Shown here: piece by piece, positions 1-64,000 of the stretch
How positions within the stretch are numbered: position 1 is the stretch's first letter
Layout: every line of letters starts with the position of its first letter
Source of the DNA: Candidatus Latescibacterota bacterium
GTDB taxonomy: Bacteria; Latescibacterota; UBA2968; GCA-2709665
Assembly (NCBI GenBank): GCA_965219995.1
Contig: CBDCOX010000002.1
Coordinates: 3,648,001 to 3,712,000 of the forward strand
Length of the DNA stretch: 64,000 bases
Reading direction: 5' to 3'
Translations under genes and position numbers: made by a program
Notes under the pieces: model-generated
Database searches by the model: none
What the model saw: only the letters and a program-made list of their open reading frames with translations
What the model was told of the DNA's origin: nothing

Positions 1-1301
<1,301 letters not shown>

Positions 1302-1327
1302 TCAGCTTTCAGCCATCAGCAGTCAGC
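1302..1327. repeat. Heptamer tandem array (TCAGCnn x4)
   Basis: tcagctt-tcagcca-tcagcag-tcagc in the atpG-atpD spacer. Confidence 0.75.
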
Positions 1328-1365
1328 TTGAAGCAAATGCGCCCCACCCCCGGCCCCTACCCCTG

Positions 1366-1400
1366 GTGAGACGGGAGACGAGAGACGTGAGATGATGTGA
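1366..1400. repeat. Heptamer array (GAGACGn), reverse complement of the CGTCTCn arrays at 1589-1610 and 1689-1710
   Basis: gtgagacgggagacgagagacgtgagatg. Confidence 0.75.
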
Positions 1401-1479
1401 GTGCCTTATAGTTTTTTTAGTCGTTACGATAACGGTAAAGAAACAGGCACGGTCAGCGTGAAAACACTGTGGCAACGTT

Positions 1480-1712
1480 GTCCTCTACCGGCTACCGTCT
1501 TACGTCTAACGGGTTTTCTTGCCCTGTGCGGATTCATTTCTTGCCGGAGGCAAAAAGGAAGAACCAATCGAGCAAGGATGTCTTCTACCGTCTCCCGTCT
1601 TACGTCTCACCGGTTTTCTTGCCCTGTGCGGTTTCACTTCTTGCCAGAGGCATAAGGGAAGAACCAATCGGGCAAAGATGTCATCTACCGTCTTGCGTCT
1701 CACGTCTCACCG
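1480..1712. repeat. About 2.3 tandem copies of a 100-bp unit with an internal hairpin; a third copy lies at 32677-32770
   Basis: TTGCCCTGTGCGG recurs at 1519 and 1619 (period exactly 100). TCTACCG plus a CGTCT block recurs at about 1484, 1584 and 1684. Confidence 0.92.
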
Positions 1713-1779
1713 ACTTAACGAAGCGATGAGACGAAAGCCAAAGCGAAAGCCGGTAGCCGCGACATGCGCGAAAGCCGTC

Positions 1780-2631
1780 CTACGCTACTGCCTCCGCGCC
1801 GCCGATGATGTCCATCAGCTCCAGGGTAATCGAAGACTGGCGCACTTTGTTCATCTCGCGCGTCAATTCTTCAATCAGGTCTCCCGCATTCTTCGTCGCG
1901 TTATCCATCGCCGCCATTCGGGCAGCCTGCTCTCCCGCATTGGACTCCAGAAGGGCGCGCCAGACCTGGAAGTTCACGTGCCGGGGCACCAGCGTATCCA
2001 GCAACCGCTCGGGTTCAGGCTCGAAAATGTACTCACCGGAAGTACTCTCGTCGTCCGTATCCTGCGGCGCAATCGGCAGAAGGCGGTTGATCACGGGTTC
2101 CTGCCGTCCCAGCGACAGGAACTCGTTGTTGGCAATCCACACCTGGTCCACGGCGCCGGATACGAATCGATCCGTCAGATCGCGGGCGACGTCCACGGCC
2201 TGACCCAGATTCAGGTCGCCAAATACATCGAGGTACTCCCGGCTGATCGTAAATCCGCGTTGTCGAAAGAAGTCACGCCCTTTCCTGCCGATCGTGACCA
2301 GTTCGACGTCTCCATGTTCATCCAGTTCCGACAGTGCCTTGCGGCAGATTCCGGCGTTGAAGCCGCCGCAGAGACCGCGGTCCGCCGTTACCACCGCGAC
2401 CGCGGTCCGGCCGGACTCGCCCTGCCTGAAAAGAGGATGCCGATCCGCGTCGATGCTCGCGGTAAGCCGTTGAAGGATACGATCCAGTTGTTCGGCATAG
2501 GGGCGGGCAGCGAGAATGGCGTCCTGGGCTTTGCGAACCCTGGCCGCGGCAACCAGCTGCATGGCGTGCGTCACCTTCTGGATGTTTGTGACCCCGGTTA
2601 CCCGGTTTCTGAGTTGACGCAATGTAGCCAC
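1780..2631 (-). CDS. atpG: F1 ATP synthase subunit gamma
   Basis: ADRGLCGGFN, ARMAAMDNATKNA, C-terminal RQSSITLELMDIIGGAEA. Confidence 0.98.
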   Translation of the reverse strand: MATLRQLRNRVTGVTNIQKVTHAMQLVAAARVRKAQDAILAARPYAEQLDRILQRLTASIDADRHPLFRQGESGRTAVAVVTADRGLCGGFNAGICRKALSELDEHGDVELVTIGRKGRDFFRQRGFTISREYLDVFGDLNLGQAVDVARDLTDRFVSGAVDQVWIANNEFLSLGRQEPVINRLLPIAPQDTDDESTSGEYIFEPEPERLLDTLVPRHVNFQVWRALLESNAGEQAARMAAMDNATKNAGDLIEELTREMNKVRQSSITLELMDIIGGAEAVA

Positions 2632-2650
2632 CGGCTACTCCCCCGCGCTC

Positions 2651-4171
2651 CTACGCCGACACCTGAAAGCCGCGCTTCACGCTCTCGATTGCGGCTTCGA
2701 TGACGGTCTTCGCCTCGTCGCTCAGTTCTTCGCTGCTCGTGATTTCGTTCACCACGTCCTGGTGGTGGTCTCGCATATAGGCCAGTGCCTCGGCTTCAAA
2801 CCGCCGAACGTCGTCCGTTGGCAGTTCGTCGATACTCGCGCCGACGGTCAGGGACACAACCTGCTCGCCCAGCGACATCGGCGCGTACTGGCCCTGTTTG
2901 AGAATCTCGATCAGTTTCTCGCCGCGGTTCAGCAGGTTGCGGGTGGCCGTGTCCAGGTCGGAGGCCCCGAATTGCGCAAAGGCCTGGACCTCGTTGTAAC
3001 GCGCGATATCGCCGCTTAAGGTAGCGGAAACCGCCTTCATCGCCCCGGTTTTGGCCGAGCTTACCCTGGAGACGGAAGCGCCCACGTCCATCGCCGGCCG
3101 GATGCCCGAATAGAACAACTCCGGCTTCAGCAGAATCTGCCCGTCGGTGATCGAGATCACGTTGGTGGGCACGAACGTGGATACGTCCCCTTCCAGGATC
3201 TCGATGATTGGCAGCGCCGTGAGAGAGCCTCCGCCCTCCTCGTCGCTCAATTTGCAGGCGCGTTCCAGAAGGCGCGAGTGCAGGTAGAACACGTCGCCGG
3301 GATAGGCTTCCCGCCCCGGCGGCCGGCGCAGGACCAGCGCCATTTCGCGATATGCCCAGGCTTGCTTGGAGAGGTCGTCGTACACGATCAGCGCGTGTTC
3401 ACCCTTGTCGCGGAAGTGCTCGCCCATGGAACATCCGGCGTAGGGCGCCAGGAACTGGAGCGGCGCCGGATCGCTGGCCGTGGCCGATACGACGATCGTA
3501 TATCCCAGGGCGCCGTTTGCTTCGAGTTCGGCAACCACTTTCGCCACGGACGACGCCTTCTGCCCGATACCCACATAGATACATTTGACGCCGGTGTCCT
3601 TCTGGTTGATGATCGCGTCCAGCCCGATCGCCGTCTTTCCGGTCTGCCGGTCGCCGATGATCAACTCGCGCTGTCCGCGCCCGATGGGCGTTGCGGCGTC
3701 CACGACCTTGATTCCCGTCTGTAAGGCTTCTTCAACCGGCTGGCGCTGGATGACACCGGGCGCAATCCGTTCCACGGGCAACGACTGAGAGGTGCTGACC
3801 GGTCCCTTTCCGTCCAGCGGTTCGCCCAGAGGCGTCACCACCCGGCCCAGCAGTTCGTCTCCCACGGGCACCTCGACGACGCGTCCCGTCCGCCGGACCT
3901 GGTCGCCTTCCTTGATTGCCGTGTCGTCCCCGAAGAGGACGCAGCCGACGTTGTCCTCTTCCAGGTTGAACGCCATGCCCATGATGTTTTCGGGAAACGC
4001 CACCAGCTCACTGGCCTGCGCGTTGCCCAACCCATGAACGCGCGCCACGCCGTCGCCCACCTGCAACACGGTTCCGGTCTCGTACACGTCAATGTCCCGT
4101 TCGGTCTCCAGAATCTGCTGTTTGAGGATATCGGAGACTTCATCGGGGCGAATTTGCAAGTTCATCGCCAT
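2651..4171 (-). CDS. atpA: F1 ATP synthase subunit alpha
   Basis: [42 protein letters not shown]. Confidence 0.98.
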
Positions 4172-4257
4172 AAGTGTCTACACCTCGGTTATCAGCCGGT
4201 TGAATAAGCTCATCCTGTCTTTCCGGACGCCCGCACAGCGACTTTCTCAACGGAGTG

Positions 4258-4803
4258 TTATGACAGACCCGAAACCAGCCTCTGGCGCATCCGGTTCAAC
4301 TGCGCTTCGAGGGTTGCGTCGAACACGTGGTCGCCCATCCGGGTCACAAAGCCCGCCTTGAGTCCCGCGTCGACTTCGACGTCCAGCCGGACCTGCTTCC
4401 CCGACCAGGCCGACAGCCTCTGTGCGAGGCGCGCGCGCTGGTCCTGCGAAAGTTCCCGCGCCGATCGGACGTATGCGGTGGTCAGGCCCCTGCGTTCATC
4501 CAGTTGCATCAGAAAAGCCCGGATGATGTTCGGGAGCCCCCGCTCGCGCCTTTTGTCGCACAACAGCAGCAGGAAACTCAGCGTGAGATCGCCAATCCGT
4601 CCCGAAAAAAGCTTCCGGACGGCCGTCCGCTTCTGTTCCGGATAAATCAGGGGGTCGCTCAGAAAGGCTCTCAGGTCTTCCGATTCGCGAATCAGGTCGA
4701 GAAGACCCTCCAGGTCCTCACGGACCCGTTCCAGCGCCTCGCGCTCTTCTGCCGCATGGATGAGCGCCCTGGCATAACGCATTGCGACGGGGGTTTCGTT
4801 CAA
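4258..4803 (-). CDS. atpH: F1 ATP synthase subunit delta
   Basis: RYARAL N-terminus, 181 aa, between atpF and atpA. Confidence 0.95.
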   Translation of the reverse strand: MNETPVAMRYARALIHAAEEREALERVREDLEGLLDLIRESEDLRAFLSDPLIYPEQKRTAVRKLFSGRIGDLTLSFLLLLCDKRRERGLPNIIRAFLMQLDERRGLTTAYVRSARELSQDQRARLAQRLSAWSGKQVRLDVEVDAGLKAGFVTRMGDHVFDATLEAQLNRMRQRLVSGLS

Positions 4804-4818
4804 GCTCGGCTCCGCAAA

Positions 4819-5316
4819 TCAGTTTTGTCCTGATTCCGGAATGCTGTCGATAAACTCGTCGACCAGCTTCCGATTTCTGTCATTGTCCAGGTTCTCGTCC
4901 AGCACTTTGCCCGCGGCTTCGATGGCCAGACCCGCGGCGTGCGTGCGCAATTCCTGGATCGCCTGCACCTTCTCCTGTCGGATCGTTCGCCGGGCCTGCT
5001 CCAGCATCTGCCGGGCCTCTTCCGACGCGCGTTCACGCACTTCCTGCGCCGCGCGCTCGGCCGCTTCCCGCCCTTGCGAAATCGCCTGCCGGGCGTCGGC
5101 CTGTGCCTGCTCCATTGCCCGACGGTTTTCTTCAGCCGCACTCTGCGCTTCTTCCCTGGCTTTCTCGGCCTGGTTCAGGGAGTCCCGAATGCGCCTTTCG
5201 CGTTCGTCCAGCATGGCCAGCAGAGGTTTCCAGGCAACACGCTTGAGAACAAGCAGCAGCAGGACGAAGGTAATAATGGTCCAGAACATCAGACCTGTAT
5301 CGACATTCAGCAACAT
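4819..5316 (-). CDS. atpF: Fo ATP synthase subunit b
   Basis: N-terminal TM helix, AWKPLLAMLDERE, long coiled coil. Confidence 0.96.
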   Translation of the reverse strand: MLLNVDTGLMFWTIITFVLLLLVLKRVAWKPLLAMLDERERRIRDSLNQAEKAREEAQSAAEENRRAMEQAQADARQAISQGREAAERAAQEVRERASEEARQMLEQARRTIRQEKVQAIQELRTHAAGLAIEAAGKVLDENLDNDRNRKLVDEFIDSIPESGQN

Positions 5317-5357
5317 ACCCGTTCCTCTGGTTTAGACGTTCTCAACGGGTTGCTCTC

Positions 5358-5609
5358 TCAGCCGCCTTTTGTTGCCAGAAGAAAGCAGACCACCTGCCCG
5401 AAAAGGGCCACACCCTCTATGAATGCCGCCGTAATGATCATCGAGGTACGGATATCGCCGGCCGCTTCGGGCTGCCGTGCGGTGCCCTCTACGGCCATAC
5501 CGGCCAAACGTCCGATTCCAATACCGGCGCCGATCGTTACCAGCCCCGCGCCGATGCCTGCGGACAGATAACCATAAGCTTCGGCCGCCACGGATGCCAC
5601 GTCTGCCAC
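5358..5609 (-). CDS. atpE: Fo ATP synthase subunit c (H+-type)
   Basis: GAGIGIG, ARQPE loop, FIEGVAL carboxylate; GTG start with GGAGGAGG SD. Confidence 0.97.
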   Translation of the reverse strand: MADVASVAAEAYGYLSAGIGAGLVTIGAGIGIGRLAGMAVEGTARQPEAAGDIRTSMIITAAFIEGVALFGQVVCFLLATKGG

Positions 5610-5673
5610 AACACACCTCCTCCGCTAGGAAGTTAAGGGTTTACGATGAAACGATAACTACGTGATTCTACGC

Positions 5674-6477
5674 TCAGTGGTCCTGATGAACAGCCATCCC
5701 GATAAAGACGGCGGACAACATGGTGAAAATGTACGCCTGCACCAGTGCGACGAAGATTTCCAGCAGATAGATCGCCAGCGCGAATGCCACGGACACGGGG
5801 GCGACGGCGTACGACTTGAACATGAAAATGAGCCCCAGCAATGCCAGGATGATCACATGTCCGGCGGTCATATTGGCAAAGAGACGAATACACAGCGCAA
5901 AGGGCTTGGCAATCAGGCCGATGAGCTCGATGGGGATCATCAGAAGCGTGATCGGCAGGGGCAGTCCGTGCGGCACCAGTCCCTTGAAGTAACCCAGAAA
6001 GCCGTTGTGCAAAATACCACCCAATTGAATCACCAGAAAAGCACAGACGGCCAGCCCGGCGGTTACGCTCACATTGCCTGTCGCCGTAGCGCCGTAGGGT
6101 ACCAGGCCCAGCAGATTGCAGGTCAGAATGAAGAAAAACACGGTAAACAGAAAGGGCAGAAACCGTCCGGCCTCCCTTGCGCCGATATTGGGAACGGCGA
6201 TTTCATCCCGGATGAAGACGACAACAGACTCCAGCAGATTGGCGAGTCCCGAGGGCACCAGGCCGCGGCGCCGGGTTGTCGACGTGAAGACCCACAGCAG
6301 AAACGCGGCCGCAACCCACATCATGACGACGTGCCGGGTGATGGCGATATCGATGCCGAACAGCTCAAAACGAGGGATTTCGAAATGATACCCGAAGGGC
6401 AGATGGAGCTCGGAAGAATCGAGCAGGTGCTCCATGATGTAGTCTTTTTTGCCTTCCGCGGCGCCTTCTGAAGCCAT
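5674..6477 (-). CDS. atpB: Fo ATP synthase subunit a
   Basis: NLLGLVP, IRLFANMTAGH, LVQAYIFTML. Confidence 0.98.
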   Translation of the reverse strand: MASEGAAEGKKDYIMEHLLDSSELHLPFGYHFEIPRFELFGIDIAITRHVVMMWVAAAFLLWVFTSTTRRRGLVPSGLANLLESVVVFIRDEIAVPNIGAREAGRFLPFLFTVFFFILTCNLLGLVPYGATATGNVSVTAGLAVCAFLVIQLGGILHNGFLGYFKGLVPHGLPLPITLLMIPIELIGLIAKPFALCIRLFANMTAGHVIILALLGLIFMFKSYAVAPVSVAFALAIYLLEIFVALVQAYIFTMLSAVFIGMAVHQDH

Positions 6478-6481
6478 TGAG

Positions 6482-6895
6482 TCAAACCCCTTCTTTCGAG
6501 TCCCGCCGAACCGCGGCGCGCCTCACAAAGAACCGGATTTCCAGAATCTGGAAGAGCAGGTACGACAGAAAGAGAGAGAATACCAACCCGTAAATCGACA
6601 ACGCCGTAACTTCGATCAGGAGAATCAGTACCCCGCAGATGACCAGCATCCGCAGAACCATTCCACCCAGCAGCGTCTTCAGGAAGACCGACTGCGGCCG
6701 GTCGAACGACCAGATGGCCGAGAGCCCCCCGGCCAGTGCGTTCAGTGCGCCAATTCCGAATCCGACGGCGGCCGCAAGGACCATTTCAACGTCCCAATAG
6801 AGGTATAGCGGGAACCCGCCCAAAACCGCCGCAATGATCACGACAGTCCCGACCTGCCTGCCAAATCGGAGGAATTCCGTTCCCAAAAATTTCAC
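6482..6895 (-). CDS. atpI: ATP synthase protein I-like membrane protein
   Basis: Four predicted TM helices, directly upstream of atpB. Confidence 0.75.
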   Translation of the reverse strand: MKFLGTEFLRFGRQVGTVVIIAAVLGGFPLYLYWDVEMVLAAAVGFGIGALNALAGGLSAIWSFDRPQSVFLKTLLGGMVLRMLVICGVLILLIEVTALSIYGLVFSLFLSYLLFQILEIRFFVRRAAVRRDSKEGV

Positions 6896-6908
6896 CTCCG
6901 GACGGCGG

Positions 6909-7160
6909 TTAATGCTTGTCCTTCTTGTCGCGTTCCTGGAGTCGAATTGCCGTTCTGTAAAGGTTCAGAAAACCGACGGTGATGCCCAGAAACGTACCGA
7001 CCAGCATCAGATACGGGGCCGTTCCCAGTTTGCCGTCCAGCCACCGTCCGCCGAAAAGGCAGAGCAGGATGGCCGCCGCGAACTCGATCCCCAGGTTCAG
7101 ATAGGGCCCCGCCTTCCGATAAGCCGCGGCCAGACCCGTTTGTTCTTTCTCCTCCGCCAT
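6909..7160 (-). CDS. AtpZ/AtpI (ATPase gene 1) family protein
   Basis: Two TM helices with GRWLDGKLGTAP; first gene of the atp cluster. Confidence 0.85.
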   Translation of the reverse strand: MAEEKEQTGLAAAYRKAGPYLNLGIEFAAAILLCLFGGRWLDGKLGTAPYLMLVGTFLGITVGFLNLYRTAIRLQERDKKDKH

Positions 7161-7225
7161 CTTTCAATATGATGGATTATGGACGGAAAGGCGCAGGCGC
7201 CGCAAGTTGCACGGCTCGGAAATGA

Positions 7226-8674
7226 TCAGATCCCAATCAGGTTGCCTACCGTCTGCCTGGCAAACTCCAGAACCCGCGAGGGAGCAATGCCGATACATAG
7301 TGTCGCCAGGAACGTGACCAGCAGGGCGGTTCGCGTGAGCGCGGGAAACGTCCCCATCGGCTTTTCGTCAGCGGGTTGTCTCATATACATGCTTACGACG
7401 ACGCCGAGATAGAAATACACCGAGACAAGGCTGTTCAGTACGCCGATGATGGTGAGGGAGACCAGCCCCGCGTCGATGGCCGCCCGGAATATGTAGAACT
7501 TTCCGAAGAAACCGGCAGTGGGCGGCAGCCCCGCCAGGGAGAGCATGAACAGCGTCATCGTCAGCCCGAGTGCCGGATGCTTGAAACCCAGACCCGCGTA
7601 ATCCGAAATGTCCAGGTTCTCTTCGCCTTTCCGCGCCACCAGAATCAGGACCGCAAAAGCCCCAACGTTCATAAACGTATAGGCGAGCAGATAAAACAGC
7701 GCCGCTGAGACACCATTTCCACTGCCCGCGGCGAGTGCAATCAGAACGTAACCGGCGTGGGCAATGCTGGACCAGGCCAACATGCGCTTAATACTGCGCT
7801 GCCCCAGCGCGCTCAGGTTGCCTACCGTCATCGTCAACGCGGCCAGGACCCAGAGTACCGCCGTCCACTCCGCCTTCAGCGGTTCCAGGGACACCATCAG
7901 TACACGCAGGAAAGCCACAAAGGCGGCTGCCTTGGGGCCCGCGGAGAGAAAGGCGGTAACCGCCGCGGGCGCGCCTTCGTAGACGTCGGGCGCCCACATG
8001 TGGAACGGCACTGCCGCCACTTTGAATGCGAAGCCCACAACCAGCAATACCATGCCGGCGTATAACATCAGGCCGCCGCCATCCACGCTCCTGGACAACA
8101 TCGCGCCGACCTGTTGCAGGTTAGTGGAACCGGTCGACCCGTAAATCAGGGCAATTCCATAAAGCAGAAACCCGGTCGCAAACGCGCCCAGCAGCAGATA
8201 TTTCAGGGAGGCTTCGTTGGATACGGAACGCGAACTGAGGAATCCGACCAGGATATAGAGAGACAGGGACATCAGTTCCAGACCCAGGAAGATGACGATA
8301 AGATCCGTCCCCGCGGCCATGAGCATCATGCCCAGGGTGGCCGTCAGCAGCAGCAGATAATATTCGCTGCGGCTGCCTTGTTCCCGCCTCAGATAACCCG
8401 TGGAAACAAAAATGGTCAGCGTCGTGCCGACCGCAAATATAATGTTGGAAAAGAGCGCGAAATTGTCCAGCACGAGCATGCCGCCAAAAGCCTGCTCGGA
8501 CCGCCCCCAGAGTACCGCGCTCGCGGCCGCCGCCAGGCCCGTTCCGACAATGGCAGCGTATGCCGCGCCCAACCCCCGATTCGCCGGCCGGACGATGTCG
8601 ATGCACAGGATCAACAACGCGCTGGCCGCCACGATCAGCGAGGGAACGAGCACGATCCAGTTCAGGTCAGGCAA
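7226..8674 (-). CDS. nuoN: NADH-quinone oxidoreductase subunit N
   Basis: LELMSL, EASLKY, FKVAAVPFHMWAPDVYEGAP, LAGLPPTAGFFGK; TTG start with GAGGA SD. Confidence 0.96.
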   Translation of the reverse strand: MPDLNWIVLVPSLIVAASALLILCIDIVRPANRGLGAAYAAIVGTGLAAAASAVLWGRSEQAFGGMLVLDNFALFSNIIFAVGTTLTIFVSTGYLRREQGSRSEYYLLLLTATLGMMLMAAGTDLIVIFLGLELMSLSLYILVGFLSSRSVSNEASLKYLLLGAFATGFLLYGIALIYGSTGSTNLQQVGAMLSRSVDGGGLMLYAGMVLLVVGFAFKVAAVPFHMWAPDVYEGAPAAVTAFLSAGPKAAAFVAFLRVLMVSLEPLKAEWTAVLWVLAALTMTVGNLSALGQRSIKRMLAWSSIAHAGYVLIALAAGSGNGVSAALFYLLAYTFMNVGAFAVLILVARKGEENLDISDYAGLGFKHPALGLTMTLFMLSLAGLPPTAGFFGKFYIFRAAIDAGLVSLTIIGVLNSLVSVYFYLGVVVSMYMRQPADEKPMGTFPALTRTALLVTFLATLCIGIAPSRVLEFARQTVGNLIGI

Positions 8675-8709
8675 CGCAGAAGTCCTCGGTGATAATTATT
8701 AGCAGCATT

Positions 8710-8738
8710 AATTAACGGGGATGCGATAAAAAAGTCAA
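8710..8738 (-). promoter_or_regulatory. Candidate internal sigma70 promoter for nuoN-atp
   Basis: Minus strand TTGACT-17 nt-TTAATT inside a very AT-rich spacer of about 190 bp; the -10 match is only moderate. Confidence 0.4.
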
Positions 8739-8863
8739 GCCTAAAGTTTCAATTTGGCGCGCACGCGGAAAATTACCGAAAAACACATCTGGTCTGCATA
8801 GCGAAAAATAAATACAATTAAATGTTTTTATTATACTTAAATATCACCATTTGTTCCCGGATT

Positions 8864-10552
8864 TCAGAAGCAGTAGATCAGGAACGCGGCCAGAAAGATC
8901 GTTACGACCAATACGGCGGTGCCCGTAGTCCAGGTCCGGCTCAGAATGCCCTGGGGGCCGTGGGTTTGCCGGCATCCGGATATCGCCGCCGCGACCAGCG
9001 CCTTTCCTCCCCGCAGGATCGGATTTCCCGCGGAACCGCCCGCCCGCGCAACAATCCGTACGATGCCGGGAAGCAGTCGCCGGTACGCCCAGTCGGCGTC
9101 CAGGTTTATCGACCGGAGTACGGACGGATAAATCGCGGTCCGTTTCAATAAGACGAACGCCAGAGCGGAGAAGGACAACAGCTGACACTGGACAATCACG
9201 TGGTCCAACGTATAGGGTTCGAAATCCACGGCATGAGGCAGAATATCGTACAGTGGTTTCGGTACAATGCCGATCAGAACGCACATGGCCGCAGCTGCGC
9301 CCATGGCGACGAGCATGTTCAGCGGCGCCTCCCTGCATCGGATCCCCGAATCACGCGAGAAGAATGCCAGGTAGGGGACTCTGATGCCTATATAAATCAA
9401 CGCGCCGGCCGACGCGAACACCAGGACCGACCAGGTCAGGACATAGTGACCGTTGGCTGCCGACCAGACGATAAACGACTTACTGACGAAGCCGCTGAAG
9501 AATGGAAAGGCCGAAATCGACGCGGCGCCAACGATGCAGAACACCGCAGTCAGCGGCATGGATCTGTACAGCCCGCCCAGTTCCGACGCTTTCGCGGTGC
9601 CCGTCCGGTAGAGCACGGCGCCCATCGACATAAACAACAGGGCTTTGTAAAGGACGTGCGTGAACGCGTGGGCGGCCGTACCGTTCAGGGACGTCTCCGT
9701 TCCGATCCCGATCCCGACCACCATAAATCCGAGCTGGATATTCAGGCTGTAGGACAGCACCCGCCTGAGGTCGTTTTCAATGACCGCGTAGAACATCGGA
9801 AACGCGGCCATCGCGGCGCCGATCGGGATCAGGATCTCAGTGCCGGGAAAGCCCCGGGCAAGCGCATAGACCGCCAGCTTGGTTGTGAACGCGCTCAGAA
9901 ACACGGTCCCGGTCACCGTTGCCTCCGGATAGGCGTCCGGCAGCCAGCTGTGGAGCAGGGGAAAGGCGCATTTGATTCCGATAGCGATCAGGATCAGCGT
10001 CGTGCCCGGACCGTTCAGCCCCAGCCCGGTAAACGCGATCGACCCAGTCTCGCGCAGGTGGAGCAGAATGCCGGCGAGCAGAATCATACCCGAACAGATC
10101 TGAACGATGAGGTAACGCATCCCGGCGGCGTAGGCCCGGTCGGTACGGCGGCTCCAGATCAGGAATACGGAGGAAATCGCCGTCAGTTCCCAACAGACGA
10201 AAAGGGTAATGAGATCGCCTGCGAAGAGGGCGCCGATGGCGCTGCCCGCATAGAACAGGCCTGCAACGTGCTGCGTGTTGTCCTTGACATGGAGCGCATA
10301 GACGACGCTCAACAGGGCGGCGATATGGAACACATAGCCGAAGGCCAGGCTGAGCCCGTCGATCCGGACCAGCGTCAGAGTGTAGTCGAAGATCCGGATC
10401 TGTCCGTATTCGCCCGGGGAGAATCCAAGCAGGTGGGCAAGCCCTGCAACCGGCAGCAGGAGCATATAGGCCGACTGTAATCGCCCCCTCAGGAGCGGTA
10501 TCAGCAACGACCCGATCATCAGGATCAGTGCCGGCGGAAACTGATCAATCAT
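8864..10552 (-). CDS. mrpD: Mrp antiporter MrpD-like subunit (third copy, long C-terminus)
   Basis: Likely start MIDQFPP at 10552; WELTA, KCAFPLLHSWLPDAYPEA, SAFTTK, SGFVSK. Confidence 0.88.
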   Translation of the reverse strand: MIDQFPPALILMIGSLLIPLLRGRLQSAYMLLLPVAGLAHLLGFSPGEYGQIRIFDYTLTLVRIDGLSLAFGYVFHIAALLSVVYALHVKDNTQHVAGLFYAGSAIGALFAGDLITLFVCWELTAISSVFLIWSRRTDRAYAAGMRYLIVQICSGMILLAGILLHLRETGSIAFTGLGLNGPGTTLILIAIGIKCAFPLLHSWLPDAYPEATVTGTVFLSAFTTKLAVYALARGFPGTEILIPIGAAMAAFPMFYAVIENDLRRVLSYSLNIQLGFMVVGIGIGTETSLNGTAAHAFTHVLYKALLFMSMGAVLYRTGTAKASELGGLYRSMPLTAVFCIVGAASISAFPFFSGFVSKSFIVWSAANGHYVLTWSVLVFASAGALIYIGIRVPYLAFFSRDSGIRCREAPLNMLVAMGAAAAMCVLIGIVPKPLYDILPHAVDFEPYTLDHVIVQCQLLSFSALAFVLLKRTAIYPSVLRSINLDADWAYRRLLPGIVRIVARAGGSAGNPILRGGKALVAAAISGCRQTHGPQGILSRTWTTGTAVLVVTIFLAAFLIYCF

Positions 10553-10790
10553 AGTAGTCTTCCTTGCGTCCCAGAACCACGCGCAGCCCCCTGGCTGCCA
10601 GCACAAGCACGACGGCGGCCGCAAACCCATATAACGCATGAAAGCCGAACCATTGCTCGGCTGATATATGGGTATGTTTGTGAATGAAAACATCCGCCAG
10701 CAGCAGCAGGACGCAGACCGCATAGAGAATCCGGAGTGGCTTCTTTACGATTCCGGCTCCTTCATGCCTGTTTTTCGATCTTTCTTCCAT
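10545..10790 (-). CDS. Small 2-TM membrane protein within the mrp cluster
   Basis: 81 aa, two hydrophobic helices, GFHALYGF; overlaps the next gene by 8 bp. Confidence 0.8.
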   Translation of the reverse strand: MEERSKNRHEGAGIVKKPLRILYAVCVLLLLADVFIHKHTHISAEQWFGFHALYGFAAAVVLVLAARGLRVVLGRKEDYYD

Positions 10791-10802
10791 AGGCTTCGTC
10801 CG

Positions 10803-12269
10803 TCAAGGTTGTGCAATCGGCGAGAGCAACCGGTAGATTTCATCGGCGCCGAAGAACAGCGCGAGACATCCGAGGGCCGTCAGACAAAGCGGAACCACGC
10901 AGAACACGGGGGCCTCCCGTATGGGGGCCGGGCCAGCGGTCCCGGATGCGGGCGCCGAGAAAAACGCGCGTGCGACGATCGGCATCAGATACGCGACGTT
11001 CAAAAGCGAACTGACGATCAATACGACCACGAAAATAACCTGGCCCGCATCTGCCGCGCCCAGCGCCAGGTACCACTTGCTCCAGGAACCTCCAAGCGGA
11101 GGAAGGCCGATTACGCTCAGCGATCCCACGAAAAAGGCGAACATGGTAACCGGCATTGTCTTCCCGATGCCGGCCATATCGCTGATCTCCGTCTTGTGCG
11201 CGGCCACCATGATGGCGCCGGCACAGAAAAACAGCGTGATCTTCCCGAATGCGTGCATCGCAATATGCATGGAGCCGCCGATAATCCCCCAGTTGTTGGC
11301 CAGGGCTGCGCCCAGTACAACGTAGGACAACTGGCTGACCGTGGAATAGGCGAGACGCGCCTTGAGATTGTCTTTGGTCAGCGCAACCAGGGATGCAATC
11401 AGCAACGTTGCGGCGGCCACACCGGCCAGCCACAGGCTCGTGCCGGTGTTCGCGAGCAGGTCGATGCCGAAGATGTAGACCACAACCTTCATTACGGTGA
11501 ACACACCCGCTTTGACGACGGCCACCGCGTGCAGCAGGGCGCTCACGGGCGTTGGCGCCACCATCGCCGCCGGCAGCCATCGGTGGAACGGCATCAGCGC
11601 GGCCTTGCCGGTTCCGAACGCATAGAGCGCCAGCAGCATGCCCACCACGCCCGGACTCGCTTTTCCCGCAAGGATTCCACCGGGTTCGAATTCCAGGGTG
11701 CCCGTCAGGTTCCAGGTCCACACGACCGCCAGGAGCATCAACCCCACCGACGTGCCCAGCAGGATGCCCATGTAGATCCTTCCGGACCGCAGCGCCTCCT
11801 CCGTGCGATGGTGGGTGACCAGCGGATAGGTCGAAAGGGTCAGAATCTCGTAGAAGATGAACAGGGTGAACATATTGCGGGCAAACGCAACGCCCAGGGC
11901 ACCCGCGATGGCCACCGAGAAGAAGACGTAAAACCGGGTCTGGTGCGTTTCGTGATGCCCGCGCATGTACCCGATGGAGTACAGAGACGTCACGATCCAG
12001 AGCCCCGAGGCGATCAAACCGAAGAGCATGCCCAGGGGTTCCACTTCAAAAGCCAGCGCCAGGCCCGGCAGTACCTCGAGAATCTGTATGCCCGGCCTCG
12101 CTCCGGAGATGACTTCAGGGACCAGGGAGAGTACCACGAAAAACAGCACGCCGCCGGTTGCCAGCGTGGCCGCCTCACGGAGATTGGGCCACTTTCCGAG
12201 AAGACCGATCAGCGGGGCCCCGAGAAGGGGCAGCAGAACGGCAATCAGCGTGGCGTCGGAAGCGGTCAT
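10803..12269 (-). CDS. mrpD: Mrp antiporter MrpD-like subunit (second copy)
   Basis: Start MTASDA overlaps the previous stop (ATGA); FYEILT, KAALMPFHRWLPAAMVAPTPVSALLHAVAVVK. Confidence 0.9.
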   Translation of the reverse strand: MTASDATLIAVLLPLLGAPLIGLLGKWPNLREAATLATGGVLFFVVLSLVPEVISGARPGIQILEVLPGLALAFEVEPLGMLFGLIASGLWIVTSLYSIGYMRGHHETHQTRFYVFFSVAIAGALGVAFARNMFTLFIFYEILTLSTYPLVTHHRTEEALRSGRIYMGILLGTSVGLMLLAVVWTWNLTGTLEFEPGGILAGKASPGVVGMLLALYAFGTGKAALMPFHRWLPAAMVAPTPVSALLHAVAVVKAGVFTVMKVVVYIFGIDLLANTGTSLWLAGVAAATLLIASLVALTKDNLKARLAYSTVSQLSYVVLGAALANNWGIIGGSMHIAMHAFGKITLFFCAGAIMVAAHKTEISDMAGIGKTMPVTMFAFFVGSLSVIGLPPLGGSWSKWYLALGAADAGQVIFVVVLIVSSLLNVAYLMPIVARAFFSAPASGTAGPAPIREAPVFCVVPLCLTALGCLALFFGADEIYRLLSPIAQP

Positions 12270-13783
12270 GGCGCGACTCCCAGCAGCCAGCCGGCGGCCC
12301 GGCGGGCAACGCCCGCGGTGAGGGACGTCGAAACCCCGAAGTACAGCGTGGCCGCAATCAGAATCCACATCGGGACGTGCATCAGCAGCGGCGCCTCGTT
12401 AACCCCTGAGGGCTCCGCGGGTTTGCGGAAGTAGGCGACTTCAACCACCCGCCAAACATAGACCACCGCCAGAAGTGAGCCCAGCAGGACCAGAACCGCG
12501 ACCGGCCACCAGCCTCTTTCCAGGGCCGCCAGAACCAGGTACCACTTGCTGATGAAGCCTACCGTGAGCGGGACGCCGATCAGGCTCAGGCCGCCGAGCA
12601 CGAGAGCGGCAGCCGTGACCGGCATGCGGCGCCCGAGACCATGCAAATCGTCAAGATTCACCGAGCCCGCACGGAGGGCGATACAACCCATGCACAGGAA
12701 CAGCGCGCCCTTCGTCACGGCGTGATTGAACACGTGGACGACACCCGCGGTGAGACCACTCAACGATCCCGGTCCGAACCGGACGTCCGGCGCGGCGCCG
12801 CTCACCGACACAAAGGCGACTCCGAGCATAATATAACCGATCTGGGCAACGCTGGAATATGCGAGCATGCGTTTGACGTTCGTCTGGAAAATGGCAACCG
12901 CCGAGGCCGCGAAAACGGCCAGTAGCGAAAGGGGCAACAGCACCACCTGCAATCCGACCGTATCGAATGCGAATCGGGGTCCGAAAACCGTGAAGACGAA
13001 CCGCAGGAGGACATAGATGGAGACCTTGGTCGCCGTTGCCGCGAGGAAGGCCGTTACCAGGGACGGCGCATAACAATACGCGTTGGGCAGCCACATGTGC
13101 AGGGGAAACAGCGCCAGTTTCAAACACAGGCCGACGCCGAGGAACGCGAACGCGGCCAGAACGGTCCTGCTGCCGGCGACCGGATTCAGACGCACGGCGA
13201 GGTCCGCCATGTTCAGGGTCCCCGTGGCCATATAGAGGAGCCCCACGCCAATGAGAATGAACGTCGCCCCGACGGTACCCATAATCAGGTACTGGTATGA
13301 AGCCGTCAGGGCGCGGCGGTCTTCTCCCAGGCTGATCAGCGCGTAGGTTGAAAGGGAGGAAATTTCGAGAAAGACAAACAGGTTGAACGCGTCTCCCGTA
13401 ACGGCCATTCCGAGGAACCCGGTCAGGCAGAGGAGATACGCCGCGTAGAACAGGTAGTGGCGGTCGTGCGGGATCTCACGGGCCGCGCTGGGTGGCGCGT
13501 ACAGGAGCACGACCGCGCCGATGAAGGCCACCAGGAGCAGGACGAACGCGTTGACGGGATCGATCCGGTACTCGATTCCCCATGGAGCGCTCCAGCTCCC
13601 GAGCGCGTAGGAGATGGTACCGGCATCCAGTACCCGTATCAGCAGCAGCGCCGTCATCCCCAGCACGGCCCACGCGACGGCCGTGGCGAATGCCCAGGCC
13701 AGCATCCTTCTCCGAAGCAGGAGGCAGACCGGCGCGGCAATGAGGGGAACCACGATTTGGAGAATGGGCAGGTGGACGGCCAT
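12266..13783 (-). CDS. mrpD: Mrp antiporter MrpD subunit (first copy)
   Basis: Start MAVHLP coupled to the mrpC stop; DAFNLFVFLEI, KLALFPLHMWLPNAY, GFISKW. Confidence 0.92.
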   Translation of the reverse strand: MAVHLPILQIVVPLIAAPVCLLLRRRMLAWAFATAVAWAVLGMTALLLIRVLDAGTISYALGSWSAPWGIEYRIDPVNAFVLLLVAFIGAVVLLYAPPSAAREIPHDRHYLFYAAYLLCLTGFLGMAVTGDAFNLFVFLEISSLSTYALISLGEDRRALTASYQYLIMGTVGATFILIGVGLLYMATGTLNMADLAVRLNPVAGSRTVLAAFAFLGVGLCLKLALFPLHMWLPNAYCYAPSLVTAFLAATATKVSIYVLLRFVFTVFGPRFAFDTVGLQVVLLPLSLLAVFAASAVAIFQTNVKRMLAYSSVAQIGYIMLGVAFVSVSGAAPDVRFGPGSLSGLTAGVVHVFNHAVTKGALFLCMGCIALRAGSVNLDDLHGLGRRMPVTAAALVLGGLSLIGVPLTVGFISKWYLVLAALERGWWPVAVLVLLGSLLAVVYVWRVVEVAYFRKPAEPSGVNEAPLLMHVPMWILIAATLYFGVSTSLTAGVARRAAGWLLGVAP

Positions 13784-14142
13784 CAGGGCGTCTCCTCGCC
13801 CCGACCGTAGATTTCCTCTTCTTCGATTGTGCCGAATGCTTCCCGGATCCTCACGACGAGCGCCAGCCCGAGAGATGTCGTGGCGATGCCGACGACGATC
13901 GCCGTCAGAATAAGAACATGCGGCAGCGGGTTGGAATAGCTCCGCACGCCCTCCGCGACAATCGGCGCGCTTCCTCCGGAGACTTTGCCCATACTGATGT
14001 AGAACAGGAAGACCGACGTCTGAAAGATGTTCAGGCCGATCAGCTTCTTGATCAGGTTGCCGCTGGCGATCACCGCGTAGAACCCGATCATCATCAGGAC
14101 AACGACAATCCAATAGTTATATAAGCCCGGGAATTCCGTCAT
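13783..14142 (-). CDS. mrpC: Mrp antiporter subunit C
   Basis: NLIKKLIGL, NPLPHVLILTAIVVG. Confidence 0.95.
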   Translation of the reverse strand: MTEFPGLYNYWIVVVLMMIGFYAVIASGNLIKKLIGLNIFQTSVFLFYISMGKVSGGSAPIVAEGVRSYSNPLPHVLILTAIVVGIATTSLGLALVVRIREAFGTIEEEEIYGRGEETP

Positions 14143-14558
14143 GCGCGATTCCTGCCGACAAAGGCGAAGAAGACTCCGATAATCACCGAAGCCACGGTGA
14201 CTCCCACACCCAGTTCGATCAGGAGAATGCCAAGATGCTGACCGGCCACGGGATCCGCGCCAAGCACGCCGTAGTCCAGGTAGCGGCCGCCTCTCATCAT
14301 CCCCGCGACCCCGGTGCAGGCATACAGGAGAAGTCCGAGGGCGATCACGACTTCCACGACAGCGGGCCTGGCCACCCGCTTCGCCTCATCCAGGCCGAAT
14401 ATCAGCGTATAGAGAACAAAGCCCGCGGCGAAGATCACGCCGGCCTGGAACCCGCCTCCCGGCCCGAAATCGCCGTGAAACTGAACGTAGAGCGCAAACA
14501 GCAGGATCAGCGGGATGAACAGTTTGGCGATAACCCGCGGGATGATCTGATTCTTCAC
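14139..14558 (-). CDS. mrpB: Mrp antiporter subunit B
   Basis: HGDFGPGGGFQAG, ELGVG. Confidence 0.94.
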   Translation of the reverse strand: MKNQIIPRVIAKLFIPLILLFALYVQFHGDFGPGGGFQAGVIFAAGFVLYTLIFGLDEAKRVARPAVVEVVIALGLLLYACTGVAGMMRGGRYLDYGVLGADPVAGQHLGILLIELGVGVTVASVIIGVFFAFVGRNRA

Positions 14559-15124
14559 CGTCCGTCCTCCGGGTCGCGTCCCGGCCGGGATCCCTTCAAC
14601 AACAGCAGCACCGCCACGCCCGCGGCAAAGATCACGGTGGTCTCGCCAAGCGTATCGTATCCTCTGTAGCTGGCAAGCACGGACGTCACGATATTCTCAA
14701 CGTCGACGCGCGCCGCCGAACCGCCCGCGTGCGGTACGGAATCCTTGAGGTATTCGGGCGCGACGTGGGTATGAACCGGCGCTTCCGGGTCGCCGAACCG
14801 CGGCATGTCCAGGGTGCCGTAAATCAGGACCGCACCCGTCGCCAGGACCGCCAGCAGGGGCAGCGGAGACGGTCGTGACGATTTGGCTTCCTCCCGGGTT
14901 GTCAGCGCAAGGGTCCCGATCAGCAGCACGGTCGAGATGCCCGCGCCCACGGCGGCCTCGGTAAATGCCACGTCAACCGCGTCCATCACGGTAAACAGCC
15001 CGGCGGAAAGCAGGCTGAATATCCCGGCCAGAATCACGGCGGCGAGGAGGTTCCGGGTGAGGACGACGGCGACGGCAGTGGCGACCAGGAGCGCCAGCAG
15101 GACAACGTCAATGAATTCGATCAT
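14555..15124 (-). CDS. Mrp subunit, DUF4040/MrpB N-terminal type
   Basis: Start MIEFID; AVDVAFTEAAVGAG, NIVTSVLASYRGYDTLGE. Confidence 0.92.
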   Translation of the reverse strand: MIEFIDVVLLALLVATAVAVVLTRNLLAAVILAGIFSLLSAGLFTVMDAVDVAFTEAAVGAGISTVLLIGTLALTTREEAKSSRPSPLPLLAVLATGAVLIYGTLDMPRFGDPEAPVHTHVAPEYLKDSVPHAGGSAARVDVENIVTSVLASYRGYDTLGETTVIFAAGVAVLLLLKGSRPGRDPEDGR

Positions 15125-15438
15125 GGTCGCTGGTTGTCCTCCGGAAGCAGAGGCTTCAATCCGGAGGTGAAGGCGGCCTTTGCGACCGCGTGGGTGGATG
15201 CCGGGCTGGTCAGAAAGAGAAGCAGGAGGATCAGAAACAGCTTGACGGTTGCCATGCTGAACCCGCCCTGTAACATCAGCCCCACAAGCACAAGTCCGGC
15301 GCCAAACGTATCGGTGATTCCGGCGGCGTGCATCCGACTGTAAACGTTGGGAAGTCTGATCAGCCCGATGCCGCCCACGATACAGAATAACGATCCCAGC
15401 AGCAGACAGGCCCAACTTGCGACGTCGTGAACCGTCAT
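15121..15438 (-). CDS. mrpG: Mrp antiporter subunit G
   Basis: Start MTVHDV; GLIRLPNVYSRMHAAG, TSPASTHAVAKAA. Confidence 0.94.
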   Translation of the reverse strand: MTVHDVASWACLLLGSLFCIVGGIGLIRLPNVYSRMHAAGITDTFGAGLVLVGLMLQGGFSMATVKLFLILLLLFLTSPASTHAVAKAAFTSGLKPLLPEDNQRP

Positions 15439-15722
15439 TTGGAAGTTTCTCCGCTCTCGCCGTCCGCCGACCCGAAATTGCCGTACTGAACGTACTTGAG
15501 CACGGCGAACGTCCCGATGAAGTTCAACAGGACGTAGATCAGCGCCAGATCGAGAAAATCCGGCCGTCCCGTCAAAAAACCCAGCACCGCAATCAGGAGT
15601 ATCATCTTGGTGCCGAACATATTTGCGGCCAGGACGCGGTCGTAAACCGTTGGACCCGCGATCGCTCGAATCAGCGCCAGAACCATCGTTATAAGGACTG
15701 CCGCCATCGCCGCCGCAAACAT
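15435..15722 (-). CDS. mrpF: Mrp antiporter subunit F
   Basis: GPTVYDRVLA, DLALIYVLLNFIGT. Confidence 0.95.
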   Translation of the reverse strand: MFAAAMAAVLITMVLALIRAIAGPTVYDRVLAANMFGTKMILLIAVLGFLTGRPDFLDLALIYVLLNFIGTFAVLKYVQYGNFGSADGESGETSK

Positions 15723-16207
15723 CAGGAGGTTCCCTCCATTGCCGTGACTCGGCGATCCATCTCGCCGTCCAGAAGTTCCTCGGCGCTTTCACGCGAAAGC
15801 GCGTGAACAAGAATCGTGTCGTCTTCCACGTCCACCGAAACCGTCCCGGGCGTCAATGTGATGGAATTGGCGTAAATGACCCTGCCCAGGGCATGTTTCT
15901 GGCTTGCCTTGGTTTTGACCAGCGTGGGGCTGATGGGCATTCCCGGAGTCAGTATTCGCAGAGCCACGTCGATATTTGACCGGACAACAACAAACAGAAG
16001 CCACGGAACGTATCCGAGTGCGCGAGCCGCAAGGTGAATGGGATGTCCCTCGGAATCGGCGATACCCATCCGCCGGACGATGGCGGCCACCGCGAGGCAG
16101 GACACGACTCCGAGCGCGAGTATCAGCGTGCGGTCGATGGAATAGTGCCCCGACCAGAGCAGCCATACGCCGAACAACACAACGACCAGACTCAGCAGAA
16201 TTCTCAA
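15722..16207 (-). CDS. mrpE: Mrp antiporter subunit E
   Basis: ANSITLTPGT and ILVHAL; probable TTG start at 16207 after GGAGGGA (the ORF extends to 16246). Confidence 0.93.
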   Translation of the reverse strand: MRILLSLVVVLFGVWLLWSGHYSIDRTLILALGVVSCLAVAAIVRRMGIADSEGHPIHLAARALGYVPWLLFVVVRSNIDVALRILTPGMPISPTLVKTKASQKHALGRVIYANSITLTPGTVSVDVEDDTILVHALSRESAEELLDGEMDRRVTAMEGTS

Positions 16208-16267
16208 ATCCCGTTCCCTCCGCGCCGGGCCGTACAACCGCCCCACGCGTCTGTTGTCCGGTTCAGT

Positions 16268-17788
16268 TTATTCGGTTCTCTCGTGTGTGCGTACCGTAGC
16301 GAAGGTATCTTTCAGGCTTTCAATCTGCCTGATGCGCACCTGTTCGATCACCATTTTCGCCGACAGTTCGGTTTTTTTCAGGAACGCGCCCGGGTACACG
16401 CCAATCCAGAACATCAGGACCACGAGCGGCGTCAGAATAAACCACTCCCGTACGGACAGGTCCGCAAGCTTCCGATTTCGTTCGTCTTTCACCTCGCCCC
16501 ACACCACGCGCTGAAACATCCACAGCATGTACACGGCGGCAAGGACGACACCTGAGGCGGCAATGATGCCGTGTATCATGCTTGCCTTAAAGGCGCCGAG
16601 AAGGATCAGAAACTCACCCACAAATCCATTCAGCCCCGGAAGACCGATCGAAGAAAGCGTCGTGATCAGAAAAAAGGTCGCGAATACCGGGATGGTCTTT
16701 GCCAACCCGCCGAAGTCGGCGATGAGCCGCGTATGACGGCGTTCGTAGATCATGCCCACAATCAGGAACAGCGCGCCTGTGGACAGCCCGTGGTTCACCA
16801 TCTGAATGATCCCGCCCTGCATGCCCTGGGCGTTCATCGAGAAAATTCCAAGGACCACGAAACCCAGGTGGCTCACGCTGGAATAAGCCACCAGTTTCTT
16901 GATATCCGTCTGGACCATAGCCACCAGAGCGCCGTATACGATGCCGATCACGGACAGCGCCATGATGTGCGGGGTGAAGTACAGCGCGGCCATCGGGAAC
17001 AGCGGCAGGCAGAATCGAATCAATCCGTAGGTTCCCATTTTCAGAAGAACGCCCGCAAGGATCACGCTGCCCGCCGTGGGCGCCTCGACGTGTGCGTCGG
17101 GCAGCCAGGTATGAAGTGGAAACAGCGGTACCTTGATGGCGAAACTCAGGAAAAACGCCAGGAAGAGCCAGTGCTGTTGCGGGTGCAGATAGGTCATCTT
17201 CTGCAGCACCATCAGGTCGAAGGTGCCATACTGCAGACCGAGATAGACAATCGCCACGAGCATCAACAGACTGCCCGCCAGGGTAAACAGCACGAATTTT
17301 ATCGCCGCATAGATTCGCCGTTCGCCGCCCCAGACGCCGATCAGCAGAACCATGGGAATCAGCATGGCCTCCCAGAATACGTAGAAGAGAAATAGATCCA
17401 GGGCGCAGAATACGCCGATCATTCCGGTTTCGAGCAGAAGCATCGAGGCCATATACTCCCGCACGCGGGACGTTATCGACGCCCACGAAGCGAGAATCGC
17501 CAGGAACGTGAGCAGGGTGGTTACCAGTACCAGCAAGAGGCTGATCCCGTCGATGCCCACGAAATAGGAAATGCCGAACGCCCCCACCCACTCCGTCTTT
17601 TCCACGAACTGCATCCCGGCGGCGCCTGATCTGAATCCGGTAACCAAAAAAACGGACAGCAGCAGATTCACCAGTGCCACCGCGAGAGCGAGAACGCGGC
17701 TGAACCCGTCGCGTCCACGACCCAGGAGCAGGACCAGTACGCCGCCAATCAAGGGGATGAAGATCAGGCCCGTAAGGATTCCAGGCAT
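16268..17788 (-). CDS. nuoM: NADH-quinone oxidoreductase subunit M
   Basis: FWEAMLIP, KVPLFPLHTWLPDAHVEAP, LLKMGTYG, GFVGEF. Confidence 0.97.
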   Translation of the reverse strand: MPGILTGLIFIPLIGGVLVLLLGRGRDGFSRVLALAVALVNLLLSVFLVTGFRSGAAGMQFVEKTEWVGAFGISYFVGIDGISLLLVLVTTLLTFLAILASWASITSRVREYMASMLLLETGMIGVFCALDLFLFYVFWEAMLIPMVLLIGVWGGERRIYAAIKFVLFTLAGSLLMLVAIVYLGLQYGTFDLMVLQKMTYLHPQQHWLFLAFFLSFAIKVPLFPLHTWLPDAHVEAPTAGSVILAGVLLKMGTYGLIRFCLPLFPMAALYFTPHIMALSVIGIVYGALVAMVQTDIKKLVAYSSVSHLGFVVLGIFSMNAQGMQGGIIQMVNHGLSTGALFLIVGMIYERRHTRLIADFGGLAKTIPVFATFFLITTLSSIGLPGLNGFVGEFLILLGAFKASMIHGIIAASGVVLAAVYMLWMFQRVVWGEVKDERNRKLADLSVREWFILTPLVVLMFWIGVYPGAFLKKTELSAKMVIEQVRIRQIESLKDTFATVRTHERTE

Positions 17789-17800
17789 CGGTTCAGTTCC

Positions 17801-19660
17801 TCAATTCTCCGAAACGTAATACAGCACCGCAACCACGCCGAGCACCATCCAGAGCGCATACGTAGGCGCGTTGCCCGACTGGAAGCGGGTGACGACCCAG
17901 CCCGATCCCTTCACCAGCAGGCCCAGCCCGTTTGCCACCCCATCCACCACCATCGCATCGAGAACGCGCGACAGCACCAGCGACAGCCGATGAATCGGAC
18001 GGACGACCACGGCGTGGTAGACCTCGTCGACGTACCATTTTCGAATCAGCAGCCCGTGAAGGGAGTTCGAGGACGCCGCTCCCAGCCGTCCGGCTTTGTG
18101 CATCCGGTAGGCGAATCCGATTCCCAGCAAACCCGCGAGGACGGAAATACCCACCAGCATCCCGCCGGACAATCCGCCCGACGTAGCGTGCTGAGCCGCT
18201 CCGGCCGTATCGCTCAGGAAACCATCGATCCAGCCGTGCCCCGGCGGAACGCCCACGAATCCAACCAGGACCGATCCCAGTGCCAGCAAAATCAGAGGCA
18301 ACGTCATGCTGTAAGGAGACTCGTGAGCGTGTTCGTGCAGATGCCGATCGCGTGGCTGTCCATGGAACGTCATAAAGATCAGCCGGAACATATAAAACGC
18401 CGTAAGCACAGCACCCGCGACACCCAGGGCCCAGATTGCCACGTTTCCGGAGCGATACGCGCTCACCAAAATTTCGTCCTTGCTCCAGAAGCCGGCCAGA
18501 GGCGGAATTCCCGCGATGGCGAGCGCGCCGACCCAGAACGTGACACCGGTCACCCGCATCTTGCCCAACAGCCCGCCCATCTTCCGCATATCCAGTTCGT
18601 CCTGCATCGCGTGCATCACACTGCCCGCCGCCAGAAACATCAGTCCCTTGAAGAACGCGTGCGTGAACAGATGGAAAATTCCGGCCGTATATGCGCCGAC
18701 GCCCACGCCGACGAACATGTATCCCAGCTGGCTGACGGTCGAATAGGCCAGCACCCGTTTGATGTCGGTATTCACCAGCGCGATGGTCGCGGCCAGCAAC
18801 GCCGTGGCGATACCGACCCAGGCCACCACGGTCCCTGCGGCGGGGGAGAGGGTAAACAGCACGTTCGAGCGCGCCACCATATAGACACCCGCCGTAACCA
18901 TCGTGGCCGCGTGAATCAGGGAACTCACCGGCGTCGGGCCTTCCATAGCGTCGGGCAGCCATACGTAGAGCGGAAACTGCGCCGACTTTCCGCAGGCGCC
19001 GACGAAAAGCAGAAGCGCGATCGCCGTCGCAACGCCCGTGGACAACAGGAGCGGCGCCTTTGCGAATACCTCGGAGTACTGCACCGTGCCCAGATAACTT
19101 ACCATCAGAAAAATGCCGAGCAGGAAACCGAAATCTCCGATCCGGTTCACGATAAACGCTTTCTTGCCCGCATCCGAAGCGGACCTCCGTTCGTACCAGA
19201 ACCCGATCAGGAGATATGAACACAACCCAACGCCTTCCCATCCCACGAACATGAGCAGATAATTGTTCGCGAGCACCAGTACCAGCATGGAAAACACAAA
19301 CAGGTTCAGGTAGGCAAAGAATCGGGCGAACCCCGGGTCGTTGCGCATATATCCGAAAGAATATATATGGATAAGGAACGAGATTGCCGTAACCGTCACG
19401 ATCATGATGGTCGACAGGGCATCGACCTGGAACCCGACGGCGGCCTTGAACGACCCGGCCGCAATCCAGGTGTAGACGTTTTCGTTCAATTCTCCGCCGC
19501 CCGCCACCCAGAACAGAACACGCAGGGACAGTACACACGAAAGCCCCACCGCCGCGGCGCCGATATACCCGGACGCCTCCCGAAGCCGATGACCGAACAA
19601 TCCGTTTACGGCCGCACCTGCGAGCGGAAAGAGAATGATCAGAATGATAACGGTCAGCAT
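17801..19660 (-). CDS. nuoL: NADH-quinone oxidoreductase subunit L
   Basis: GWEGVG, GKSAQFPLYVWLPDAMEGPTPVS, GFWSKD; 619 aa. Confidence 0.97.
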   Translation of the reverse strand: MLTVIILIILFPLAGAAVNGLFGHRLREASGYIGAAAVGLSCVLSLRVLFWVAGGGELNENVYTWIAAGSFKAAVGFQVDALSTIMIVTVTAISFLIHIYSFGYMRNDPGFARFFAYLNLFVFSMLVLVLANNYLLMFVGWEGVGLCSYLLIGFWYERRSASDAGKKAFIVNRIGDFGFLLGIFLMVSYLGTVQYSEVFAKAPLLLSTGVATAIALLLFVGACGKSAQFPLYVWLPDAMEGPTPVSSLIHAATMVTAGVYMVARSNVLFTLSPAAGTVVAWVGIATALLAATIALVNTDIKRVLAYSTVSQLGYMFVGVGVGAYTAGIFHLFTHAFFKGLMFLAAGSVMHAMQDELDMRKMGGLLGKMRVTGVTFWVGALAIAGIPPLAGFWSKDEILVSAYRSGNVAIWALGVAGAVLTAFYMFRLIFMTFHGQPRDRHLHEHAHESPYSMTLPLILLALGSVLVGFVGVPPGHGWIDGFLSDTAGAAQHATSGGLSGGMLVGISVLAGLLGIGFAYRMHKAGRLGAASSNSLHGLLIRKWYVDEVYHAVVVRPIHRLSLVLSRVLDAMVVDGVANGLGLLVKGSGWVVTRFQSGNAPTYALWMVLGVVAVLYYVSEN

Positions 19661-19720
19661 CGCCAGCTCACTTTATTCCGACGGAAGTATCGCGATTGCC
19701 GTATCACCGTCACGCGGCGC

Positions 19721-20026
19721 CTACCATTTCAGCAGGTTCACTTCGCCAACGTCCAATGTCTGTCTGTTCCTGTATAACGCAATGATAATCGCCAGTCCGA
19801 CCGCAACTTCGGCAGCGGACACCGCCATCACGAAGAACACGAATACCTGGCCGGAACCCGATCCCATATAACGCGCCATGGTCACGAACAGCAGATTGAC
19901 CGCGTTCAGCATCAGTTCGATACACATGAATATCACGATCGCATTGCGACGAATCAGTACGCCCGTCACACCGATCGCAAAAAGCATCGCGCTCAGGATC
20001 AGGTAATATGAAACCGGAACGGCCAT
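19721..20026 (-). CDS. nuoK: NADH-quinone oxidoreductase subunit K
   Basis: [17 protein letters not shown]. Confidence 0.97.
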
Positions 20027-20114
20027 CTCGATCTCGCTGTTAAGAAGCTGTTTTGGATTTCGTCATCCGGACGAAAACCGGGACGGGAGCCTGCGCCCGG
20101 AATTGCCATCGCGT

Positions 20115-20642
20115 CTAACCGGATTCGCTTTCTCCGCCTCCACGGTCCCGTTTCACCATGACCATCACGCCGATCAGCGCAACCAGGAGGATCACGGAAA
20201 CCACCTCGAAGGGAAACAGATACCTGGTATAGAGCAGCTTGCCGATGGTATTGATGTTGTCCGTAAACAGCGGCGCTTCGTCGGATACCGGCGTGGCTGC
20301 CCAATGTCGTCCCGCCATGAAGCCGAGTTGCGCCACCAGCACCGCCGCCAGCAATACCACCGCGACGCGCCGATATCTGCCCGCCACGCGTTCGAGCGTG
20401 CCGGCATGGCCCAGGTTCAAAAGCATAATCACGAACAGAAAGAGTACCATTATTGCGCCGGCATACACGATAATCTGCACCGCCGCCAGGAAGTAGGCGT
20501 TCAGCAAAACAAAAAGCCCCGCCAGGGCGAAGAACGCAGCCACAAGAGACAGGGCACTGTAAACCGGATTTCGAAACGCGACGAGGAGCACGCCCGCAAC
20601 CAGCGCGATTGCGGCGAACGCAAAAAAGAAGGTCTGCTCCAT
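20115..20642 (-). CDS. nuoJ: NADH-quinone oxidoreductase subunit J
   Basis: RNPVYSAL, QIIVYAGAIMVLFLFVIMLL, PFEVVS. Confidence 0.97.
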   Translation of the reverse strand: MEQTFFFAFAAIALVAGVLLVAFRNPVYSALSLVAAFFALAGLFVLLNAYFLAAVQIIVYAGAIMVLFLFVIMLLNLGHAGTLERVAGRYRRVAVVLLAAVLVAQLGFMAGRHWAATPVSDEAPLFTDNINTIGKLLYTRYLFPFEVVSVILLVALIGVMVMVKRDRGGGESESG

Positions 20643-20667
20643 TCTTCCTCCCGCAGGGACGGGACAC

Positions 20668-21708
20668 TCAACTCGAGAGCGTAATGAACAGCCCGGTTAA
20701 GAAGACGTTCAGAAGCGCCAGCGGCAGCAGCACCTTCCACCCCAGCCACATGACCTGATCGTACCGAAAACGGGGAAGGGTCCAGCGCACCCACAGGAAC
20801 AGGAACATGAAGAATCCGGTCTTGACCAGAAACGCGAGCACCTTGAGCAGACTCGCGCCGATTGAGGTACTTCCGGGATCCACCAGCCATGGCATATGCC
20901 AGCCGCCGAAGAACAAGGTGGCGATGACGGCCGACGCGGTAATCATATGGGCGTACTCGGCCATGAAGAACATGGCGAACTTCATGCTGCTGTACTCGGC
21001 GTGATATCCCGCCACGAGTTCCTGTTCGGATTCCGGCAGATCGAACGGCAGCCGGTTGCTTTCCGCGAACGCGGCCGCGGTAAACAGCACGAATCCCAGC
21101 GGCTGCGAGAACACGTTCCATCCCGGCAAAAAACCGAACAGCGTTCGCTCGGACTGCTGCCTGACGATTTCGTCCAGCTGTAGCGTGCCAGCGGCCATCA
21201 GAACGCCGATCAGAGACAGCCCCAGCGCGAGTTCATAGCTGATCATCTGGGCGGAAGCGCGCAACCCGCCCAGCAGGGCATACTTGTTGTTGGACGCCCA
21301 CCCGCCGAGCACCACCCCGTAGACCCCCAGAGACGCCAGCGCCAGGAGGTAAAGGATGCCGACATTTATATCGGCGATCTGCAGCCGGACCTCATGGCCC
21401 CACACGGTCATGGTATCGCCGAACGGCACGATGGCAAAACCCATCAGCGCGGGGACGAGAATGGCGGGCGGCGCGGCCAGATAGACGAAGCGGTTCACAT
21501 GCCGGGGAATCACATCCTCCTTGAACAGGAATTTCAGTCCGTCGGCAAGCGGCTGCAGCAATCCCCAGGGCCCGACACGGTTCGGACCCAGACGGTTCTG
21601 GATATACGCGCTGATTTTCCGCTCGGCCAGTACGAGATAGGCAACCGCGCCCAGCATCCCGCCGAAAACCACGATGATTTTAATGGTACTTTCTACGGCG
21701 AATTCCAT
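20668..21708 (-). CDS. nuoH: NADH-quinone oxidoreductase subunit H
   Basis: RLGPNRVGPWGLLQPLADGLK, AESNRLPFDLPESEQEL, RWTLPRFRYDQ. Confidence 0.98.
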   Translation of the reverse strand: MEFAVESTIKIIVVFGGMLGAVAYLVLAERKISAYIQNRLGPNRVGPWGLLQPLADGLKFLFKEDVIPRHVNRFVYLAAPPAILVPALMGFAIVPFGDTMTVWGHEVRLQIADINVGILYLLALASLGVYGVVLGGWASNNKYALLGGLRASAQMISYELALGLSLIGVLMAAGTLQLDEIVRQQSERTLFGFLPGWNVFSQPLGFVLFTAAAFAESNRLPFDLPESEQELVAGYHAEYSSMKFAMFFMAEYAHMITASAVIATLFFGGWHMPWLVDPGSTSIGASLLKVLAFLVKTGFFMFLFLWVRWTLPRFRYDQVMWLGWKVLLPLALLNVFLTGLFITLSS

Positions 21709-21716
21709 AAGCGCTT

Positions 21717-23330
21717 CTACGTCCCGGCTGCTTCGATTTCGACGAGTGGAGTGCCCCGGTCACCGACGTCGTCGTTCATTCCCTCAAAGGGCGCGACGGC
21801 GTTCGCAAGGTCGGCCATAACCGCTTCGATCCCGTCGTGTGCGGCATCGACCCCCATCTCCCGGTTGACATCCCGCAGGATTTCCCAGTCCGCCCGCGCG
21901 TCGCCAACGGGGGCCAGGCCCCGCCGTACACGTTGTACCCGTCCGTCGACGTTCGTAAACGTACCGTCCTTCTCGATAAACGCCGCGCCGGGCAGGACCA
22001 CGTCGGCCATCGCCGTCCAGCTGCGGGCCTGGATGTCCTGAACGACCAGAAAGTCGAGGGACCCGAGGGCCGTCTGTTCCTCGTCGGACAGCGACTCCAG
22101 CGGATCGCCGCACAGCAGGTAGAGACCCCGTATCCGCCCTTCCGCCACGCCGCGCCAGACTTCGGAGGCATCTCCGAGAGATAACCCCAACCCCTCAAGC
22201 ACCGTCTGCGCGCCGCGGGTATTGGGAGACTTGTCCCCACGAATGGTGAATCCGCCCTTGAACGCGACGTCGCCCTCGTCACTGAGTCTGGTATGGACCG
22301 CGACGGGACCGCCCGCCAGCCCGTTCGAGAAGAGCGTGCCGAACAGATAGTGCTCTTCGTTGGTCAGGTGAGCCGACGCAATCCCGGCCACGGCGCCATC
22401 TCCGTACTCCGACCGAACGCGTTCGAATCCGGCCCTCGCCGCCTTCAGCGCGACCTCCCACAGCGCAAGTTCCTGCTCCTCGCCGCGTCCGAGCATCGGA
22501 AACAGCAGGCGGTCGTCGGCATGTACATAACCCCACCCGTGGCGTCCGTCGTCACACATCCAGTATTCGTTCACGTCCGGATTCTCACGCGGCACCAGTC
22601 GGTAGATCCGTTCATTGTTGTAGTCGGCCCTGATGTTGCATCCCGCGCTGCATCCCGGGCAGATCGTGTCGACGGACTTCAGAAACCATACACGCTGTTT
22701 GAAAAGAAACGATTTGTCCAGCAATGCGCCTACCGGGCAGATATCCACGGTATTGCCCGACAATCGATTGTCCATCCTGGCGCCGGGAAACACGTCGATC
22801 TCGTTATAGACCCCCCGATTGAAGTACCCCAGTTCGCCCGTGCCGGAAACCTCGTCGCAGAACCGGATGCAGCGGGTACACCGGATGCACCGGTCGGAAT
22901 ACAACAACACGTGCCTGCCAATGTCTTTCTTGGGCTGGACCAGCTTCTTCTCGTGGTACCGGCTCTTGTCGGACCCGTACGTGTAGCTGTAGTCCTGCAG
23001 TTCGCACTCGCCGGACTGATCGCACACCGGACAGTCCAGCGGATGATTCACCAGCAGGAATTCCATCACGGCATTCTGGTTTTCCTTGACGACGTCGGAC
23101 TGCGTATCCACAACCATGCCGTCGGCGGGCATGGCGGAGCAGGAAGGTCCGAGGCTGCGCCGACCCCCCACGTCCATCTCCACAAGGCACATGCGGCAGT
23201 TTGCCGGTGCGCTGAGCCCCGGGTGGTAGCAATAGTGAGGGACGTAAATCCCGTTGTCGATCGCCGTCTGGAGCACGTTCTTTCCAGGGACGATCTCAAT
23301 TTCACTGCCATCGATCGTAAATGTCGCCAT
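21717..23330 (-). CDS. nuoG: NADH-quinone oxidoreductase subunit G (short, 537 aa)
   Basis: CRMCLVE, HPLDCPVCDQSGEC, CIRCTRC, plus CPGCSAGC...C (N7-type motif). Confidence 0.93.
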   Translation of the reverse strand: MATFTIDGSEIEIVPGKNVLQTAIDNGIYVPHYCYHPGLSAPANCRMCLVEMDVGGRRSLGPSCSAMPADGMVVDTQSDVVKENQNAVMEFLLVNHPLDCPVCDQSGECELQDYSYTYGSDKSRYHEKKLVQPKKDIGRHVLLYSDRCIRCTRCIRFCDEVSGTGELGYFNRGVYNEIDVFPGARMDNRLSGNTVDICPVGALLDKSFLFKQRVWFLKSVDTICPGCSAGCNIRADYNNERIYRLVPRENPDVNEYWMCDDGRHGWGYVHADDRLLFPMLGRGEEQELALWEVALKAARAGFERVRSEYGDGAVAGIASAHLTNEEHYLFGTLFSNGLAGGPVAVHTRLSDEGDVAFKGGFTIRGDKSPNTRGAQTVLEGLGLSLGDASEVWRGVAEGRIRGLYLLCGDPLESLSDEEQTALGSLDFLVVQDIQARSWTAMADVVLPGAAFIEKDGTFTNVDGRVQRVRRGLAPVGDARADWEILRDVNREMGVDAAHDGIEAVMADLANAVAPFEGMNDDVGDRGTPLVEIEAAGT

Positions 23331-23375
23331 CTTGATTTATCCCGGTACCCGAATGGATTTGACCTGTTTGACTGG

Positions 23376-24674
23376 TTATCGACCCTCTTCGATGTGGGCC
23401 TCGAATTCGTCCCGGAACGTCTGAACGAATCCGTGGATCGGATTTGCAAACGCCCCGCCGAAGCCGCAAATGGTCGTCAGCCTGGACGGCGGGCACAGAT
23501 AGGGCCCGACGTTGTGAGCAATGTCGAGCAACGTATCCAGGTCGCCCGGTTTCCCCTGGCCGTTCTCGATCCGCCACACGATATCCCGCGCCCATGGGCA
23601 TCCCTCGCGGCACGGCGTGCACTGCCCGCAGGACTCGTGAGCGAAGAAGACCATGAAGTTCAACAAAGCGTTGACCATGCACGAAGTTTCGTCCATCACG
23701 ATGATCCCGCCCGTGCCGAACATGCCCTGGAAGTCTCCCCCGCCCGGCGCAAGGAAATTCGACGGGTCCATCACGATATCGATCTGGTCGGGTGTCATCG
23801 GCGGCGTTGAAGCCCCGCCCGGAATCACCGCTTTCAACGCGCGACCGTCGCGCACTCCCCCAGCGAAATCCTCCACGATCTGGCGCATCGTGACGGAACC
23901 GGTTTCGAGCTCGAACATCCCCGGATTGTTCACATGGCCGCTGACGCAGAAAATAAACGTGCCGGGAAACCGTTCGCTGCCGATTCCCTTGAACCAGTCC
24001 GCCCCCCGGTTCACAATGTGGGGCACGTAGGAGAGCGTCTGGACGTTGTTTACCGTGGTGGGCCGTTCGAAAACACCCTGCTGGGCGGGAAACGGCGGTT
24101 TGGCGCGCGGCTCTGCGCGGTTGCCGTTGAGGGACTGGATCAGGCCCATTTCCTCACCGCAGATATAGGCCCCGGCGCCAGGGTGGACGTAGACCTCCAG
24201 GTCGTAGCCGGAACCCAGAATGTCCCGGCCGATATAGCCCGCCGCCCGCGCCTCCGCGATCGCCTTCTCCACGATCGTCCTGGCCTCGAACATTTCGCCA
24301 CGGATATAGACGTATGCCACGCTTACGCGCATCGCGTACGACGCGATAATGGTACCCTCGAGCATCTGATGCGGATTCTGCTCCATCAGATGCCGGTCCT
24401 TGAACGTGCCCGGCTCGCTTTCGTCGGCATTCACGCAGAGGTAACTGGGCTCGCGGGGTTCTTTCGGCATAAAACCCCATTTCACACCGGCCGGGAACCA
24501 TGCGCCGCCCCGACCGGCAAGGGAAGCCTCCCTCACCTCGTCGATCACCTCGTCCTGCGACATTCCGAAGGCCTTCCCGATGGCCGTATATCCACCATGG
24601 GCCCTGTAGACGTCGATCGACTGGAGGCCTTCGACGCCGAAGCCTTCGGTGATGATTTTGTATTCTTCAGGCAT
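23376..24674 (-). CDS. nuoF: NADH-quinone oxidoreductase subunit F
   Basis: Likely start MPEEYK; NADESEPGTFKDR, GAGAYICGEE, ESCGQCTPCREG. Confidence 0.96.
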   Translation of the reverse strand: MPEEYKIITEGFGVEGLQSIDVYRAHGGYTAIGKAFGMSQDEVIDEVREASLAGRGGAWFPAGVKWGFMPKEPREPSYLCVNADESEPGTFKDRHLMEQNPHQMLEGTIIASYAMRVSVAYVYIRGEMFEARTIVEKAIAEARAAGYIGRDILGSGYDLEVYVHPGAGAYICGEEMGLIQSLNGNRAEPRAKPPFPAQQGVFERPTTVNNVQTLSYVPHIVNRGADWFKGIGSERFPGTFIFCVSGHVNNPGMFELETGSVTMRQIVEDFAGGVRDGRALKAVIPGGASTPPMTPDQIDIVMDPSNFLAPGGGDFQGMFGTGGIIVMDETSCMVNALLNFMVFFAHESCGQCTPCREGCPWARDIVWRIENGQGKPGDLDTLLDIAHNVGPYLCPPSRLTTICGFGGAFANPIHGFVQTFRDEFEAHIEEGR

Positions 24675-24694
24675 ACGCTTTCGAATCGACTGTT

Positions 24695-25174
24695 TTACGC
24701 GGACCGGCCCAGCAGTTCGTCCAGCTTTTCCCGGGTCACGCAACGATGCAGTTCCTCGTTGATCAGGACGGCCGGCGCGCCTTCGCATGCCGCAATGCAC
24801 TCCACCTTGGCCAGCGTGAACCGTCCGTCTGCGGTGGTTTCACCCACGTCTATTTTCAGTTTTTCCTTAAGGTGTTTCGTAAGTTCGCCGGCGCCGCAGA
24901 GCGCACAGGACAGCGTGCCGCATACATGGATGACAACCTCGCCCACGGGCGCCTTGTGGAACATCGGATAGAAGCTCATCACGCCCGCCGCATGGGCGGG
25001 CGTAATATCCAGCATGTTCGCCACGTACCTCAATCCTTCGAGGGAGATGTACCCCCACTCCTTCTGCGCCAGATGCAGAACGGGAAGAATCGCCGCCTTG
25101 CGCCACTCCGGCGGATAGTGCGTGATCATCTCCTCGCACTTCTTCAAAGTCTCTTCGGAAAGCGCGATCGCCAT
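24695..25174 (-). CDS. nuoE: NADH-quinone oxidoreductase subunit E
   Basis: Likely start MAIALS; CGTLSC and CIAAC 2Fe-2S ligands. Confidence 0.96.
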   Translation of the reverse strand: MAIALSEETLKKCEEMITHYPPEWRKAAILPVLHLAQKEWGYISLEGLRYVANMLDITPAHAAGVMSFYPMFHKAPVGEVVIHVCGTLSCALCGAGELTKHLKEKLKIDVGETTADGRFTLAKVECIAACEGAPAVLINEELHRCVTREKLDELLGRSA

Positions 25175-25217
25175 ATTACGGTGTCCTGTCCTTCGAACGG
25201 TCCAATTCCGCGGACTG

Positions 25218-26990
25218 TTACCGGTCCAACTCTCCCGCAATTACGTTGATGCTGCCCAGAATGGCCACCACGTCGGCCACCATATGTCCGTGCGCCAGAT
25301 TCGGAAAGCACTGGTAGTTCATAAACGAAGGGGGTCTTACCCTCAGCCGGTACGCGGCGCCGCTCCCGTCGCTGACGATATAGAAGCCCAATTCCCCGTT
25401 CGGACCCTCCGTAGCCAGATAGATTTCTCCCGGGGGCGGCGCGATTCCGTGATGGTCCATCGTGACCTTGAAGTGGTGGATCAGCGACTCCATCCCGGTA
25501 TACACGTCGTCTTTCTCCGGAAGAATCACCTTGGCGTCGTCGACCTTTACGGCGCCTCCGGGCAGGTTGTTCACCGCCTGTTCGATAATCCGGATGCTCT
25601 GGTTCAGTTCCTCCATGCGGACCAGGTACCTGTCGTAGACGTCGCCTTTTTCGCCCACCGGAACGTCGAAGTCAAACGCTTCGTATCCCATGTAGGGCTC
25701 GGCCTTCCGCAAATCGTAGTTCACGCCGGACCCGCGTGCCATCGGACCCGTCAGATTCCACGCGATGGCGTCTTCGGCCGAGATCACGCCGATTCCCTTG
25801 GTACGGTCTATCCAGATCCTGTTGCGTGTCAGCAGCCTGTCGACCTCCCCGGCCGCTCTCGGGAACTGCGCCGTGAAGTCCGTTACCAGTTCGTGGAAAT
25901 TGTCGGGCACATCCCACCCCAGCCCGCCGACTCGCGTATAGCTGGTGGTCAGACGGGTGCCGGTGACGGCCTCGAATATATCGTACAGGCGTTCACGCTG
26001 TTCGAAGGTGTAGAGGAACACCGTCATCGCGCCGATATCCAGCGCGTGCGTGCCCAGCCAGACCATGTGGTCCGCGATGCGGGAAAGTTCCGACAGAATG
26101 ACACGGATGCACACGGCGCGCGGCGGGACTTCCAGGCCCATCATTTTTTCCACCGTCATCGCGTACCCGATGTTGTTGCACAACGGCGAGAGATAGTTCA
26201 TCCGGTCCGTGACCGTGACCCACTGGTTGTAGGTATGGTGTTCCCCCAGCTTTTCGAAGCCCGTATGCAGATAGCCTATGTCCGGAAGACACCTGGAAAT
26301 ACGCTCCCCATCCAGTTCGAGCGTGAGCCGCAGCGTCCCGTGGGTTGCCGGATGCTGGGGCCCCAGGTTCAGGACCATCCGCTCCGACGCCAGCGGGTCG
26401 TCGTCCGGTGCGTCGTCGTCCCCGAAAGGATTGCCCTCGAAACCGGGATCTTCCGGCGCGATAATGTCCCGCTCGCCCCGTCCGTTGAGCGGGTAATCTT
26501 TCCTCAGCGGGTAGTACTGAAAGTTCACCGGCATCAATATGCGCCGCAGGTCCGGATGGCCCTCGAACCGGATGCCGAACATATCGAACACTTCGCGCTC
26601 CGGCCATTCGGCGCCTTTCCACAATCCGCACGCGGAGGGGATCCCGCAGTTCTCTTCGCCAACCTTCGCCCGAAGCCGAAAGCGCTGGTTGTGAGGGTGG
26701 GAATAGAGGTGATAGACCACGTTGAACCGGACGTCAGGGCGCGGTCCGGGATACTCGGAATAGTCGACGGCCGTCACATCGGACAATCGATTGTATTCCA
26801 GGCCGGGCTCATCACGCAGAAATGCCAGCACGTCCGAAACCCGGTCCGCATCGCAGACCGCCGCCCAGTCCCCGCGGAATTCGGTAATCTCGAGGACGTC
26901 TTCCCCGAACCGTTCTTCCAGCCGTCTGGCCGTCAGGTTTCCAGCGGCGACGTCAGTCACAGTGGTTTCGTTTGTCATTTCCTGAGGCAT
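25218..26990 (-). CDS. nuoCD: Fused NADH-quinone oxidoreductase subunit C/D
   Basis: EREVFDMFGI (C), then NLGPQHPATHGTLRL, DRMNY and C-terminal GELDR (D) in one frame. Confidence 0.97.
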   Translation of the reverse strand: MPQEMTNETTVTDVAAGNLTARRLEERFGEDVLEITEFRGDWAAVCDADRVSDVLAFLRDEPGLEYNRLSDVTAVDYSEYPGPRPDVRFNVVYHLYSHPHNQRFRLRAKVGEENCGIPSACGLWKGAEWPEREVFDMFGIRFEGHPDLRRILMPVNFQYYPLRKDYPLNGRGERDIIAPEDPGFEGNPFGDDDAPDDDPLASERMVLNLGPQHPATHGTLRLTLELDGERISRCLPDIGYLHTGFEKLGEHHTYNQWVTVTDRMNYLSPLCNNIGYAMTVEKMMGLEVPPRAVCIRVILSELSRIADHMVWLGTHALDIGAMTVFLYTFEQRERLYDIFEAVTGTRLTTSYTRVGGLGWDVPDNFHELVTDFTAQFPRAAGEVDRLLTRNRIWIDRTKGIGVISAEDAIAWNLTGPMARGSGVNYDLRKAEPYMGYEAFDFDVPVGEKGDVYDRYLVRMEELNQSIRIIEQAVNNLPGGAVKVDDAKVILPEKDDVYTGMESLIHHFKVTMDHHGIAPPPGEIYLATEGPNGELGFYIVSDGSGAAYRLRVRPPSFMNYQCFPNLAHGHMVADVVAILGSINVIAGELDR

Positions 26991-27039
26991 CCGATTGCCC
27001 GTTCGTCTATGGTCAATGCTTCAGAAGCGCCGTCCGCGT

Positions 27040-27405
27040 TCAATCCCAATCCAGACCGCCCTTCCGCCAGACATACGCCAGTCCCAGCGCAAGAACGCCG
27101 AGGAATACCACCATTTCCGTAAAAATAAAGTTCCCCTGGGCCAGCAAATCCTTAAAGACAACGGCCCAGGGGTACAAAAACACGACTTCGATATCGAAGA
27201 CGATGAACAGCATCGCCACAACGTAAAACTTGACCGAAAACCGCAGTCTGGCATCGCCTACGGGAGGCACACCCGATTCATATGGCGACAATTTGACCGG
27301 ATTGGGTCGGCGGGGCCCGAACAGATGCGTTATTAACAGACTGACGGCTGCAAACCCGACGGCCACCGCCATCAGAATAACAATCGGAAGATAATCGACC
27401 AGCAT
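27040..27405 (-). CDS. nuoA: NADH-quinone oxidoreductase subunit A
   Basis: YESG, FDIEVVFLYPWA, KGGLDW. Confidence 0.97.
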   Translation of the reverse strand: MLVDYLPIVILMAVAVGFAAVSLLITHLFGPRRPNPVKLSPYESGVPPVGDARLRFSVKFYVVAMLFIVFDIEVVFLYPWAVVFKDLLAQGNFIFTEMVVFLGVLALGLAYVWRKGGLDWD

Positions 27406-27485
27406 CGTGCGCCTGGACCTCCCACATGCTCAAAAAAACGGTTCCGGAATGGCATTCATTCCGAGGACCGCTTTTCGGCGGTGAT

Positions 27486-27514
27486 AGTATATCACAAGGA
27501 TTGGCAATTGTCAA
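27486..27514 (-). promoter_or_regulatory. Sigma70-type promoter of the nuo-mrp operon
   Basis: Minus strand TTGACA-17 nt-TATACT, about 80 bp upstream of nuoA. Confidence 0.8.
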
Positions 27515-27640
27515 GGCATTACCGAAGAATCAACAGGCCCCGGCCGGGGCGTGATTTCAGGGCTGAATCCGGCCCCGGTTTCATTCGCGCCAGGCGCGAA
27601 TTCGTTCCCCCGATCCAGGGCTCGAACGGGCGATTATCCG

Positions 27641-27669
27641 TTGACACCAACGGCCGCGACGCTCATATT
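27641..27669 (+). promoter_or_regulatory. Candidate divergent sigma70 promoter
   Basis: TTGACA-17 nt-CATATT. Confidence 0.55.
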
Positions 27670-27841
27670 GTACATAAAGGCGCGGCCGGGTCGGGAACCC
27701 CGTTTCGCGTCAGACGAATGGCGACCACGGACGGTATTTGCAATCGATGCGCAGGGGTCCGGGGATCTGCGACCGGTTCGGCATAGCCGAGAGCCAACGG
27801 TACCCCGGTACAGACCGCGCCGATTCGACCAGAGAACCACC

Positions 27842-28420
27842 ATGTTTCGCAGGATTCTTTCTTCCATGTGCGCCAAATCACCTCCTCCGCCACCGCCGCA
27901 ACTGGAGATGATAAGAGATACGCTGCAGGACCTTCCGGAAATCCGGATCCCGGAAGGGTATGGGCTGCGAACGTACCGTTCGGGCGACGAAGCCGGATGG
28001 TGCGCGATCATGGAAGGAAACGTGGGGCGGGACTGGACGCCTGAAACCTGCCGTGAAAAACTCATTAACGACCCCCGCTTCCATCCGCAAAGTCTCTTTT
28101 TTGCAACCATCGATTCGCGGCTCGTCGGCTCCGCCTGCGCGTGGAGCCGGGATCTGACCGAACGCATCGTGGGGGAAGTGCATATGGTTGCCGTGCTGGA
28201 AGACCAGCGCGGGAAAGGCCTGGGCCACCTGGTCAACGCCGCCGTGCTTCATCGACTCAGAGTGCTGGGCTATCGCCAGGCCCACCTGCTCACCGACGAT
28301 TGGCGTGTCCCGGCCATCAAGAGCTATCTCACGGCAGGATTCCGGCCGCTGCACACCCACGACAGTCACGCGAAACGGTGGTCGGAGATCCTCGCCCGGC
28401 TCGGTACGCGGGGCGCTTGA
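27842..28420 (+). CDS. GNAT family N-acetyltransferase
   Basis: VAVLEDQRGKGLG acetyl-CoA motif, AIKSYLTAGF; start uncertain (27842 or 27866). Confidence 0.88.
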   Translation: MFRRILSSMCAKSPPPPPPQLEMIRDTLQDLPEIRIPEGYGLRTYRSGDEAGWCAIMEGNVGRDWTPETCREKLINDPRFHPQSLFFATIDSRLVGSACAWSRDLTERIVGEVHMVAVLEDQRGKGLGHLVNAAVLHRLRVLGYRQAHLLTDDWRVPAIKSYLTAGFRPLHTHDSHAKRWSEILARLGTRGA

Positions 28421-28527
28421 GAGTACAGCAACGCCGGGGCCCGCGGCGATCGGGAGCGCGGAAGCCCGGACACCCGGCTATCCGGATGCCGTGGGTACCG
28501 GCACGTAGCGAGCGACAGGAGTCAAAT

Positions 28528-29595
28528 ATGAAGGCCGCCATTCTCCACAGACCGCTGGCCCGTGTTTCCGTTGAAGACGTCGATATCGCCTCTCCTCGCG
28601 AAGGTGAAGTGCTTCTGGATATCGTGGGGGCGGGGGTCTGCCACAGCGATTATCATTATGTCGACGGACACGTAGCGCCTCGCGCGCTCCCCTGGGTGAT
28701 GGGGCACGAAGGCGCGGGAATCGTCCGGGAGATCGGCCCCGGCGTGACCGGTGTCAGCGTTGGCGACAGGATTATCCTGTCTCTGGACGCGATGTGCGGC
28801 CATTGCCGGAACTGCAGCCAGGGCAGCCCGGCGCTGTGCGAAACCCATCAGGGAGAGTTGCCGAGCCGCATCTCCAGGAACGGGACAACGTATTACCACG
28901 GCCGGCCCACCTACACGGAGCAGACCGTGGTATCGGCGGACGCGTGTGTGAAGGTTCCGGATCACACGGATCTCCGAAAGGCGTGTCTCATCAGCTGCGC
29001 GGTGATTACGGGTATCGGCGCCGTGGTGAATCGCGCAAAGGTGGAAGCCGGTGCGACAATGGCCGTGTTCGGCTGCGGCGGGGTCGGTCTCAATGTGATT
29101 CAGGGCGGTGTGCTTGCATCGGCCGGCAAGATCATCGCCGTGGACAAAGTGCCGTATAAACTGGAACTGGCCGAGCAGTTCGGCGCCACGCATCTCGTCG
29201 ACGCGGAAAGGGAAGATCCGGTTCGACGGATTCTGGAGATTACCGGGGGCGGCGCGGATTACGCCTTCGAGGTGGTCGGATTCCCGGCGCTGGTTCGGCA
29301 GGCGTTCGCATCGGTCCGAACGAGCGGTACCGCGGTCGTGGTTGGGGTACAGCCAGCCGGCCAGGACATATCCGTAGACGGCGAGGACCTGTTGCGGGAC
29401 CGCGCCGTGATGGGGTCGTGGCACGGCGCCGCCCGCGCCCGCGTGGATTTCCTCTGGATTCTGGATCTGTATCGGCAGGGGAAGATCAAGCTGGACGAGC
29501 TGATTTCCCGCTATCGTCCGCTGGACGAGATCAACGAGGCATTCGAAGACATGGTTCAGGGGAAGGTGGCGCGCACGGTGCTGGTTTTTGACTGA
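28528..29595 (+). CDS. Zn-dependent alcohol dehydrogenase (class III-like)
   Basis: MKAAIL start after AGGAG; GVCHSD, GHEGAG, CGHCRNC...C, GCGGVG. Confidence 0.93.
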   Translation: MKAAILHRPLARVSVEDVDIASPREGEVLLDIVGAGVCHSDYHYVDGHVAPRALPWVMGHEGAGIVREIGPGVTGVSVGDRIILSLDAMCGHCRNCSQGSPALCETHQGELPSRISRNGTTYYHGRPTYTEQTVVSADACVKVPDHTDLRKACLISCAVITGIGAVVNRAKVEAGATMAVFGCGGVGLNVIQGGVLASAGKIIAVDKVPYKLELAEQFGATHLVDAEREDPVRRILEITGGGADYAFEVVGFPALVRQAFASVRTSGTAVVVGVQPAGQDISVDGEDLLRDRAVMGSWHGAARARVDFLWILDLYRQGKIKLDELISRYRPLDEINEAFEDMVQGKVARTVLVFD

Positions 29596-29692
29596 GGGGC
29601 TTTGCAGGCGTTTATTATGGGCCGACGTCGACGATAGGAACCGTCAGAAAGAGATTTGACTTTCTTTGCATGCCGGACAGAGGAGAAATATC

Positions 29693-30538
29693 GTGTCGAC
29701 CTTAAGTGAGACAAGTCTTCCGACCGTTCCGTTCGGAGCCTATCGGATCAGCCGGCTCATTATGGGCGACAATCCGATCTACGGATATTCACATTTCAAT
29801 CAGTTGCTGTCGGGCCATCAGAAAGAAGCCAATACCTCCGATCAGGTTATCGCGACCCTGCGGCGCGCGGAAGAAGTGGGGATCAACGCCTGGCAAAACT
29901 CCCTGACCGTACGTTCGGCCGCCGATCTTCAGCGATACCGCGACGAGGGAGGTACGATTCATTACTTCTGCCTCAGCCCGGGCGGATTGTGGTACGACGA
30001 CCCCTCCCAGGTCGACGTCGCCGCCGGACACCGTCCGATCGGGATGGCGCCCCACGGAAGCGGTGTTGCCGGACGGTGTCTTCAGGAGAACCGTCTCGAC
30101 CATCTCCGCGACATTCTCAAGCGGATTCGTGACACCGGCGTCATGGTCGGGTTGTCGATCCACAATCCCCGTATAATCGAAATCGCGGAAGAAGAAGATT
30201 GGGATATCGACTATTACATGACCGCGCTCTATTATCTGCAGGGCGCCCAGGAGGAATTCGAACAAAAATTCGGCTATGCGCCCCTCGGCGAAATCTACCT
30301 CCGCGAACACCGCGACCGCATGTGTGGCATCATTCGCAATACCGCCAAACCATGCATTGTCTTCAAAGTCCTGGCGGCCGGACGCGCCATTGGCTCCAGG
30401 AACCGGATTCGCGAAGAATTCGCCTTTACCTTGAGCAATATCAAACCCATCGATATTCTTCTGGTGGGGATGTACCAGAAATTCGGCGATCAGCTTGGCG
30501 AGAATGCGGCGATGGTCGCCGAGTTGTGTCAGGGATAG
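29693..30538 (+). CDS. Hypothetical TIM-barrel/aldo-keto-reductase-like protein
   Basis: GTG start after GAGGAG; ISRLIMGDNP and FKVLAAGR resemble AKR-fold elements; function unclear. Confidence 0.65.
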   Translation: MSTLSETSLPTVPFGAYRISRLIMGDNPIYGYSHFNQLLSGHQKEANTSDQVIATLRRAEEVGINAWQNSLTVRSAADLQRYRDEGGTIHYFCLSPGGLWYDDPSQVDVAAGHRPIGMAPHGSGVAGRCLQENRLDHLRDILKRIRDTGVMVGLSIHNPRIIEIAEEEDWDIDYYMTALYYLQGAQEEFEQKFGYAPLGEIYLREHRDRMCGIIRNTAKPCIVFKVLAAGRAIGSRNRIREEFAFTLSNIKPIDILLVGMYQKFGDQLGENAAMVAELCQG

Positions 30539-30630
30539 TTCGTCCGTTGGCGGCGGGGACTTAACGTCCGCAATGCGATCAAGTCCCAACCTGGTAACAA
30601 TGAGAATCTCGTGCGCCGATTCAGTCGAGA

Positions 30631-31380
30631 TTGCGACGGTGGAAAGTGAAGAATAGGCTGAAAAATTACACCATTGAGGTACGAGGAACCGCAGTGGACG
30701 TCGTGCACAAGGACGTCAAGAACCTGTACATAAGGGTCTACCCGCCGAACGGTCGTGTAAGGGTATCCGCGCCGCGTCGTTTCGATAAAGACGAAGTGCG
30801 AGTGGCCGTCACTTCCCGTCTTGAATGGATTCGTCTGCAGGAGGCGAAATTTCAGCGGCAATACCGCCAGTCCGAGCGGGAATTCATAACGGGCGAGAGC
30901 CATTTTTTCGTGGGCCGACGCTACCGGCTCGAGGTGACGGAATGGGACACCCCGCCTGAGGTCCGCCTCCTTAACAATACGACCATAGCGATGCGCGTTC
31001 GGCCGGGCGCAGACAGGCATAATAGGGAGGCCGTGCTGGATCGATGGTACCGCCAGCATCTCCGTGGTCGTCTACCGGGCCTCATCGCGAAGTGGGAGCC
31101 CGAAATGGGGGTGCGGGTCAACGAAGCGCGGATCAGAAAGATGAAGACCCGTTGGGGGACTTGCAATCCCCATGCCCGACGAATCTGGCTGAGTCTCGAG
31201 CTGGCAAAGAAACCGGCATCCTGCCTTGAGTACGTCGTTGTGCATGAGATGGTCCACCTGATCGAGCGCCGTCACAACGATCGTTTTTGGAAACTGATGG
31301 ACAGGTTCATGCCAACCTGGCGCTATCATCGCGATGAACTCAACCGTGCGCCTCTGACGCATTCAGACTGGCAGTATTGA
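30631..31380 (+). CDS. YgjP/SprT-like (DUF45) zinc metalloprotein
   Basis: MKTRWGTC, YVVVHEMVHL, HNDRFW; start uncertain. Confidence 0.9.
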   Translation: MRRWKVKNRLKNYTIEVRGTAVDVVHKDVKNLYIRVYPPNGRVRVSAPRRFDKDEVRVAVTSRLEWIRLQEAKFQRQYRQSEREFITGESHFFVGRRYRLEVTEWDTPPEVRLLNNTTIAMRVRPGADRHNREAVLDRWYRQHLRGRLPGLIAKWEPEMGVRVNEARIRKMKTRWGTCNPHARRIWLSLELAKKPASCLEYVVVHEMVHLIERRHNDRFWKLMDRFMPTWRYHRDELNRAPLTHSDWQY

Positions 31381-31453
31381 TCTGAAGCGATCGGGCTGGT
31401 CGATTCAGTGAGACTTTGATGGTCCGTTTCGACCGGTTTTCCGGTTCGCGGGC

Positions 31454-31481
31454 TTGTTAATATGTCCGTTTTATTTATAAT
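31454..31481 (+). promoter_or_regulatory. Candidate promoter upstream of the STAS gene
   Basis: TTGTTA-16 nt-TATAAT in an AT-rich patch. Confidence 0.55.
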
Positions 31482-31679
31482 AACTAATAGAGGTCCGAGA
31501 TCCGCATCCTGCTTCGGTTTAGCCGGGAAAACGGCCAGGATTCCTGTCTCAAGGGAGGGTCCGGATCGGCTTGGAGATTTCAAGGCGGCCGCGCATCCGG
31601 AACGAGTCCACTGACCCTGTCGGGGTCTCATTTGACATTCGCGAGATTGCAATGACGCCACTGGCGGAGGCGGGTCCGG

Positions 31680-32027
31680 ATGGACGTGGATGTCAAATGG
31701 GATCGGAAAGACGGAATCCTGATCGCGGTCCTGGCGGGTCGCATCGACGGAAGCAATGCGCAGGAAGTTCAGCGTCTCATCGAGTCGGGAATCGGCCCTG
31801 AAGACAACGCGTTGCTTCTGGACTTCGAACAGGTATCCTACATCAGCAGCGCGGGGCTTCGCCTTGGCGTCATCATTGCCTGGAAGTTCAAGGACCCCGG
31901 CAAGCAGTTCGGGATCTGCACACTTACGGGTGGGGTACGGAAGGTGATTACCATGAGCGGTTTCGATCAGATCATCGACATTTATGAGTCACAGAACGAG
32001 GCGATAGCAGCGTACGGAAGCAGTTGA
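31680..32027 (+). CDS. STAS-domain anti-sigma factor antagonist
   Basis: GRIDG, LDFEQVSYISSAGLR with the phospho-acceptor Ser position, SGFDQII. Confidence 0.92.
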   Translation: MDVDVKWDRKDGILIAVLAGRIDGSNAQEVQRLIESGIGPEDNALLLDFEQVSYISSAGLRLGVIIAWKFKDPGKQFGICTLTGGVRKVITMSGFDQIIDIYESQNEAIAAYGSS

Positions 32028-32093
32028 GTTGCGTCTTTAAGAGTTTCCATTCACCTCTGGAACGGACGACCTGCCAACCATATCGGAGCAGCC

Positions 32094-32378
32094 ATGATGA
32101 ACACTGACGACGAAAAAATCGGATCGATGAGAAGCGCGGTCGATATGGATATCATTGGCGATAACATATCGGATATCGCTGAATTTACGATTGAGAAGTA
32201 CGAATTCAAAAACGACAATACCCTCTCTTCCGAGGTGCGCAAAAATGCAGTCGCCACGATTGAGGAGGTCCTGTGGCAGCAGGTCGCGGAGTTGAACCTG
32301 TTGCGCAAGCAGTACCTGGCCGGGATGTTCAGCCTGGCAGAAGAGACGCTTGGTGACGTCGTCGATCAACGTCGATAA
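32094..32378 (+). CDS. Hypothetical small acidic helical protein
   Basis: 94-aa ORF with GGAG SD and a composition unlike the shadow ORFs; no motif recognised. Confidence 0.7.
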   Translation: MMNTDDEKIGSMRSAVDMDIIGDNISDIAEFTIEKYEFKNDNTLSSEVRKNAVATIEEVLWQQVAELNLLRKQYLAGMFSLAEETLGDVVDQRR

Positions 32379-32658
32379 GACACGTTTCCGAACTTGCGGA
32401 GCGTTCGCAAGCGGCAGTCAAGCATAGATGCATTCGCCCCGGGGACGTGGAATCCCGAGGTGGCGACACGCGGTCTTTGTATTCGAAGAAGCCCTTTTTT
32501 TATTCCGGATCAAGCGCGGAATGCGAACGTATGAGCGATCGCCGCGCCGGCGTCCATGGGATCTTAAAAGGGCTTCTTCAATTCTTGGAATGGACGCGAC
32601 AGGAACAGACGCAGACCTCTCCCTCCGGCCCCCCAAAAGCGGTGAGAGGGTAGAGGGG

Positions 32659-32770
32659 AGACGGTAGAGGATGTGATTGCCCTGTGCGGTTTCATATCTT
32701 GCCAGAGGCATTAGGGAGAAACCAATCGGGCAAGGGTTTCATCTACCGTCTTGCGTCTCACGTCTCACCG
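32659..32770. repeat. Dispersed copy of the atpG-atpD 100-bp element, closed by a 10-bp inverted repeat
   Basis: 32677-32770 matches 1619-1712 at 86 of 94 positions by manual alignment. AGACGGTAGA (32659-32668) pairs with TCTACCGTCT (32742-32751). Confidence 0.92.
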
Positions 32771-32954
32771 CTTTCAGGTTTTCATGCTACCGACTCACGT
32801 CTTCCCACTTTCTTCTACGGAAGCAGCGTAGAGTCGTAATGATCCCGAAGGACCCAATCGCCGGTTGATTTGTTCTCGATATTTCAATATTCTTGAGGTG
32901 CGAAAGCGAACATACCCTGGAAGTGCCCGAAGCGTGGACCGGAAAGGCCTCTGA

Positions 32955-34691
32955 ATGGCAGACCGATCAAGCGACAGAATCCGATACGAACCGGACGAAC
33001 CTTGCCGTTTCCTCGAGGCGATTGGCGTCGGGATACAGGGTATCATCATCGGGCTGGCGCCGACGGTCCTGATCGTGGCCGTCACTGCCGTCGCCGCAGG
33101 TCAGGACGATCGTTACCTTTCGTGGGCCGTCTTCGCGGCGCTCATTATCAGCGGGTTGGCCACCGTGCTGCAGGCGGCGAGGATCGGGCGGCTCGGCGGC
33201 GGTCACATGCTGATCATGGGCGCATCGCCCAACTTCATTGCGGTCTCGGTCCTGGCCATCGAAGCGGGCGGAGCGGCCATGCTCGCAAGCCTCATCGTCC
33301 TTTCGTCACTCTTCTACCTCGGTGTCGCGGCGTGGCTTCCGCAACTGCGGCGTATCATTACGCCAGTCGTTTCCGGCACGGTACTGATGCTGATTGCCGC
33401 GATGATCCTTCCCATCGCGTTCGACCGGCTGAAAGAAGTACCCGAGGGGGCATCGGCGGCCGCCGGTCCGACCGTGGCGGCCGTGACCCTGGCTGTATCC
33501 ACGGTATTGATGTTGCGGGGTTCCGCAGCCTGGCGGCCCTGGTCGCTGTTAATTGGAATCGCGGCGGGCTGCGTCTCCGCTGCTCCGTTCGGGCTTTACG
33601 AATTCGATCGGCTGACCGCGGCGTCGTGGGTGGGGGTTCCCCACAGCGGGTTTCCCGGATTGGATCTGACACCGACCGAAGGCTTCTGGGCGCTTCTGGC
33701 GATGTTTCTTATCGTCACCCTCGTACAGGCGATCAAGGGTATCGGCGACGGGATGGTCGTTCAACAGGTATCGCGCCGCCGGATCCGGGCGACGGATTTT
33801 CGGCTGATCCAGGGCTCAACCTATGCCAATGCGGTTGGCATTCTGCTTTCGGGCATTGCCGGGACACCGCCCACGACCTCCTATTCGTCATCCACCGTGT
33901 CGCTGATCAACCTTACCGGAGTTGCCGCGCGGGGCGCCGGATACGCCGTGGGATGCCTTCTCGTTGTGCTGGCGTTCTTTCCCAGGGTAACGGGTCTCCT
34001 GCTGGTGATTCCCAGCCCGGTCATGGGGGGGTTCCTGCTGGTTGCCATTGGCATGCTCTTCGTGGAGGGGATCCAGACCCTCTCGCGGGCGGGCCTCGAC
34101 GCCCGGAAGGCCATCGTGGTCGGCCTGGCGTTCTCCATCGGACTCGGGATGCAAGGCAACAACATCCTCGAGGACCTGTTGGGCAGACCCTGGGGCGTGC
34201 TGCTCGGCAACGGGATAACGGTCGGCACCGCCGCGGCGATCGCTTTGACCGTGTTCCTTGAACTGACCGGTCCGCGTCGCCGGCGCCTGGAAGCCCGGCT
34301 GGATATTTCGGATCTTCCCCGTATCGACGCGTTTCTGAGAGAGGTTGCGGACGGGATGGGATGGGACGCTGCCACGACCGGGCGGTTACGCTCCGCGGGC
34401 GAGGAGACCCTGGCGAGTCTTCTGGAGCCGGACAACCCGTATCCTGAGGAGGATGAGGCGCCGCGCCTGATTGTTGTCGCGCGGACGGAGGGAGAGGCCG
34501 TAGAAATGGAATTCGTAGCGGTCTTCGACGAAGAGAACCTGGGGGATCGTCTCGCGTATCTCGACGAACAGACGCAAACCCTGGACGAAAACGAGTTATC
34601 GTTCCGGATGTTACGGCATTACGCTTCTTCGGTCCGGCACCAGAAATACCACGGCATGGATATCGTGACCGTGCGAGTGGCACCCGCGTGA
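32955..34691 (+). CDS. NCS2 (xanthine/uracil permease)-fold transporter with C-terminal RsbW/HATPase-like domain
   Basis: SGLATVLQ, ITPVVSGTV, IPSPVMGG and many TM helices, then a soluble tail of about 140 aa. Confidence 0.85.
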   Translation: MADRSSDRIRYEPDEPCRFLEAIGVGIQGIIIGLAPTVLIVAVTAVAAGQDDRYLSWAVFAALIISGLATVLQAARIGRLGGGHMLIMGASPNFIAVSVLAIEAGGAAMLASLIVLSSLFYLGVAAWLPQLRRIITPVVSGTVLMLIAAMILPIAFDRLKEVPEGASAAAGPTVAAVTLAVSTVLMLRGSAAWRPWSLLIGIAAGCVSAAPFGLYEFDRLTAASWVGVPHSGFPGLDLTPTEGFWALLAMFLIVTLVQAIKGIGDGMVVQQVSRRRIRATDFRLIQGSTYANAVGILLSGIAGTPPTTSYSSSTVSLINLTGVAARGAGYAVGCLLVVLAFFPRVTGLLLVIPSPVMGGFLLVAIGMLFVEGIQTLSRAGLDARKAIVVGLAFSIGLGMQGNNILEDLLGRPWGVLLGNGITVGTAAAIALTVFLELTGPRRRRLEARLDISDLPRIDAFLREVADGMGWDAATTGRLRSAGEETLASLLEPDNPYPEEDEAPRLIVVARTEGEAVEMEFVAVFDEENLGDRLAYLDEQTQTLDENELSFRMLRHYASSVRHQKYHGMDIVTVRVAPA

Positions 34692-34714
34692 ATGAGTAAA
34701 ACGACCGAACCCCG

Positions 34715-35611
34715 TTACGAGTCGAGGTGCGCCCGGTATTCCTCCAGCAGCGCGGCGGCTCCCGCCCGGATGAACCCCAATTCCGACGTGGCTTCGAAGA
34801 AGGCGGCTCCCTTTCGGGCCCACTCGCCGGCGGCGCAGCCGCTCCAGGGCATGGTGCCGAAGGCCACGCCGTTCTCTTTGCAGAGTTCCAGAACCGTTTC
34901 CATCGGACCAAGCACCTCGGGGTGATCGAAGTCACCGGGATGACCGAACTCGATGGAAGTGTCTCCCGGCCCCACGAAGCACATGTCGACCCCCGGAAGG
35001 CTCAGAATCTCCTCTGAGTTACGATACCCTCGCACCGTTTCCAGATGCACCACCAGCGCGGTCTCCCGGTCCTGCTCGTCCATCCATCCCCGCCAGTCCG
35101 TTACCTCCCTGTAGTCGCTGTTGCCCCATCCCGGCGCCACGGCCCGGGTTCCCGCCGGGGGAAATTTAAGGTAGCTCAGCAGCCGCTGGACCTCCTCGCG
35201 CGTCTCGGTTCTCGGAAGCTGGATTCCCACCACGCCCGCTTCCAGCAGTTTCGAGACCTCCTGGCGTTCCAGTTGGGGCGTCTTTGCGATGACGGGCAGT
35301 CCGTTGTCCCGGGCAGCGAGAATGGTGTCGGCCAGGTCCTGCAGGTCGAAGAGGCTGTGTTCGTACTCGATGTAGACGAAGTCGAACCCGGCGTGCCGGA
35401 ACAACTTGACGAGGGACGGATGGGCATACGCTTCAATCGTCGCGCCGATCAACAGGTCCCCGCGTTTCATCCGGGCCTTGAGGTGGCGCCCCGGCCCACC
35501 ATCGGGGTACCAGGGATTGTCGACTCCCTTGCTGGTCGTGGAGAGTTGTGGCATAGGGGCTCCCGGTTTCGGTTCGCGGTCGAACGAATCGGACCCGGAG
35601 TGCGACGTCAT
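34715..35611 (-). CDS. HpcH/HpaI aldolase family protein
   Basis: AGFDFVYIEYEH, LEAGVVGIQLP, LETVRG, FVGPGD; start uncertain (35611 or 35554). Confidence 0.9.
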   Translation of the reverse strand: MTSHSGSDSFDREPKPGAPMPQLSTTSKGVDNPWYPDGGPGRHLKARMKRGDLLIGATIEAYAHPSLVKLFRHAGFDFVYIEYEHSLFDLQDLADTILAARDNGLPVIAKTPQLERQEVSKLLEAGVVGIQLPRTETREEVQRLLSYLKFPPAGTRAVAPGWGNSDYREVTDWRGWMDEQDRETALVVHLETVRGYRNSEEILSLPGVDMCFVGPGDTSIEFGHPGDFDHPEVLGPMETVLELCKENGVAFGTMPWSGCAAGEWARKGAAFFEATSELGFIRAGAAALLEEYRAHLDS

Positions 35612-35660
35612 TCCTGTCAGACGGGTTTCCCGCCGCACCCGCGGTGACCGCACGGTCCAG

Positions 35661-36365
35661 TCAGATGGGGATCCTGGAGATCGAAATGTAGCCATTGAAA
35701 CAGGCGTCAACGTCGCTTCCGGGTTGTCGAGGACGCTCCTGATAGACGCCGGTATAGCGATAATCGCTGCCGCTTCGCTTGAACGTGATCGCCCGCGGGC
35801 TCCTGTCGACGGGAGTCAGTCGGGTTTCAAGACCCACCCTGTCGTGTTCCGGGTGGGGCAGATTCACGTTGAAAAAACACCCCGCTTCAAGTGTCTCGCT
35901 CAGTACCCTGTCCAGAACGAGTTGGAGCCGGTCTGCTGCAAGCGGCCAGTCTATGGACCGGCCTTTCGCTCTATATTGTGACAGGGCGATGGCCTTGCGT
36001 CCGAGAATCGCCGCCTCGCGGGCAGCGGCTACGGTCCCTGAATCGTAGACATCCACGCCAAGATTGCTGCCGTTGTTGATTCCGGAGAGCACCCGGTCGC
36101 CGTCGGGCGCCAGTTGGCTCAGGGCCAGGCGCACACAGTCGGCGGGCGTACCCCAGACCCTGAACCGGTTCTCAGTCTGGCGATCCACACGGATGGGTCC
36201 TTCGGTCGTCAATCTGTGTCCGACACCCGACTGCGGCTCCGCGGGCGCAACGACGACGACCTCACCCCACCGCGACGCCAGTCCAACCAGCGTTTCCAGA
36301 CCCTCCGCTTCAATGCCGTCGTCGTTCGTAACGATCAGTTTCACCAGGTTCTCTCGATCAGGCAC
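35661..36365 (-). CDS. surE: 5'/3'-nucleotidase SurE
   Basis: TNDDG, GTPADCV, SGINNGSN, SGTVAAA. Confidence 0.93.
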   Translation of the reverse strand: MPDRENLVKLIVTNDDGIEAEGLETLVGLASRWGEVVVVAPAEPQSGVGHRLTTEGPIRVDRQTENRFRVWGTPADCVRLALSQLAPDGDRVLSGINNGSNLGVDVYDSGTVAAAREAAILGRKAIALSQYRAKGRSIDWPLAADRLQLVLDRVLSETLEAGCFFNVNLPHPEHDRVGLETRLTPVDRSPRAITFKRSGSDYRYTGVYQERPRQPGSDVDACFNGYISISRIPI

Positions 36366-36986
36366 TCATTGCGTCGTCGCCCCCGGCCCCGGAGCAACGT
36401 CCGGGTCCACCCGTCGCAGAGGTTTCTTCAACAGGCGGCCCCAGTATCTGTCATACGGATGGACGACCCGCACCCGTGCCGTCCCCCGGTAGACCGGCCG
36501 GCCCTCGTTTGCCCATCTGAAAATCGATCCTTCCAGATTGTAGATATTCTCAACTCCCTTCTCCATCAGAAATCCGGCAAGTTCGGACGAGCGGTACCCC
36601 ACCGAACAGTACAGCACGATCCGCCGGTTCCGGGGTGTGTCCTGAAGCACCTTCAATGCCTCGTCCTTCGAGCGGGCCGGACGGGCGCCGCGCAGGTGGC
36701 TGACCGCGAATTCATCCGGTTCCCGTACGTCCAACAGCATGAGATCTTCGCGCTTCGGCGATCCGTCGAGCCACGACTGCAGGGTATCGGTAGAGATATG
36801 GTCCACCTCGGGAAAACCGGCGCGGATCTTTTCCAGCGTTTCGGACCAGTGCGTGGCCGTATCGTCGGCTTCGACCTGCGCATCGACGCCGGGCGGCGCC
36901 AGGGCCGTAGCGCCGGTACAAATCGCAAGGTACAGTACGAGCGGAAGCGCCATCCGGAATCGAAGAAGGTCGGGTCGATTGCTCAC
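36366..36986 (-). CDS. Exported rhodanese-like domain protein
   Basis: Signal-peptide-like N-terminus, LLDVRE, YCSVGYRS active-site loop, LEGSIFRW. Confidence 0.88.
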   Translation of the reverse strand: MSNRPDLLRFRMALPLVLYLAICTGATALAPPGVDAQVEADDTATHWSETLEKIRAGFPEVDHISTDTLQSWLDGSPKREDLMLLDVREPDEFAVSHLRGARPARSKDEALKVLQDTPRNRRIVLYCSVGYRSSELAGFLMEKGVENIYNLEGSIFRWANEGRPVYRGTARVRVVHPYDRYWGRLLKKPLRRVDPDVAPGPGATTQ

Positions 36987-37182
36987 TACCGGGAGTCCCC
37001 ACTGATCGCGTCAGGTTCCGCGCGCGCTGGCTGCATACGACCAGCAGTTGACAGATGACGGTTTTTGCGACGTGCGGGAAGGGCAACGGGCGTAATTCGG
37101 CGGTGCCCTCTTCTTTCGCCGGGAGGCGAAACGAAAAACCGGACAGGCGCGGAGCACGCCCGGCCTCGCGGTGGCGCGGGGG

Positions 37183-38112
37183 TCAGATCAGGGAATGGCT
37201 TTCGAGAAACTCACGCATCGCGGAGACACATTCCTCTGGCTGTTCCAGTTGGAGAAGGTGGGTTGTATCAGGCAGGAAATCGTAGTCAACCGTGAGAATA
37301 TGACTGAAATCCAGCGTTGGCAGATATGAGTAGGGCAGGGTAGGATCGGCGCCGATGACTTTTAGGGGACATAGAAATCTGTCGAAGTCGACCAAAACCG
37401 CAAACGTGCGGGCATAGTCTACGATTCGGGCTTCGAATTCACGCGGGCACCGGAGTACATAACCCTGCCCGTCCTCGCATTTGCGCAACGTTGTCCTTGC
37501 CACAAGTTCCAGAACCCCCGGCACGGCGCGCTGGTAGACCGGCAGGAATCTAAGGAGATCCGCAAACTGATGCCTGGAACTGAACCTGGGCGTCCGGCGC
37601 CGGGTCATCGCGGCCGTGCGCGTGACCGCGGCGTCGAATTCTTCGTAATCGTCATCCGGCTTGCAAAGAGGCGGATCGAACAGGACGCAAGCCGAGAACT
37701 CGCTGCCGAACGACGGTGACAAGAGCGAAATCAGTCCGGATACCGAATGAAATACGCCGATTTTCGGTTTTGAACCGTAGTGACGGTCGATCGCATCCAG
37801 AATCCGGTCATGATCCTGAACCAATGTTGGAATACTATGCTTCTGCAGATCGCCGACCCTGTTCCAACCATGGTTTCTGAGGTCGTAAACGAACAGGTCG
37901 AATTCGTCGATCAGGAGCGTCCAGAACGGATAATAGAGATCGATCGCCAGACCGTTGCCGTGGCTGAGCACAAGCCGCGGTCCATCCGGATTTCCGTGAC
38001 GGCGCAATACGGTGACGGTATCATCGTCGATCCAAACTTCGCGAATCGAAAGCGGCTCCGGTATTTCCCATACGGATTCTGGAGTTGTAGACAAGTCCTC
38101 GCTCTTTCTCAC
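37183..38112 (-). CDS. Alpha/beta hydrolase (PKS-associated)
   Basis: SHGNG oxyanion region, DLRNHG, FHSVSG nucleophile elbow, C-terminal THLLQLEQP His. Confidence 0.87.
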   Translation of the reverse strand: MRKSEDLSTTPESVWEIPEPLSIREVWIDDDTVTVLRRHGNPDGPRLVLSHGNGLAIDLYYPFWTLLIDEFDLFVYDLRNHGWNRVGDLQKHSIPTLVQDHDRILDAIDRHYGSKPKIGVFHSVSGLISLLSPSFGSEFSACVLFDPPLCKPDDDYEEFDAAVTRTAAMTRRRTPRFSSRHQFADLLRFLPVYQRAVPGVLELVARTTLRKCEDGQGYVLRCPREFEARIVDYARTFAVLVDFDRFLCPLKVIGADPTLPYSYLPTLDFSHILTVDYDFLPDTTHLLQLEQPEECVSAMREFLESHSLI

Positions 38113-38231
38113 GAGTCATCGTCGAACCGCCGACGTATTCGCCCGTTGAGCAAGCAGCGAATCTCAGGGAACCGGATGGCCTTGAAAGAAAGCGGTGTCT
38201 GCAATCAACGATCGCCGACCGCACCGCGTCT

Positions 38232-38477
38232 TCAGCCGGACTGGGAATCGACGTGCTCGATAAGGGCCTGGACGGTGTTCACGTTCGCACAGTCTTCGGG
38301 CGTAAACGAAACATTGAACTCGCGCGCGACGACTCGTCCGAAAGAAACGAGGTCGAGAGAGGACACGCCGAGATCGAGGAGGCTGACATTCAGGTTCTCC
38401 TCAAGCGCGATTGCCTGCCCGTCCACTTCGAGGTTGTCCGCGACAAGCTGTCTGATACGTTCTTCGGTAGACGCCAT
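38232..38477 (-). CDS. Stand-alone acyl carrier protein
   Basis: 81 aa, acidic, DLGVSSLDLV phosphopantetheine-site variant. Confidence 0.9.
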   Translation of the reverse strand: MASTEERIRQLVADNLEVDGQAIALEENLNVSLLDLGVSSLDLVSFGRVVAREFNVSFTPEDCANVNTVQALIEHVDSQSG

Positions 38478-38521
38478 GGATACGATCCTTTCACTGAGGT
38501 GGATATTTTCGACGGAACGAA

Positions 38522-38550
38522 AATATAGAAATGGTCGTGCGTTATGTCAA
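38522..38550 (-). promoter_or_regulatory. Sigma70-type promoter of the ACP-hydrolase unit
   Basis: Minus strand TTGACA-17 nt-TATATT, 45 bp upstream of the ACP start. Confidence 0.75.
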
Positions 38551-38671
38551 ACCGTTTTTCTCCGGGCGGAATGAAGCGAAAAAAGGGAGTTTTGTATGGC
38601 GGCTAATTTGCTATATTGATCGCTCAAGTCACTCAACACGCGGAACGGCACCCCTTCAAGAGGTACACGCC

Positions 38672-39424
38672 ATGCCCCATCTCTCTGCCGCAGACAGAGG
38701 CTTCTTCAAAGAAAACGGCTGTCTCATGATTCGCGGCGTCCTAACGTCCGCTCAGACACGTGCCGCACAGGATGCACTGTGGAGTGGTATCGATGCGGAC
38801 CGCGCCGATCCGGCAACCTGGATCGACGCAGGTCCCCGTACTCCGGTGGCGGCTCACCATCCGGCCATCCGCGCCACGGTCCACGAGTCGCCCCTGTTCG
38901 AGATGATGGAAGAATTGGTCGGCAAGGGTCGACTCAATCCCGGCAATGCGGGTCCTGCGCTGGTCTACCCGTCCGGAGACAGGACATGGTCTCTGCCTGA
39001 ACGCGGACATCTGGACGGGTACTACACCCCTACCAACGGCGTGCCTGAAGGGACGGTCGGAAGTACGACCATCAACCTCACAATTTACGTGGACGACGTC
39101 GGATCCCGGGGCGGCTGCTTCACCTACTGGCCAGGCAGCCACCATGTGTCATACCAATACTTCAGAACGCATTCGCTGTTGTCGGTACGAGGCGGCAGCT
39201 CCAGCGACGTCTATCCTGAGGGAACGTTTCCGGAAGGACGTGAATTTACAGGCAAGGCCGGTGACGCCATCCTGTGGCACGCTCAACTCTTCCATACGGG
39301 ATCCAAAAACGTGAACCGCAATATCCGGATGGCGCTGATCGGCCGTTTTGCGCGCAAGGACGCAAACGATATTCGCTTTGAGACCTGCGATGACCAATGG
39401 GCTCACTGGGAAGGGATCAACTGA
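38672..39424 (+). CDS. Phytanoyl-CoA dioxygenase (PhyH) family Fe/2OG enzyme
   Basis: FFKENG, HLD, WPGSH, GDAILWH...FH, downstream Arg. Confidence 0.88.
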   Translation: MPHLSAADRGFFKENGCLMIRGVLTSAQTRAAQDALWSGIDADRADPATWIDAGPRTPVAAHHPAIRATVHESPLFEMMEELVGKGRLNPGNAGPALVYPSGDRTWSLPERGHLDGYYTPTNGVPEGTVGSTTINLTIYVDDVGSRGGCFTYWPGSHHVSYQYFRTHSLLSVRGGSSSDVYPEGTFPEGREFTGKAGDAILWHAQLFHTGSKNVNRNIRMALIGRFARKDANDIRFETCDDQWAHWEGIN

Positions 39425-40191
39425 TGCAACTCGTCTTCAGCCCGACGATCTGTCCGGATCTGCGTCTGCCCCAGGTTCTGGATCTTGCCCGAACGGCAGG
39501 TTTCTCCAGCGTGGAACTCTTCCGCGCGTACACGGAGAGCACACCCGTCCATCCGGACTGGTCCGTGCCCATGGTCCGCTCTGCCGTCACGGACGCGGGA
39601 ATGCAGCTTGCCGGCCTCAATATCCGCAACCTTACCGGCAGGAAGGCCGACTCCGACGAGCGCAACCTCGCTTACAACCTGCGCCAGCTCGAATGGGACA
39701 TCCACCTGGGGCGCGCACTCGGTACGTGTACGCTGAATACGAGCGGAGGGGACCGCACATCAGAAGCGCTCGATGACCTTATCGAAGGCGTTAACACGCT
39801 TCTGCGAAACATCCCCGGTATTGTCCTTAACCTGGGCAATAAAACGGGCAACCGCCTCCAGGGTCCGGCTGACTTTCAGGCGGTCCTGCCCGACTTGCCG
39901 GAACGGGCGCGCGTTCTCGTGGACACCGGCCACCTGCTCTCGGCGGGTGAACCGATCATGCCGTTTGCCGAAGCGTTTGCCGGGCGAATCGGTCACGTCC
40001 ATCTGCGGGACCAGCAGGGCGGGAAGCCCGTGCCGTTCGGCGAAGGAGATCTGCCGTTTGCTGAACTGCTGAATCTGTTATCCGACAGCGACTATAATGG
40101 ACCGCTCGTGATTGAACTCGAGGGCGTCGATTGGGATGAGCCATTGCAGGCCGTCGTTTCCGCCCGCCGATACGTCGAAGCCATGCTCTGA
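39424..40191 (+). CDS. Sugar phosphate isomerase/epimerase (xylose isomerase-like TIM barrel)
   Basis: TGATG coupling to PhyH; DTGH, HVHLRD, GEGDLP, IELE. Confidence 0.88.
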   Translation: MQLVFSPTICPDLRLPQVLDLARTAGFSSVELFRAYTESTPVHPDWSVPMVRSAVTDAGMQLAGLNIRNLTGRKADSDERNLAYNLRQLEWDIHLGRALGTCTLNTSGGDRTSEALDDLIEGVNTLLRNIPGIVLNLGNKTGNRLQGPADFQAVLPDLPERARVLVDTGHLLSAGEPIMPFAEAFAGRIGHVHLRDQQGGKPVPFGEGDLPFAELLNLLSDSDYNGPLVIELEGVDWDEPLQAVVSARRYVEAML

Positions 40192-40251
40192 GTCGGCTCG
40201 CCGCGCAGTCCGTCTGTCGTACTCCATCGTCCCGCGGCCGCCGGACCCACG

Positions 40252-43200
40252 TTAAATCCAATGGCGGCGGCGCTGGAACGGGTAGCCCGGAAGGGAGATG
40301 CGGCGCCGCGTTTCACCCGAGAACAAACCGTCGAACGAAATCGCCAGCCCCGTCTCGTACGCACCCGCGACCGCCTCGATGAATCGGTCGCAGCATGCCC
40401 CCGCATCGTCACCGGATGGCCGCGGCAGGCTTGAAAGCACAACCGGCGCCTCCCCATCATTCGCGGACTTCGGCCTTGTCATTGTTGAATCGGAGCCGTT
40501 CACAGCGTCCGGCCCGATCTCGATCACGACGTCCACCCCGGCTTCGACCAGGGTTTCGAAACAACGGTCCAGTCTCGCCGGTTCGTTCGCCTTGCGGCGC
40601 CAGTACTCGGCCTCGAGGGCGTCGTCCGGGTCGACGGAACGCCCGGTAGCGCCACTTATCATGTCGACCGAAGGAGGCACAGCCGCGATTTTCTCCACGG
40701 ATCCTTCCGGTCCAAGGGATGCCGCAATCCGCAATCCTTCCTCCAGGCTGAATACCCCCGCCGCCCTGGCTGCCGCGAGTTCACCAAGGTCCCGGCCAAC
40801 GACCACGTTCGGTCGGATACCCACACTCGACCAGAGTTCGGTAAGCGCGCAATGCAACGCGTAGATCGCCGGCTGCCGACAGGCAGGGTCCTCAAAGGCG
40901 CCGTCTGATTCCACTGTCCTGATCATGACCTCCAACAGCGAGGCGTCTCGCATTTCGCGAAAAACCTCGTCGCAGCGATCCAGGACCGCACGCACGACGG
41001 GTTCCGTTTCGTACAGCGAACGGCCCATGCCCGCCTGGTGGCTGTCCTTCCCGGCGTAGGCGAACGCCACCTTCCCGGCGGTCACGGGTACCAACCCATC
41101 CTCCCCCAGCGCCACTGTCTTCAATCCTTCACGCAACGACGCGACGTCGTTGAAGGGCACGCCCGCCCTGTAGGAGAAATGGCTCCGGCCCACCCCCGCG
41201 GTCCAGGCCATGTCGGCGAGCATGTCCGATTGAGCTGCGTGGGAAGACGCCTCCCCGGCACGCTGGTCCAGCCAGTCCGCGTAGCGTGCCGCAAGCTCCC
41301 GGAGCGCCCCTTCGGCCTTGCCGGACAGGGGCAGGAACCGGGTTTCCCGCTTCTGCAACCGGCCATCCTCCGGCAGCGGCAGGTCCCCGACCGGCGCCGG
41401 CAACGAAATGGACACCTGTTGCGCGGACCCGGCGGAAAGGAGGCCCATATCCGGGTTGTTTCCGGCCGGGTTTCCATATCCCTCCACGACCACGTGGGCG
41501 TTCGATCCCGATATCCCGAATGCGCTCACCCCCGCCCTGGACGGTCTGTCGGCGTGGTGCGGCCAGCCCGTTGCCTCGGATGTCACGCGTACAGGGAGCC
41601 GGCTCCAGTCCAGGTTCGGATTGGGAACCCGGAAGTGCAGATGTCTGGGAATCATCCCATGCTTCATCGCCAGCACCGTCTTGATCAGGCCGGCAATCCC
41701 GGCAACCGTCTCCAGGTGCCCGACGTTGGTCTTCACAGACCCGATCAGCAGAGGGCGGTCCGCTTCGCGTTCCCTGCCGTACACCGCCGCCGCCGCCTGC
41801 AACTCAATGGAATCGCCCATGGCGGATCCGGCCCCGTGCGCCTCCAGGTAGTCCACGTCGGACGGGGCGATACCCGCTCTTGCCAGCGCGGCCTCGATCA
41901 GGCGTTCCTGCGCGGGACCGTTCGGTACGGTCGGACCGGCCGCGGCGCCGTTCTGATTGACCGCCGAGCCCCGGACCACGCCCCAGATGCGGTCGCCGTC
42001 CGCTTCCGCGTCCGCGAGTCGCTTCAGGACGACCATGCCGCAACCGTCTCCCCGAACGAAGCCGTTCGCGGACCCGTCGAAGGCCTTGCACTGCCCCTCG
42101 GGCGACAACATCCCCAGTTCCGCCATCTCTCTGGTCAACCTCGGCGACAGGACAGCGTTCACGCCGCCAACCAGGGCGAGGTCGACTTCGCCCTCCCGCA
42201 ATCCCGTCACAGCCTGGTGCACGGCCACCAGCGACGAAGCGCAGTTCAACTCTACGGGTATCGCCGGCCCCTCCAGACCCAGCACGAACGCGACTCGTCC
42301 GACGGTCATGCTGGCGGAAGTACCCAGGTAACTGATATCGTGGTCGCCGGCGGCCATCAGGTCCCTGTACTCGCTGCTGGCGATGCCGGCATAAACCCCG
42401 GTACGGCTTCCCCTCAACCCGCCGGGATCGATGCCGGCATCCTCGAGTGCCTGCCAACTCGTCTCCATCAGCATTCGCTGCTGAGGGTCCATCATGCGTG
42501 CCTCGACGGGCGCAATCTGGAAGAAACGCGCGTCGAACCGGTCGATCCCATCCACAAATCCACCACTGCGGTACACATTGAATCCACCGGTGAGTTCATC
42601 GGCGCAGCTTCCCGTGGTTCCGGAATTCCAGCGACCGTCCGTCACCGCGTTCGCGCCGGCTTCGAGTTGATTCCAGAATTCCATGACGTTTGAAGCGCCA
42701 GGGAATCTGCACGCCATACCGACGATCGCGACGCCGGTTTCCTCGCGTGGAGCGGTCGGCACACGCTCAGGCTCAGGTTGCGGTTCAGGGGCAGGCGCGG
42801 GCGCACTCTCGATCTCACCCAGTTCTCCGACGAGGTGTCCGGCGAGGCTGGCGATATCCGGGTAGTCGAATACCAGCGTGTTGGGCGCTACGTAATGCCC
42901 CGCGAAAGCCCGGTTCAGCCGGTTCCGGAGTTCCACCGCCATCAGCGAATCGATCCCCAGATCGAAGAAGCCCACCGCGGGCGCGGGTGCCGCCGGCAGC
43001 CTCAACACCGCTTGAACTTCCTGCTGCAGGAAGGATACGAGCAATGCTTCGCGCCCCACCGCCGGCGTGACCTCCAGCATGGAAAGCAGGTCTTCCGATG
43101 CGCCTGCCGCGTCCGCCGCGGAATCTTCGGCCGCCGGCAGCAGGTCTTCGAACAGGGACGGACGACCTTCGACGGCCTCTCCGAACACGGACCAGTCCGC

Positions 43201-46200
43201 CGCCAGTACGACCGAAGTCGTGGGATCCTCGCGCAGCAGCCGGTCGAACACCCTGAGGCCCTGTTCCGGGCTGAACCATCCGGTTCCGGCCGCCTCGCGC
43301 CGACGGGCAATCCGGTCCCGCTGTTCCTCCGCCTCGCCGAGTCCGGACCATGCACCCCAGGCGATGGCCTGTCCGGGTAGCCCGAGCGCGCGCCGGTGGG
43401 CGGCGAGTTGATCGAGGAACGTGTTGGCCGCCGCGTGGTTCGCCTGGCCCGGATTGCCCAGAATCCCGGCCACACTCGAGAACAGGACGAAGAGATCCAG
43501 GTCGCAGTCGGCGGTGGACCGGTGCAGATGCCAGGCGCCAAGAACCTTCGGCCGGAGAACCTGCTCGAACCGCTCCCAGCTCTGATTCGCAAGCGAAGCA
43601 TCCGACAGCACCCCCACGCTGTGGATCACGCCTCCAAGCGGCGGCGATTCAGCCTTGATCCGCTCGAACATTGCGTCCACCGCGCCGGCATCCGTGACAT
43701 CGGCCAGCTCCACCCGCACCGCAACGCCGCGTTCCCTGAGCGCTGCGATCGTTTCCTCCGCTTCCTGGTCCGGAGGCCGCCGGCCGTTCAATACGATGGC
43801 CCCCGCACCCCGCTCCGCCAGCCAGCCGGCCAGGGCGCATCCGATTCCGCCCAGGCCGCCGGTCACCAGGTAGGTCCGGTCCTGCCGCAGCCGGCCATCC
43901 ACGAGCGGTGGCGAGGCCAGTACGATCTTCCCGATGTGCCGGGCGTCGCGCATGAACTCCATCGCGGCTCCGGCCTCGGCCAACGGCCACCGGGTGTGGA
44001 TCAGGGGCTTCAGTTCTCCCGCCCCGAGTCGCTCCATAACGTTCCGGAGCGCCGCTCCGGGCCGCGCCGGGTCCTGCTCCTTGAGGACGTCCAGCTCCAG
44101 GATGGCGTAGGCGACGTCCGGCCGCACAGCCGCCATTTCCTCCTCGCTCAGGATGTCGCGCCTTGCCAGCTCGACGAATCGACCGCCTTGCCTGAGGCAG
44201 GACAGACTCGCCTCGATGAAGCCCTCACCGGTAAGGCTGTTCAGCACCACGTCCACACCCGCGCCGTCCGTGGCTTCCAGGATCTCCCCGCCGAAGTCCG
44301 TCGTGCGGCTGTCGAAAATGCGCGTCACGCCGAGTGATCGGAGATACGCCTGTTTAGGCGCGCTCGCGGTGGCGAAGACTTCCGCGCCGGCGGCCTGCGC
44401 CAATTGGACGGCCGCGAGCCCCACGCCGCCCGCGGCGGCGTGGATCAGCACCCGTTCGCCCGCCTTCAGGCCCGCAATATCGAATGACAACGCGGTGGTC
44501 CCGAACACGGTGGGCACCGTGGCGAGGGCTGCGACCGGAATCCCCGGGGGCGCGAGCGCCACCAGTTCCTCCTTCGTCACCACTTCCGGTCCGAATGTGC
44601 CGAATGCCAGGCCGACCACACGGTCGCCCACGGAGACCGTTGAGGTTCCGGAGCCGACCTCTACGATCCGGCCGCACATCTCTTCGCCCATCAGGCCTTC
44701 ACCCACCAGGCCCATGCCCCGGAACACGTCGAGGAAGTTCAGCCCGCGGGCTTCGACCGCGACGCGAACTTCCCCCGGCTCCAGGGAACGCGCCGGCAAC
44801 GGCTGGACCTGAAGCTCCTGGAGCGTGCCGCCGGCGGCAGGGGCCAACAGCCAGTCGGAACCCTCCGGCAGGGCGAGGCGCGCGCCGGTGCGAACCAGGC
44901 GGGCCACCCGGCGGCGCCCGGTCCGATACGCGATTTGCGTCTCCGGGTCGGGAAACAGCAGTTCTTCCGCGAAGTCGCCCGGCAGTTCCGTCGCCTCGGG
45001 GTCGAGATCGATCATCTTCGGATTCAGGTGCGCCGCTTCCCGGGCCACCACCCTGCCGAAACCCCACAACGTCGCTCCGCCAAGCTGCCCCGCGCGCTCC
45101 CGCTCCAGGACCTGCGCGCCACGTGTGACGAACCACACTCCCTTCGCGGGGGTCAGGTCGGCATCGATCACGCCTTGCATCAGAGCCAGCGCGGTGGCCG
45201 TGGCTCGTTTCGCATCCTCTCCCATTTCCTCCGTGGTCGCCGCCGCCCCGTGACCGTCCAGCGCCGCGAGATGCACGATACCGCCGAGGGGCACGTTGCC
45301 GGGCAGTCCCTCCAGCAGGGATTGCCACGACTCGCGCCGGTCCATCTCCACGGCGCAACTGACGACGCCGTCCGCTTCGTGGGCGGACCCCACCGTTTCC
45401 GTCGATTCCGCGTCCGCCAGCACAACCGTCTGGTTCCGCGCTGTGAGTTGGGCCGCCAGCGCCGTGGCGACGCCGCCCCGGTCCCCCGCGAGAACCCATG
45501 CGGCCGGCGGGAGGAGCACCTCCGCCGGCCCCTGCGCCACGATCACGCCCCGGTCGGGCAACCCGGCCGACTCGGACTCGTCGACGCCAAGGATCTCGAC
45601 CTCGCCGAAACCCACGTCGCCGAGCGCTCGCCGCCACACGTCCGGCCCCGCCAGGGCGTGGTCCGAACGGTACCGATCTGCGAATCGCCACCAGCCGTCC
45701 AGCTGTCCGAATATCAGGTCCATCCAGCCTCTGCCGCGCTGGTTCTCCAGCGCCACAAGCTGTCCCGCCGGCGCCAGAAGCTCCCGGCAGTGCGCCAGCG
45801 TCTGATCGAGATACTGCGTCGCATGCAGCACGTTGGCGGCAATTACGAGGTCGTACGCGTGGGAATCATAGCCCTGAGCCGCCGGCTCCTTCTCAATATC
45901 CAAAACGCGGTATTCGATAGGCGCATCCGCCTGGTCGAAACGCGCTTCCGCGTCGGAGAAGAAGCCCGCGGAGATGTCCGTGTAGGTATAGTCGAACCGC
46001 CCGCCCGGCAGCCCGGGCAGGACGCACTCGGTCGCCGACCCGATGCCCGCGCCGACCTCGAGCACCCGGAGCCGGCGCCCCTCCGGCAGCCCGGCCGCAA
46101 GGTCCTGCACCACCTCTCCGAGCATCTGGTTCGCCGCTCGCCACACGGGCGCCCTGCGGTAGAGATCGGCAGCCTGCGGTTCCGCGTCGCCGAACAACAG

Positions 46201-48168
46201 CGACAGCGGGTCCTCGCGGCCCCGCAGCACCTCCGCGAGGGCCCCCGCACAGCGCCTGATGAGCCCGATCTCGTTCGCGCCGTGCCGGTACCGTCCGGTC
46301 ATGCCGGTCGCGTGCTCATCGGCATCATGCGGCATTTCTTCCGGCAACGCATCTTCGGCCCCGACCGCCACCACGAATCCCTCGTCCGCCGCCTCCAGCA
46401 CGCCCGATCGTGCCAGTATTTCGAGGATCCGCCGGAACAGCCGGGCGTGTTCCGGCAAAACTCCCAGGTCCTGCCGCAAGCCGTCCGGATCCACGTCGGC
46501 GCCCGTCGTGCGCCGCCAACCCAGCTTTTCCAGGGCCGAAAGCGCATACGCCCACGACAACCGCTCCAGGTCGGCTTGCAGGGCGGCCTCTTCTTCGACG
46601 CCGACGCCTTCGGCGGCCAGGTACAGTGAGAATGGCTTCGAGCGGGGCGCCACGTCCAACGGGCCTGGCAGGAAATCGGCGGACGGCATTCCAGGCTCGA
46701 GGACACTGTCCCGCCACACCATCTCGTACAGGAGTTCGTCCAGTCCTTCCACGGCCGAGAGCAGCGCTTCACGGGTCGCGCGCTTCACCGTATATCCATC
46801 CAGCTCGCACAGCAGGGTACCGCTCGGGTCGTAGATCCGGAGGTCTCCGGTAAGGACCTCCGGCGGCTCGGATTCCGTATCCGGCGACGGGGTCCGCAGG
46901 TCTGCGGACATGCGCGCGTGGCAGACAACCCGCTCCGGGAGCGGCCCCGCGAGCCAAAGCCGTTCCCATCCGAACGGCAGATAGGTGACCCCTTCCCAGG
47001 TCCCCGCCGGTTCGCGCGCCGCGGCCATGACCTGGAAACAACCGTCGAGCAGGAGCGGATGGATTTCGTTCCCGCCGGGGTCGATGCCTGCCGGCAGCGC
47101 CACCTCGCCAAGCGCCTCACCCGTCCCGGACCAGACCGCTTCCAGCGTCCGGAACGACGGCCCATGGTCGATCCCTACCCCGGCCTTCGCCCGATAGATT
47201 GCGGCCACGTCCTGCGGCGACAGGTCGGCTTTGAGGCTCTTCAGGTCCGACGGCGCCTCCGTACTCGGACCGCCGGTGTCCGGCGACAACCGGCCCTCCG
47301 CGTGCAGCGTCCACTCGTCTCCGGAATCTCCCCTGCTGAGTATTCGAATTCGTTGCGCCTCGCCGGGCTCGTCGATCAGGACCTGCATTCTCCTGCCCCG
47401 TTCACCGGCCTCGTCGCCGGCGTTCTCATCCGCGAAGATCAACGGGTTGTGGAGTTGAACATCCTCGAGCGCGTCCCTCCCGGCGCCCTCGGCGAAGGCG
47501 GCCGATACCGCCATGGCCCCGTAGAGCGCGCCCGGCGCCACGAGCCGGTCGAACACCCGGTGGTCCCGCATCCATGCCGGGTCCGAGGGAAACACCTCCG
47601 TATCGAACGCGACCTCGCCGCTGGCGGATTCGTGCCGGCCTCCAAGCAGCGGGTGGCCGGCGCCCGTCCGCCGCCTGGTCGCCTTGACCCAATGGCTCTT
47701 GCGCTGGAACGGATAGCCCGGCAACGAGACCCGGCGCCGCGCTTCGCCGGCGAACAGGCCGGAAAAGGAAACCGGTAGTCCCGATTCGTAAGCCCTTGCG
47801 ACGGCCACTGGAAAGGCACGGTCGGCCTCCGCCCGCGACACCCTGCTCGAGGGGCGCAACAGGCTCGAAAGCGCGATCGGCGGCGGGGCGCTTCCCGCTG
47901 CGTCCGGCCAGGCCATGGTCGCCATCGATCCAAGCACCGAATGGGGCCCGACTTCAATGATCAGATCGACGCCCAGACGCGCCAGGGTCTCCATGCTTCG
48001 ACTGAATGCCACCGCCTCGCGCGAGTGGCGGCGCCAGTATGCGCCGTCCATTCGTTCATCCGACTCCAGCACCCTGCCCGTCACGTTGCTGATGAGTGTG
48101 AGCGAAGGAGACGAGATTTCCAGATTCGCGACCACGTCCTCCAACCCGTCCAGCATCGGATCCACCAT
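40252..48168 (-). CDS. supA: SupA-like type I PKS, C-terminal part (AT end-DH-cMT-ER-KR-ACP-KS-degenerate AT), downstream of the frameshift
   Basis: DH HRVFDRLVAP and DGCFQ; MT LEVGAGIG; ER IHAAAGGVG; KR TGGLGGIG; ACP GIDSL; KS NCASS, EAHG, VGHL; AT GRDLG. Confidence 0.88.
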   Translation of the reverse strand: MVDPMLDGLEDVVANLEISSPSLTLISNVTGRVLESDERMDGAYWRRHSREAVAFSRSMETLARLGVDLIIEVGPHSVLGSMATMAWPDAAGSAPPPIALSSLLRPSSRVSRAEADRAFPVAVARAYESGLPVSFSGLFAGEARRRVSLPGYPFQRKSHWVKATRRRTGAGHPLLGGRHESASGEVAFDTEVFPSDPAWMRDHRVFDRLVAPGALYGAMAVSAAFAEGAGRDALEDVQLHNPLIFADENAGDEAGERGRRMQVLIDEPGEAQRIRILSRGDSGDEWTLHAEGRLSPDTGGPSTEAPSDLKSLKADLSPQDVAAIYRAKAGVGIDHGPSFRTLEAVWSGTGEALGEVALPAGIDPGGNEIHPLLLDGCFQVMAAAREPAGTWEGVTYLPFGWERLWLAGPLPERVVCHARMSADLRTPSPDTESEPPEVLTGDLRIYDPSGTLLCELDGYTVKRATREALLSAVEGLDELLYEMVWRDSVLEPGMPSADFLPGPLDVAPRSKPFSLYLAAEGVGVEEEAALQADLERLSWAYALSALEKLGWRRTTGADVDPDGLRQDLGVLPEHARLFRRILEILARSGVLEAADEGFVVAVGAEDALPEEMPHDADEHATGMTGRYRHGANEIGLIRRCAGALAEVLRGREDPLSLLFGDAEPQAADLYRRAPVWRAANQMLGEVVQDLAAGLPEGRRLRVLEVGAGIGSATECVLPGLPGGRFDYTYTDISAGFFSDAEARFDQADAPIEYRVLDIEKEPAAQGYDSHAYDLVIAANVLHATQYLDQTLAHCRELLAPAGQLVALENQRGRGWMDLIFGQLDGWWRFADRYRSDHALAGPDVWRRALGDVGFGEVEILGVDESESAGLPDRGVIVAQGPAEVLLPPAAWVLAGDRGGVATALAAQLTARNQTVVLADAESTETVGSAHEADGVVSCAVEMDRRESWQSLLEGLPGNVPLGGIVHLAALDGHGAAATTEEMGEDAKRATATALALMQGVIDADLTPAKGVWFVTRGAQVLERERAGQLGGATLWGFGRVVAREAAHLNPKMIDLDPEATELPGDFAEELLFPDPETQIAYRTGRRRVARLVRTGARLALPEGSDWLLAPAAGGTLQELQVQPLPARSLEPGEVRVAVEARGLNFLDVFRGMGLVGEGLMGEEMCGRIVEVGSGTSTVSVGDRVVGLAFGTFGPEVVTKEELVALAPPGIPVAALATVPTVFGTTALSFDIAGLKAGERVLIHAAAGGVGLAAVQLAQAAGAEVFATASAPKQAYLRSLGVTRIFDSRTTDFGGEILEATDGAGVDVVLNSLTGEGFIEASLSCLRQGGRFVELARRDILSEEEMAAVRPDVAYAILELDVLKEQDPARPGAALRNVMERLGAGELKPLIHTRWPLAEAGAAMEFMRDARHIGKIVLASPPLVDGRLRQDRTYLVTGGLGGIGCALAGWLAERGAGAIVLNGRRPPDQEAEETIAALRERGVAVRVELADVTDAGAVDAMFERIKAESPPLGGVIHSVGVLSDASLANQSWERFEQVLRPKVLGAWHLHRSTADCDLDLFVLFSSVAGILGNPGQANHAAANTFLDQLAAHRRALGLPGQAIAWGAWSGLGEAEEQRDRIARRREAAGTGWFSPEQGLRVFDRLLREDPTTSVVLAADWSVFGEAVEGRPSLFEDLLPAAEDSAADAAGASEDLLSMLEVTPAVGREALLVSFLQQEVQAVLRLPAAPAPAVGFFDLGIDSLMAVELRNRLNRAFAGHYVAPNTLVFDYPDIASLAGHLVGELGEIESAPAPAPEPQPEPERVPTAPREETGVAIVGMACRFPGASNVMEFWNQLEAGANAVTDGRWNSGTTGSCADELTGGFNVYRSGGFVDGIDRFDARFFQIAPVEARMMDPQQRMLMETSWQALEDAGIDPGGLRGSRTGVYAGIASSEYRDLMAAGDHDISYLGTSASMTVGRVAFVLGLEGPAIPVELNCASSLVAVHQAVTGLREGEVDLALVGGVNAVLSPRLTREMAELGMLSPEGQCKAFDGSANGFVRGDGCGMVVLKRLADAEADGDRIWGVVRGSAVNQNGAAAGPTVPNGPAQERLIEAALARAGIAPSDVDYLEAHGAGSAMGDSIELQAAAAVYGREREADRPLLIGSVKTNVGHLETVAGIAGLIKTVLAMKHGMIPRHLHFRVPNPNLDWSRLPVRVTSEATGWPHHADRPSRAGVSAFGISGSNAHVVVEGYGNPAGNNPDMGLLSAGSAQQVSISLPAPVGDLPLPEDGRLQKRETRFLPLSGKAEGALRELAARYADWLDQRAGEASSHAAQSDMLADMAWTAGVGRSHFSYRAGVPFNDVASLREGLKTVALGEDGLVPVTAGKVAFAYAGKDSHQAGMGRSLYETEPVVRAVLDRCDEVFREMRDASLLEVMIRTVESDGAFEDPACRQPAIYALHCALTELWSSVGIRPNVVVGRDLGELAAARAAGVFSLEEGLRIAASLGPEGSVEKIAAVPPSVDMISGATGRSVDPDDALEAEYWRRKANEPARLDRCFETLVEAGVDVVIEIGPDAVNGSDSTMTRPKSANDGEAPVVLSSLPRPSGDDAGACCDRFIEAVAGAYETGLAISFDGLFSGETRRRISLPGYPFQRRRHWI

Positions 48169-50528
48169 GGGCTGTGGAAGGCGTTTCCGGTGGCGAGTCG
48201 GTTGACCCGGACTTCCCGGGCAAGGAAGCGCTCCGAGATCTCCGTAACGTCGACTTCAGGGCCGCTCACGACCTGATGCGCGCCATTGTACGCAGCGATG
48301 CACAGTCCCATCCCGTCGGACGCGGCATTCAGTTCATCGATCGCCGTCTCGACTTGCTGTACGTCGGCGAAGATCGCGGCCATGGCGCCGCCTTGCGGCA
48401 ACGCAGCCGTGAGTTCCCCCCTCGCCGCGGCAAAACGTACGCCTTCCTCCAGGTCGAACACCCCCGCCGCCTGTGCGGCGGCGTGTTCACCAAAGCTGTG
48501 GCCGAGCACAACGTGAGGACGAACACCCAGGCTGGACCACAGCGCCGTCAGTGCGCACTCCAACGAAAAAATCGCCGCCTGCGTCCACGCCTGGTTGGAA
48601 AGATCTCCTGATCGCCCGAACATCACATCCAGCAGCGAGCTGCCCCGTTCCTTCCTCATCACCGCATCGCAGCGGTCGAGGACCGCTCGGAACACCGGCT
48701 CCGTCTCGTAGAGCTTCTCACCCATACCAACCCAGTGGCTTCCCTGACCCGTGTACAGGAAGGCAACCCGGGAAGGAGCTTGCGCGTCGTTCGCGGCGCC
48801 CGAGTCGGCAAGTGCACGGAGCTCTTCGCGCAGAGACGGAACGTCGTCGAAGACGATGCCTTTCCGATGTGTGAAATGGCTCCGGCCCACGCCGGCCGTC
48901 CACGCCATGTCGGCAAGCACGGACTGTGCCGCGCCCCCGGGTTCGGCGGCGCGCTCGTCCAGCCAGTCCAGGTACCGCCCCGCCAGGACCTGAAGCGCCT
49001 CATTCGACTTCCCGGAAAGCGGCAAAACGCGCGTTTCTCTATCTGCCGGAGCGTCCGAGCCCTGCATCTGTTCTGCTGTCTCGCCGGGAAGCGTTACGGC
49101 GACACGCATTCGGGAACCCGACGGCCACCGGCGATTTTCGACGCCGGCCAGCCCTTCCGCCCCGGCATCGTACGCTTCCACCACCACGTGTGCGTTCGTG
49201 CCCGACCAGCCGAAACCACTTATCCCGGCCGTCGGGAGCCGCTCCGCATGGCGCGGCCAGGCTGACTGTTCCGCCGTCACCTGCAGAGGCATCCTGTCCC
49301 AGTCCAACGCCGGATTCGGCTCACGGAAGTTCAGGTGCCTTGGAATCACGCCGTGATTCATTGCCAGCGCGACCTTTATCAGCGCCGCAACGCCGGCCGC
49401 AGGCTCGAGATGGCCGATGTTCGTCTTCACCGAACCGATCAGGAGCGGCCTGTCCTGCGCGCGACCGTCGCCGTAAGCGGTCGCGGCTGCCCGTAACTCG
49501 ATGGGGTCGCCCACCGTCGTACCCGTCCCGTGCGCCTCCAGATAATCCACGTCCAACGGCGTGAGCCCGGCATCTGACAACGCGGCCCCGATGACGCGCT
49601 CCTGTGAAGCGCCGTTCGGTACGGTCAACCCCGGGCTTGCGCCATCCTGGTTGACCGCCGAACCGCGGATTACGCCCCAGATCCGGTCGCCGTCCGCCTC
49701 CGCCTCGCGGAGTCGCTTCAGAACCACGATGCCACATCCTTCGCCCCGCACATAACCGTTCGCGGCGGCGTCGAACGTCTTGCATTGCCCGTCGGGCGCC
49801 AACATTCCTGCCTTCCCTCGCAGTTCAGACAGCCGCCCGGACACGATCAGGTGAACCCCTCCGGCGAGCGCGAGGTCCGCTTCGCCCCGTTGCAGCCCCG
49901 ACACCGCCTGATGAGTCGCCACCAGCGATGACGAGCAGGCGGTGTCAAGCGCCATCGCCGGCCCCTCGAGTCCCAGTGCGAAGGCGACCCGACCGATGGC
50001 CGTGTTGAAGGAAGTGCCGCTGACGGCATAGAGGCTTGCCGCCGGCTCGGTAATCTCGGTCCCACCCAGGATCAGGCTGCGGTAGTCGTGATTGCTGATC
50101 CCCGCATAGACGCCGGTCCGGCTGCCCTTCAGCCGATCCGGATCCATCCCCGCATCCTCGATCGCCTTCCAGCTCGTTTCCAGCATCAACCGCTGCTGCG
50201 GGTCGAGCAATTGCGCCTCGACCGGCGAAATGCGAAAGAACGCAGCGTCGAACAGGTCGATTCTGTCGAGGTAAGCGCCGAAACGGCAGGCTTCGCTCTG
50301 AATCTCGGCGTCGGGAAAAAGCTCTCCTATGCGCCCGTCGCCGGAACCAGGGACTCCCTCACTGACGGCATTTTCGCCGGCTTCCAGCAATTTCCAGAAC
50401 GAAGGGACGTCCGGCGCCCCCGGAAATCGACAGGCCATGCCCACGATTGCGATTGGCTGCGCGAAGCCGGAATTCGCGCGGTCGCCGCTCAGGTCTTCCG
50501 AATATTCAACATGCCCTTCTGCGTCCAT
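48081..50528 (-). CDS. supA: SupA-like type I PKS, N-terminal part (KS-AT), frameshifted at 48169-48171
   Basis: Likely start MDAEGH; DTACSSS, EAHGTGT, NIGHLE, AT GHSFG and NAFHS; homology continues in another frame. Confidence 0.88.
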   Translation of the reverse strand: MDAEGHVEYSEDLSGDRANSGFAQPIAIVGMACRFPGAPDVPSFWKLLEAGENAVSEGVPGSGDGRIGELFPDAEIQSEACRFGAYLDRIDLFDAAFFRISPVEAQLLDPQQRLMLETSWKAIEDAGMDPDRLKGSRTGVYAGISNHDYRSLILGGTEITEPAASLYAVSGTSFNTAIGRVAFALGLEGPAMALDTACSSSLVATHQAVSGLQRGEADLALAGGVHLIVSGRLSELRGKAGMLAPDGQCKTFDAAANGYVRGEGCGIVVLKRLREAEADGDRIWGVIRGSAVNQDGASPGLTVPNGASQERVIGAALSDAGLTPLDVDYLEAHGTGTTVGDPIELRAAATAYGDGRAQDRPLLIGSVKTNIGHLEPAAGVAALIKVALAMNHGVIPRHLNFREPNPALDWDRMPLQVTAEQSAWPRHAERLPTAGISGFGWSGTNAHVVVEAYDAGAEGLAGVENRRWPSGSRMRVAVTLPGETAEQMQGSDAPADRETRVLPLSGKSNEALQVLAGRYLDWLDERAAEPGGAAQSVLADMAWTAGVGRSHFTHRKGIVFDDVPSLREELRALADSGAANDAQAPSRVAFLYTGQGSHWVGMGEKLYETEPVFRAVLDRCDAVMRKERGSSLLDVMFGRSGDLSNQAWTQAAIFSLECALTALWSSLGVRPHVVLGHSFGEHAAAQAAGVFDLEEGVRFAAARGELTAALPQGGAMAAIFADVQQVETAIDELNAASDGMGLCIAAYNGAHQVVSGPEVDVTEISERFLAREVRVNRLATGNAFHSPWWIRCWTGWRTWSRIWKSRLLRSHSSAT

Positions 50529-50659
50529 TTTGTCCCCCCCCCGATATGCGCGATCGAGCACGCCCACCTTACACGATACGCCCGGACCCGTTCCGAGGGT
50601 ATCGGAAGAATCTGCCAACTTCAGTATCCGTAACTCCAATGACGAACGGCAAACGAGAT

Positions 50660-51451
50660 TCAGCTGCCCGGATTCCGCTCCAGCGTTTCAAGCCAGCGAT
50701 AGCCGAAGGTGGGGATATTGCTTGAGGCCGCCGTCGCGCCGCCGGGGAACATGCTGAATCGTTCCACCCGCAGGCGGTAGCTGTAACCGTGTACCGGCCG
50801 GAAATCCACGAATTCACTTCGGAACGCGGCGCCGTTGACGACGTTGCAGAAACTCGAACCGGTCTCATCGCACTTGATCCTGCCGGGCCCCACGGTGATT
50901 TCTTCCTCCTGAGTGCCCGCCGCCTCGGTCTTCGCGACGATTTCACCCAACACATGGCGGCCATCGCCATATTTGTTTACATTCAATGTATAGTAATATC
51001 CCGCTTCGTATTCGAAATTTGTGATAATATCATCGTACGATTCGCCGTCTACGAGCAGACAAAAGTCATCGGCAATCGAGCATTTTACCCGGGTTGGGGC
51101 CAGGGACAATGTCACCGGGGTGGATGGCGCGAGGTCTCTCTCCAGCTGTTCCAGCAGCCGATAGGCATATTTGCCGGCATCCTGCGGCGGCTCCTCTCCG
51201 CCCCACGGGTCGTATTTTCCGATCCGCAGGCGGTAGGTGTAGCCCGGTTCGAAGGTGAAGCCATCGATCCCGTCGTAAAACAGCAAGCCGTCAACCACCA
51301 TGCAGGTACGTTCGCCCACGCCGTAACATCTGGCCAGGGTCGGACCAACGGTGACTTCCAGAATTTCAACATAGCGCGGTCCGACCGCATCGTCACATGC
51401 GGCCAACGTCAGAACGAAAACGAAGGGAAGCGCAAACTTTTCGGTTCGCAT
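50660..51451 (-). CDS. Lipoprotein with three tandem DUF4377-like domains
   Basis: Lipobox LAAC; three repeats of P-x4-C-x(6-7)-C-x2-V...G-Y-x-Y-x-L. Confidence 0.8.
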   Translation of the reverse strand: MRTEKFALPFVFVLTLAACDDAVGPRYVEILEVTVGPTLARCYGVGERTCMVVDGLLFYDGIDGFTFEPGYTYRLRIGKYDPWGGEEPPQDAGKYAYRLLEQLERDLAPSTPVTLSLAPTRVKCSIADDFCLLVDGESYDDIITNFEYEAGYYYTLNVNKYGDGRHVLGEIVAKTEAAGTQEEEITVGPGRIKCDETGSSFCNVVNGAAFRSEFVDFRPVHGYSYRLRVERFSMFPGGATAASSNIPTFGYRWLETLERNPGS

Positions 51452-51593
51452 TCGGGCACCCTCCAATCGAGTATCGCATCCTGGTGCGTTGTTCCCGGCA
51501 TCCTGAATTCGTCGATTCTGCGCTCCAAAGCGTCCTGATGCGGCCGATCGAGGCCTTACAGGCTTGTCCTGTGCGACGACCGCAATTCAAAAG

Positions 51594-51623
51594 TTGACAA
51601 GACCGGTTCTTCCAATATAACTT
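51594..51623 (+). promoter_or_regulatory. Candidate promoter of the TonB-dependent receptor
   Basis: TTGACA followed by TATAAC (16-nt spacer) or TAACTT (18-nt spacer) in an AT-rich divergent spacer. Confidence 0.55.
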
Positions 51624-51787
51624 TAAAATATATAACAAAAATCGATAATTGGACAATGGCCGGAGACCAACATCCGGGTTGCCGGCTCCTCAGCGCGGGA
51701 CTACAGATAACTGAAACATTCAGAATGCGATTCTCTTTGAATTCGCCATTTCAGGGCCCGGCCCTGATCGCTTGAGGGGGTAAGACG

Positions 51788-54745
51788 GTGCGCACGTTTC
51801 TATTTTGCTGGCTGGTGCTGGGATGCGGTTCTGTTCTTGCCCAGCCCGACGGCTATATCGAAGGGACGGTCAGAGGCGAAGGCGGCGAGACCCTTCCCGG
51901 CGCTTATATCGCTGTTCAGGGCGGCGATCTTCCGGAGGGAACCGTGGCGGCTGCCGGCGATGAGGGGCGGTTCCGAATCGCCGTTCCAGCGGGGAATTAC
52001 CGGATCGAAATCACATTCATCGGGTACAAGGCGGTGATACGTGACGATGTTGCCGTGCAATCGGAGCGGTCCACCGTGCTCGATGTGATCCTCAGGGAGC
52101 AAGTCATTCTCTTGGAGCAGAGTGTGGTTTCCGCTTCCCGCCGCCGGGAGAAGATCCTGGACGCTCCCGCCTCCGTCACGGTGGTCGAGACCGCCGATAT
52201 CCGCAACAACCCTTCGATGAACGTCGCCGACCACGTGAAGGATCTGCCGTCGGTTGACTTCGCGAAAACCGGACTGGCCAACAGCAGCATCGTGGTGCGC
52301 GGCTTCAACAGTGTATTTACCGGTACCCTGCTTATGATGACGGACAACCGGCTTGCCCGGGTGCCGTCCGTGCGGGTGAACGCCCCGAATTTCATTCCCA
52401 TTACCAGCGACGACGTGGAGCGCATCGAGGTGGTCCTGGGGCCGGGGTCGGCGCTGTACGGGCCCAACAGCGCCGACGGGGTCATGCACATCATTACCCA
52501 CTCTCCTTTTACGTCGCAGGGAACGAGCGCGCATTTCGGATACGGAGAGCGCAACCTTCGCCAGGCTTCGATTCGCCACGCAGGCAAGGTCGGAGACCGG
52601 GTGGGCTACAAGGTATCCGCCCGGTACTATACAGGGACGGAGTGGGATTACGTCGACCCGGAGGAGGTGCGAGCCAGGGAACGCAGGGACGAGGAAATCG
52701 CCGCGGGTCTGAACCTGCCGCCGCTTCCGACCCGCAATCCCGAAACCAATAATCTCGGTCTGGAAGCGCGTCTTGATTGGCGCCCGTCGGACAACTTCAC
52801 CGCCATCTTTTCTGCAGGGCACAACAAGGCCGACCTGGTGGGTCTGACTGGCGTGGGGGCCTCGCAGACGAGAGACTGGCAGTACAACTACGCCCAGTTG
52901 CGCGTGTTGTACGGCGACTGGTTTATCCAGGCCTTTCGAAACTGGACCGATTCGGGCGGCACCTTTCTGCTGCGCACCGGCGACCCCGTGGTCGACCTCT
53001 CCTCCCTCACGGTATTCCAGGCGCAACGTCTGTCGAAACTGGGCAAACGCCAGCGATTCACGTACGGCCTGGACGCATTGCTAACGCGGCCCGATACCGA
53101 AAAAACCGTTATGGGCAGAAACGAGGACGATGACGACCTGAACGAGTTCGGGGTGTACCTGCAGAGCGAAACCTCCCTTTCCAGGATGCTCGACCTCGTG
53201 CTTGCCCTGCGCTACGACTACCACAGCCGCCTGGCGGACCCGGAATTCTCGCCCCGCGCCGCGCTGGTCTTCAAGCCGGAGCCGACCCAGACGTGGCGCC
53301 TGACGTATAACCGTGCGTTCACCACGCCCACGTCGAACAATCTCTACCTCGATCTGCTGGCAACCCGGGACCCCTTCGGGTTCAGCGGTCTTTTCGGGCC
53401 GATGTTCACGTCGCGCGGCCTGGCGTTCGATCCGATCGACCTCTGGACCCAGGGAAACTACCAGGATGACGGTTACGGCTTCACGTTCCGGAGGGAAGGG
53501 GGCCGGCCGCTGTTCCGCTCTCCGTTTGCCCAGATGGCAGGCTTTCCCGCCGACGAGTATCTGCGTCTGGACGACCCGGTTTTTACCAACGTGATGTGGG
53601 GTATCGGCAGGGAGGTGGTGCTGGAGGAGTTGTTGCCCACCGTAAAGGAAATGGCCGTGGGCATCCTGATCGAACAGGGAATGGGCGCCGATGAAGCCCG
53701 TGCCTTCGCGAACGGACTGGCTGAGGCGTTTCCCGGTATCGTTCCGGAGCAATTGACCGGTCTTCGCAATATCATGGGCCGGTTGAATATCGCGTCGCCG
53801 CCGCTCGGCGAAGAGCCGGAAAATATCCTGCAGCCGTTCTTCTTTGTCGAGTCGGACGGCGCCACGCCGGTTACCGCCTATGACGTTCCGCGCATCCAGT
53901 CCGCGATTACGAGGACGATCGAGTTCGGCTACAAGGGCGTTCTGGCCAACAAACTCATCGTGGCCGCGGATCTGTATCAGTCCAGAATCGAGAATTACGT
54001 GGGCTCGGTCTCCGTGGAAACTCCCAACGTCTTTCTCGAACCGGAGAGTCTGGCCGAGGCGCTGAGTCGAGGATTCGAACAGACACTCTCCGATCCGTCC
54101 AACGCGGTGCTGGCCGCCGGACTTCAACTGATTGACAACGTGCAGGTGCCGGGACTCCTGGAGGGCAACCGGAACGGTTCGCCGGTGGACGAACTGACCG
54201 CCATCTTCGTGGCCGGGGCGGCGGCGATCCCATACGGAACGGTGTCGCCGGAGCAGGCGACCGATCCCTACGCGATGGTGCTGACCTACCGCAATTATGA
54301 AGAAATCACCATACGCGGGCTGGACCTGAGCATGGCCTACTATCCGACGGCGCAATGGCGGCTGACCGGCAACTATTCCTATGTGAGCGAGAATTTCTTC
54401 AAGAACCTTAAGTATACGAATGTCCCGGGGGTTGGCGATATCACGTTGAATTCGCCAAGGCACAAATTCAAACTGGGGGCGACGTACGACTTCTCCCGGT
54501 GGGGGCTGGCGGTTGGCGGCGCCTTGCGCTTCACCGATTCCTTCCCCATGCAGTCCGGGGTGTACGTGGGCGACGTGGACGCCTATACGGTGCTCGACCT
54601 GAAGCTGAGTTATAAGTTGCCCGTTGAACGGGATATGGTTTTCCACATCGACGGGAGCAATGTGCTGAATACGCGCTACCAGTCATTCATCGGGGCCCCG
54701 GAGGTGGGCCGCCTCGTATTCAGCCAGGTCAGCATGCGGTTTTAA
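51788..54745 (+). CDS. TonB-dependent outer membrane receptor with N-terminal carboxypeptidase-regulatory-like domain
   Basis: Signal peptide, VVSASRR, ERIEVVLGPGSALYG plug motif, SPRAALVF, C-terminal Phe. Confidence 0.95.
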   Translation: MRTFLFCWLVLGCGSVLAQPDGYIEGTVRGEGGETLPGAYIAVQGGDLPEGTVAAAGDEGRFRIAVPAGNYRIEITFIGYKAVIRDDVAVQSERSTVLDVILREQVILLEQSVVSASRRREKILDAPASVTVVETADIRNNPSMNVADHVKDLPSVDFAKTGLANSSIVVRGFNSVFTGTLLMMTDNRLARVPSVRVNAPNFIPITSDDVERIEVVLGPGSALYGPNSADGVMHIITHSPFTSQGTSAHFGYGERNLRQASIRHAGKVGDRVGYKVSARYYTGTEWDYVDPEEVRARERRDEEIAAGLNLPPLPTRNPETNNLGLEARLDWRPSDNFTAIFSAGHNKADLVGLTGVGASQTRDWQYNYAQLRVLYGDWFIQAFRNWTDSGGTFLLRTGDPVVDLSSLTVFQAQRLSKLGKRQRFTYGLDALLTRPDTEKTVMGRNEDDDDLNEFGVYLQSETSLSRMLDLVLALRYDYHSRLADPEFSPRAALVFKPEPTQTWRLTYNRAFTTPTSNNLYLDLLATRDPFGFSGLFGPMFTSRGLAFDPIDLWTQGNYQDDGYGFTFRREGGRPLFRSPFAQMAGFPADEYLRLDDPVFTNVMWGIGREVVLEELLPTVKEMAVGILIEQGMGADEARAFANGLAEAFPGIVPEQLTGLRNIMGRLNIASPPLGEEPENILQPFFFVESDGATPVTAYDVPRIQSAITRTIEFGYKGVLANKLIVAADLYQSRIENYVGSVSVETPNVFLEPESLAEALSRGFEQTLSDPSNAVLAAGLQLIDNVQVPGLLEGNRNGSPVDELTAIFVAGAAAIPYGTVSPEQATDPYAMVLTYRNYEEITIRGLDLSMAYYPTAQWRLTGNYSYVSENFFKNLKYTNVPGVGDITLNSPRHKFKLGATYDFSRWGLAVGGALRFTDSFPMQSGVYVGDVDAYTVLDLKLSYKLPVERDMVFHIDGSNVLNTRYQSFIGAPEVGRLVFSQVSMRF

Positions 54746-54900
54746 CCATGATTCGTATGGTTTCGAGGACGTTAAATCGAATATATGCAAATTGATAAAG
54801 GCGATTAAACTGCGGATTACCACGATACACCAGGTCACCGAACGTGAACGGAAGTATCATCCTTATGGACGACCTTGATACTCCGTTTGGCACCGGTCTG

Positions 54901-54927
54901 TTCTGTGTCTCTTGTGCTTTTTGTGGC
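54901..54927. repeat. Degenerate 9-mer array (x3)
   Basis: ttctgtgtc-tcttgtgct-ttttgtggc. Confidence 0.5.
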
Positions 54928-54984
54928 CAATTTGACTGTTGTCTTTTTTGAATCGAGGTCAATCGCGTGCAATGGAAGGTAAGT

Positions 54985-55018
54985 GAGGGGGTGCGGCGAC
55001 TGCCGCACCCCCTCTTTT
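54985..55018 (+). terminator. Intrinsic terminator
   Basis: Perfect 13-bp stem GAGGGGGTGCGGC/GCCGCACCCCCTC, loop GACT, then TTTT. Confidence 0.8.
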
Positions 55019-55039
55019 GCGAGGCAGAGGTCTGATAAT

Positions 55040-56038
55040 ATGTCTGGCAACAGGACATCAGCGGAGAATTCGAAAGAGACGCATGACGGTGGGGCGTCCG
55101 TCCGCGATATGACGGCGGCGCTTGATCGCGCCAAGGGGGCGCTGATCGGTCTCGCTTTGGGGGACGCGCTCGGCACGACGCTGGAATTTGCCGGCAGGGA
55201 TACAAGGCCGCAGGTTATCGAACTGGTGGGCGGGGGCCCGTTCGACCTGGCGCCGGGTGAGTGGACCGACGACACGAGCATGGCCCTCTGTCTCGCGGAA
55301 TCGCTTCTTGAACGGGGCCGGCTGGACGTTCACGATCTGATGAATCGGTTCCTCCGGTGGTATAAGGAGGGACATAACTCGGTCACCGGCATGTGTTTCG
55401 ACATCGGTGTGACCACGGAACGGGCGTTCCGGACTTTCAGCGAATCCGGGGAGCCGTTGAGCGGCAGCATCGATCCGCGCAGCGCCGGGAACGGATCTCT
55501 GATGCGGCTCTCGCCGGTGGCGATCCGATGGTGGCGCGACCGGGCGGAGGCGACGGCGGCCGCGCGTTTGCAGAGCCGCACCACGCACGGCGCCGCGCAG
55601 GCGGTGGAGGCGTGCGCGTTCTATGCCGAACTGCTGGTCGAGGCGATCGCAGGAGCGCCGAAGGAGACCGTCCTGCGCGCCAGAGAGTGGAGCGGCGACG
55701 CTCAGATCGCCGGGGTGGCCGCGGGGTCGTGGCGCGCAAAGGAACGCGACGCGATTTCCTCGTCCGGTTACGTATTGCACACGCTCGAAGCGGCCCTGTG
55801 GTGCGTCGATAGATCGGAATCCATTGAGAACGCCCTGATTCTGGCTGCCAATCTCGCCGATGACGCCGACACCGTGGCCGCCGTCACCGGTCAACTCGCC
55901 GGCGCGCTTTGGGGCATGTTGGGCGCTCCCGCCGGGTGGCTCGAGAAACTGGCGTGGCGCGGGCGCCTGGAAGCGCTCGCCACCGGCCTGTTCGAGACCG
56001 CCAACAGCGAGCGGGCCGACTGGAATGCCACCACCTAA
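55040..56038 (+). CDS. ADP-ribosylglycohydrolase (DraG/Tri1-like)
   Basis: GDALG, WTDDTSM, GNGSLMR, TTH, DADTVAAVTG; start uncertain (55040 or 55109). Confidence 0.93.
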   Translation: MSGNRTSAENSKETHDGGASVRDMTAALDRAKGALIGLALGDALGTTLEFAGRDTRPQVIELVGGGPFDLAPGEWTDDTSMALCLAESLLERGRLDVHDLMNRFLRWYKEGHNSVTGMCFDIGVTTERAFRTFSESGEPLSGSIDPRSAGNGSLMRLSPVAIRWWRDRAEATAAARLQSRTTHGAAQAVEACAFYAELLVEAIAGAPKETVLRAREWSGDAQIAGVAAGSWRAKERDAISSSGYVLHTLEAALWCVDRSESIENALILAANLADDADTVAAVTGQLAGALWGMLGAPAGWLEKLAWRGRLEALATGLFETANSERADWNATT

Positions 56039-56874
56039 CCCGTTAGACTTCCGTACCCCAGTCCCACGGCTTTTTTCACCGCCTCCAGCGTCCGCTGGCC
56101 CTCGATCCTCGCTTCCGACCCCCCCAGATGCAGGACGTCTCCGACCCGAGTTCGCGTACCTTCCAGCTGCGCCGCTGCGATCCGAAACGGCTCCTGCTCG
56201 GCATCCTTCCGCGCCGCCTGCGCCTCCCCATTTTTCGTCGTCCCAACCTGCTCTTCGGCATCCGCAAACCCAACCGCAATTGAGTCACCCACGCGCATTC
56301 CGGTATTTCCGCAGGGACCATTCATCCTTACGCTCTGCTGGTACCCGGGCAGAGGAAAGACGGTCCCGAATTTGCGATTGAATCGACGCGCTACTTCCCG
56401 GCACAGATTCGAGCGCATCCGCTGACCGGGGCCTGCAGCAACAATCGAAGGCCGGAATAGCAGCACGTCCGCCGGCTGAAATACCGTAGAACCGGCAGAC
56501 CCGAGTTCTGGCGACCGCCTCGCTGCATCCCGCTCCCGTTTCGCCTCCGGACCGTCCATCGGGGCGGGCAGCGTAATTGCATGATCGAGAATCATCGCCA
56601 ACTCCCCGAGTTGCGGAACCTGCGACTGCAGAAAGCAGACGCTTCGCTCCGGATCGAACCCGGAGGCCAGAAGATTCGTGACAAGCTTGCGAATGTTGAG
56701 TTCGATCCCGCGTGGATGTTCCCGATCCCTGCGCAATGCATCGAAGTCGGCGATCATGAAAAAACACCTTGCATCCGCCTGCCGGTCAAGCAGGTGTTTC
56801 AGGAACCCGATCAAGTGTCCCAGGTTCATTCGTTCCGTTGGCCGGACACCGGCCAGGACAATCGGACGTTTCAT
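56035..56874 (-). CDS. Degenerate tryptophanyl-tRNA synthetase-like protein (pseudoenzyme or decaying paralogue)
   Basis: GVRPT-x-MNLGH, FMIAD, GFDPERS, FLQS, ARRFN..FG..FPLP and the C-terminal helix are retained; no KMSKS; AGGGAG SD; no internal stops. Confidence 0.82.
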   Translation of the reverse strand: MKRPIVLAGVRPTERMNLGHLIGFLKHLLDRQADARCFFMIADFDALRRDREHPRGIELNIRKLVTNLLASGFDPERSVCFLQSQVPQLGELAMILDHAITLPAPMDGPEAKRERDAARRSPELGSAGSTVFQPADVLLFRPSIVAAGPGQRMRSNLCREVARRFNRKFGTVFPLPGYQQSVRMNGPCGNTGMRVGDSIAVGFADAEEQVGTTKNGEAQAARKDAEQEPFRIAAAQLEGTRTRVGDVLHLGGSEARIEGQRTLEAVKKAVGLGYGSLTG

Positions 56875-56961
56875 TCTGAATACTCCCTATTTTCAAATGT
56901 CTCTTATTTGAACGACGGACCGGCGCCCGGGCGCCGCGTTGGGATGTGCGTTTAGCCATAC

Positions 56962-56998
56962 AAGAAAAGCCGCGATCCACCTTCAGGTGAACCGCGGC
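56962..56998 (-). terminator. Intrinsic terminator/attenuator between trpS and the paralogue
   Basis: GCCGCGGTTCACC-TGAA-GGTGGATCGCGGC (13 bp, two G-U pairs) followed by TTTTCTT. Confidence 0.85.
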
Positions 56999-57120
56999 CA
57001 TCGCCACTCCTTCACGCACGGATCATCCGGTGGCGGACGCACGGCTCCCGTTGCCCCGAGCCACCAGCGGTGAAGGGAAATCGCCGCGTTACCAGACAGA
57101 ATGCCCGAATGTTGTGTCAT
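56983..57120 (-). CDS. Putative second Trp-rich leader peptide (45 aa)
   Basis: MTQHSGILSGNAAISLHRWWLGATGAVRPPPDDPCVKEWRWPRFT; starts 8 nt after the trpS stop, with GAGG SD overlapping that stop; its own stop lies in the terminator loop. Confidence 0.62.
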   Translation of the reverse strand: MTQHSGILSGNAAISLHRWWLGATGAVRPPPDDPCVKEWRWPRFT

Positions 57121-57128
57121 GGATAGCC

Positions 57129-58205
57129 TCACGATCCCGAGTCCCTCTGTTCGTCCCTGCGCATCCGGTCCCGGGCTTTCCGGGAGATCCGGTTCCAGAC
57201 GCCCGTGAGCCCCATCGCCTTCTTCATTGCCTTCAGCGTTTCATCGGCCACGACCTGGACGCGCTGCGTGCCTTCGTACAACACCTTTTCCACGTACCCG
57301 GAATCCGCTTCGTATCGCGCCCGGCGCTCACGGATTGGGTCCAGAAAACTGTTCAGCGCCCGGGTCAGCTTGTCCTTCACCTCCACGTCGCCGACCGTCC
57401 CGGCGCGGTACCGTGTCTTCAGATTCTCCACCTCATCCCGATCCGGGTTGAACGCGTCGTGGTAGATAAAGACCGGATTCCCTTCCACCTTGCCGGGGAT
57501 ATCCGCACGCACGCGGTTGGGATCGGTAAACATCCCGCGCACCTTCTTCTTCACCGTCTGCGCATCGTCAGACAGAAAGATCGCATTGTCCAGGCTCTTG
57601 CTCATCTTCGCCTGGCCGTCCGTACCCACCAGAACCGGGACCTCGCCGATCAGGGCGTCCGGAATGGGGAAGACCTCCCCGTAATAGCTGTTGAACCGCC
57701 GGGCGATCTCCCGGGTCACCTCGACGTGCGCCAGGTTGTCTTTTCCCACGGGAACCAGGTGCGCCCTTGGAGTCAATATGTCCGCCGCCTGCAGAATAGG
57801 ATATCCGACGAGTCCGAACGGGATCGCCTCTTCGTCCAGCCTGGCGGCGCGCGCCATATCCTTGATGCTGGGCAGCCGGGCGACTCTCGGCAGCGTCACC
57901 AGCATCTCGAAGAAGAGATCCATCTCGTAGACGGCGTGGATGGCCGACTGCAGATAAATGGTCGATCTGGACGGATCGATGCCCACGGCCAGGTAATCCA
58001 GCAGCATCTCCCGCACGTTCTCCCGAAGGGCATGGATGTGTTCCTTCTGCGGCCGGGTGGTGAGCATATGCAGGTCCGCCACGAGAAAATAACATTCGTA
58101 TTCGTCCTGCAGCCGGACCCGGTTTTTCAAGGAGCCCACGTAATGCCCCAGGTGCATCCGCCCCGTGGGACGGTCTCCCGTCAGAATCCGTTTCCGATTG
58201 TTCAT
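57129..58205 (-). CDS. trpS: Tryptophan--tRNA ligase
   Basis: [37 protein letters not shown]; ATG at 58205 after GGAGG. Confidence 0.97.
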
Positions 58206-58218
58206 CGCGTTTTCCTCC

Positions 58219-58251
58219 AAAACAAAAATCCCCGCCGTGGACCGGCAGGGA
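58219..58251 (-). terminator. Attenuator terminator upstream of trpS
   Basis: TCCCTGCCG-GTCCA-CGGCGGGGA followed by TTTTTGTTTT, just before the trpS SD. Confidence 0.85.
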
Positions 58252-58280
58252 CGTTGACTTATCCAGATTGAATCTCAAGT

Positions 58281-58358
58281 TCAGCACGCAGTCAGCCGGC
58301 CGGTACGATTGAAGTCGTGCCACCACCAGCATCCGCTATGTATTCCGCGCGCCGTCAT
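58281..58358 (-). CDS. Trp attenuation leader peptide (25 aa)
   Basis: MTARGIHSGCWWWHDFNRTGRLTAC, three consecutive TGG codons, SD AAGGAAGAGG. Confidence 0.88.
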   Translation of the reverse strand: MTARGIHSGCWWWHDFNRTGRLTAC

Positions 58359-58397
58359 CGCCTCTTCCTTTCAAACCGAACAGTGAATGACCGGTCA

Positions 58398-58426
58398 ACG
58401 ATATCGAATTCCGGATGCCCTGTCAA
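58398..58426 (-). promoter_or_regulatory. Sigma70-type promoter of the trpS leader
   Basis: Minus strand TTGACA-17 nt-TATCGT, 40 bp upstream of the leader ATG. Confidence 0.78.
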
Positions 58427-58487
58427 GCGAATTCTGTTTTTTGCGGTTTTTCCACACCCGCTGCGCCCGATCTTGGATAAATTACAG

Positions 58488-58593
58488 ACATGGACAAACA
58501 TGGATACACAGGATGAACAGGATAAAAACAAAAAAGCACGAGAAAACGAGAAAACGAGGAAAACCGAAAAGCGCGAGAAAACGAGAAAACGAG
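58488..58593. repeat. Purine-skewed short-repeat tract (CAGGAT-type units, then ACGAGAAA units)
   Basis: acatggacaa-acatggatac-acaggatga-acaggat, followed by several acgagaaa units. Confidence 0.75.
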
Positions 58594-58776
58594 TAACGGC
58601 CGTGAAAAGATTCCCCATAGACCGCGCGTCGTCATTCCGGCCACCCTGAACCCGCAACATTTCGGTGACCAACCCAATTCCGGACTCTTCAAGGATTTCG
58701 TTATATGCGCTGCTAATGTTATTCAAAATCAACCGATTATACAACAAACAAACCCGTTTTCAGTGAATAATTCGGG

Positions 58777-59769
58777 CTATGTTCCATCCCTCAACAGTTG
58801 CGCCATATCGACTGCAAAGTAAGTCAGGATCATATCGGCGCCCGCCCGTTTGATGGACGTCAGGGTCTCCACCATGGCACGCTCCTTTTCCACCCAGCCG
58901 CGCTGTGCGGCCGCCAGGACCATCCCGTATTCGCCGGATACGTTGTACGCCGCAATCGGCGCGTCGAAGGTCTCCTTCGCCCTGGCGATGACGTCGAGGT
59001 AGGGGAGGGCGGGTTTCACCATCACCACGTCGGCCCCTTCCTCGATATCCAGCGAGATTTCCCTCATCGCTTCCCGGATATTGGCGGGATCCATCTGGTA
59101 GGTCTTCTTGTCCTCCGGCACACCGGGCTCCTTCACTGGCGCGGACTTTAGCGCGCCACGGAACGGACCGTAGAAGCAGGACGCATATTTGGCGGAATAG
59201 GCCATGATCCCCACGTTGCTGAATCCCTGGTCGTCCAGCGCCACCCGGATGGCGCCCACCCGGCCGTCCATCATGTCCGACGGCGTGACCCAGTCCACGC
59301 CCGCCTCGGCGTGAGACAGCGCCATCCGGCACAACACCCCGACACTCTCGTCGTTGGCGATCTCACCGTCGATCAGCAGGCCGTCGTGTCCGTGCGTGGT
59401 ATAGGGGTCCAGCGCCACGTCGGTCTGCACGCAGAGGTCGGGAAGCGCCGCCTTCAGCGCCCGGACCGCCAGCTGGATCAGGCCGTCCGAGTCGTACGCC
59501 ATTGAGGCGCGTTCGTCCTTCACCTCCGAGTAACCGAACAGGTTCACGCCGCAGATCCCGAGACCGGACACTGTCTCGCATTCCCGCACGAGTTCGTCGA
59601 CCGAAAACCGGAACTGCCCGGGCATCGAGTCGATGGGTTCGCGCACATTGACGCCTTCCGTTACGAACATGGGATAGATCAGGTCCCCCACGTTCAATAC
59701 GGTTTCCCGGACGAGCGTCCGAACGGGTTCCGTGCGCCGCAGCCGCCGGGGCCGGTAGGTCAGTTCCAT
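58777..59769 (-). CDS. hemB: Porphobilinogen synthase (delta-aminolevulinic acid dehydratase)
   Basis: RPRRLR, PSDMMDGR, YSAKYAS.FYGPFR, MVKPA, YNVSGEY. Confidence 0.97.
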   Translation of the reverse strand: MELTYRPRRLRRTEPVRTLVRETVLNVGDLIYPMFVTEGVNVREPIDSMPGQFRFSVDELVRECETVSGLGICGVNLFGYSEVKDERASMAYDSDGLIQLAVRALKAALPDLCVQTDVALDPYTTHGHDGLLIDGEIANDESVGVLCRMALSHAEAGVDWVTPSDMMDGRVGAIRVALDDQGFSNVGIMAYSAKYASCFYGPFRGALKSAPVKEPGVPEDKKTYQMDPANIREAMREISLDIEEGADVVMVKPALPYLDVIARAKETFDAPIAAYNVSGEYGMVLAAAQRGWVEKERAMVETLTSIKRAGADMILTYFAVDMAQLLRDGT

Positions 59770-59798
59770 ATAACCTCTTCGATAAAAAAACCAAACTC

Positions 59799-59886
59799 AC
59801 ATGGATAGTCAGGATGGGCAGGATAAAAGCCAAAACGGGATCAGGATTTACAGGATTGGAAACCAGGATCAGAACCAGGTGCAGGA
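59799..59886. repeat. CAGGAT-type 9-mer tract related to 58498-58527
   Basis: acatggatagtcaggatgggcaggataaaa matches 58498-58527 at 26 of 30 positions; further caggat units follow. Confidence 0.75.
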
Positions 59887-60393
59887 GAAAGCAAAGGGCA
59901 GGGCAAAAACTCAATTTTCCGGGTCAAAGCGCCAGATCGTGCCATATCACCATGACCCATCAGATTCCGAATTTCATTAAATGCTGTCGCGGGCGGCCCG
60001 GGCCGATCATCCGATCGAATGCGGCGCGGGGTGGCGATACACTCGCAGTCAGAATGTACCATCCCTGAACCGGTTGTCAACCCCTTCGTTTTTTCGGGAA
60101 GCGGCAAAAAGGTGCCGAAACGCGGGCGCTTCGACAAGCTCAGCGTCCACGTTCGTGCAAGCCCCTTTCCAACTTAGCAGGAGTTTAAGCCGTTGACCAT
60201 TTACTGCTCCAGGAAATAACGCCGTCACCCATACGAAATTGACCTTTTCACTGGCTTGGGTTCGGGGTAAATTTAACACGAGGCGATGGAAGGAGACGCA
60301 GCACTTCGCCCGTCTGAATTCCGGAAGAAGGACTATGAGAACGGCGGCAGACAGGAATGTCCGCCCCACCTTCAGATGTAATGGGAGAGATGC

Positions 60394-62721
60394 ATGGACC
60401 TAGCGAAGTTTGAAGACGACACGGTCATCTCGGAGCAGCTTCTTATCGAATCCGAGCGCGAAGAGAACGTCGACCTGCCGGTGGATTCGGGCGACTGGCA
60501 GCGGGTGAACGAGATTCGCGCCGAGGTCTTTCTCCCGCCCGGCGCAAACGGCCTGCTCTGGTGCCGGTTGACTTCGGGTCATCGCACGGAGGGCATGAGC
60601 GAGGACGACGGCTATCTGTTCCACGCCATCGTCTCCCCGCGCGGCGGCAACATCTGGGAGGGCTGGCGGGAATTCCGGTTCCCCGCCGAGTGTTTCTATA
60701 CGCAGGGGATTCCGACCGGATGGGGGCAGATGCGCTCGGTAACCCTAAACGGGCCGCGGGGCAGCCGGTTTCGCAACATTCGCCTTGTGGAACGTGACGT
60801 CCGGCCCGGGCCGAGAATGACGGATGAGCAGTTGATCGCTGCGCTGAATCCGGACCATCCCGGTCTGGGGATGATTCGTGGAGGGAGCGCGGAGTCTGTC
60901 TTCCCGGAAGTCGCGCGGTATTTCCGATCCAGCGGCTTCGACCGGGAACTGGTCCCGAGCGAGCGGGAGCCGAATGCCGATCCCGATCAGGCCGACCGGG
61001 TCCTGGAAGGCCGGGTACTGGATCAGGACTGGTCCGCGCAGATCGACTGGGAGGCCAATCCCACCGGCTATATCGAATGGACGCTGGCCATCCACTATCT
61101 CCTGTTCCTCAGGCCCGCGATCGACGCGTACTGGGAAACCGGACAGGCGAAATATGCAACGGGCATCGAGCGGTACATCAAGGACTGGATGCGGCGCTGC
61201 CCGGTCCCCTATGGCGTTCGCGCCGGGGGGTACCCGTGGGGCCATTCGCTGGTGGTTGCGATAAGGCCGTTCAGCACGCTCGTGGACGTCTTCCGCGTCC
61301 TCTGCGCGTATCCGGAAACCGATGACGGCACGATCATCGACATGCTCAAGTCGATCTACGAGCACCAGGTCTATCTGCTGAAGTTCCAGTCCTTCCCGCC
61401 CTCGAACAAGACCATTGCCGAGGCCCGGACCATCGGCGCGCTGGGATGCGCATTCCCGGAGTTCAGAGACGCCGCGTACTGGCGGGAAGAGGGATATCGC
61501 CGGCTGCTGGACGACATGCGCGTGCAAGTGATGGCCGACGGGGCCTCCTACGAACTCACGCCGGGTTACCAGATGAGTATTTCCACCTGGTTCCTGGAAT
61601 CGTTTCAGGTGGCGCGAAAATTCAACCATCCGATCGACCCCGAACTTGAGGCCGGCATTCGATCGATGTTCGACTGGAGCGTAGCCATCACCCGGCCGGA
61701 CTTCACCCGTCCCTCCGTTTCCGACGCCGGCAGCATGGATTCGAAGTACGGTGATTCACTCGCCACTCCGGGTCGCGTCCTGAACAATCCGGCCGCGGTG
61801 TGGGTGGGGACCGAAGGCCGCGAGGGCGCCGCGCCCGACTACAACTCGATCGCCCTTCGGGACTCGGGATATTTCGTCATGCGCAGCGGTTGGGACCGGG
61901 ACGCCCGGTATCTGTTCTTCGACGGAGGGCCCTACGGCCGCTGGCACCAGCACGAGGACAAACTCAACATCGAAGTCTATGCCCACGGCACGCCATATAT
62001 CGTTGACCCCGGCATCACGTCGTACTACACCAACCCGTGGACCCGTTTTTACACCACCACACAGGCCCACAACACAGTCCTCGTGGACGGCCGCGCGCAG
62101 GCCCGGGGCCGCAATCAGACCATCGAACAATGGACCGAGTCCGCCCGCGATTCGACATTCTGGCATTCGGATGACGATTCCGACGTTGCCGCGGCGAGTT
62201 ACGACGCGCCATACGCAGATCTGGATGTGGCGGTCCGGCATCGCCGTGCGGTAATTTTCGTCAAACCGGATTATTTCATGGTCTTCGATGAACTGACGGG
62301 CGAGGGCAGCCATACGTACGAGGCATTGTTCCACTTCATGCCGTTCCGTCTGCTGATAGATTCCGAGACCGGCGCCGTCCGCACCGGGCGTATGGATGCA
62401 CCCAATCTGGAGTTGATTCCACTGACCCGGATGACGCCCCGGCTGGTCTGCGGTCAAAACGACCCGGTCCAGGGCTGGCTGGCGGTTAACGGGCAGGACG
62501 TGCCGGCGCCCGTGGCCGTCTACAAGAGGCGGAGCCGGCTGCCGTTCCGGACCGGATACGTGATCTACCCGTTCGGCGCGGACCGCGTCACCGCCGGCAT
62601 CACCGCAAAAACCGCTCGGCGCGCGAACGTATGGACCGTCAGCATCGACCATGCCGACGGCGGGCGGGATCGCGTGCGTATGGTTTGGGAGAACGAGCGA
62701 GGGCCGGAATTGATGCGGTGA
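60394..62721 (+). CDS. Heparinase II/III-like polysaccharide lyase family protein
   Basis: QVMADGASYELTPGYQ, SGYFVMRSGW, HQHEDKL, VDPG, AHNTVLVDG. Confidence 0.88.
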   Translation: MDLAKFEDDTVISEQLLIESEREENVDLPVDSGDWQRVNEIRAEVFLPPGANGLLWCRLTSGHRTEGMSEDDGYLFHAIVSPRGGNIWEGWREFRFPAECFYTQGIPTGWGQMRSVTLNGPRGSRFRNIRLVERDVRPGPRMTDEQLIAALNPDHPGLGMIRGGSAESVFPEVARYFRSSGFDRELVPSEREPNADPDQADRVLEGRVLDQDWSAQIDWEANPTGYIEWTLAIHYLLFLRPAIDAYWETGQAKYATGIERYIKDWMRRCPVPYGVRAGGYPWGHSLVVAIRPFSTLVDVFRVLCAYPETDDGTIIDMLKSIYEHQVYLLKFQSFPPSNKTIAEARTIGALGCAFPEFRDAAYWREEGYRRLLDDMRVQVMADGASYELTPGYQMSISTWFLESFQVARKFNHPIDPELEAGIRSMFDWSVAITRPDFTRPSVSDAGSMDSKYGDSLATPGRVLNNPAAVWVGTEGREGAAPDYNSIALRDSGYFVMRSGWDRDARYLFFDGGPYGRWHQHEDKLNIEVYAHGTPYIVDPGITSYYTNPWTRFYTTTQAHNTVLVDGRAQARGRNQTIEQWTESARDSTFWHSDDDSDVAAASYDAPYADLDVAVRHRRAVIFVKPDYFMVFDELTGEGSHTYEALFHFMPFRLLIDSETGAVRTGRMDAPNLELIPLTRMTPRLVCGQNDPVQGWLAVNGQDVPAPVAVYKRRSRLPFRTGYVIYPFGADRVTAGITAKTARRANVWTVSIDHADGGRDRVRMVWENERGPELMR

Positions 62722-62750
62722 CATGGTCAGCCGACAGCAACTGAAACACG

Positions 62751-62786
62751 AAGAAGGACGGCTTCCATCGAGAAACCGTCCTTCTT
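62751..62786. terminator. Probable bidirectional terminator between convergent genes
   Basis: 11-bp stem AAGAAGGACGG/CCGTCCTTCTT. Confidence 0.65.
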
Positions 62787-62855
62787 TGTGCATCCAATAC
62801 CGAACCACACGATTATGTGTGGTCACGGCGCCGGCGTGAAAAGTTGCCGTGCGGA

Positions 62856-64000
62856 TCAGCCCGCGTCATCCGTCTCCGCAAGATGCGCCTGCCGCGCCTC
62901 CTCGACCTTCGCGGGCGGAACGGGCCGGGAGAGCCCCACGTAAAACGCCAGGTACCACATGACGAAGATCCCGAAAGCCAGCATCAACAATTGCCACACC
63001 CAAAGGGATGGCAGTCCGAACGGCCCCCAGGTTGCCGGCTGGTTGGGGTCGCCGAACAGCGTATTGCCGACCACAGCAAAGGGTCCGAAGCCCACGAGGA
63101 ACCAGACCACGGTGAACAGCCAGGCCCAGGGGACGTGCCTGCGCCGCTCCTGCGAAATACCCGAGACCGCCTGAACGAAGCGGTGATGGCTCGCTTTCCG
63201 GTCCCGGTCTTCCCCGCCGTCCGGCCAGAAATACGACACAAGAACGGCAACCAGCATGTTGAAGAAAATGCCCCAGCCCGCGCTGTGAATCGTCAGCGGG
63301 TACGCGCCCCAGGGCGTGTCGCTGATCGTGGAGGCGATGCGGTCCGGCAGGAACAGCTTCACAAATCCCATGATCACGGGAAGCACCTCGCTGACCGTGC
63401 GGTCGGTAAGCGTAACCGCTGCCAGTCCCGCAACCAGCCCCCATACCACGCCCTTCCTGGTGAAGAACCGGAAATAACAGAGCCCCATCAATGCCGGATA
63501 CATCTGAAACCCGTAGGCCACGGCGAGTCCGCCCAGCATCACGATAGCCTGCGTGGATTTGGCTGCCACAATCAGCGCGGCAAGGGTTACCAGTATCACG
63601 AATATCCGGCCGTACAACTTCTGCGTGCGGTCCGAAGCATCGGGCGAAACATAACGCCGGTAGAGGTCCCGGGTCACCATCCCGCTGAACGTGGACATAT
63701 ATGCCGCCCCCGTGCTCTGCATGGCGCCCAGCGCACATACAGCCAGCAATCCCACCAGCCACGGATAATTGTCCGCCATCAGGTTGATCAACTGCGGCAC
63801 CAATTCCGGCCGGGAGACCTTCTCGAAGACCCCGTTGGCCAGCAGCACGTTGCCGCCCAGACCCTGAAAGATGGTGAAGGTAAACAGGATGATGCCGATG
63901 ATCACGGAGGACGCCACCACCTGCTGCCAGCGAAAGGGTTCGCTGGTACGGTTGGAAAACGCCCACATGGAAAACGCGGGTGACGATTGAATGCCCATCA
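62856..64000 (-). CDS. Sodium:solute symporter family protein (5' end outside the window)
   Basis: LGAMQSTGAAYMSTFSGMVTRDLY and TRKGVVWGLVAG SSS-type segments; many TM helices. Confidence 0.88.
   Translation of the reverse strand, partial: MGIQSSPAFSMWAFSNRTSEPFRWQQVVASSVIIGIILFTFTIFQGLGGNVLLANGVFEKVSRPELVPQLINLMADNYPWLVGLLAVCALGAMQSTGAAYMSTFSGMVTRDLYRRYVSPDASDRTQKLYGRIFVILVTLAALIVAAKSTQAIVMLGGLAVAYGFQMYPALMGLCYFRFFTRKGVVWGLVAGLAAVTLTDRTVSEVLPVIMGFVKLFLPDRIASTISDTPWGAYPLTIHSAGWGIFFNMLVAVLVSYFWPDGGEDRDRKASHHRFVQAVSGISQERRRHVPWAWLFTVVWFLVGFGPFAVVGNTLFGDPNQPATWGPFGLPSLWVWQLLMLAFGIFVMWYLAFYVGLSRPVPPAKVEEARQAHLAETDDAG

Follow-up and report, generated by a model that had tools for sequence, protein, structure and literature searches.

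A diverged paralogue of tryptophanyl-tRNA synthetase (TrpRS) is encoded directly downstream of the housekeeping trpS in the 64,000-nucleotide stretch of Latescibacterota DNA analysed here (the window). Both the anticodon-binding domain and the catalytic motifs have been lost and the copy is maintained; it is therefore probably a non-enzymatic protein partner and not a synthetase. On balance, the favoured reading is a selected, non-aminoacylating pseudo-synthetase that would work through the protein contacts of its retained dimerisation and C-terminal surfaces, a mode of action that we infer from which parts persist. Capture of a TrpS subunit is the leading specific model, and a homodimeric scaffold with another partner is almost as likely.

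Results

The locus and its reading signals

The paralogue is an open frame of 279 aa plus a stop codon at 56035..56874 (all features described here lie on the minus strand), with an ATG start at 56874 and a Shine-Dalgarno-like GGGAG at 56883..56887, 8 nt 5' of the start. The original prediction of an intact 279-aa TrpRS paralogue with a Shine-Dalgarno sequence was thus borne out. The start codon is conserved in relatives, the seven relatives inspected (L031–L035, L059, and L062) all have AGGAG or GGGAG at this position, and contigs from four other sequencing runs carry the frame without indels. The neighbouring trpS (57129..58205) encodes 358 aa from the ATG at 58205, in agreement with the length of about 358 aa given earlier for TrpS (the longest ORF begins at the TTG at 58220), and scores 313 bits against TIGR00233, for which the cut-off is 176.75. 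The paralogue scores 107.7 bits over residues 3–184 only and falls below this cut-off for the TrpRS equivalog. Similarly, PF00579 (Pfam) covers only its residues 3–175 (profile positions 5–181 of 292), and BLASTP aligns it to TrpS at 37% identity over 179 columns (residues 3–176, E 2e-36). Besides trpS and the paralogue, the genome contains no TrpRS-like gene apart from one TyrRS-like match. The GC3 is 0.66 for the paralogue and 0.80 for trpS; the paralogue is no codon-composition outlier, because its value lies within the spread of the other ORFs in the window. A frameshifted pseudogene was rejected, as a tblastn search of TrpS against positions 55800–57128 gave an in-frame N-terminal match only, and the same search found no remnant of the KMSKS motif or of the anticodon domain in other frames.

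A strong terminator-like hairpin (56968..56999; 14 bp and a U-tract) lies between trpS and the paralogue, and its stem is kept by compensatory changes in relatives. The terminator ends within or shortly after a small ORF that is conserved and has many Trp codons (RWW..RPPPDD). A T-box between the two genes, suspected from a resemblance to GGUGG..CGCGG, was discarded after Rfam returned zero matches at E up to 1. No promoter was identified for the paralogue.

Loss of catalytic and tRNA-reading elements

Relative to TrpS, the HIGH motif HLGH reads NLGH in the paralogue (residues 17–20; 56815..56826), and the ADLHML of TrpS is also altered. In the second half of the Rossmann fold (residues 129–178; 56341..56490), the Trp-pocket motif reads GSTVFQPAD and the VGKDN of TrpS, also the place of GxDQ, reads AGPGQ, while a remnant of the KMSKS loop persists as GMRVG (residues 192–196; 56287..56301). 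The motif changes listed in the original prediction were all seen in the alignment of the two proteins and in the motif table. The GMRVG remnant sits within a linker (residues 179–228; 56191..56340) at the former place of the KMSKS loop and the anticodon-binding domain, which is gone and replaced by approximately 50 unalignable residues of low pLDDT.

In E. coli TrpRS, the aminoacylation domain comprises residues 1–85, 140–183, and 299–334, such that the last of these segments is not part of the anticodon domain, and the CTD spans residues 184–298, with T225, D226, S227, and K274 as the anticodon-reading loop residues (PMC12135181). The deletions in the paralogue family match residues 184–298 and spare the aminoacylation domain and CP1; the C-terminal helical domain that carries the four anticodon-reading residues is absent from the paralogue. 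The discriminator base G73 is read in E. coli by Glu155, with Gln152 also described (PMC12135181). When mapped by eye, the Glu155 position is occupied by Asn in the window protein (..RMRSNLCRE..) and by Glu in TrpS and the full-length paralogues. The window protein retains the Rossmann core, Gln151, and Asp136, the last of which hydrogen-bonds the indole nitrogen of Trp in Thermotoga maritima TrpRS (PMC2954223). With both Asp136 and the GxxQ glutamine in place, the window protein may have some residual ligand binding.

Within the clade of the window protein the same positions vary from member to member. The HIGH position reads NLGH, ILRH, ILGH, HRGH, HQRD, or HQRR and is therefore unconstrained, the pocket motif reads GSTVFQPAD, GYPVFQPAA, or GDTVLQTAD, and the indole-binding Asp136 is replaced by Ala in L032 and by Tyr in L062. 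A role as a sensor of Trp or an analogue, as had been proposed, is not supported, given a pocket and HIGH motif that vary freely and an Asp that is lost in two relatives. Across the family, 67 positions with at least 90% conservation in 17 full-length relatives drop below 60% in 12 degenerate forms, among them HIGH, the middle of CP1, GPDQ.PH.E, and KMGKS. Only two positions have switched to another conserved residue, which gives no hint of a new active site. Judged by these motifs and domain losses, tRNA charging by the paralogue is not plausible.

Mosaic constraint and the predicted fold

The paralogue is under purifying selection. Whole-gene dN/dS (ω) ranged from 0.28 to 0.46 in all 15 pairs from six genomes, and none of 500 bootstrap replicates reached 1 in each of nine pairs, some of which have dS >1. 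The same pairs gave 0.05–0.09 for the adjacent trpS, making the value for the paralogue 4–6 times higher. Of 41 related genomes, 27 carry a paralogue, and all of the matches are free of internal stops. Ordinary decay, for which the original prediction had named ω near 1 and homologues absent or full of stops as the marks, was seen in neither respect.

Constraint along the gene is a mosaic, with ω of approximately 0.1–0.4 in residues 61–100, 129–178, and 229–279 and approximately 1 in residues 101–128 and 179–228. In detail, values were 0.09–0.26 in eight of nine pairs for residues 61–100, 0.52–1.63 with confidence intervals spanning 1 for the middle of CP1 (residues 101–128; 56491..56574), 0.11–0.40 for residues 129–178, close to 1 within the close group for the linker, and 0.08–0.30 for the C-terminal 51 residues (229–279; 56038..56190). 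The stretches with ω of approximately 1 coincide with those below pLDDT 50 in the AF2 model, namely residues 106–112, 116–118, and 120–128, where the middle of CP1 is predicted to be disordered, and residues 182–222 within the linker. The model as a whole has a pLDDT of 70 and a pTM of 0.70, and its best Foldseek matches are all bacterial TrpRS (TMq 0.63–0.72). The ESM Atlas search returned ordinary TrpRS clusters only.

Two surfaces stand out among the conserved parts. The first CP1 helix, with the block CFLQSQVPQLGELAMILDH (residues 80–98; 56581..56637), is invariant at residues 80–89 and 91 in 28 of 28 aligned family members. This helix forms the dimer interface in E. coli TrpRS, with residues A89, G92, W93, and N96 (PMC10201369), which were placed on the paralogue by eye. 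The C-terminal helical hairpin and tail (residues 229–279, pLDDT 84–96) show the highest conservation anywhere in the family, with invariant columns in the signature L.LGGS.ARIEGQRTLE.VK.A.G..Y..L.G. These helices (..TLEAVKKAVGL) can be aligned with their counterparts in TrpS, consistent with the C-terminal helix noted originally, and the tail is missing from canonical TrpRS.

Family history and distribution

The paralogue groups in a clade separate from TrpS, with members in Latescibacterota MAGs. At full length these proteins have 332 aa and retain HIGH and KMGKS, together with a four-cysteine motif that is missing from TrpS. The motif, C-x20-C-x6-C-x2-C, occurs in all 332-aa relatives examined and is absent from the window protein. 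Membership of a separate clade whose full-length members carry the motif indicates that the paralogue is no recent copy of TrpS, upholding the earlier view that it is not a recent duplicate. At least six distinct in-frame deletion boundaries were found for the KMSKS/anticodon module, and the truncation state requires nine changes on a quick tree. The anticodon domain was thus lost independently in several lineages of this second TrpRS, at least six in number.

Young truncated forms of 248 aa keep HLGH, GYPVSQAAD, and GPDQ intact and are as constrained as full-length forms: when the same columns are compared, ω is 0.092 within the former group and 0.101 for the latter. HIGH substitutions occur among the young truncated forms in L048 (YLGH) and in L022 and P0017 (HLEH). 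Forms that retain the anticodon domain read HLGH, with two exceptions: L058 (HVGH) and P0020 (HQDH), the latter a degenerate outlier. A split gene was dismissed as an account of the 248-aa forms, since a search for their missing 85-aa module in G023, G027, G029, G035, and G000 matched only the housekeeping trpS. A plausible course of events would begin with a second full-length Latescibacterota TrpRS carrying the four-cysteine motif. In the lineage of the window, the KMSKS loop and the entire anticodon-binding helical domain would have been lost in frame, and constraint on HIGH, the Trp pocket, GxDQ, and the G73-reading residue would have been lost next. Conservation persists in the Rossmann core, in the first CP1 helix, and in the C-terminal helices and their family-specific tail.

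Wherever flanks were seen in the family of the window (the window itself, L031–L035, L059, L060, and L062), the paralogue lies directly downstream of trpS. The trpS-adjacent forms may be a single clade (p-AU 0.70), and adjacency may therefore be one event. In the genus of the window, the gene is present in six of 15 genomes and was not found in the other nine; G012, G013, and G014 show a clean absence, without remnant, between trpS and an ADP-ribosylglycohydrolase gene. In G038, a truncated copy whose HIGH region is degenerate lies away from trpS. The gene is dispensable. Members of the sister family are encoded away from trpS, among varying neighbours (convergent polA-GNAT; DCC1-like and RNase II; NosD-like and sulfatase) that provide no functional hint. 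A search for fusions among longer homologues was uninformative, with a single 659-aa match at 36% identity across 59% of the query.

Predicted association with TrpS

The predicted complex of TrpS and the paralogue scored 0.56 (runs of 0.62, 0.44, and 0.56), against 0.32 for the best of three controls, and passed a mark that 58 of 80 solved complexes attain, as do two of 110 mismatched pairs; at or below 0.60, the mark was reached by just seven of the 80 solved complexes and by both passing mismatches. At least 62% of contacts agreed between runs and the partner pLDDT was at least 62. The prediction weakly suggests a TrpS:paralogue heterodimer, and the passing score may reflect memory of solved TrpRS homodimers. 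The heterodimer proposed originally thus gains a little from the complex score and nothing from the evolution of TrpS, in which no CP1 change tracks the paralogue: the six variable columns within residues 60–150 do not separate six paralogue-bearing from three paralogue-free genomes. The interface helices differ strongly between the paralogue and TrpS (the contrast includes QVPQLGELAMIL), and that of the paralogue is of the same type as in its full-length, presumably homodimeric, relatives. Apo E. coli TrpRS undergoes monomer-dimer exchange, and dimerisation is needed for tRNA binding across subunits (PMC10201369).

Comparison with known systems

HisZ, a class II paralogue of HisRS, is the regulatory subunit of ATP phosphoribosyltransferase, where it partners HisG and binds histidine. 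Like the paralogue described here, HisZ has neither aminoacylation nor an anticodon-binding domain and is selected as a non-catalytic subunit; unlike the paralogue, which has no conserved ligand site, HisZ still binds its amino acid and partners HisG rather than its parent synthetase. The mechanism of the leading model is that of SLIMP, the SerRS-like insect mitochondrial protein, an inactive paralogue that heterodimerises with the canonical synthetase according to a 2022 review (PMC9437257). SLIMP is eukaryotic, class II, and essential and keeps tRNA binding, whereas the paralogue, a bacterial protein, no longer has the parts that bind tRNA, and many relatives do without it. The same review covers the double-length TyrRS of trypanosomatids, a class Ic pseudo-dimer in which one half has no catalytic motifs yet forms the dimer (PMC9437257); its halves are fused and the dead half serves one working tRNA site, while in the present case two genes are involved and the inactive copy lacks the anticodon domain. 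Glu-Q-RS (YadB), a truncated class I paralogue of GluRS, likewise has no anticodon-binding domain, but, as summarised in that source (PMC9437257), it keeps its catalytic motifs and activates Glu, in contrast to the degenerate motifs of the paralogue. With respect to regulatory pseudo-synthetases of the HisZ or SLIMP type, a non-catalytic and selected character is supported, and TrpS is a weakly supported candidate for the partner.

The closest solved relative of the full-length family members (300 bits) is Deinococcus radiodurans TrpRS II (PDB 2a4m and 1yi8), an auxiliary, full-length, active enzyme that binds NO synthase. It has ADxQAL and YPVSQAAD in common with these members and is similarly a second TrpRS beside a housekeeping one; the window protein differs in being truncated and degenerate. 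No specific orthology follows, as the housekeeping TrpS of the window itself scores 318 bits to TrpRS II. The NO synthase domain PF02898 had no match in the window's genome (98.6% complete) and was matched in the control genomes of B. subtilis and D. radiodurans, and a partnership with NO synthase as in Deinococcus was accordingly dropped. Thermotoga maritima TrpRS (PDB 2g36) binds a [4Fe-4S] cluster at C-x22-C-x6-C-x2-C, and in organisms with several TrpRS genes the cysteine motif is on one only (PMC2954223). The four-cysteine motif of the full-length family members sits at the position of this cluster site; the region is wholly lost from the window protein, which has no match to C-x(20-24)-C-x6-C-x2-C.

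Discussion

It is highly improbable that the gene is an ordinary decaying, functionless duplicate with a frame left open by chance or recency. Such decay would suit the patchy presence in the genus, an ω several times that of trpS, two stretches with ω of approximately 1 that are predicted to be disordered, and a GC3 below that of trpS, though this is inside the range of the other ORFs in the window. It is at odds with the whole-gene ω and its bootstraps, the strong constraint on the C-terminal 51 residues, the lack of an internal stop in all 27 genomes with a copy, the conserved Shine-Dalgarno sequence and start codon, and the indel-free contigs of the four other runs. An enzyme of another kind, in which a minimal catalytic domain activates Trp or a related acid, or uses aminoacyl-tRNA, in a non-charging reaction (as modelled on Glu-Q-RS or the cyclodipeptide synthases), is improbable as well. 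Asp136, Gln151, and the Rossmann core are kept, the 248-aa relatives have intact motifs, and active truncated aaRS paralogues are on record (PMC9437257). Against these stand the variation by genome of the HIGH, pocket, and GxDQ positions in the clade of the window, the replacement of Asp136 in two of its members, the balance of 67 relaxed to two newly conserved positions, and the HIGH substitutions that already occur in young truncated forms (L048, L022, and P0017).

A homodimeric scaffold unrelated to TrpS, binding another protein through the C-terminal hairpin and the ..G..Y..L.G tail, is rather unlikely, and it draws on the conservation of the C-terminal helices and tail, highest in the family and with a tail that canonical TrpRS do not have, on the location of the sister-family gene away from trpS, on the lack of co-variation in TrpS, and on an interface helix of the type found in presumably homodimeric relatives. 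The variable neighbourhood points to no such partner, however, and longer proteins offer no informative domain fusion. Under the leading model of TrpS capture, the paralogue would draw a TrpS subunit into a heterodimer. Since tRNA binding in TrpRS spans two subunits, this heterodimer would offer no productive site for tRNA, and TrpRS activity would be lowered or tuned. Weighing against the favoured reading are the dispensability of the gene, an ω well above that of trpS, the hairpin that sets it apart from trpS, the weakly supported complex, the absence of a matching change in TrpS CP1, the differing interface helices, and the G038 form away from trpS. A more far-reaching version is doubtful: that the second TrpRS has repeatedly and independently been turned into an 'anti-synthetase' that captures TrpS monomers in tRNA-unproductive heterodimers, with its expression in the lineage of the window gated by terminator read-through at the Trp-rich small ORF. 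If true, such gating would couple TrpRS activity to the supply of Trp-tRNA.

A comparable TrpRS paralogue was not found in the searched literature. The aaRS-like column for TrpRS is empty in the table of aaRS duplicates and aaRS-like proteins in the 2022 review (PMC9437257), and 'TrpRS-like' in a full-text literature search refers only to the human enzyme. Few synthetase paralogues without catalysis exist (HisZ and SLIMP are examples), and every one of them has been informative on the reuse of translation enzymes. The organisms are uncultured, and the proteins will therefore have to be studied recombinantly. This single clade contains all of the stages, from full-length four-cysteine enzymes through young forms without the module (ω of approximately 0.09) to old forms that have lost all ligand contacts to decay but in which the dimer helix and C-terminal helices persist. 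The family provides a testable natural experiment in the activity of a class Ic catalytic domain once its tRNA-binding domain is gone, in interference or cooperation between paralogues of obligate homodimers, and in the origin of pseudoenzymes.

Conservation of the TrpRS-like paralogue

The paralogue (56035..56874, minus strand) is an open frame of 279 aa with a GGGAG box 8 nt 5' of its ATG, with the housekeeping trpS (57129..58220, minus strand) immediately 5' of it. Together with a TyrRS-like gene these are the three PF00579 genes of the genome (5.4 Mb, 98.6% complete). Identity to TrpS is 37% over residues 3–176 (E 2e-36), the Pfam PF00579 match is limited to residues 3–175, and the NCBIfam TrpRS equivalog scores the paralogue at 107.7 bits (cut-off 176.75) and TrpS at 313. 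The motif changes listed in the original prediction were all confirmed, with GMRVG at the KMSKS position, as was the C-terminal helix, the last two helices being alignable with those of TrpS. Further, Asn replaces the Glu that bacterial TrpRS use to read G73. No lost pieces of TrpS were found in other frames around the paralogue. An AF2 model (pLDDT 70, pTM 0.70) has good confidence for the Rossmann core and C-terminal helices, and its best Foldseek matches are bacterial TrpRS without exception.

Whole-genome searches that read through stops identified the paralogue in 27 of 41 related genomes, including 6 of the 15 in the window's genus, with 0 internal stops among the 27 genomes. For six genomes holding both genes, Nei-Gojobori dN/dS was 0.28–0.46 in 15/15 pairs of the paralogue and 0.05–0.09 for the adjacent trpS, and 0/500 bootstraps (9 pairs bootstrapped) reached 1. 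The original prediction had named dN/dS as a check, and values well under 1 indicate that the gene is not decaying. Constraint is a mosaic, with ω of about 0.1–0.4 for residues 61–100, 129–178, and 229–279 and near 1 for residues 101–128 and 179–228; the parts of the model with pLDDT <50 (106–112, 116–118, 120–128, and 182–222) fall inside the latter two stretches. The ORF is also indel-free in contigs of four other public runs, which differ from it by 11 single bases (5 synonymous and 6 nonsynonymous).

Repeated loss of the KMSKS/anticodon module

Only 7 matches at E≤1e-30 occur among 1.84 billion representative proteins, and the 32 family loci in the species-representative genome collection derive from MAGs titled Candidatus Latescibacterota, with a few labelled Gemmatimonadota. 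In a quick maximum-likelihood tree, the 48 family members group as a clade separate from canonical TrpRS (SH-aLRT 99), and the homologue searches show this clade to be small. Full-length members (332 aa) keep HLGH, GYPVSQAAD, GPDQ, and KMGKS and carry a C-x20-C-x6-C-x2-C motif (x20 counted by hand on the locus L010) in the same position as the [4Fe-4S] motif C-x22-C-x6-C-x2-C that the available text of PMC2954223 gives for T. maritima TrpRS. Among solved structures, D. radiodurans TrpRS II is the closest to one full-length member (300 bits), but TrpS, the housekeeping enzyme, matches that chain at 318 bits, so specific orthology is not claimed. No NO synthase gene was found in the window's genome.

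The KMSKS loop and helical domain are absent from many family members, and the deletions do not share one boundary. The 248-aa forms, 84 residues shorter than the 332-aa forms, have the junction ..GQSKI|MTPFR; the 245-aa forms are of two kinds that differ from each other; the proteins P0011 and P0016 retain KMGKS and lack the portion that comes later; P0021/L059, P0024, L060/L062, and a 259-aa form in the genome G038 are distinct; and the window's own group has a separate boundary. The truncated state requires 9 changes on the tree. Placing all trpS-adjacent degenerate forms in one clade does not reduce the likelihood (p-AU 0.70), and the count is therefore one old event, that of the window's family, and at least five younger. 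Based on the domain limits of E. coli TrpRS in the available text of PMC12135181 (aminoacylation domain, 1–85, 140–183, and 299–334; CP1, 86–139; anticodon-binding domain, 184–298), the deletions take all or most of the anticodon domain and, in most lineages, KMSKS too. Because everything outside this module is spared, the C-terminal helix is always retained. The missing module was not found encoded elsewhere. Selection on the remainder is not relaxed, as the 248-aa forms (n = 7) have a median ω of 0.092 among themselves (dS 0.21), compared to 0.101 for six full-length forms over the same columns.

In a comparison of 12 degenerate and 17 full-length forms, 67 positions conserved in the latter (≥90%) drop below 60% in the former, clustering at HIGH and its surroundings, ADYQALTTH, mid CP1, GYP, PVGPDQ.PH.E, and the KMGKS loop. 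A further 54 positions are identical and just two changed to a new conserved residue. The survivors are the core strands, CFLQSQVPQL.EL, RFN..G.VF, and the C-terminal L.LGGS.ARIEGQRTLE.VK.A.G..Y..L.G. Mapped by eye onto E. coli TrpRS, CFLQSQVPQL.EL is the first CP1 helix, which lies at the dimer interface through A89, G92, W93, and N96 (as described in the available text of PMC10201369). HIGH has changed already in young truncated forms (YLGH, HLEH), while forms that keep the anticodon domain have HLGH, except L058 (HVGH) and the degenerate outlier P0020 (HQDH). The latter, a metagenomic protein of 329 aa, is full-length with TDGKK for KMSKS and without the cysteine motif, and so decay of catalytic motifs can also precede domain loss.

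Elements surrounding trpS and the paralogue

A small ORF (P0047, 45 aa, 56983..57120, minus strand) lies 8 nt past the trpS stop behind GAGG, and its own stop sits in the loop of a 14-bp terminator hairpin (56968..56999, minus strand). It contains tandem Trp codons (RWW), two further Trp codons, and RPPPDD, and its start, frame, and motif (..RWW....VRPPPD) are conserved in 9 genomes at 42–93 aa. The ORF also occurs 3' of trpS in G012 and G013, genomes that do not have the paralogue, making it an element of the trpS 3' end (G014 has a DNA match only). Its product could be a small protein, or else a leader or arrest peptide that senses Trp. Rfam had no match at the ORF and hairpin, and the upstream UGGUGG/CCACCGG helix is invariant, such that covariation is uninformative on it. 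A second terminator-like hairpin (58228..58252, minus strand; 10 pairs and a U-tract; no Rfam match) directly precedes the trpS start, and a sigma-70-like TTGACA/TATCGT pair (58398..58426, minus strand) sits ~150 nt farther upstream; together these may form a trpS leader or attenuator. Between the terminator and the paralogue start, the GC-rich perfect palindrome GGCGCCCGGGCGCC (56922..56935), mostly preserved in three close relatives, may be an operator or hairpin.

An ADP-ribosylglycohydrolase gene (54983..56038, plus strand), the end of which overlaps that of the paralogue by 4 nt, occupies the position where several genomes of two families have a convergent GNAT acetyltransferase gene (L024, L027, and L028 in the sister family, where it comes after polA; L029 in the genome G017). 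Two very large ORFs encode 2638 aa (40252..48168, minus strand) and 852 aa (48081..50639, minus strand); by eye, the latter looks like a polyketide synthase ketosynthase-acyltransferase module.

Potential modes of action

The degenerate HIGH and KMSKS and the purifying selection support the proposal of a pseudoenzyme. The proposed role as a Trp sensor is not supported; Asp136, an indole contact, is present in the paralogue and absent in two relatives, and the pattern of decay and survival speaks against both a conserved ligand site and a novel catalytic one, and for a function of the fold, dimer helix, and C-terminal surface. A selected pseudo-synthetase acting through protein contacts is somewhat favored as the general reading, within which a homodimeric scaffold ranks just below a heterodimer with TrpS.

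TrpRS is an obligate dimer with each tRNA bound across subunits (PMC2954223; PMC12135181) and the apo E. coli enzyme undergoes monomer-dimer exchange (PMC10201369), as given in the available text of these sources. Were TrpS to pair with the paralogue, which has a dead site and no anticodon domain, the dimer would have no productive tRNA site. The predicted complex scored 0.56 (best control, 0.32), weakly supporting such pairing, as passes this low are wrong more often than right and the predictor may have been trained on homodimers with solved structures. Throughout the window's family the paralogue follows trpS, though this adjacency may be a single historical event. The interface helices of the two proteins differ strongly, the TrpS CP1 has no change that tracks the presence of the paralogue, the degenerate form in G038 is far from trpS, and the gene has been cleanly lost in relatives, all of which argue against a dedicated heterodimer. 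The modeled TrpS heterodimer is a plausible candidate arrangement.

In the available text of the review PMC9437257, known TrpRS duplicates are TrpRS II and the indolmycin-resistant TrpRS, the column of aaRS-like proteins is empty for TrpRS, and SLIMP and the TyrRS pseudo-dimer of trypanosomatids are precedents for inactive paralogues. Full-text literature outside subscription journals, judged mostly by titles and the starts of abstracts, yielded no account of the present family. The wider finding is that, in a lineage-specific clade of TrpRS on which purifying selection has persisted, the KMSKS/anticodon module has been lost in frame repeatedly, and this repeated loss merits experimental follow-up.
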